Part shown: one piece after another, positions 1-24,000 of the stretch
Layout: every line of letters starts with the position of its first letter
How positions within the stretch are numbered: the first letter of the stretch is position 1
Source of the DNA: Buttiauxella sp.
GTDB lineage: Bacteria; Pseudomonadota; Gammaproteobacteria; Enterobacterales; Enterobacteriaceae
DNA length: 24,000 nt
Assembly (NCBI RefSeq): GCF_035271705.1
Contig: NZ_DATERI010000143.1
Location: forward strand, 3,264-27,263
Reading direction: 5' to 3'
Made by a program: the position numbers and the translations under genes
The notes under the pieces: model-generated
What the model was told of the DNA's origin: nothing
Database searches by the model: none
The model's input: only the letters and a program-made list of their open reading frames with translations

Positions 1-915
1 CAGCAGTAAAGCCGGGATTGCAATCGGCAACAAATCTGTCGGATTGACCAGCAGCCCCAGTACCAGGAACATGCCGATTTGCGCAAACCACGCCAGCCCA
101 TCAAAGTTTTGTAAAATACCAAAACGGCTGCGAATGGGGCGGTTACCTAACACGAAACCACAAAGATAGACCGCCAGAATCCCGCTACCATTGAGAGCCG
201 TAGTGATGCCAAACACCATAATCCCGCCACTCAGTGCCAGCAGGGGATACAAACCTTGCGGCAAGGTAATGCGGTTGATCATTTGCAATAGCAGATAGCC
301 TCCGCCGAGGCCGAGCAAAATCCCGAGGCCAAACTGTTGGATGATATCCACGATGAACATCCAGCTCAGGCCGGTTTGCCCATGCTGAATCATCTCAATG
401 AGCGTGATGGTCAGAAACACTGCCATCGGGTCGTTACTGCCCGACTCAATCTCAAGTGTGGCACCCACACGTTCGTTAAGACCTTTGCCGCCCAGCAATG
501 AAAACACGGCTGCCGCATCGGTTGAACCCACGATGGCGCCAATCAGCAAACCTTCAATTAAGTTGAGGTTGAATAGCCACGCGGCGGCCATACCGGTTAA
601 ACCTGAGGTCACCAACACGCCTATTGTGGCAAGTGAAAGTGCAGGGCCAAGTGCGACACGAAACGAACTGGCCTGAGTGCGCATCCCGCCGTCCAGCAGG
701 ATAACCGCCAGCGCCAGGTTACTGACGAGATAAGCGAAAGGATAATTATCAAACGGAATGCCACCAATACCGTCGATACCCGCCAACATGCCGATAGCGA
801 GGAAAATAACCAGGATGGGGATACCAAGACGAGAAGAAAAAGAACTCAATAAGATGCTACAAGTTACCAATACGGAACCTAAAATAAACAGACTGACGAT
901 CGCCCCTGCGTCCAA
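1..915 (-). CDS. cvrA: K+/H+ antiporter CvrA/NhaP2 (CPA1 family), first 305 codons; the 3' end lies beyond the window start
   Basis: Absent from the ORF track because no stop falls in the window. The reverse-strand translation reads (TTG)[32 protein letters not shown]... and, at the window edge, ...[53 protein letters not shown]. This closely matches remembered E. coli CvrA ([33 protein letters not shown]...). The apparent start is TTG (complement of 913-915) with GGAG about 10 nt upstream. Position downstream of ldcA is as in K-12. Confidence 0.88.
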
Positions 916-984
916 AATTATCTTTCTCCTTTTGCCTGTGCCAAACGTGTGCAAATGTTAACACGAATGCATTGATTAATTGTG

Positions 985-1923
985 CTAACTGAAGGCCATA
1001 GGCGACTTTATTTGCCTCAGAACGGGATGACCACTGACCGTCAGGTTGGCGGTTTGCCCATCGTGATGCAGTTCACCATACGCCCCCAGAGGAAGGGTGA
1101 CGGTTTCAGGTTCATGACCGAACGGTAAATCGCGCAGCACAGGAATCGATAAGCGTTGTTGTAGCATCTGGCACATTTCGTCGAAGTTATACCCATCGTC
1201 ATAATCACTCAGCGTTGCACCATTAAAACTGCCCAGAATCAGCGCTTTTTGACGAGCTAAAATCCCCGCGTGATGAAGTTGCAGTAATAAGCGCTCAACG
1301 CGGAATGGGTGCTCGTTAATATCTTCAACCACTAAAATGCCGCCATCAATAACGGTCAGCCAGGGTGAACCTATCATCGACACCAGCATCGCGAGATTTC
1401 CGCCCCACAATGTACCGCTCGCCGAACAGGCCGGGGTGGCGCTGGGCCAACTGACCGTAAATTTCGGCTCGGTAATCGCTTGCCAGAAATGCTGCCAGGT
1501 AAAGCTGTTTAACGCTTCTGCGCCAAAGTTCCCGGCAAGCATCGGCCCGCTAAAGGTAATCGTCCCGGTTTGGGAAAGGAGTGCTAACTGGATGGCGGTG
1601 AAATCGCTATGCCCGCAAATTATCGGTGTACGTTCATCAAAGGCGCGTCCCAGTTTCGAATAGTCAATATTTTCAAGTAAGCGAGTAGCCCCATAACCAC
1701 CACGTACCGCCAGCACGATGTCACATTCTGCTGGTAGGGCAGATAAATCCTGAATATCTGTTAGCCGTTGAGCGTCCGTTCCGGCAAAACGTTGGAAGCG
1801 CCGGGTCACCACCGATTGGTTCTCAACCCGGTGCCCAGAGGCTTTCAAACGCTCGATACCGCGCGCCGCCGCCGCCTGGTTAACACAGAATCCTGAGGGG
1901 GCAATCAAACGAATCGTGGACAT
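985..1923 (-). CDS. ldcA: Muramoyltetrapeptide LD-carboxypeptidase A (peptidoglycan recycling)
   Basis: The 312-aa ORF aligns along its whole length with remembered E. coli LdcA. Shared segments include LIAPSG, RFAGTD..RL.D, VLAVRGGYGA.RLL, ICGHSDFTAIQ, GTLWGGNLAML, EDINEHPFRVERLLLQLHHAGIL and FGHE..TVTLPLGA. Synteny with cvrA and emtA matches K-12. Confidence 0.93.
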   Translation of the reverse strand: MSTIRLIAPSGFCVNQAAAARGIERLKASGHRVENQSVVTRRFQRFAGTDAQRLTDIQDLSALPAECDIVLAVRGGYGATRLLENIDYSKLGRAFDERTPIICGHSDFTAIQLALLSQTGTITFSGPMLAGNFGAEALNSFTWQHFWQAITEPKFTVSWPSATPACSASGTLWGGNLAMLVSMIGSPWLTVIDGGILVVEDINEHPFRVERLLLQLHHAGILARQKALILGSFNGATLSDYDDGYNFDEMCQMLQQRLSIPVLRDLPFGHEPETVTLPLGAYGELHHDGQTANLTVSGHPVLRQIKSPMAFS

Positions 1924-2036
1924 GGCATTTCCTTGCGTAAAGTGAATTGGTTATCATGCCGCTTGAAACGGTGGTTGTCACCCGCCGACAAAGACGAATC
2001 GCAGTAATTACGGCTCAGTAATATAAGGATAGATGC

Positions 2037-2645
2037 GTGAATATAAGATGGCTGATTGTATTGGTTTTGTTGTTAGCGGGCTGTTCAAGTAAAACAACCA
2101 AACAACCTGAGTGGGATCCAACAAAACCGGTACAACGCGCATTAACCTGGATGCCGATAACCGAACAAGCAGGAAAAGAGTGGGGTGTGAGCCCACGTGT
2201 GGTGACGGCAATTATTGCGGTGGAATCCGGTGGCAATCCAAGCCTGGTCAGTAAGTCTAATGCTGTGGGTCTGATGCAGATTAAAGCGTCAACGGCGGGC
2301 AAAGATGTCTATCGCCATCTGGGGTGGGGCGGGCAGCCGTCAACCAGCGAACTGAAAGACCCTGCTCGTAACATCTCGATTGGTACCGCGTATTTGAGCA
2401 TTCTTGAACATGGCATTCTGGCCGGTATTGAAGACCCGGAAACAATGCAATATGCCTTACTGGCCGCGTACGCTAACGGCGCGGGGGCATTACTAAGGAC
2501 GTTCTCATCCGATCGCAAAAAGGCCATTGATGAGATCAATGACCTAAGTCCAGACGAGTTTTACGAATACATCGCTAAGAATCACCCTGCGCCGCAAGCA
2601 CCACGTTACTTATATAAAGTATCCAAAGCGCTAAACGCGATGTGA
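2037..2645 (+). CDS. emtA: Endo-type membrane-bound lytic murein transglycosylase A (lipoprotein)
   Basis: GTG start. The lipobox is LLAGC|SS. Motifs match remembered E. coli EmtA/MltE: [53 protein letters not shown] and [13 protein letters not shown]. The gene is divergent from ldcA as in K-12. Confidence 0.93.
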
Positions 2646-3389
2646 TTATTTTACCCGGTCTGCTTTTTCGCGGGCCGAACGTTCCAGAGAGAAAATAATA
2701 CGCTGCAATTCGCGCTCCACGGCTGGATTAACGTTAAGAAAACGGAAACTCAGGCGCGGGGTGCTGATGGTCTCGTTTTTGCTGTCGATCACTTTTCGTT
2801 CAGATAAGGTGATCAATTGCATATCAAAGCGGAATTTTCCCCACTGCACTAAATCGATTTCCACCTGTGAAAAACGCATTCCGACCTTCAGTCCTTCAGG
2901 AAGCGGCCCGTTCAACAACGCCCCCATCCCTCCGAGTGACAAATCACTTAACCTGAACTGGAAAGGGGAACCATTTGGTAGCGACGTATTGCACAAATAA
3001 TAGGGCTGCAACGGTGCGGAAATTCGGAAATACTCGCGACGCTGTATAAACCATAAGGCAGACGGGATTGGTGTACTGAATGCCGGTAAATCCAGGTAAT
3101 TCATCACCTGCAATTTAGGCAAGCTAAACTCAACTTTTGCCCCTTCCGTTTCTGCGCTGAATTGAATGTCTGTCGCTTTTTGCACAGCCTGATTGTCCAG
3201 CGACTGGCTGCCAAAATCCACAATCAAACCCGCTGCTGTGACCTCCAGGATTTTGCTGATGAACTGCCCTGACTGCCAACTTAGACGAATAGGCACTTGG
3301 TTTTTATGCAGATCACGTAACACGCCTAATACTGCCAGAGGACTTCGTTTCAGAAACTGCTCGTTATAGTTACTCAAGGCCAGGTCCAT
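2646..3389 (-). CDS. ycgR: Flagellar brake protein YcgR (c-di-GMP-binding PilZ domain)
   Basis: The 247-aa ORF matches remembered E. coli YcgR: EQFLK..PLAVLGVLRDLHK, QRREYFRISAP (RxxxR PilZ motif), DLSLGGMGALL (D/NxSxxG) and ISERKVIDSKNETISTPRLSFRFLNV. Its stop codon abuts the emtA stop with 0 nt between the convergent genes. Confidence 0.93.
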   Translation of the reverse strand: MDLALSNYNEQFLKRSPLAVLGVLRDLHKNQVPIRLSWQSGQFISKILEVTAAGLIVDFGSQSLDNQAVQKATDIQFSAETEGAKVEFSLPKLQVMNYLDLPAFSTPIPSALWFIQRREYFRISAPLQPYYLCNTSLPNGSPFQFRLSDLSLGGMGALLNGPLPEGLKVGMRFSQVEIDLVQWGKFRFDMQLITLSERKVIDSKNETISTPRLSFRFLNVNPAVERELQRIIFSLERSAREKADRVK

Positions 3390-3416
3390 GTTGTGTTTTG
3401 AAAGCTGTAAGAAATA

Positions 3417-3443
3417 ATATCGGCAGAATACTAAAAAACTTAA
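3417..3443 (-). promoter_or_regulatory. Candidate sigma-28 (FliA) class-3 flagellar promoter for ycgR
   Basis: The reverse strand reads TTAAGTTT-N11-GCCGATAT against the consensus TAAAGTTT-N11-GCCGATAA, a 7/8 match in each element with exact 11-nt spacing. It lies about 30-55 nt upstream of the ycgR ATG. ycgR is a known FliA-dependent gene in E. coli. Confidence 0.55.
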
Positions 3444-3609
3444 GATAAATATCAGATTTTTATTTTCTAAAATTCAATGAGTTGATTATGTCCATCACAT
3501 GTTTCTAACACTTGATTATACTTACCGTACCGACAGACAGAAGCCCCGCGGTCATGTTGATGGGGGTTCTGACTTGTAACCACGCACAATAATTAAGAGG
3601 ACGGTTAAC

Positions 3610-3861
3610 ATGGGTATTCTGGCCTGGATTGTTTTCGGTTTAATAGCGGGTGTTATTGCAAAACTTCTGATGCCGGGAAGGGACGGCGGAGGTTTTATTC
3701 TGACCTGCATTTTAGGGATCATCGGTGCCGTTGTCGGTGGCTGGATAGCAACATTTCTTCATATTGGTGGCAATGTCACGGGCTTTAACTTACCGAGTTT
3801 CCTGGTTGCCGTTGCGGGCGCGATTATTGTGCTAATTATTTACCGCATGGTTCGACGATAA
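3610..3861 (+). CDS. ymgE: Small inner-membrane transglycosylase-associated protein (GlsB/YeaQ/YmgE family)
   Basis: The 83-aa ORF MGILAWIVFGLIAGVIAKLLMPGRDGGGFILTCILGIIGAVVGGW... is nearly colinear with remembered E. coli YmgE. An AAGAGGA RBS lies upstream. Confidence 0.9.
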   Translation: MGILAWIVFGLIAGVIAKLLMPGRDGGGFILTCILGIIGAVVGGWIATFLHIGGNVTGFNLPSFLVAVAGAIIVLIIYRMVRR

Positions 3862-3890
3862 TTCTGTTACCTGTCTGGCAGTAGAATTCT

Positions 3891-3922
3891 CAGGCCCTGG
3901 ATTTTTCCAGGGCCTTTTCTTT
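3891..3922 (+). terminator. Rho-independent terminator of ymgE
   Basis: A perfect 9-bp stem AGGCCCTGG (3892-3900) / CCAGGGCCT (3907-3915) with a 6-nt loop is followed by TTTTCTTT. Confidence 0.7.
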
Positions 3923-4065
3923 GCTATTGATTTATCTAATGAATGGTTTTTTTGTGCCATAACGGGGGACGACTGGGAAGTCGGCTCTTATTCTGTGAAT
4001 AAGCGAAGCGTAAAAGTAGGCTGGTTATCTTATTGTTTTTCGTAAATATACTCAGGGAGATCGAA

Positions 4066-5613
4066 ATGAAAAGAAAACTGCTGGCAGGCCTGATAGCCGC
4101 CGCTGTTGCGCTTAGCTGTCCTGTATTCGCACAAAAAGTAGCGGTGACATATAGCAACGGAACAGTCATTGGGTCGAAAGAGGCTGGCGTTGAGTCTTAT
4201 AAGGGGATTCCCTACAGTCAACCGCCGGTTGGCGCGTTACGATGGCAGCCCCCGCAACCCGTGAAAAGTTGGTCGGGTGAACGGCAGGCTGTCAATTATG
4301 GGAATGACTGTTTGCAGGATCCTTTCCCCGGTGATGCCGCCCCGGTTGGCGTCGCAGGGCTAAGCGAGGACTGCCTGACGATTAACGTATGGCGCCCGCT
4401 GCATGCAGAAGGAAAATCACTGCCAGTTATGGTATGGATTTACGGTGGTGGCTTCGTTAACGGAGGTTCTTCGCCTACGGTCTACAGCGGTGAAGAATTT
4501 GCCAAAGAGGGGGTGGTCTTTGTCAGCTTTAACTACCGCATTGGGCGGTTTGGTTTCTTTGCTCACCCGGCATTAGCACAGGAGCCGTTACGCGGTAATT
4601 ATGGCCTGATGGACCAGATTGCTGCCTTGCAATGGGTGCAAAAAAACATTGCTACTTTTGGCGGTAACGCGAAAAAAGTCACCTTGTTCGGTGAGTCTGC
4701 AGGTGGATTCTCTGTTGTCAGCTTATTAACGACTCCGCAGGCAAGCGGGTTATTCCAGCAGGCGATCATCGAGTCAGGCTCCGGGCGGCACAACATTACC
4801 CCGAATCTGACCTACAAAGAGGCGGAGCAGGCTGGTTTGGCCTTTGCACATTTTCAGGGAATTAAAGGTGAAGGGGCCGAAGCGTTACAACACCTGCGTG
4901 ACTTACCCGCATCAACCCTGATGAAGGGCCTGAATATGGCCACGATGCAGGCTGATAAAGGCTATTCCGGGCCGATGATTGACGGACGTTTGATCACGGG
5001 CGAACCGCAGGAGCGGTTTAGCGCAGGTGAGTTTGCAAAAGTACCGCTTATCGTTGGGGTAACGGATTCAGATATCGGTTTTGCTCCCCGTGTTAACGAT
5101 CTACAACAGGCGTTGAAACCGTTGGGGAATATCGATCCCGCTCTGGCGCGTAACGCGTATGACCCTCAGGGGAAAATGTCCCCCCAGCAGTTGGCTGATG
5201 CTATTGCCAGCGACCAGTTTATGGTGGAACCGGCACGATTCCTGGCGCAGGAAATCAGCCGTTACAATGTGCCAGTGTGGCAATACCGCTTCGGTTATGT
5301 GGCCGAGTCTATGCGGCAGCCCGATCAGGGCGCGGCTCATGCCACTGAAATTCCCTATGTGTTCAATACACTCAAAGGCCGTTACGGCAAAGCAGTGACA
5401 GCGCAGGACAACGCTGTCGCCCAGCAAATGCATCAATATTGGGTTAATTTTGCTAAATCGGCGAACCCGAACGGTGAGGGATTACCCGTCTGGCAACCTT
5501 ATCAAAAGCAAAAGGATAATCTGTTGATGTTCCCGAAAGGGGGGGCCAAAGATACCGCTGAGATCCCGGACCCATGGGCCAGGAGATTGGATCTGATTTC
5601 AAATATTCAGTAA
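4066..5613 (+). CDS. Secreted carboxylesterase, type B (alpha/beta hydrolase, PnbA-like)
   Basis: The start was moved to ATG 4066, which has a GGGAGA RBS 5 nt upstream. This gives a Sec signal peptide MKRKLLAGLIAAAVALSCPVFA|QK. Family hallmarks are present: YKGIPYSQPPVG.LRW, EDCLTINVWRP, WIYGGGF (oxyanion hole) and FGESAGG (nucleophile elbow GxSxG). Confidence 0.85.
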   Translation: MKRKLLAGLIAAAVALSCPVFAQKVAVTYSNGTVIGSKEAGVESYKGIPYSQPPVGALRWQPPQPVKSWSGERQAVNYGNDCLQDPFPGDAAPVGVAGLSEDCLTINVWRPLHAEGKSLPVMVWIYGGGFVNGGSSPTVYSGEEFAKEGVVFVSFNYRIGRFGFFAHPALAQEPLRGNYGLMDQIAALQWVQKNIATFGGNAKKVTLFGESAGGFSVVSLLTTPQASGLFQQAIIESGSGRHNITPNLTYKEAEQAGLAFAHFQGIKGEGAEALQHLRDLPASTLMKGLNMATMQADKGYSGPMIDGRLITGEPQERFSAGEFAKVPLIVGVTDSDIGFAPRVNDLQQALKPLGNIDPALARNAYDPQGKMSPQQLADAIASDQFMVEPARFLAQEISRYNVPVWQYRFGYVAESMRQPDQGAAHATEIPYVFNTLKGRYGKAVTAQDNAVAQQMHQYWVNFAKSANPNGEGLPVWQPYQKQKDNLLMFPKGGAKDTAEIPDPWARRLDLISNIQ

Positions 5614-5630
5614 CACAGCCGCCTGAATAA

Positions 5631-5652
5631 GGTCCCGGAAATTACCGGGACC
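5631..5652. terminator. Hairpin between the convergent esterase and ygjK genes (possible bidirectional terminator)
   Basis: A perfect 8-bp GC-rich stem GGTCCCGG (5631-5638) / CCGGGACC (5645-5652) has the loop AAATTA. The flanking U-runs are weak. Confidence 0.5.
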
Positions 5653-5670
5653 CCGGATTGCTGTTAAGTT

Positions 5671-9156
<3,486 letters not shown>

Positions 9157-9161
9157 TTATA

Positions 9162-9202
9162 TTAGTTAATATTTTACTAAAAAATACACTAAAATTAGTA
9201 AA
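9162..9202. promoter_or_regulatory. Cluster of TTAGTAAA-type half-sites in the ygjJ/ebgR divergent region (candidate EbgR operators)
   Basis: TTAGTtAA-TAT-TTTACTAA forms a 19-bp near-palindrome at 9162-9180. A perfect TTAGTAAA lies at 9195-9202 and is preceded by ACTAAAA. The same 8-mer recurs upstream of ebgA. Confidence 0.35.
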
Positions 9203-9209
9203 GCGATAA

Positions 9210-10301
<1,092 letters not shown>

Positions 10302-10316
10302 CCAATTGTTTTATCA

Positions 10317-10351
10317 GGTGGATTAGCGATGCGACATCCACCGTCTTTTTT
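10317..10351 (+). terminator. Rho-independent terminator after ebgR
   Basis: The stem GGTGGAT (10317-10323) / ATCCACC (10336-10342) has a 12-nt loop and is followed by GTCTTTTTT. Confidence 0.65.
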
Positions 10352-10367
10352 ACCCCCTGTTATTTTA

Positions 10368-13985
<3,618 letters not shown>

Positions 13986-14003
13986 GCTGTTAATCACTGA
14001 CTA

Positions 14004-14036
14004 GTGTCGGGTGGCGCTGACGCTTATCCGAGCTAC
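14004..14036. repeat. REP-like (repetitive extragenic palindrome) element between ebgC and ygjI
   Basis: GTGTCGGGTGGCGCTGACGCTTATCCGAGCTAC resembles the E. coli REP consensus GCCGGATGCGGCGTGAACGCCTTATCCGGCCTAC, including the imperfect palindrome TCGG..GCG/CGC..CCGA. Confidence 0.5.
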
Positions 14037-14051
14037 AAAAAGCACTTATAA

Positions 14052-15572
<1,521 letters not shown>

Positions 15573-15586
15573 AAGCTCAAATAAAT

Positions 15587-15612
15587 GGCGGATGGCGCGT
15601 GCGCCACCCGCC
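15587..15612. terminator. GC-rich hairpin between convergent ygjI and the TonB-dependent receptor gene
   Basis: GGCGGATGGCGC-GT-GCGCCACCCGCC forms a 12-bp stem with one mismatch in a 54-nt convergent gap. It is likely a bidirectional terminator or a REP-like element. Confidence 0.5.
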
Positions 15613-15626
15613 ACCCACCTCAAAGA

Positions 15627-17804
15627 TTAAAAATCATATCCCACAGTCGCAATCACAGAACGCTCGGCACCCCAGTAGCAGTAACCCGTTCCATAACAAC
15701 CCGCAACATAATCACGCCCCGTCAGGTTAGTGGCGTTCACTTGCACGAAAGTCCCTTTCAGCGAAGGTGTCCACGCACCCATATCCGCACGCACCATCGC
15801 GTCAATCAGCGTCACAGAAGGTACGCGTAGGGTGTTTTCATTATCCGCCCATTGCTTGCCGATATAACGGATACCCGAACCCAGGCTAATACCGAAGTCG
15901 GCCTTGAACATCCCCCACAGGCTGGCCATCTGGTCAGGTGTGACGTATGGCGTGTTGCCATCGTTACCGTCGATAGCATCTTTAAAGCGTACTTTATTGT
16001 ACGTGTACCCAGCGATGGTTGAAAAACGTGAGTTCCACTGTGAACGCGCTTCCAGCTCAACCCCCTGAGAATGGACTTTACCGGCTGGCTCATAGTAACT
16101 GCCTTGCACCACGCGGTTACCGACATCATTCTGCGTCAGGTCATAAATGGCGAGGGTATACATATCTGTCGTACCGACCGGCTGGTATTTCATACCGGCT
16201 TCATACTGTTCCGCGGTGGTGGGTTTCAGCAGTTTGCCTTCAGCATCAGGCAGAACTTGCGGCGTTATGGCCTGGCTGTAGCTGATGTATGGGGAAATCC
16301 CGTTGGTGAATGCGTACAACAGGGATGCACGGCCGCTGAAGTGATCATCAGTACGGTTATCGGTAACGATGCTATCAATGGTTTCGGCCACGATATGGCT
16401 CTTGGTCACGATGTTGTCGTAACGGCCAGACAGCGTCATATGCCATTGATCCCATTGCATATCATCTTGCAGATAGACACCCGTTTGTTCGTATTGACGT
16501 GTACCGGCTTTGGTCAGCAGCCCTTGATTGATAGTGGAGTAAGTCGGGTCGCGCGGATCGTAATAATAGAAGCCGCCAGGACCCCCAGATTCACCTGTCC
16601 ACGGGTTCAGGTTGGTGGTGTAAGCGGAGTCATCGGACAAATTGTTGGTGAATTTGTGGAATTCGCCGCCGAGCACCACTTTGTTTTCCAGTTCGCCAAT
16701 CGCAAAATCAGCTTCAAGTTGGTTATCCATGGCGTAAGCGTCAAGCGATGACGTTTCACCGCTGTAATAACGCATCAATTCGTCATGCGCCACATCTGCC
16801 CAACCAATCTGGTAAGCCTGTTTCAGGCTAACGTTCGAATGGGTATAACTGGCATTCGAGCGGAAGGCCCAAACGTCGTTAAAACTGTGTGCAAACTCGT
16901 AGCTGTAAATCTGCTCATGGCGTTTGAATGCGTCATTGCCCGGTTCTACATCAGAAAAACCGGTGCTGATTTTGCGCCCAGTAGACGAATAGAGACTGCC
17001 ATCAGCCGGGACAGAACCGTGGAATCCGCCTGAGGGATCTTTTTCCAGATAAGCGCGCAGCACCAGCGAGGTATTCTCGCCAGGCTGCCACAGAAGGGAC
17101 GGGGAAATCGCATAACGTTCGTCACGCGTTTTCTCGTACTGAGTGTCACTATTCTTGGTTAAACCAATAATGCGATAGGCCCACTCGTCGTTAATCGCAT
17201 TGGTGTAATCAAATGCGGTGCCGGTGGTGTTGTCAGTACCGTACATCGCACGAACGTGGCCTTCTTCAACAAACTGTGGGCGCTTGGATGTTTCCATCAC
17301 CAGGCCGCCAGGAATGGTCTGGCCGTAAAGTGCCGAAGAGGGCCCTTTAATCACGTCAATTCGCTCGAGGAACCACGGGTCAACCTGAATCACGTTGTAG
17401 CTGCCGCCGTCGCTCATCAGACGCAGGCCGTCAAGGAAGGTGTTGTTGACATCGCCGCCGTGGAAGCCGCGCAGAGCCACGGTGTCATAACGCGTTGCAC
17501 CGCCCGCAAAGCCGGTAAATACACCCGGTGTGTAATTCAACGCACTGTTTACGGTTAATGCACCCTGGTCTTCGATTTGTTGACGGGGAATCACTGAAAT
17601 GGATTGGCCTGTGGTGATCAACGGCTCATCGGTTTTGGTCGCTCCACGGCTGACCGTAGCGCTATAGCCTTCGGTTGGGCTGGTGGAAGTCTGTGCCGGT
17701 GTAGCCGTAACGACGACGGTATCTTCTGCCAGCGAGTAAGTGGGTGCCGCGAGGGCAAACGCGCAGAGTAAAGCAGAACGCTTCACTGTAAATGCCAGTT
17801 TCAT
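15627..17804 (-). CDS. TonB-dependent outer-membrane siderophore receptor (FhuA/FcuA hydroxamate class)
   Basis: The 725-aa ORF has a signal peptide (…PTYSLA|ED) and a TonB box DTVVVTA. Plug-domain motifs are similar to FhuA (GATKTDEPL...GQSISVI, ALNYTPGV, RGF, ERIDVIKGPSSALYG, PGG). A long beta-barrel ends in ...TVGYDF with a terminal Phe. Confidence 0.88.
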   Translation of the reverse strand: MKLAFTVKRSALLCAFALAAPTYSLAEDTVVVTATPAQTSTSPTEGYSATVSRGATKTDEPLITTGQSISVIPRQQIEDQGALTVNSALNYTPGVFTGFAGGATRYDTVALRGFHGGDVNNTFLDGLRLMSDGGSYNVIQVDPWFLERIDVIKGPSSALYGQTIPGGLVMETSKRPQFVEEGHVRAMYGTDNTTGTAFDYTNAINDEWAYRIIGLTKNSDTQYEKTRDERYAISPSLLWQPGENTSLVLRAYLEKDPSGGFHGSVPADGSLYSSTGRKISTGFSDVEPGNDAFKRHEQIYSYEFAHSFNDVWAFRSNASYTHSNVSLKQAYQIGWADVAHDELMRYYSGETSSLDAYAMDNQLEADFAIGELENKVVLGGEFHKFTNNLSDDSAYTTNLNPWTGESGGPGGFYYYDPRDPTYSTINQGLLTKAGTRQYEQTGVYLQDDMQWDQWHMTLSGRYDNIVTKSHIVAETIDSIVTDNRTDDHFSGRASLLYAFTNGISPYISYSQAITPQVLPDAEGKLLKPTTAEQYEAGMKYQPVGTTDMYTLAIYDLTQNDVGNRVVQGSYYEPAGKVHSQGVELEARSQWNSRFSTIAGYTYNKVRFKDAIDGNDGNTPYVTPDQMASLWGMFKADFGISLGSGIRYIGKQWADNENTLRVPSVTLIDAMVRADMGAWTPSLKGTFVQVNATNLTGRDYVAGCYGTGYCYWGAERSVIATVGYDF

Positions 17805-17854
17805 TTAATTATTTTCCCGAGGAGGTCTAGATTTAGCAATTATTGGTAACAAAT

Positions 17855-17873
17855 GGTAATACGAATTATTATC
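17855..17873. promoter_or_regulatory. Candidate Fur box overlapping the receptor promoter
   Basis: GGTAATACGAATTATTATC matches the 19-bp Fur consensus GATAATGATAATCATTATC at 14/19 positions. On the gene strand it overlaps a TTGAAA-16-TAATAA sigma-70-like promoter. Additional GATAA(A/T) hexamers lie adjacent. Confidence 0.5.
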
Positions 17874-17923
17874 GTTATTGTTTATCGTTTCAAGTACCAA
17901 TATTGGCAGGGAGGGCCGGGTAA

Positions 17924-17947
17924 TACCCTCTCCTGGTGGAGAGGGTG
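17924..17947 (-). terminator. Stem-loop downstream of treA (terminator / GC-rich intergenic repeat-like element)
   Basis: CCCTCTCC (17926-17933) - TGGT - GGAGAGGG (17938-17945) forms a perfect 8-bp stem extendable by A-T, flanked by GAGGG(T/C)GAGGGCGAG repeats. It begins about 25 nt after the treA TAG. The U-tract is poor. Confidence 0.45.
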
Positions 17948-17969
17948 AGGGCGAGAGTCAGAAGGAAAA

Positions 17970-19685
17970 CTATTGCGCGGAAGTTGCAGGCTGAGTCGTT
18001 TCTTTTACTGTTACCGGCCCTGGTGTGGCAGAAGGTAATTTGTCCGGTGTGGAGTCGCAGGGTTTTTGTTTGCCACACAGCAAATCAAGCATTTTCAATG
18101 TGACGCCGTTGGTCCAGCCGAATCCATCCTGCAACGGGTATTCACCCCCGCCACCGCCTGTACCGGTGGTGGATACGTCATATTTTTCTACCAGTTTTTG
18201 CTCGCGGTTATAGGTCTGCTGCACGTTAGTCAGGAAGCGCCAGCTGACTTCCATCGCCAGATCGTTTTGCCCGTAATTTTGCAAACCTTCGGTTGCCACC
18301 CACTGCAATGGCGCCCAGCCATTGGGGGCGTCCCACTGCTGGCCTGTTTTCAGGTTGGTGGTAGCCAGTCCCCCCGCTTTCAGTAATTGAGAACGGGTGA
18401 TGGTAGCCATTTTATCAGCGCGCTCTTTCGACGCGACATGAACGTAAAGCGGGAACAGCGCGGCAGCGGTCAGTTGCGAACGTGCGGCGTGAGTTTTGAG
18501 ATCGTAATCAGCATAGAAACCCTGTTTATCGTTCCACAGATATTTTTCCATGGCTTTTTGGCGGGCGTCTGCGGATTGCTGATATTGCGTGGCAGCCACG
18601 CTGTCTTTTGCCACACTGCTTGCATAGGCCAGAGTTTTTTCCATCTGGAATAGCAGGGCGTTCAAATCAACCGGCACGATAGACGTGGTTCGAATCGAAC
18701 CCAATTGCTCAGGGTTATCCATCCAGCGCGAACTAAAATCCCAACCTGAGGCTGCTGCTGCGCGTAAATCGCGATAAATTTCAGTCGCCGGACGATTGGG
18801 ATTGTTCTTTGCCGTAGTCACGTCATCCAGATACGATTCGGTGCGAGGCGTGTCGCGATCATCCCAGTAACGATTTAGCACCGAGCCATCTTTGAGTTTC
18901 ACCACCCGCAAAGTTTCAGCACCCGGTTCCAGCGCATCGCTGCCCTGCATCCAGTAGGCGTACTCTTGTTTCAACTGCGGTAGATAGGTGGTGTAGGTTT
19001 CGTCACCGTTGTGGCTGGCGAGCAGTTTGACCATAAAAGCAAAGAACGGGGGTTGGGAGCGGCTCAGATAATAACTGCGGTTGCCGTTAGGAATATGCCC
19101 GAAGGCGTCGATTTCATGGGCAAAGTTATCGACCATGTCCTGCACTTTGTCCCAGTGGCCGCTTTGTGCAAGCCCAAGCATGGTGAAGTAACTGTCCCAA
19201 TAATAGACTTCCCTGAAGCGCCCACCCGGCACCACATACGGTTTCGGCAACGGCAACAGCGAATCCCATTTATCTACGCTGTCAGTCGTGCGAGTCAGTA
19301 CTGGCCATAAGCTGTCGATGTGTTCGCGTAAAGTCTGTCCTTCAGGTGGGACATACTTTTCACCTTCTTTTGGTAAGACAAAGTTAACGTCGACAAAATG
19401 GCGCAAATCGAAACCAGATTGATTGCGCTGCATGCGGTAATCCGCAAGGATCATCAAGGGATCATTCTTAGGAACTGCATCAGCAAACGTCTTCTGATCG
19501 GAGAATAATTTTGCCGTTTGTACATCGGTAAACAGTGGACCAAGGAGTACATCAGGCGGTTGGGGCAGCGGTTGTAAACCCTCAGCGGCGGAAGAAGGCA
19601 AAGTGAAAGTGACGAATACACAACCGATAGCTATTTGAATCGCAAACAATAACGTGCGAGGACGGCGTAACACAGGGTTTATCAT
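17970..19685 (-). CDS. treA: Periplasmic trehalase TreA (GH37)
   Basis: The 571-aa ORF has a signal peptide and near-complete colinearity with remembered E. coli TreA. Shared segments include [101 protein letters not shown] and [29 protein letters not shown]. Confidence 0.95.
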
Positions 19686-19830
19686 TAATCGTTCTCCTTT
19701 ACAGACTACAGCGGCGAAAGTTATCCGCGATCAACCCAATGAAAACCTTAGCCGAATATCCGGCCAGTGGTAGGGGAGATGTCTCATAATCAGATAAAGG
19801 AGATAATTTACCCTCTTGCTAACCGCCTGC

Positions 19831-21213
19831 TTAGCCTTGTGGATTGACCAACCATGTACCCGCTTTTTCAATTGATAACGTTACGCTTCGTGACTGATTA
19901 TTATCCCGCAAGGTAATCTCATATTTGCCCACCGGCAGTTGCAACAAGCCGTAACCATTGGTTCCTGGCGAGATTTTTTCGGTCTTGCCGTTAACGTCCA
20001 ATTGTTCGCCGTCGTTCATGCGCACATAAAGGCGTGCCATCGTCCCTTCAGCCACAGGCAGTGCACTTTTAGCCTCAGTAACGTCCCCTTTTTCCACGGC
20101 CGACTTTTCAGCTTTGGTCGTCTGGGGTGAAGAAACGGAAGGAGAATGATGACTGAAAATGAAACCGCCAATCGCCACCCCGATCAGCAAACTGGCAGCA
20201 ATCTGGAGAGGAAATTTGTAACGCTTCCTGAAAGGTGAAAGGGGGGTGATTTCCGCATCTTCCACGGCTATCAGCATCGTGCCGGGCTGTTTCGGTGTCA
20301 GGCCATTGATACCGCTTAGCGGTATTTCGGCTAGTGTGACAAAATCGGCGATAGATTGCGGGCGATCCTCAGGTTTTAACGCCAATGCGCTATCCACCGC
20401 CTGCAACAGGCTATGGGAATAACCTTCCGGTCGATTTTTCGCAAGCTTCACGCAAGGGTCTTGAATGGTGCGGGTGACACTGGCTGGTGGATAGGTGCCA
20501 GTAATCAGCGTGTAGAGAATCGCACCAAGAGCGTAGATATCCGTCCACGGCCCAAGTTGGTTTTCGAGGTCTTCAGCGTATTGCTCAAGTGGAGCAAATC
20601 CCGGATTCAGAGGCGTTTTAACTTCATCGCCATTTTCTGATTGAGTAAAGCGTAGCACGCCAGAATTAAGCAGCAATGGCACACCGTTATCCTGAATCTG
20701 AATACTTTTTAACGACAAGTCTCGATGAATAAAACCTTCATCGTGTAATGTCGCCAGCGCCCCACATAACATGGGTAGCATGCTACGAATCCAGGTTTCA
20801 TTAATCATTTCGGGTTGATGCTGATGCAATTCAGCTAGCGTCACGCCGCTTGAAAAGCGCGTCGCCGCGTAGGCGGTTTCGTTTTGTGTCCAGAAGCTTA
20901 AAACTTGCAGCAAATTCGGATGGTTGAATTGCGCAAGTTGGCGGGAGGACTGCACAAAACGCTTCATACCTACATTAAACGCCTGGCTGTCCTGTTTGCT
21001 GCGTAACACCAGTTGCATGTTATCGCTACGCACCGTCAGGGCCCGCGGCATAAATTCGCGGATAGTGACTGGGCGTTCTAGCTGGTGGTCCCACGCTTTA
21101 TAAACCACGGTAGTGTTATTAGATTCAGTGACTTGAAGAATTTCAAATTCGTCGAAACGGAAACCAGGCGGCAGAGCGTCAGGAATATCTGTTTTGTAAT
21201 CTTTATCAGTCAT
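19831..21213 (-). CDS. Single-pass membrane Hanks-type Ser/Thr kinase-like protein with degenerate catalytic motifs (predicted pseudokinase) and a periplasmic PEGA-like C-terminal domain
   Basis: Residues about 20-295 show a kinase fold: LPPGFRFDEFEI..., FNHPNLLQV, IHRDL, FAPLEQY, GPWTDIYALGAILYTLITGTYPP and PEDRPQS. Catalytic positions are substituted: the G-loop has no Gly, the VAIK Lys is Arg52, the alphaC Glu is Ser, HRDLSLKS replaces the catalytic loop, and NSG replaces DFG. A TM helix PLQIAASLLIGVAIGGFIFS spans aa 335-354 (20152-20211). The C-terminal ~70 aa are beta-rich (ARLYVRMNDGEQLDVNGK...LPVGKYEITLRD...), resembling PEGA domains. Confidence 0.78.
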   Translation of the reverse strand: MTDKDYKTDIPDALPPGFRFDEFEILQVTESNNTTVVYKAWDHQLERPVTIREFMPRALTVRSDNMQLVLRSKQDSQAFNVGMKRFVQSSRQLAQFNHPNLLQVLSFWTQNETAYAATRFSSGVTLAELHQHQPEMINETWIRSMLPMLCGALATLHDEGFIHRDLSLKSIQIQDNGVPLLLNSGVLRFTQSENGDEVKTPLNPGFAPLEQYAEDLENQLGPWTDIYALGAILYTLITGTYPPASVTRTIQDPCVKLAKNRPEGYSHSLLQAVDSALALKPEDRPQSIADFVTLAEIPLSGINGLTPKQPGTMLIAVEDAEITPLSPFRKRYKFPLQIAASLLIGVAIGGFIFSHHSPSVSSPQTTKAEKSAVEKGDVTEAKSALPVAEGTMARLYVRMNDGEQLDVNGKTEKISPGTNGYGLLQLPVGKYEITLRDNNQSRSVTLSIEKAGTWLVNPQG

Positions 21214-21252
21214 GGTGGTCTTACTCTGCTCGAAATCGACGAAACTTCAGGA

Positions 21253-22206
21253 TTATTTCTGGGTGCGCCATACGCCAACCGCTGGATCACGCAATTGCGG
21301 ACGCAGGGAATCAATTAACAACAGCGTGATAGGCGTATCTGGCGCAAGCCACGCTGACCAGACTTCTCGCACGGAATTTAAACGTTTCTGAATAGCGCCT
21401 TCATCCACCGCCATCTCGCGTGATATTTCCACAGCAATAGTGCCCGTTGCTCGCCAGCCATTCAGCTCTGCTTGATAAGGTAAAATCATCCAGCTCAGTG
21501 GGGCATGTTCATTACTGACCACCATACGCTGGTTATTAAGACTGGTGATGAGCAGGCTGTCAGAATTGGCGTCGGCGCTTAATCCGCTGACCGGAAAACC
21601 ATGCACAAAAGTCATCATATGGCGCGTTTCGCCATTCACACCGCTCTGAATGATTTCACTGTGACCGTTCAACCAGCCACCTTTTTCACATTTGCCGTTG
21701 GGGATAAACATGGCTGATGAATTGGCATCACCTTGCCAGAAGGTACGCAGATGGCAGCCATCTTGCAGCGTAAATTCTTGCCACGGTGTGCGGTCAGCTA
21801 ATGGTGAGTTTTCTACGCGAGTGGATTGGGTGTTAGGTTCAATGGAAACGATAGGCGCGATAATCACTTGCCAGTCGCTGCTTTTGCTCGCGGTACCCAC
21901 TGCAAGCGCTTGACCTTGTGGATCTTCCATTCGCCAACTGACTAATTGCACTGCGCTACACTGGTTTTCCAGCAACGCTCCCAGACGGGGCATAAAAACG
22001 TTGAGTAGCGACGGGTTTTTATCACCATTGGCGACGATGCGCAGAGTGAGTTCTTGCGCACACCAGCTTTGCGGCGTGTTGTTTTGCACATCGTCAATCC
22101 AGACATCCAGCTTTTGCGAAGGAGACTGGACGATACGATAGTTACCAGTCGCCCACACCGTGGTAGACGCCAACAATAGCGCCAGACCCGAAAGCCAGAG
22201 TTTCAT
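21253..22206 (-). CDS. Secreted (periplasmic) Trp-rich protein of unknown function
   Basis: The 317-aa ORF has an AAGGA RBS 5 nt upstream and a Sec signal peptide MKLWLSGLALLLASTTVWA|TG. Four Cys lie at 49, 83, 151 and 173. The mature protein has 12 Trp (~4%). I recognise no domain. It lies between the lipoprotein and kinase-like genes with 57-nt and 39-nt gaps. Confidence 0.6.
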   Translation of the reverse strand: MKLWLSGLALLLASTTVWATGNYRIVQSPSQKLDVWIDDVQNNTPQSWCAQELTLRIVANGDKNPSLLNVFMPRLGALLENQCSAVQLVSWRMEDPQGQALAVGTASKSSDWQVIIAPIVSIEPNTQSTRVENSPLADRTPWQEFTLQDGCHLRTFWQGDANSSAMFIPNGKCEKGGWLNGHSEIIQSGVNGETRHMMTFVHGFPVSGLSADANSDSLLITSLNNQRMVVSNEHAPLSWMILPYQAELNGWRATGTIAVEISREMAVDEGAIQKRLNSVREVWSAWLAPDTPITLLLIDSLRPQLRDPAVGVWRTQK

Positions 22207-22263
22207 AAAAATCCTTGTTAGCCTAACAACTTAAGAAAAAATGATGACGTAAAACGTCGACAA

Positions 22264-22758
22264 TTAATCAATGATCCAGGTGCCGCTGTTCGCATTCTGA
22301 CACGCTTTGCTACTGCCATCGACAGCAACACAGGTGGTTTTTTTAGCCGCATGACGTGGACGTGGACGGTCTTTTTTTAGTGTCTGTGCATACAGTTCAC
22401 TTTTCACCACTGCACGCGCCGGGACGTAACCCAACATTTCCTGTTTATCCTGCTCTGCAATGGCCAGCCAATTATTCTCAACTTGCCCCAAAACGGTATA
22501 ACTTTGCCCAGTCTCAAGGGTGTTGATGACTTTCCCACCGAAGTCCGGTTTGCTCATAATTGACCCAGAATACAGCGCCTTAAAACTTGCGTTGACGGGG
22601 GTGAATTCTTTAGGTGCGGTAACCGCGTAACGGTGCGTCAGCGTGACACCATTGATTTCACTGGTCACGATCGTGTCGTCAGTCATTTTTGGCGGTGGCG
22701 TTTTACAGCCTACAACAGTGGCAACAACGGCAAGGATCAATAGATTGCGCAATTTCAT
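22264..22758 (-). CDS. SH3b-like domain lipoprotein
   Basis: The 164-aa ORF has a lipobox ATVVG|C and Lys at +2, with no Asp retention signal. The core FKALYSGSIMSKPDFGGKVINTLETGQSYTVLGQVENNWLAIAEQDKQEMLGYVPARAV has the pattern of bacterial SH3_3 domains. A basic linker KKDRPRPRHAAKK follows, then a C-terminal Cys-X9-Cys. Confidence 0.68.
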   Translation of the reverse strand: MKLRNLLILAVVATVVGCKTPPPKMTDDTIVTSEINGVTLTHRYAVTAPKEFTPVNASFKALYSGSIMSKPDFGGKVINTLETGQSYTVLGQVENNWLAIAEQDKQEMLGYVPARAVVKSELYAQTLKKDRPRPRHAAKKTTCVAVDGSSKACQNANSGTWIID

Positions 22759-22875
22759 CGTAACGTTCCCTGAAAAAATGGTTCAAACCTGGCCGCCGAG
22801 AAAGGGTGAGATGGCGTAGAAATAATCCAGGAATCTTAAGAATGACTAATATATTACCAATACAGACTAACGTTA

Positions 22876-22903
22876 ATTTTACATTGCCTGATTAACAATT
22901 CAA
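22876..22903 (-). promoter_or_regulatory. Candidate sigma-70 promoter of the lipoprotein/periplasmic/kinase-like operon
   Basis: The reverse strand reads TTGAAT-16 nt-TAAAAT about 115 nt upstream of the lipoprotein ATG. It is embedded in an imperfect inverted repeat, TTAACAATTCAATG (22892-22905) / CATTAAGTGTTAA (22926-22938). An alternative TTGGTA-16-TAAGAT lies at 22833-22860. Confidence 0.3.
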
Positions 22904-23046
22904 TGCGGATGTAACTGATTGACATCATTAAGTGTTAATCCTCCGAACAACTGCCTGATAGCAATGATTCAACACGTGAGCCGTCTATCATCCCAGGTTA
23001 CTCCAAGCATACATTATGAAGTAGTTCTTCAATTTCAGGATTAACG

Positions 23047-23175
23047 ATGATGATGGAGCCGTTATTTCCCAATAGCGACGATTTTATCATGTCTGTCGAA
23101 AATCCCTTCGCTGGCTTTCTTTACTGTTTCAGTGAAGGGTTTGCCGTGGGAATGGCTGTGGATGTTATAACATAG
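23047..23175 (+). CDS. Hypothetical 42-aa small ORF (very tentative)
   Basis: ATGATGATG is preceded by AGGA 6 nt upstream. The product is MMMEPLFPNSDDFIMSVENPFAGFLYCFSEGFAVGMAVDVIT. I recognise no homology, and it is below the ORF-track size cutoff. Confidence 0.15.
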   Translation: MMMEPLFPNSDDFIMSVENPFAGFLYCFSEGFAVGMAVDVIT

Positions 23176-23308
23176 CAGCATGCAAGTTCAACCACTGTGG
23201 AGATAAACCCGCGCCCAAAACAGGGAACTCGAATGCGTCTTTACTACTGGCTAATCTGACGCACAACCCTTTTAATGACGCTAACCCTTTTTGCTACCTG
23301 GAAATGTG

Positions 23309-23548
23309 ATGACGGAAATTAAACTTAACCTGAATGAGAAGGACGACATTCGACAGAAACTGGTGGATTACTGCGAGGAGAATTTTGATTTGACACTTGA
23401 GCAGTTCGATGCGGATTTTTTCACCGATTTCGTTATTAAAGAGTTGGGACCGGCGTTATATAACGCGGGTGTCGAAGAAGCTATTAAAACGCATGCTGCT
23501 TATTGTGACCGTATCCAGGAAGAGATGGATTTGAAGAAAATCCTCTAA
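23309..23548 (+). CDS. Small acidic cytoplasmic protein, DUF2164-like
   Basis: The start was moved to ATG 23309 (MTEIKLNLNEKDDIRQKLVDYCEENFDLTLEQFDADFFTDFVIKELGPALYNAGVEEA...). The pattern F..F....LG..(Y/F)YN.G is as I remember for DUF2164 family proteins. The assignment comes from memory, not a search. Confidence 0.6.
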   Translation: MTEIKLNLNEKDDIRQKLVDYCEENFDLTLEQFDADFFTDFVIKELGPALYNAGVEEAIKTHAAYCDRIQEEMDLKKIL

Positions 23549-23570
23549 TTCCGCACTGAATATGAATGCT

Positions 23571-23599
23571 TTGCGGCAGCTAAAATATGACTGCCGCAA
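23571..23599. terminator. Hairpin between the convergent DUF2164-like and phosphoethanolamine transferase genes
   Basis: A perfect 9-bp stem TTGCGGCAG (23571-23579) / CTGCCGCAA (23591-23599) has an 11-nt loop. TTT precedes it and AAAAATTT follows, which would give U-runs on both strands. Confidence 0.5.
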
Positions 23600-23625
23600 A
23601 AATTTAAACCGTTATCAACAGGGGA

Positions 23626-24000
23626 CTAATTCCGGCATCCACGGAACAAATCAAGGTCCGGGTTATACACGCGGGTACTGATGTCCCAAAGCCCTAACAC
23701 CGACGAGAACACGTTGTCGTGGGAGTAGTCGTTTTTAACCGCATTATTTTTCAAACACGCCATATTCATCTGTTTGTCAGCGATAAAACCGGGTGACATC
23801 CACACCTGCATCGGAATATGCGCTTGCTGATCCGGTGCCAGTTTGTACGGTGTGCCGTGCAGATACAGGCCACTTTCACCCAGTGACTCACCATGGTCGG
23901 AAACATACAGCAGTACAGTGTTGTACTGATCGCTGTATTTTTTCAGCTTTTCAATCATTTGTGCCAGCACGTGGTCGGTATAGCGCACAGTATTGTCGTA
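23626..24000 (-). CDS. Phosphoethanolamine transferase, EptA/EptB (sulfatase-fold) family, C-terminal 124 codons; the 5' end lies beyond the window end
   Basis: The translation YDNTVRYTDHVLAQMIEKLKKYSDQYNTVLLYVSDHGESLGESGLYLHGTPYKLAPDQQAHIPMQVWMSPGF...YSHDNVFSSVLGLWDI...LFRGCRN carries the conserved YDNT..YTD and SDHGES.GE.G.YLHG motifs. The C-terminus resembles E. coli EptB more than EptA as I recall them. The reading frame is open to position 24000. Confidence 0.85.
   Translation of the reverse strand, partial: YDNTVRYTDHVLAQMIEKLKKYSDQYNTVLLYVSDHGESLGESGLYLHGTPYKLAPDQQAHIPMQVWMSPGFIADKQMNMACLKNNAVKNDYSHDNVFSSVLGLWDISTRVYNPDLDLFRGCRN

Follow-up and report, generated by a model that had tools for sequence, protein, structure and literature searches.

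The window analyzed here, a 24,000-nt stretch of DNA from Buttiauxella sp., carries on its minus strand three consecutive genes, g1 (22264-22758, 164 aa), g2 (21253-22206, 317 aa) and g3 (19831-21213, 460 aa), hereafter called the triad. As the original prediction had it, the three ORFs are co-directional and arranged like an operon, with gaps of 57 nt between g1 and g2 (22207-22263) and 39 nt between g2 and g3 (21214-21252). A non-coding stretch of 532 bp extends from the 5' end of g1 to the next ORF (23291, plus strand). On the other side lies treA, the gene for periplasmic trehalase (17970..19685, minus strand; NCBIfam TreA, 1091.8 bits), which is a synteny anchor outside the module. The proposed absence of PP2C, FHA and T6SS core genes holds for the whole 24,000-nt window, and the view of the triad as accessory content relative to E. 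coli agrees with the lack of any match to its DNA across 5,426 complete E. coli genomes.

A promoter scan assigned to the triad a conserved promoter resembling sigma70 sites, CATTGAATTGTTAATCAGGCAATGTAAAAT (22876..22905, minus strand), with the -35 element TTGAAT (22903-22898), an invariant 16-nt spacer and the -10 element TAAAAT (22881-22876). It occurs once in the window, and the end point 22903 chosen in the original prediction coincides with the first base of TTGAAT-16-TAAAAT. Two terminator-like structures were detected further downstream on the same strand. In the g1-g2 spacer, a putative hairpin followed by a T-run (22246..22258; terminator-like scan and RNA fold) is a weak candidate for an attenuator; at the other loci of this kind (type A, see below) the spacer measures 24 to 205 nt and hairpins are frequent in RNA folds. 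Between g3 and treA, the terminator-like scan found a weak hairpin (19749..19766), and the 145-nt spacer folds strongly (-37.6 kcal/mol); transcription might nevertheless run from g3 through into treA.

The first protein, g1, is a TagV homologue by profile search and a predicted outer-membrane lipoprotein. It matches NCBIfam NF041850 (TagV) over its full length (E 2.3e-52, 177 bits), level with the 173.6 bits of a T6SS-embedded TagV, and is 59-67% identical to the tagV products opening full T6SS clusters in Kosakonia and Cronobacter. The lipobox TVVG precedes C18, and the residue at +2 is Lys. An SH3b-like core had been proposed and is borne out by the AF2 model (pLDDT 84), whose fold matches SH3/SH3b domains including 4krt and 6biq, but the match to Pfam SH3_3 stays under the gathering score (E 4e-5). 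TagV of S. marcescens (Reglinski et al. 2023, PMC7614798) has a similar length (166 aa) and likewise combines a lipobox lacking Asp at +2 with an SH3b-like core and a C-terminal disulfide pair, represented in g1 by Cys143 and Cys153. In contrast to its S. marcescens relative, g1 lies outside a T6SS cluster and not beside tssJ, in one predicted operon with rtkS' and ppkA'.

The second protein, g2, is by homology an RtkS and predicted to be periplasmic. It has an N-terminal Sec signal, 14 Trp and four Cys (49, 83, 151, 173), all of them invariant among homologues, in keeping with the requirement of S. marcescens RtkS for DsbA (PMC6082577). No Pfam family was matched, and g2 had earlier been left without a nameable fold. 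A relative was found by phmmer at E 7.4e-31 in the "Type VI secretion system-associated protein" of PDB entries 9k0l/9k1p/9k1u, and by Foldseek with the AF2 model against crystallized RtkS (E 2e-15, 30-32% identity); both searches assign the C-terminal domain (aa 133-313; 21268..21810, minus strand) to the crystallized part of RtkS. Furthermore, g2 is 53% identical to the product of an E. cloacae gene sited between pppA and tagJ/tssE of a T6SS cluster, the position also occupied by rtkS of S. marcescens, for which homologues in E. cloacae have been stated (Ostrowski et al. 2018, PMC6082577).

The third protein, g3, aligns along its entire length with the PpkA of the E. cloacae T6SS (52% identity) and is, on this homology, a PpkA-derived membrane pseudokinase. 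Its cytoplasmic Hanks-fold domain (aa 12-296; 20326..21180, minus strand) corresponds to PDB 5hnv, "PpkA N terminal" (E 2.6e-93), and g3 matches Pfam Pkinase with E 1e-15. The sole predicted TM helix (aa 334-356; 20146..20214, minus strand) is flanked by KRYK on the cytoplasmic side, and nowhere else in g3 do Kyte-Doolittle 19-aa windows exceed 1.6. Within the periplasmic tail of 104 aa, a beta domain (aa 392-458; 19840..20040, minus strand) shares homology with the periplasmic PpkA domain that binds RtkS; PDB 9k1u_D, the chain of PpkA in its complex with RtkS, is matched at E 3.7e-13 by the whole protein and at E 1.8e-14 by the tail alone. A PEGA-like domain had been assigned to this tail and was not recovered, since the PEGA profile gave no match to the triad proteins at E<=1. 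The proposed topology of outer-membrane lipoprotein, periplasmic protein and single-TM Hanks-fold protein stands (lipobox with Lys at +2, Sec signal, TM helix).

Judged by these matches, g1, g2 and g3 are stand-alone descendants of the Serratia/Enterobacter-type T6SS accessory genes tagV, rtkS and ppkA, which encode an SH3b lipoprotein of the outer membrane, an activator of PpkA located in the periplasm, and PpkA itself as a transmembrane Hanks kinase. The intuition of an input branch of T6SS threonine phosphorylation was sound, whereas the restriction of this parallel to topology has to be given up, all three proteins being homologues of known T6SS components.

A novel envelope-sensing module with a merely topological likeness to T6SS, or in a variant an anti-phage kinase system, would suit the missing Pfam family of g2, the weak SH3_3 match of g1, the lack of T6SS genes in the window and the matches of g3 to the PADLOC kinase models mad6 and PD-T4-6. 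Direct homology to TagV, RtkS and PpkA, solved structures included, refutes this explanation and leaves it with practically no probability. The anti-phage variant was rejected as the PADLOC matches of g3 are generic for the Hanks fold, the best of them reaching E 1e-28 where PpkA gives 1e-93, and neither g1 nor g2 is matched by a PADLOC model.

The suspicion of a pseudokinase was well founded, as the catalytic motifs of g3 are degenerate. The G-loop reads E30-S-N-N-x-T35, and the beta3 Lys, alphaC Glu, catalytic Asn and DFG are replaced by R52, S89, S170 and N183-S-G, respectively; g3 preserves H163-R-D165, the APE Glu and the fold as a whole. In the orphan kinases at large, neither beta3 Lys nor catalytic Asn survives in any (0/49), the DFG Asp is kept in 7/49, the G-loop glycines are gone from every one, and half of the type A clade has HCR or HRN instead of HRD. 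By comparison, 17 catalytic positions are invariant in 27/27 PpkAs embedded in T6SS clusters, and the mean identity of kinase domains between genera amounts to 90% for embedded and 65% for orphan copies.

Active kinases without canonical residues exist in other families. An active atypical kinase in which Arg52 or a different residue substitutes for the beta3 Lys, acting on a substrate encoded elsewhere as an orphan threonine-phosphorylation sensor, would agree with the retained HRD, APE Glu and fold of the window protein and with purifying selection on its kinase domain (dN/dS 0.046). We regard this as quite improbable: five elements were lost together (G-loop glycines, beta3 Lys, catalytic Asn, DFG Asp and, in Buttiauxella, alphaC Glu), identity between genera dropped as described, and the replacements vary within the clade (DFG to NSG, NAG, NFA, EFG, DVA or NTG; beta3 as R, N or H), which argues against a compensating alternative active site. 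Since the HRD Asp is kept in Buttiauxella, some non-canonical activity of g3 is conceivable there.

The survey of species genomes considered the best 80 of 158 loci, along with the best 120 protein clusters. At 49 of these best 80 loci, g1-g2-g3 stand as an orphan module without a T6SS core gene within 10 kb (type A), and at 27 of them the genes are embedded as fha-pppA-rtkS-tagJ-tssEFG-clpV-ppkA. The type A triads span at least six genera, and their RtkS' proteins are monophyletic in the tree. Neither Fha, PppA and T6SS core genes nor relics of core genes were found at type A loci. A different kind of orphan module, tagV'-fha'-rtkS'-ppkA' (type C), was detected in Franconibacter helveticus, F. 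pulveris and Enterobacter sp. BIGb0383 (L055, L057, L058, L063). Like type A, it is located away from any T6SS cluster and shows an identical order of T6SS accessory genes, but it lies at non-treA sites and has retained both Fha, with FHA and T6SS_FHA_C domains, and intact kinase catalytic motifs, which type A has lost; its copies group with canonical ones in trees. The stand-alone triad, its kinase-dead orphans, the purifying selection on them and the clade promoter are new here.

A functionless relic of a lost T6SS, drifting toward pseudogenes, could be supposed from the loss of the catalytic residues and from the absence of core genes, Fha and PppA at the locus. This is close to refuted and, in our opinion, very improbable. 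Each of the three genes is undisrupted and uniform in length throughout type A (52/52 copies), in a clade of at least six genera with saturated dS. The dN/dS ratios, which are approximate owing to this saturation (dS about 1-1.4), are 0.044 for g1, 0.076 for g2 and 0.073 for g3, as compared to 0.039 for treA; the range of 0.04-0.08 resembles treA and the T6SS-embedded copies. RtkS' is even more conserved between genera than canonical RtkS (70% identity in orphan versus 62% in embedded copies). At the sequence level, each gene of the triad is thus evidently under strong purifying selection, which in g3 extends to both the dead kinase domain and the periplasmic domain (0.074). Moreover, the promoter is nearly invariant between type A genera, with diverged flanks in the upstream alignment. 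Its motif ATTGWATTGTNAN9TGTARAAT is found once 5' of g1 in 51/51 type A loci and in 0/39 other loci, and it is unrelated to the regions 5' of embedded tagV genes; the predicted promoter is therefore private to the triad and specific to the type A clade. An alignment of 11 Buttiauxella upstream regions additionally revealed a block just 5' of the -35 element, containing TTAACACTTAATGATGTCAATCAGTTACATC (approximately 22906..22940, minus strand), which is kept in Buttiauxella only and not in other type A genera and may represent an operator.

The genomic address of the triad bears on its origin. In 31/49 type A loci treA directly adjoins the pseudokinase gene, and in 38/49 it is found within 10 kb. 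It also borders full, tagV-first T6SS clusters in Kosakonia, Phytobacter/Metakosakonia and 'Salmonella s1', and the address ldcA-emtA-ycgR-ymgE-treA is common to triads and full clusters of at least three genera. Full clusters begin with tagV, hold rtkS in the middle and end with ppkA (tagV ... fha-pppA-rtkS ... clpV-ppkA), an order that the type A triad repeats as first, middle and last gene. We infer, with somewhat better than even confidence, that an ancestral treA-linked T6SS cluster lost everything else and then underwent an inversion. The orientations are opposite (treA<- ->tagV in full clusters, g1->g2->g3->treA here), which counts against an in-situ origin and makes a simple in-situ deletion insufficient. 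The deletion scenario also lacks support from relics, none having been found at type A loci.

An ancient event in which tagV, rtkS and ppkA were duplicated or relocated as a paralogous module, with treA as a recurrent insertion hotspot, has a considerable chance of being correct, although we place it below even. Besides the inverted orientation and the missing relics, it accommodates the Cronobacter full cluster, which is not at treA, and type C as a second, independent orphan kind at non-treA sites, found in F. pulveris alongside a full cluster (L058+L083). Pseudescherichia vulneris and three related MAGs hold the triad together with a full fha-pppA-rtkS...ppkA cluster (L042+L072, L047+L077, L046+L075, L048+L079), a situation that duplication fits equally well. 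Against it stand the colinearity with the full cluster and the common address; moreover, uniting three dispersed genes takes more events than two deletions and an inversion, and a "parent" copy is not among the matches listed for most triad-bearing genera.

With regard to function, we consider it probable that the triad is a retained kinase-dead T6SS input module that works without phosphotransfer. Among the closest known systems is RtkS-PpkA of S. marcescens (PMC6082577; PDB 9k1u, 9k0l, 9k1p, 5hnv), to which g2 and g3 are homologous over their full length and similar in predicted topology, with a periplasmic protein and an N-in single-TM kinase fold. In contrast to that system, g2 and g3 adjoin each other outside a T6SS cluster, and neither Fha (the substrate), PppA (the phosphatase) nor TagF is encoded near the triad. 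Without the beta3 Lys, catalytic Asn, DFG Asp and G-loop glycines, phosphorylation of Fha, the defining output, is not to be assumed. The trio is placed in a characterized pathway by ancestry and not by present function, because this copy is orphan and kinase-dead. For lack of the catalytic residues, the three proteins probably function together independently of the secretion apparatus. PpkA' would still be bound by RtkS' at its periplasmic beta-domain, in the manner seen in 9k1u, and TagV' may anchor or feed this pair from the outer membrane/peptidoglycan side. The pseudokinase domain could then relay the envelope state to some partner by conformation, oligomerization or scaffolding.

The output might alternatively concern a T6SS encoded elsewhere in the genome, on which the triad would act in trans as decoy, dominant-negative partner or co-sensor; PpkA' could, for example, heterodimerize with active PpkA or titrate Fha and thereby tune T6SS firing. 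The triad of Pseudescherichia could act in this way on its co-resident full T6SS, present in P. vulneris and the three MAGs. A T6SS is reported for Scandinavium (PMC6856666), all three proteins have T6SS accessory ancestry, and type C modules, with T6SS_FHA_C and an active kinase, suggest that such modules can still address T6SS. As a general explanation, however, a trans-acting regulator seems unlikely: the triad is conserved equally with or without a co-resident T6SS, and it has its own promoter, which is unrelated to the sequences preceding embedded tagV genes. No second RtkS or TagV is among the matches listed for Buttiauxella, Dryocola, Cedecea and Siccibacter, and the secretion systems reported for a B. 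gaviniae isolate comprise T1SS, T2SS and T4SS, without a T6SS (PMC12177058). With only orphan TagV and RtkS copies of Buttiauxella among the listed homologues (best 80 of 158 loci, best 120 protein clusters), hence no such T6SS detected there, and no Fha or PppA nearby, the output of the kinase-dead module in this genus is probably T6SS-independent.

The original prediction had drawn its parallel to TagQ/TagR/PpkA of P. aeruginosa; given true homology, RtkS-PpkA and TagV are the proper comparison. The H1-T6SS TagQRST-PpkA system has the logic of outer-membrane lipoprotein, periplasmic activator and TM Hanks kinase in common with the triad. However, its lipoprotein and periplasmic protein show no evidence of homology to g1 and g2, the ABC-like components TagS/TagT are absent here, and Serratia-type and P. 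aeruginosa PpkA differ in their periplasmic domains according to Ostrowski et al. (PMC6082577).

In M. tuberculosis, the pseudokinase domain of MviN/MurJ recruits the FHA protein FhaA. It resembles g3 as a catalytically dead Hanks-fold cytoplasmic domain of a membrane protein that serves as a scaffold in envelope biology, but lineage and architecture are unrelated. Finally, the partners of TagV are still unknown according to a 2026 review (PMC13584744), and a proposal of RtkS or PpkA in this role was not found in the literature consulted; the gene linkage within the triad suggests both as candidates.

The three adjacent minus-strand genes encode orphan homologues of three type VI secretion system (T6SS) proteins, TagV, RtkS and PpkA, the last of them kinase-dead, and we hold both the identities and the loss of kinase function with very high confidence. 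The genes g1 (22264-22758, 164 aa), g2 (21253-22206, 317 aa) and g3 (19831-21213, 460 aa) of the ORF listing are separated by gaps of 57 and 39 nt and preceded by 532 bp of non-coding DNA 5′ of g1, as in the compact arrangement with a private upstream region of the original prediction. They are currently annotated as ‘SH3 domain-containing protein’, ‘hypothetical protein’ and ‘serine/threonine protein kinase’, respectively. The remainder of the window is ordinary Enterobacteriaceae chromosome with ldcA, emtA, ycgR, ymgE, an esterase-like gene, ygjK/ygjJ, ebgRAC, an APC transporter gene, a TonB-dependent receptor gene and treA. As had been noted from the sequence, the window contains no PP2C, FHA or T6SS genes. 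Rfam gave nothing at E ≤ 1 for positions 19500-23700, and a ‘distant’ mode search of E. coli genomes returned no match to the triad DNA.

The g1 product (TagV′) aligns from end to end with the NCBIfam family NF041850 (T6SS accessory protein TagV), at E 2.3e-52 and with 177 bits, below the curated equivalog cutoff of 300 bits. Since a TagV-like gene embedded in a T6SS cluster (L076) reaches only 173.6 bits, this cutoff is Serratia-narrow and without power to separate orphan from embedded proteins; a copy from a four-gene orphan module (type C, described below) scores 168.7 bits. Judged by its sequence, g1 is as TagV-like as true Enterobacteriaceae T6SS TagVs. TagV is an outer-membrane SH3b lipoprotein which the T6SS of S. 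marcescens needs for full activity, and the Serratia protein fractionates with the outer membrane (PMC7614798). The lipobox of g1, MKLRNLLILAVVATVVG followed by C18-K19 (TVVG before C18), carries Lys and not Asp at position +2, which predicts outer-membrane sorting. The SH3b-like character proposed earlier was strengthened by the AF2 model (pLDDT 84), whose SH3 matches, 4krt and 6biq among them, include the peptidoglycan-hydrolase SH3b entries reported for TagV, and stayed sub-threshold with Pfam SH3_3. A C-terminal cysteine pair (C143/C153), as expected for the disulphide pair in the small C-terminal domain of TagV, and W97 are invariant in 34 homologues, and W97 is probably the counterpart of TagV W100. 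Canonical tagV is followed by tssJ-K-L-M; g1 is located outside any T6SS cluster and not beside tssJ.

No Pfam family was found for g2, and its fold could not be named from the sequence in the original prediction. Residues 133-313 match the crystal structures 9k0l, 9k1p and 9k1u in phmmer (E 7.4e-31), and the AF2 model finds the same entries (‘RtkS’, ‘RtkS and PpkA complex’) in Foldseek at E about 1e-15 to 2e-15, which identifies g2 as an RtkS homologue (RtkS′). RtkS, a periplasmic protein with homologues in E. cloacae, binds to the PpkA periplasmic domain and stabilises it (PMC6082577). The signal-like N-terminus of g2, MKLWLSGLALLLASTTVWA, and its four invariant Cys residues suggest a periplasmic protein with Sec signal peptide and disulphide-dependent stability, in keeping with RtkS; g2 also contains 14 Trp residues. 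In Enterobacter cloacae, the gene of the homologue (53% identity) has pppA on one side and tagJ/tssE on the other; fha lies upstream, and a kinase gene follows clpV. This is the position of rtkS (SMDB11_2269) (PMC6082577). Whereas embedded copies lie between pppA and tagJ, g2 sits between tagV′ and ppkA′ and not downstream of fha-pppA. Its product is 100% identical to a protein of a Buttiauxella MAG, which assigns the window to a species of Buttiauxella.

For g3 (PpkA′), Pfam detected Pkinase in the C-lobe only (E 1e-15). The protein is 52% identical to the E. cloacae T6SS PpkA over its whole length and matches the S. marcescens PpkA kinase domain (5hnv) at E 2.6e-93. Its single hydrophobic segment (334-356) has KRYK ahead of it, which places the N-terminal domain in the cytoplasm and the last 104 residues in the periplasm. 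The tail had been described as PEGA-like; Pfam returned no PEGA, and residues 392-458 instead match the PpkA chain 9k1u_D (E 1.8e-14; whole protein E 3.7e-13). g3 thus combines a kinase domain homologous to that of PpkA with one TM helix and a periplasmic domain of the Serratia type, and the predicted lipoprotein/periplasmic/one-TM kinase topology agrees with the lipobox, the signal-like N-terminus and the TM segment, each a sequence prediction. A look-up of the exact g3 sequence found no record.

The earlier reading left open whether g3 is a kinase or a pseudokinase, and the residues point to the latter. Where the PpkAs of E. cloacae and Serratia have GGGGFG, AIK, the αC Glu, HRDISLDN and DFG, g3 has ESNNTT, TIR, Ser, HRDLSLKS and NSG (ESNNxT, R52, S89, HRD..S170 and N183-S-G). 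In sequences derived from genomes, 17 catalytic positions are invariant in all 27 T6SS-embedded PpkAs. Among 49 orphan kinases, none keeps the β3 Lys (R in 44, N in 3, H in 2), the catalytic-loop Asn (S in 48, T in 1) or an intact G-loop, the glycines being replaced except for one Gly at one position in some; the DFG Asp persists in 7/49 and the HRD Asp in 24/49. The loss of catalytic residues was also examined on 120 database homologues. Different genera have different replacements, and this speaks against an alternative active site that would make up for the losses. The label ‘serine/threonine protein kinase’ is, on these residues, probably wrong as to activity. An assignment of g3 to anti-phage kinase systems was considered and rejected: the PADLOC hits (mad6, PD-T4-6, MkoA; best E 1.9e-28) are generic to the Hanks fold and far weaker than the PpkA matches, and g1 and g2 have no PADLOC hit.

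These matches mean that the likeness to a T6SS input branch is one of homology, where the original prediction allowed for shared topology only. The triad is better compared with TagV/RtkS/PpkA than with P. aeruginosa TagQ/TagR/PpkA, the system named there, g1 and g2 being accounted for by TagV and RtkS. The triad is of the same lineage as the TagV, RtkS and PpkA families but lacks their location in a T6SS cluster, an active kinase and the partners Fha and PppA. Neither an orphan tagV-rtkS-ppkA unit nor a PpkA-derived pseudokinase was found described in the literature, where an August 2026 review names no known partner for TagV and confines RtkS to Serratia, Erwinia and Pantoea (PMC13584744).

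Scanning species-representative genomes with an alignment of g2 yielded 158 loci, the best 80 of which were annotated by tblastn. In 49 of these 80, termed type A, g1, g2 and g3 are adjacent and T6SS core genes are absent within 10 kb; the genera include Buttiauxella, Dryocola, Cedecea, Siccibacter, Scandinavium, Pseudescherichia and allies. The genes fha and pppA are likewise absent from the window and within 10 kb of every type A locus. Type B (27 of the 80) comprises embedded copies in the order fha-pppA-rtkS-tagJ-tssE-F-G-clpV-ppkA in Enterobacter, Kosakonia, Phytobacter, Yokenella and others. The remaining four (type C; L055 7975-12423, L057 8023-12419, L058 7998-12425 and L063 124-3858) carry an orphan tagV′-fha′-rtkS′-ppkA′ module in Franconibacter and Enterobacter sp. 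BIGb0383, with an fha′ product of about 415 aa (FHA and T6SS_FHA_C); the kinase motifs are intact, and T6SS core genes are missing from the vicinity. The type C hosts are Enterobacter sp. BIGb0383, Franconibacter helveticus, F. pulveris and a MAG; in F. pulveris, a full cluster (L083) is present as well. In neighbour-joining trees, type A RtkS forms one clade and type C joins type B. Active embedded PpkA, active orphan with Fha (type C) and kinase-dead orphan (type A) constitute a natural, phylogenetically broad series in which to study the change of a bacterial receptor kinase into a pseudokinase. Several record titles are at odds with their content: ‘Chryseobacterium sp. 18061’ (L036) and ‘Citrobacter sp. 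OP27’ (L028) hold Scandinavium-like triads, and ‘Vagococcus sp. WN89Y’ (L073) and ‘Salmonella enterica strain s1’ (L050/L090) hold Kosakonia-like T6SS loci; these assemblies are probably mislabelled or contaminated.

All type A copies are intact (52/52 for each gene). Median dN/dS values within Buttiauxella, approximate because dS is saturated, are 0.044 for g1, 0.076 for g2 and 0.073 for the whole of g3, with 0.046 for its kinase domain and 0.074 for its periplasmic β domain; treA gave 0.039, and rtkS and ppkA of the Kosakonia T6SS gave 0.087 and 0.098. Between genera, kinase domains are 88-93% identical in embedded PpkAs (mean 90%) and only 60-72% in orphans (mean 65%), whereas RtkS shows the reverse trend (orphans 70%, embedded 62%). 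It was thus specifically the kinase domain whose constraint loosened, to stabilise afterwards at a different level that is still strong.

The chromosomal position bears on the origin of the triad. A look-up of canonical TagV proteins showed that tagV opens a full T6SS cluster (tagV-tssJ-K-L-M-tagF-tssA-B-C...). In Kosakonia radicincitans, a second Kosakonia-like genome and Phytobacter/Metakosakonia massiliensis, treA lies about 1 kb from the start of this cluster, in the context ldcA-emtA-ycgR-ymgE-treA. The window has the same backbone, ldcA-emtA-ycgR-ymgE ... treA, and in type A loci treA directly adjoins the pseudokinase gene in 31/49 and lies within 10 kb of it in 38/49. In ‘Salmonella enterica s1’ a toxin gene separates treA from tagV, and in Cronobacter the full cluster is not at treA. 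The order of tagV′, rtkS′ and ppkA′ is that of the opening, a middle and the closing gene of the full cluster, so that the simplest origin is an ancestral cluster at treA which lost tssJ...pppA and tagJ...clpV in situ, and the shared address of triad and full clusters speaks for it. However, relative to treA the triad has the opposite orientation to the full clusters, a tblastn search for relics of T6SS core genes in the window and in every type A locus found nothing above chance level, and Pseudescherichia genomes hold the triad at treA together with a full cluster on another contig. We lean somewhat towards in-situ reduction; an ancient duplication or relocation is a serious, slightly less probable alternative.

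The toxin gene of ‘Salmonella enterica s1’ (L090 3166-9213) encodes a 2015-aa Tox-PLDMTX protein, by its position at the edge of the tagV-first cluster probably a T6SS-associated toxin. The genes ymgE and treA adjoin in Kosakonia and Phytobacter and lie about 14 kb apart in the window (3610-17804), where the interval holds the esterase-like gene (4033-5613), ygjK/ygjJ, ebgR-ebgA-ebgC, the APC-family transporter gene and the gene of a FoxA/FhuA-like TonB-dependent receptor; it looks like a variable region inserted into a common backbone.

A σ70-like promoter of 30 bp is predicted at 22876-22905 (TTGAAT, an invariant 16-nt spacer and TAAAAT). It is kept in all type A genera while the flanks diverge, and its degenerate motif occurs once upstream of g1 in 51/51 type A loci and in 0/39 other loci; embedded and type C tagV genes have upstream sequences different from type A. 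Directly upstream of the -35 hexamer, at approximately 22906-22940 (minus strand), the block TTAACACTTAATGATGTCAATCAGTTACATC is conserved in Buttiauxella and absent in other type A genera; no known box was recognised in it, and it may represent a genus-specific operator. Inspection by eye of the conserved promoter region for CRP, RcsAB, CpxR and OmpR boxes found nothing convincing. The tagV′-rtkS′ spacer (22207-22263 in the window) ranges from 24 to 205 nt across genera (type A loci, e.g. L020, L024, L025 and L041), contains the conserved RBS-proximal sequence ‘GGCTAACAAGGA’ and often forms strong hairpins, down to -73 kcal/mol in Siccibacter. It could set the TagV′:RtkS′ expression ratio or be an inserted REP-like element.

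For the working of the triad, we propose that RtkS′ would bind the retained periplasmic β-domain of PpkA′ as in 9k1u. This putative partner domain is kept in g3 under purifying selection (dN/dS 0.074) and encoded 39 nt downstream. TagV′ at the outer membrane, its SH3b domain probably binding peptidoglycan, would be the third member of the complex, and the cytoplasmic pseudokinase domain would pass on the periplasmic state by conformation, oligomerisation or scaffolding, not by phosphotransfer. The best explanation as a whole, from the identities of the three proteins to this mechanism, we regard as reasonably probable; that the RtkS′-PpkA′ complex has been retained together with TagV′ has about an even chance of being correct.

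The persistence of the triad after machine, Fha and phosphatase are gone would imply a T6SS-independent role. Among the listed homologues (best 80 of 158 loci, top 120 protein clusters), which include canonical copies of many other genera, Buttiauxella has no TagV or RtkS beyond the orphan copies. The listed members of the 90% clusters of TssB (15 of 599) and Hcp (15 of 375) include none from Buttiauxella, but are too few to be informative. As an indirect negative, T1SS, T2SS and T4SS, and no T6SS, are given for a B. gaviniae isolate (PMC12177058); another paper on Buttiauxella contained nothing pertinent. With no linked Fha or PppA and only orphan TagV and RtkS among the listed homologues, a T6SS-independent output of the Buttiauxella triad becomes probable enough that we judge it evenly poised; in Pseudescherichia, a T6SS resides in the same genome and could be modulated by the triad. 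The regulatory ‘input’ end of a T6SS would accordingly be able to long outlast machine, substrate (Fha) and phosphatase, and in annotation the triad should not pass for evidence of a T6SS.

The partners and mechanism of TagV are unknown (PMC7614798; PMC13584744). The selected tight linkage of tagV′, rtkS′ and ppkA′ in at least six genera predicts that TagV acts with RtkS-PpkA and not with TssJ/L/M. Tentatively, the triad may be a self-sufficient trans-envelope complex which outlived its T6SS and signals or tethers the envelope without phosphotransfer, with canonical TagV as the missing outer-membrane member of the RtkS-PpkA sensor. If true, this would explain why no structural partner of TagV in the T6SS has come to light.

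Upstream of the triad, positions 23626-23988 (minus strand) encode the C-terminal end (120 aa) of a phosphoethanolamine-lipid A transferase, the gene continuing past the right window edge. Among the NCBIfam families, MCR-9 matches it best (E 2.9e-71, over positions 420-538 of the 539 in the model) and MCR-10 second. This chromosomal mcr-9/10-like gene lies about 870 bp upstream of g1; B. ferragutiae has zinT in its place. Between this gene and the triad upstream region, an ORF at 23291-23548 (plus strand) encodes an acidic 85-aa product without NCBIfam family.

Follow-up and report, generated by a model that had tools for sequence, protein, structure and literature searches.

The ppkA' gene, carried on the reverse strand of a 24,000-nucleotide stretch of Buttiauxella sp. 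DNA (the window), encodes a predicted pseudokinase paralogue of the T6SS Ser/Thr kinase PpkA, in which the kinase fold is kept, at least one catalytic residue is lost, and this loss is conserved in the orthologues. It stands next to rtkS' and tagV', which encode paralogues of RtkS and TagV, and tagV', rtkS' and ppkA' are all under purifying selection. The reading that we favour, with moderate confidence, is that of a selected PpkA pseudokinase paralogue, co-inherited with RtkS' and TagV' as a trans-envelope sensing chain whose output would not be phosphotransfer. A sequence-only reading of the same DNA had proposed the pseudokinase but missed this family and operon context, which is what gives the finding its meaning. 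The features concerned are listed below.

19831..21213 (−): ppkA', a 460-aa degenerate paralogue of the T6SS Ser/Thr kinase PpkA, stop codon included (ORF and PDB 5hnv match)
20326..21180 (−): cytoplasmic kinase-like (predicted pseudokinase) domain, aa 12-296 (alignments, Pfam PF00069, Foldseek)
20155..20208 (−): single predicted transmembrane helix, aa 336-353 (AF2 helix H336-353 and the hydrophobic sequence LQIAASLLIGVAIGGFIF)
19834..20043 (−): C-terminal periplasmic beta-domain, aa 391-460 (phmmer match to 9k1u_D, AF2)
21253..22206 (−): rtkS', a 317-aa periplasmic RtkS paralogue with a signal peptide ending in VWA (homology)
22264..22758 (−): tagV', a 164-aa outer-membrane lipoprotein paralogue of TagV with lipobox VVGC and Lys at +2 (profile match)
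22848..22903 (−): pair of overlapping matches to a sigma-70-like promoter, upstream of tagV' (weak; shuffled versions of the region give at least as many matches)
19749..19766 (−): hairpin resembling a terminator, in the interval from the ppkA' stop to the start of treA (weak)

Domain layout of PpkA'

The 460-codon frame is intact, as had been claimed, and the range singled out in the sequence-only reading (20329-21156) corresponds to aa 20-295 of the product, that is, to the kinase-like domain alone. The claim of a protein-kinase fold is well founded: the product matches Pfam PF00069 with 58.1 bits (cut-off 31.7) over aa 84-286, the kinase domain of Serratia PpkA (PDB 5hnv) is matched over aa 12-296 with E=2.6e-93 and 316 bits in phmmer, and the best PDB matches of the AF2 model in Foldseek are the PpkA structures 5x1r/5hnv (E~1e-27). 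This model, which is of moderate confidence (mean pLDDT 63.8, from an input alignment of 19 sequences), runs from the kinase fold through the transmembrane helix (336-353) to a beta-domain (392-456), with no extra cytoplasmic domain beside the kinase-like one.

The periplasmic domain is all beta in the model (pLDDT 80-87), and aa 392-458 match 9k1u_D, an 89-aa chain named 'Serine/threonine protein kinase', with E=3.7e-13 in phmmer; the domain is homologous to the PpkA domain that was crystallised with an RtkS-like protein. Orthologues of PpkA' share 73-86% identity with it in Buttiauxella and 54-65% in other genera. In public genomes these genes are annotated as plain 'serine/threonine protein kinase', a name that overstates their capability.

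Catalytic positions and alignment register

The positions of the kinase-like domain that bear on catalysis are the following, each compared with PpkA in 5hnv.

21109-21126 (−): Gly-rich loop, degenerate, aa 30-35, ESNNTT versus GEGGFG
21058-21060 (−): R52, codon CGC, replacing the beta3 Lys, TIRE versus AIKE
20947-20949 (−): S89 replacing the alphaC Glu, QSSR versus QEAR
20719-20721 (−): D165, the HRD Asp, retained, HRDLSLKS versus HRDISLDN
20704-20706 (−): S170 replacing the catalytic-loop Asn, in the same motif
20665-20667 (−): N183 replacing the DFG Asp, NSG versus DFG

The register which had been drawn by eye is supported by the profile and pairwise comparisons (PF00069, PknB 3orm and PpkA 5hnv). 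For PF00069 this applies to aa 84-286, with the N-lobe strands left unaligned because they are too degenerate. In the phmmer alignment with PknB (3orm), D165, S167 and S170 lie opposite the D, K and N of HRDVKPAN, and N183 lies opposite the Asp of DFG. The Gly-rich loop devoid of Gly, the exchange of the beta3 Lys for Arg52, the Ser in place of the alphaC Glu and the replacement of DFG by NSG, all proposed earlier, are each found again opposite their PpkA counterparts, with the CGC codon confirmed and with AAT TCT GGC at 20659-20667 encoding N183-S184-G185. For the catalytic loop, the retention of Asp165 and the change of Asn to Ser170 stand, but the reading of Ser167 as a loss does not, as Ser is present in 123/123 canonical PpkA clusters. 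Because active PpkA kinases read HRDISLDN, Ser167 is typical of the family and no sign of degeneration; in the more distant PpkA-like kinases this position is K, A or S. The window protein retains one of five key residues (K52, E89, D165, N170, D183), namely the HRD Asp, and we infer that PpkA' would have neither catalytic activity nor ATP binding. Given the kept His-Arg-Asp and the beta3 Arg, residual or unusual nucleotide binding may nevertheless occur in the Buttiauxella lineage.

Partner genes and operon signals

A gap of 57 bp separates tagV' from the start of rtkS', and one of 39 bp separates the end of rtkS' from ppkA'. The RtkS' protein is 53% identical (E=7e-129) to the one whose gene follows fha-pppA in the T6SS cluster of E. 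mori; the latter was taken as RtkS from its position and length (328 aa), both agreeing with PMC6082577. RtkS' also matches the 'Type VI secretion system-associated protein' chains of PDB 9k0l/9k1p/9k1u with E=7.4e-31, with RtkS' aa 133-313 and PpkA' aa 392-458 each having its homologue in one of the two crystallised chains. In Serratia, RtkS binds the periplasmic domain of PpkA and is required for PpkA stability and Fha phosphorylation (PMC6082577). RtkS has been reported to depend on DsbA, a dependence which the four Cys residues of RtkS', all kept in 29/29 homologues, would fit.

TagV is an outer-membrane, probably peptidoglycan-binding, T6SS accessory lipoprotein (PMC7614798). TagV' matches the NCBIfam model NF041850 (TagV) with E=2.3e-52 and 177 bits, which is under the 300-bit equivalog cut-off, and its Pfam SH3_3 match of 24.1 bits is under the cut-off of 27 bits; it is best described as a divergent TagV paralogue, not an equivalog. 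Cys18, W97 and Cys143/Cys153 are kept in 19/19 homologues, with W97 and C143/C153 corresponding to W100 and C145-C155 of Serratia TagV. The short gaps between the genes, their conserved order and the weak promoter and terminator matches suggest a tagV'-rtkS'-ppkA' operon; the promoter matches for their part would be consistent with an operon start upstream of tagV'.

Distribution and origin of the module

The remaining genes of the window include ldcA, emtA, ycgR, ygjK/J, ebgRAC, a TonB-dependent receptor gene, treA and an mcr-9-like gene. In tblastn searches, neither the window nor the orphan-module loci gave a match to PppA, TssE/F/G, ClpV or VgrG. The tagV'-rtkS'-ppkA' module was found in 12 loci from at least six genera, in identical order and spacing with differing flanks, and no T6SS core genes lie near it in any of these 12 loci. 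The number of loci is to be read as at least 12. In Buttiauxella, Cedecea, Pseudescherichia, Siccibacter, Scandinavium and Enterobacter sp. the module is located at or near treA. Complete genomes that have it include Buttiauxella sp. WJP83 (CP110080.1), B. agrestis (AP023184.1), Cedecea neteri (CP023525.1) and Pseudescherichia vulneris (CP086374.1). A megablast search with 19700-22800 against the E. coli genome collection gave no match, so that this collection is devoid of the module.

In neighbour-joining trees on Kimura-corrected distances (200 bootstraps, not maximum likelihood), the degenerate clade is monophyletic for PpkA (200/200), RtkS (195/200) and TagV (195/200), and in all three trees its sister group consists of the in-cluster Enterobacteriaceae copies. 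A long stem branch is present in the PpkA tree only, not in those of RtkS or TagV. As judged from these trees and loci, the three genes arose together once from an Enterobacteriaceae-type T6SS cluster, and since then have been inherited as a unit outside T6SS clusters. In Cedecea and in one Buttiauxella-like MAG, the module is followed by three further genes, encoding proteins of 386 aa, 464 aa (coiled-coil) and 445 aa (DUF6384); for those of Cedecea, DUF6384 was the sole match in Pfam and PADLOC.

Cognate T6SS in the host genera

Buttiauxella, Cedecea, Scandinavium, Siccibacter and Dryocola have no entry in the list of the best 120 canonical PpkA clusters, which extends to 68% identity, or in that of the best 120 TssF clusters, which extends to 71%, and in neither list is there a cluster whose longest contig matches one of the six module-bearing complete chromosomes. 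The module-bearing genomes thus appear to be devoid of a cognate PpkA-type T6SS, an absence read from best-120 lists with incomplete naming and compatible with a different or more divergent T6SS. Since the host genomes appear to lack this system, the module has probably taken on, by exaptation, a function that does not depend on the PpkA-type T6SS cluster. A literature search returned nothing relevant on a PpkA-derived pseudokinase, or on the T6SS content of Buttiauxella or Cedecea.

These observations bear on a different explanation, in which PpkA' would regulate a T6SS in trans, as a decoy or an allosteric activator, by heterodimerising with active PpkA or by titrating Fha, PppA or RtkS. PpkA-type kinases are activated by dimerisation (PMC6082577, PMC13584744), PpkA' and canonical PpkA have 121 positions in common that are conserved at ⩾90% in both clades, and proteins with a kinase and a degenerate kinase in tandem are present among the PpkA-like sequences. 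In Pseudescherichia, moreover, the orphan module (L005, L009) and the canonical cluster (L011, L012) are both found at the level of the genus, and cross-talk with canonical PpkA may take place there. However, the best-120 lists contain neither a canonical PpkA nor a cognate TssF from most host genera, so trans-regulation would not be the general function. The module also brings its own RtkS' and TagV', and the conserved charge switches E410K and K425Q of the periplasmic domain, relative to canonical PpkA, suggest that PpkA' is insulated from, and not in cross-talk with, the canonical pair. We regard trans-regulation as rather unlikely.

Variation across canonical and degenerate clusters

In the canonical PpkA clusters (n=123), K52, D165, N170 and D183 are each present in 123/123 and E89 in 122/123, and 55/55 of the more distant PpkA-like kinases examined have the beta3 Lys, the catalytic Asp and Asn, and the D and G of DFG. 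The degenerate-type clusters (n=82) contain from zero to three of the five key residues, mostly one. It should be added that a representative library at 50% identity merges the degenerate clade with canonical PpkA, the best match being at 50% identity. The beta3 Lys is replaced in 81/82 degenerate clusters, with R52 in 75/82, and S170 is found in 79/82. The DFG Asp is replaced in 67/82, with N183 in 48/82 and the position varying between N, E, D, S and T. D165 is retained in 39/82 and is N or R in the other 43/82, so that the motif reads HRD, HRN or HCR. The activation-loop T198, present in all 123 canonical clusters, is kept in 1/82. Conservation in orthologues, proposed earlier as a check, is accordingly found for R52 and S170 but not for N183. 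The Gly-rich loop of the degenerate clade has two Gly residues at most, usually none or one, and follows a conserved pattern of its own, [DEQ]-[STA]-[ST]-[NH]-[TD]; the alphaC Glu is lost in the Buttiauxella copies. Conservation of the periplasmic domain is about equal in the two clades (0.72 versus 0.68).

The sequence-only reading had also entertained a non-canonical catalyst, and the variability of D165 and N183 speaks against it. In its explicit form, this option is an atypical active enzyme carrying out phosphotransfer, AMPylation (SelO-like) or glutamylation (SidJ-like) via R52, K39 or D165. The almost invariant R52, which could contact phosphates, the nearly constant S170, the HRD motif with D165 in the window protein and in close to half of the clusters, the purifying selection on the kinase domain, and precedents such as SidJ cited in PMC12599244 can all be quoted for it. 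Yet no alternative catalytic constellation is conserved, given the changes at positions 165 and 183, and K39 is limited to most Buttiauxella copies, the other members having R, H, Q or D. The depleted Gly-rich loop, the loss of the alphaC Glu in Buttiauxella and the absence of both the Mg-chelating Asn and Asp from the window protein also weigh against catalysis, and we consider such an enzyme improbable.

Selection on the gene

Within Buttiauxella, ppkA' has a dN/dS of 0.05-0.13 over its full length, of 0.01-0.075 in the N-lobe and of 0.04-0.08 in the C-lobe (NG86 values, less reliable for pairs with dS above ~1.5), similar to the adjoining genes. Between genera, the degenerate kinase domain shows an omega of 0.11-0.22 at 62-76% amino-acid identity, against 0.02-0.05 at 88-94% for the canonical PpkA kinase domain. 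It is 3-6 times faster at non-synonymous sites than its canonical counterpart. Outside the kinase domain, divergence is of similar size in degenerate and in canonical PpkA.

These values have to be weighed against the possibility of a decaying relic, in which the module would be what remains of a T6SS cluster that was lost or rearranged, with the kinase a functionless pseudogene in the making. Such a relic would agree with the lack of T6SS core genes in the window, the seeming absence of a cognate T6SS from the host genera, the faster kinase domain and the variable catalytic positions of the orthologues. But all 82 degenerate clusters are full length (450-465 aa), the ppkA' ORF is intact in 12/12 loci examined, and the dN/dS within Buttiauxella indicates that ppkA' is not decaying, in agreement with the earlier judgement; with the values between genera included, the range is 0.05-0.22. 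The gene order has been kept over at least six genera despite the changed flanks, the positions shared with canonical PpkA are preserved, and the replaced Gly-rich loop has acquired the pattern given above. The relic is largely refuted by the dN/dS and the intact ORFs, and we hold it to be quite improbable.

An anti-phage defence kinase related to Mad6 or PD-T4-6, for which a PADLOC mad6 match (E=1.9e-28), many PD-T4-6 matches and 63.8 bits to NCBIfam MAD6 could be cited, is rejected as having almost no likelihood, because these are generic kinase-domain matches (63.8 against a cut-off of 460 bits, compared with 316 bits for PpkA, whose orthology is far stronger), the gene context speaks against it, the adjoining genes having no PADLOC match, and the catalytic residues needed by such kinases are missing.

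Proposed mode of action and significance

Taken together, PpkA' most likely senses across the envelope and has a cytoplasmic output that is not catalytic. After the split from canonical PpkA, the Gly-rich loop, the beta3 Lys, the Mg-binding Asn and the DFG Asp disappeared from the kinase domain, which then evolved several times faster than canonical PpkA though far under the neutral rate, with the periplasmic domain, RtkS' and TagV' retaining their hallmark residues. TagV' at the outer membrane or cell wall, RtkS' in the periplasm and PpkA' in the inner membrane could form a chain for trans-envelope sensing. Its output would be a conformational or oligomeric change of the pseudokinase domain in place of phosphotransfer, by which that domain could scaffold or allosterically control a cytoplasmic partner, as in EssB/YukC; the dimerisation-driven activation of PknB/PpkA-type kinases would be a precedent for an oligomeric output.

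A bolder version, which we put forward as tentative and doubtful, is that the module is a T6SS-derived sensor which has outlived its secretion system and reports an envelope or cell-wall signal to a non-T6SS target in the cytoplasm via a dead kinase domain. If the sensor reading is true, the three extra genes in Cedecea and the Buttiauxella-like MAG may be remnants of the output. As a corollary, canonical TagV would be the missing outer-membrane input to RtkS-PpkA, comparable to TagQ-TagR-PpkA, and its unexplained role in T6SS firing would be accounted for.

Bacterial pseudokinases are a recognised class, of which few have a defined context or function, and PpkA' offers a tractable case: its parent, PpkA, is clear, the structures of the parent domains have been solved, and two partners are inherited with it. 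It seems that the input branch of this T6SS pathway of phosphorylation can long outlast kinase chemistry and, apparently, the secretion machine as well, a persistence suggestive of scaffolding or allostery as the way in which PpkA-type receptors signal. That TagV', RtkS' and PpkA' are strictly co-inherited is also genetic evidence for TagV working with RtkS-PpkA. Neither the TagV nor the RtkS paper draws this link, and the former reports no test of TagV against RtkS or PpkA (PMC7614798).

Comparison with known systems

Like PpkA (TagE) of the threonine-phosphorylation pathway in the Serratia/Enterobacter-type T6SS (5hnv, 5x1q-t), PpkA' has the N-terminal extension ALPxGxRFxEFEI, a Hanks-type fold, one transmembrane helix, a small periplasmic beta-domain and an RtkS-type partner. 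Unlike PpkA, it is without the Gly-rich loop, the beta3 Lys, the catalytic-loop Asn, the DFG Asp and Thr198, and in Buttiauxella also the alphaC Glu, and its gene lies outside the T6SS cluster, with no fha, pppA or core genes. In the canonical RtkS-PpkA complex (PMC6082577; 9k0l, 9k1p, 9k1u), a Fha-phosphorylating kinase is stabilised and activated, whereas PpkA' would have no kinase activity to activate and carries the two charge switches.

The co-inheritance of tagV'-rtkS'-ppkA' suggests a logic as in TagQ-TagR-PpkA of the P. aeruginosa H1-T6SS, where in outline an outer-membrane lipoprotein is followed by a periplasmic protein and then by the PpkA periplasmic domain. This likeness is one of layout; the Pseudomonas output is phosphorylation, and the P. 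aeruginosa PpkA periplasmic domain has been reported to be distinct (PMC6082577).

Among the named bacterial Hanks-type pseudokinases (ActPs1-3, GLW, CP1, DYD and DLHK; PMC12599244), several motifs are likewise degraded and many members are membrane-anchored, although none of these families is described as PpkA- or T6SS-derived (PMC12599244). PpkA' differs from the GLW family in having HRD and TIRE, with no GLW for HRD and no LLLL/W for VAIK, and from CP1 in having a transmembrane helix and no COG3899 domain; it is not actinobacterial and has no helicase fusion.

EssB/YukC comes from Firmicutes (T7SSb), a lineage not related to that of PpkA', differs in its extracytoplasmic domain and is a core component within its secretion cluster, while ppkA' stands apart from any secretion cluster. 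Like PpkA', EssB/YukC is a single-pass membrane protein whose cytoplasmic pseudokinase domain has a degraded Gly-rich loop and degraded catalytic motifs (PMC9600267, PMC12599244). EssB/YukC is a dimeric scaffold and not an enzyme (PMC9600267, PMC12599244), and so gives a T7SSb precedent for a pseudokinase acting as a scaffold (PMC12599244).

The ppkA′ gene and its family

The three genes of the module are on the same strand, separated by 57 and 39 bp, and there are promoter-like matches 5′ of tagV′ and a terminator-like hairpin 3′ of ppkA′, both weak:

19831..21213, minus strand: ppkA′, 460 aa, intact
21253-22206, same strand, immediately upstream of ppkA′: rtkS′, 317 aa, signal peptide
22264-22758, same strand, upstream of rtkS′: tagV′, 164 aa

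The sequence-only reading had described an intact frame of 460 codons, which is confirmed, and a pseudokinase at 20329-21156; this range corresponds to aa 20-295, the kinase-like domain only of a larger ORF. The Pfam protein kinase domain PF00069 matches PpkA′ with 58.1 bits (cut-off 31.7 bits) over aa 84-286 only, so the N-lobe strands (Gly-rich loop, VAIK Lys) are too divergent for the profile. By phmmer, D165, S167 and S170 face the D, K and N of HRDVKPAN in M. tuberculosis PknB and N183 faces the D of DFG, while Serratia PpkA (5hnv) aligns end to end and without gaps over aa 12-296 (E=2.6e-93). From these alignments it is clear that the register set by eye was right, and the second bears out the reported loss of the Gly-rich loop, beta3 Lys, alphaC Glu and DFG Asp. 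The codons named for Arg52 (CGC, 21058-21060) and Asn183-Ser184-Gly185 (AAT-TCT-GGC, 20659-20667) were verified. In the catalytic loop, the retained D165 and the change of Asn to S170 stand, but Ser167 is not a degeneration: Ser is the normal residue of active PpkA (123/123 canonical clusters, those with intact catalytic residues), and among 55 PpkA-like kinases further removed, which without exception retain the other motifs, this position is occupied by K, A or S.

Table. Motifs of PpkA′ and of Serratia PpkA
Gly-rich loop: ESNNTT; GEGGFG
beta3: TIRE; AIKE
alphaC: QSSR; QEAR
Catalytic loop: HRDLSLKS; HRDISLDN
DFG: NSG; DFG

Rather than a generic PknB-like kinase, PpkA′ is a PpkA paralogue, PpkA being the Ser/Thr kinase, located in the inner membrane, of the T6SS threonine-phosphorylation pathway. 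In its AF2 model (mean pLDDT 63.8) a kinase fold is followed by a TM helix (336-353) and, at the C-terminus, by a beta-domain modelled with confidence (392-456); the top Foldseek matches of the model are the PpkA structures 5x1r and 5hnv. The C-terminal domain resembles a chain of PDB 9k1u that is 89 aa long and labelled 'Serine/threonine protein kinase' (E=3.7e-13). The nearest named relatives are Buttiauxella proteins. Homologues are publicly annotated as 'serine/threonine protein kinase', a label that is probably wrong, in the enzymatic sense, for the degenerate proteins.

Catalytic positions in canonical and degenerate PpkA

The best 120 database matches to PpkA′ fall into two sharply distinct kinds; with the canonical set enlarged by a second search, 123 canonical and 82 degenerate clusters were classified. 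Canonical PpkA (Kosakonia, Cronobacter, Salmonella, Enterobacter, Franconibacter, Serratia, Pantoea, Erwinia and others) has nearly invariant motifs, GGGGFG / AIKE / FIQEAR / HRDISLDN / DFG, with K52, D165, N170 and D183 each in 123/123 and E89 in 122/123 clusters. The degenerate kind comes from Buttiauxella, Cedecea, Scandinavium, Pseudescherichia, Siccibacter, Dryocola, 'Enterobacteriaceae bacterium H20N1' and some Enterobacter sp., and its members retain 0-3 of these five residues, the window protein one (D165).

Table. Residues at the five key positions in 82 degenerate clusters
K52: R 75, N or H 6, K 1
E89: E 48, S 16, Q 15, D 3
D165: D 39, N 25, R 18
N170: S 79
D183: N 48, E 17, D 15, S 1, T 1

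Thus, among the substitutions singled out earlier, R52 (75/82) and S170 (79/82) are kept across orthologues, while N183 (48/82) is variable. Activation-loop Thr198, a candidate autophosphorylation site of canonical PpkA, is invariant there (123/123) and replaced in 81/82 degenerate clusters; its column is aa 198 of PpkA′ (nt 20620-20622). The new Gly-loop of the degenerate clade is patterned, [DEQ]-[STA]-[ST]-[NH]-[TD], suggesting that it acquired a structural role. Altogether, the kinase domain is stripped of its ATP- and Mg-binding residues.

Other variants occur in the wider family. DLG replaces DFG in nine otherwise canonical homologues (P0169, P0171, P0173, P0174, P0177, P0179, P0180, P0189, P0201), the source-named ones being from Pluralibacter gergoviae, and also in some distant PpkA-like kinases among loci L031-L085. 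PpkA-like proteins of 600-970 aa (P0208, P0209, P0215, P0216, P0218, P0223, P0224, P0231) have two or three tandem kinase domains, at least one degenerate (for example, VIRE / HGD / EPA), so kinase-pseudokinase pairing recurs in cis.

Neighbours of ppkA′

RtkS′ matches, at E=7.4e-31, the protein that 9k0l/9k1p/9k1u name 'Type VI secretion system-associated protein' and that in 9k1u accompanies the chain matching the PpkA′ C-terminal domain. It is 53% identical to the 328-aa product of the gene after fha-pppA in an Enterobacter mori T6SS cluster, whose position and length are as for RtkS. Serratia RtkS is periplasmic, binds the PpkA periplasmic domain and is required for PpkA stability and Fha phosphorylation (PMC6082577). 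TagV′ matches the NCBIfam TagV model with E=2.3e-52 and 177 bits, under the equivalog cut-off of 300 bits, and retains features described for Serratia TagV: the Cys of the lipobox, the only Trp of the SH3b domain (W97, equivalent to W100) and the C-terminal Cys pair C143/C153 (equivalent to C145/C155).

The window outside the module is ordinary chromosome (ldcA, emtA, ycgR, ygjK/ygjJ, ebgRAC, a TonB-dependent receptor, treA and an mcr-9-like gene), and no T6SS core gene, fha or pppA was found in it. Of the mcr-9-like gene, which codes for a phosphoethanolamine-lipid A transferase, only the 3′ portion is present (23626-24000, minus strand), as it runs off the window end; over the final 120 aa it reaches 240.7 bits with the MCR-9 family model NF033836, above the EptA score, the full-length cut-off being inapplicable to a fragment. 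It is consistent with a Buttiauxella-like origin of the window.

Distribution and history of the module

The order tagV′-rtkS′-ppkA′ recurs in five Buttiauxella loci (the window, L001, L086, L087, L088), a Buttiauxella-labelled MAG (L006), Cedecea neteri (L002/L003), two Pseudescherichia loci (L005, L009), Siccibacter turicensis (L007), Enterobacter sp. ENT03 (L008) and Scandinavium lactucae (L015). The canonical order is fha-pppA-rtkS-impE-like gene (Pfam ImpE)-tssE-tssF-tssG-clpV-ppkA in Enterobacteriaceae and tagV ... pppA-rtkS-ppkA in Erwiniaceae. In NJ trees (200 bootstraps) the orphan-module sequences, those outside a T6SS cluster, form one clade (PpkA 200/200, RtkS 195/200, TagV 195/200). 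For PpkA and RtkS its sister group is formed by the in-cluster copies of Enterobacteriaceae, the TagV tree being without in-cluster Enterobacteriaceae TagV. A long stem branch is present for PpkA only. Read most simply, the three genes came to lie side by side outside the cluster in one ancient event, after which catalysis was lost and the module was inherited vertically.

In most loci the module adjoins treA or lies within a few kb of it, with variable upstream flanks, and in some species other genes are inserted between them. In B. agrestis and B. warmboldiae (L087 11373-17507, L088 11398-16035) these are unrelated blocks, one sulfatase / radical-SAM maturase / SSF transporter, the other IclR / MFS / dehydratase; the junction is therefore an insertion hot spot, and treA adjacency is probably positional, not functional. 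A separate orphan set, tagV - rtkS - ImpE-domain gene - ppkA, is flanked by xseA and lacI/PTS genes in an uncultured Enterobacteriaceae MAG (L019 6812-11413), with other T6SS genes absent within 10 kb. Its PpkA, on a long branch, keeps Lys, Asn and DFG and has GGGDFS and HCD instead of the canonical motifs; this may be an independent or intermediate case.

A probable non-catalytic sensor and its alternatives

By homology, PpkA′ is a PpkA-type receptor with an RtkS-binding periplasmic domain and its own RtkS and TagV partners. The module is probably a non-catalytic trans-envelope sensor, in which TagV′ (outer membrane / peptidoglycan), RtkS′ (periplasm) and PpkA′ (inner membrane) would form a chain. 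As output, the pseudokinase domain would change its conformation or oligomeric state and thereby scaffold or allosterically regulate a cytoplasmic partner. Three same-strand genes directly follow ppkA′, before treA, in Cedecea neteri (L002 11448-15394) and L006 (11525-15386), encoding 386 aa without a family, a 464-aa coiled coil with a Ser-rich tail and a 445-aa DUF6384 protein. The window lacks them. They occur on two separate branches of the clade with the orphan module, are candidate output partners and may be ancestral partners of the module.

PpkA′ could instead regulate a canonical T6SS in trans, and Pseudescherichia does have both canonical and orphan kinds, at genus level, as the only such genus. 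We consider this unlikely, since most host genera are missing from the matches to a parent system. With canonical Pseudescherichia PpkA and TssF of the same cluster as queries, the best 120 clusters each extended to 68% (PpkA) and 71% (TssF) identity and spanned Enterobacteriaceae, Erwiniaceae, Pectobacteriaceae, Yersiniaceae and Hafniaceae; none was named for Buttiauxella, Cedecea, Scandinavium, Siccibacter or Dryocola, although naming is incomplete, and no longest contig equalled any of six complete module-bearing chromosomes. Indirectly, these results point to a module that in most cases has persisted in the absence of the parent T6SS.

An atypical catalyst, which the sequence-only reading had offered beside a functional sensor or scaffold, is improbable: the former catalytic positions are variable, which argues against a relocated active site, and the sensor or scaffold option is favoured.

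Gene decay, against which the earlier reading had also spoken, is slightly less probable still. Degenerate clusters are 450-465 aa long in 82/82 cases, the ORF is intact at 12/12 loci examined, and ppkA′, rtkS′ and tagV′ are all under purifying selection.

Table. dN/dS within Buttiauxella (NG86, five genomes)
ppkA′, whole gene: 0.05-0.13
ppkA′, N-lobe: 0.01-0.075
ppkA′, C-lobe: 0.04-0.08
ppkA′, periplasmic domain: 0.05-0.19
rtkS′: 0.07-0.13
tagV′: 0.04-0.11
treA: 0.03-0.07

Between genera, omega is 0.11-0.22 for the degenerate kinase domain (62-76% aa identity) and 0.02-0.05 for canonical PpkA (88-94%, dS similar or larger), whereas the non-kinase remainder diverges similarly in both, indicating that constraint was relaxed several-fold specifically in the kinase domain and is still far from neutral. 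The same residue is at least 90% conserved in both clades at 121 positions, which take in the N-terminal extension, a large part of the C-lobe and key residues of the periplasmic domain; at 18 positions each clade conserves a different residue, among them K52R, N170S and, with a change of charge in the periplasmic domain, E410K and K425Q. A defence kinase has a negligible likelihood.

Comparison with known systems

Pseudokinases as such are already known, and a 2025 review lists seven bacterial families (PMC12599244); none is PpkA- or T6SS-derived, and PpkA′ has none of their defining features. PpkA, RtkS and TagV have each been characterised in Serratia. In the literature searched, which included a 2026 review on accessory factors of the T6SS, neither a degenerate PpkA nor an orphan tagV-rtkS-ppkA module nor a functional link of TagV to RtkS-PpkA is mentioned. 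The T7SSb membrane pseudokinase EssB/YukC (PMC12599244; PMC9600267) is a precedent for a scaffold-type output and the dimerisation-driven activation of canonical PpkA for an oligomeric one, and both support the conformational or oligomeric reading. The PpkA′ module is conserved, tractable, since structures of its parents exist, and yields a testable hypothesis for TagV.
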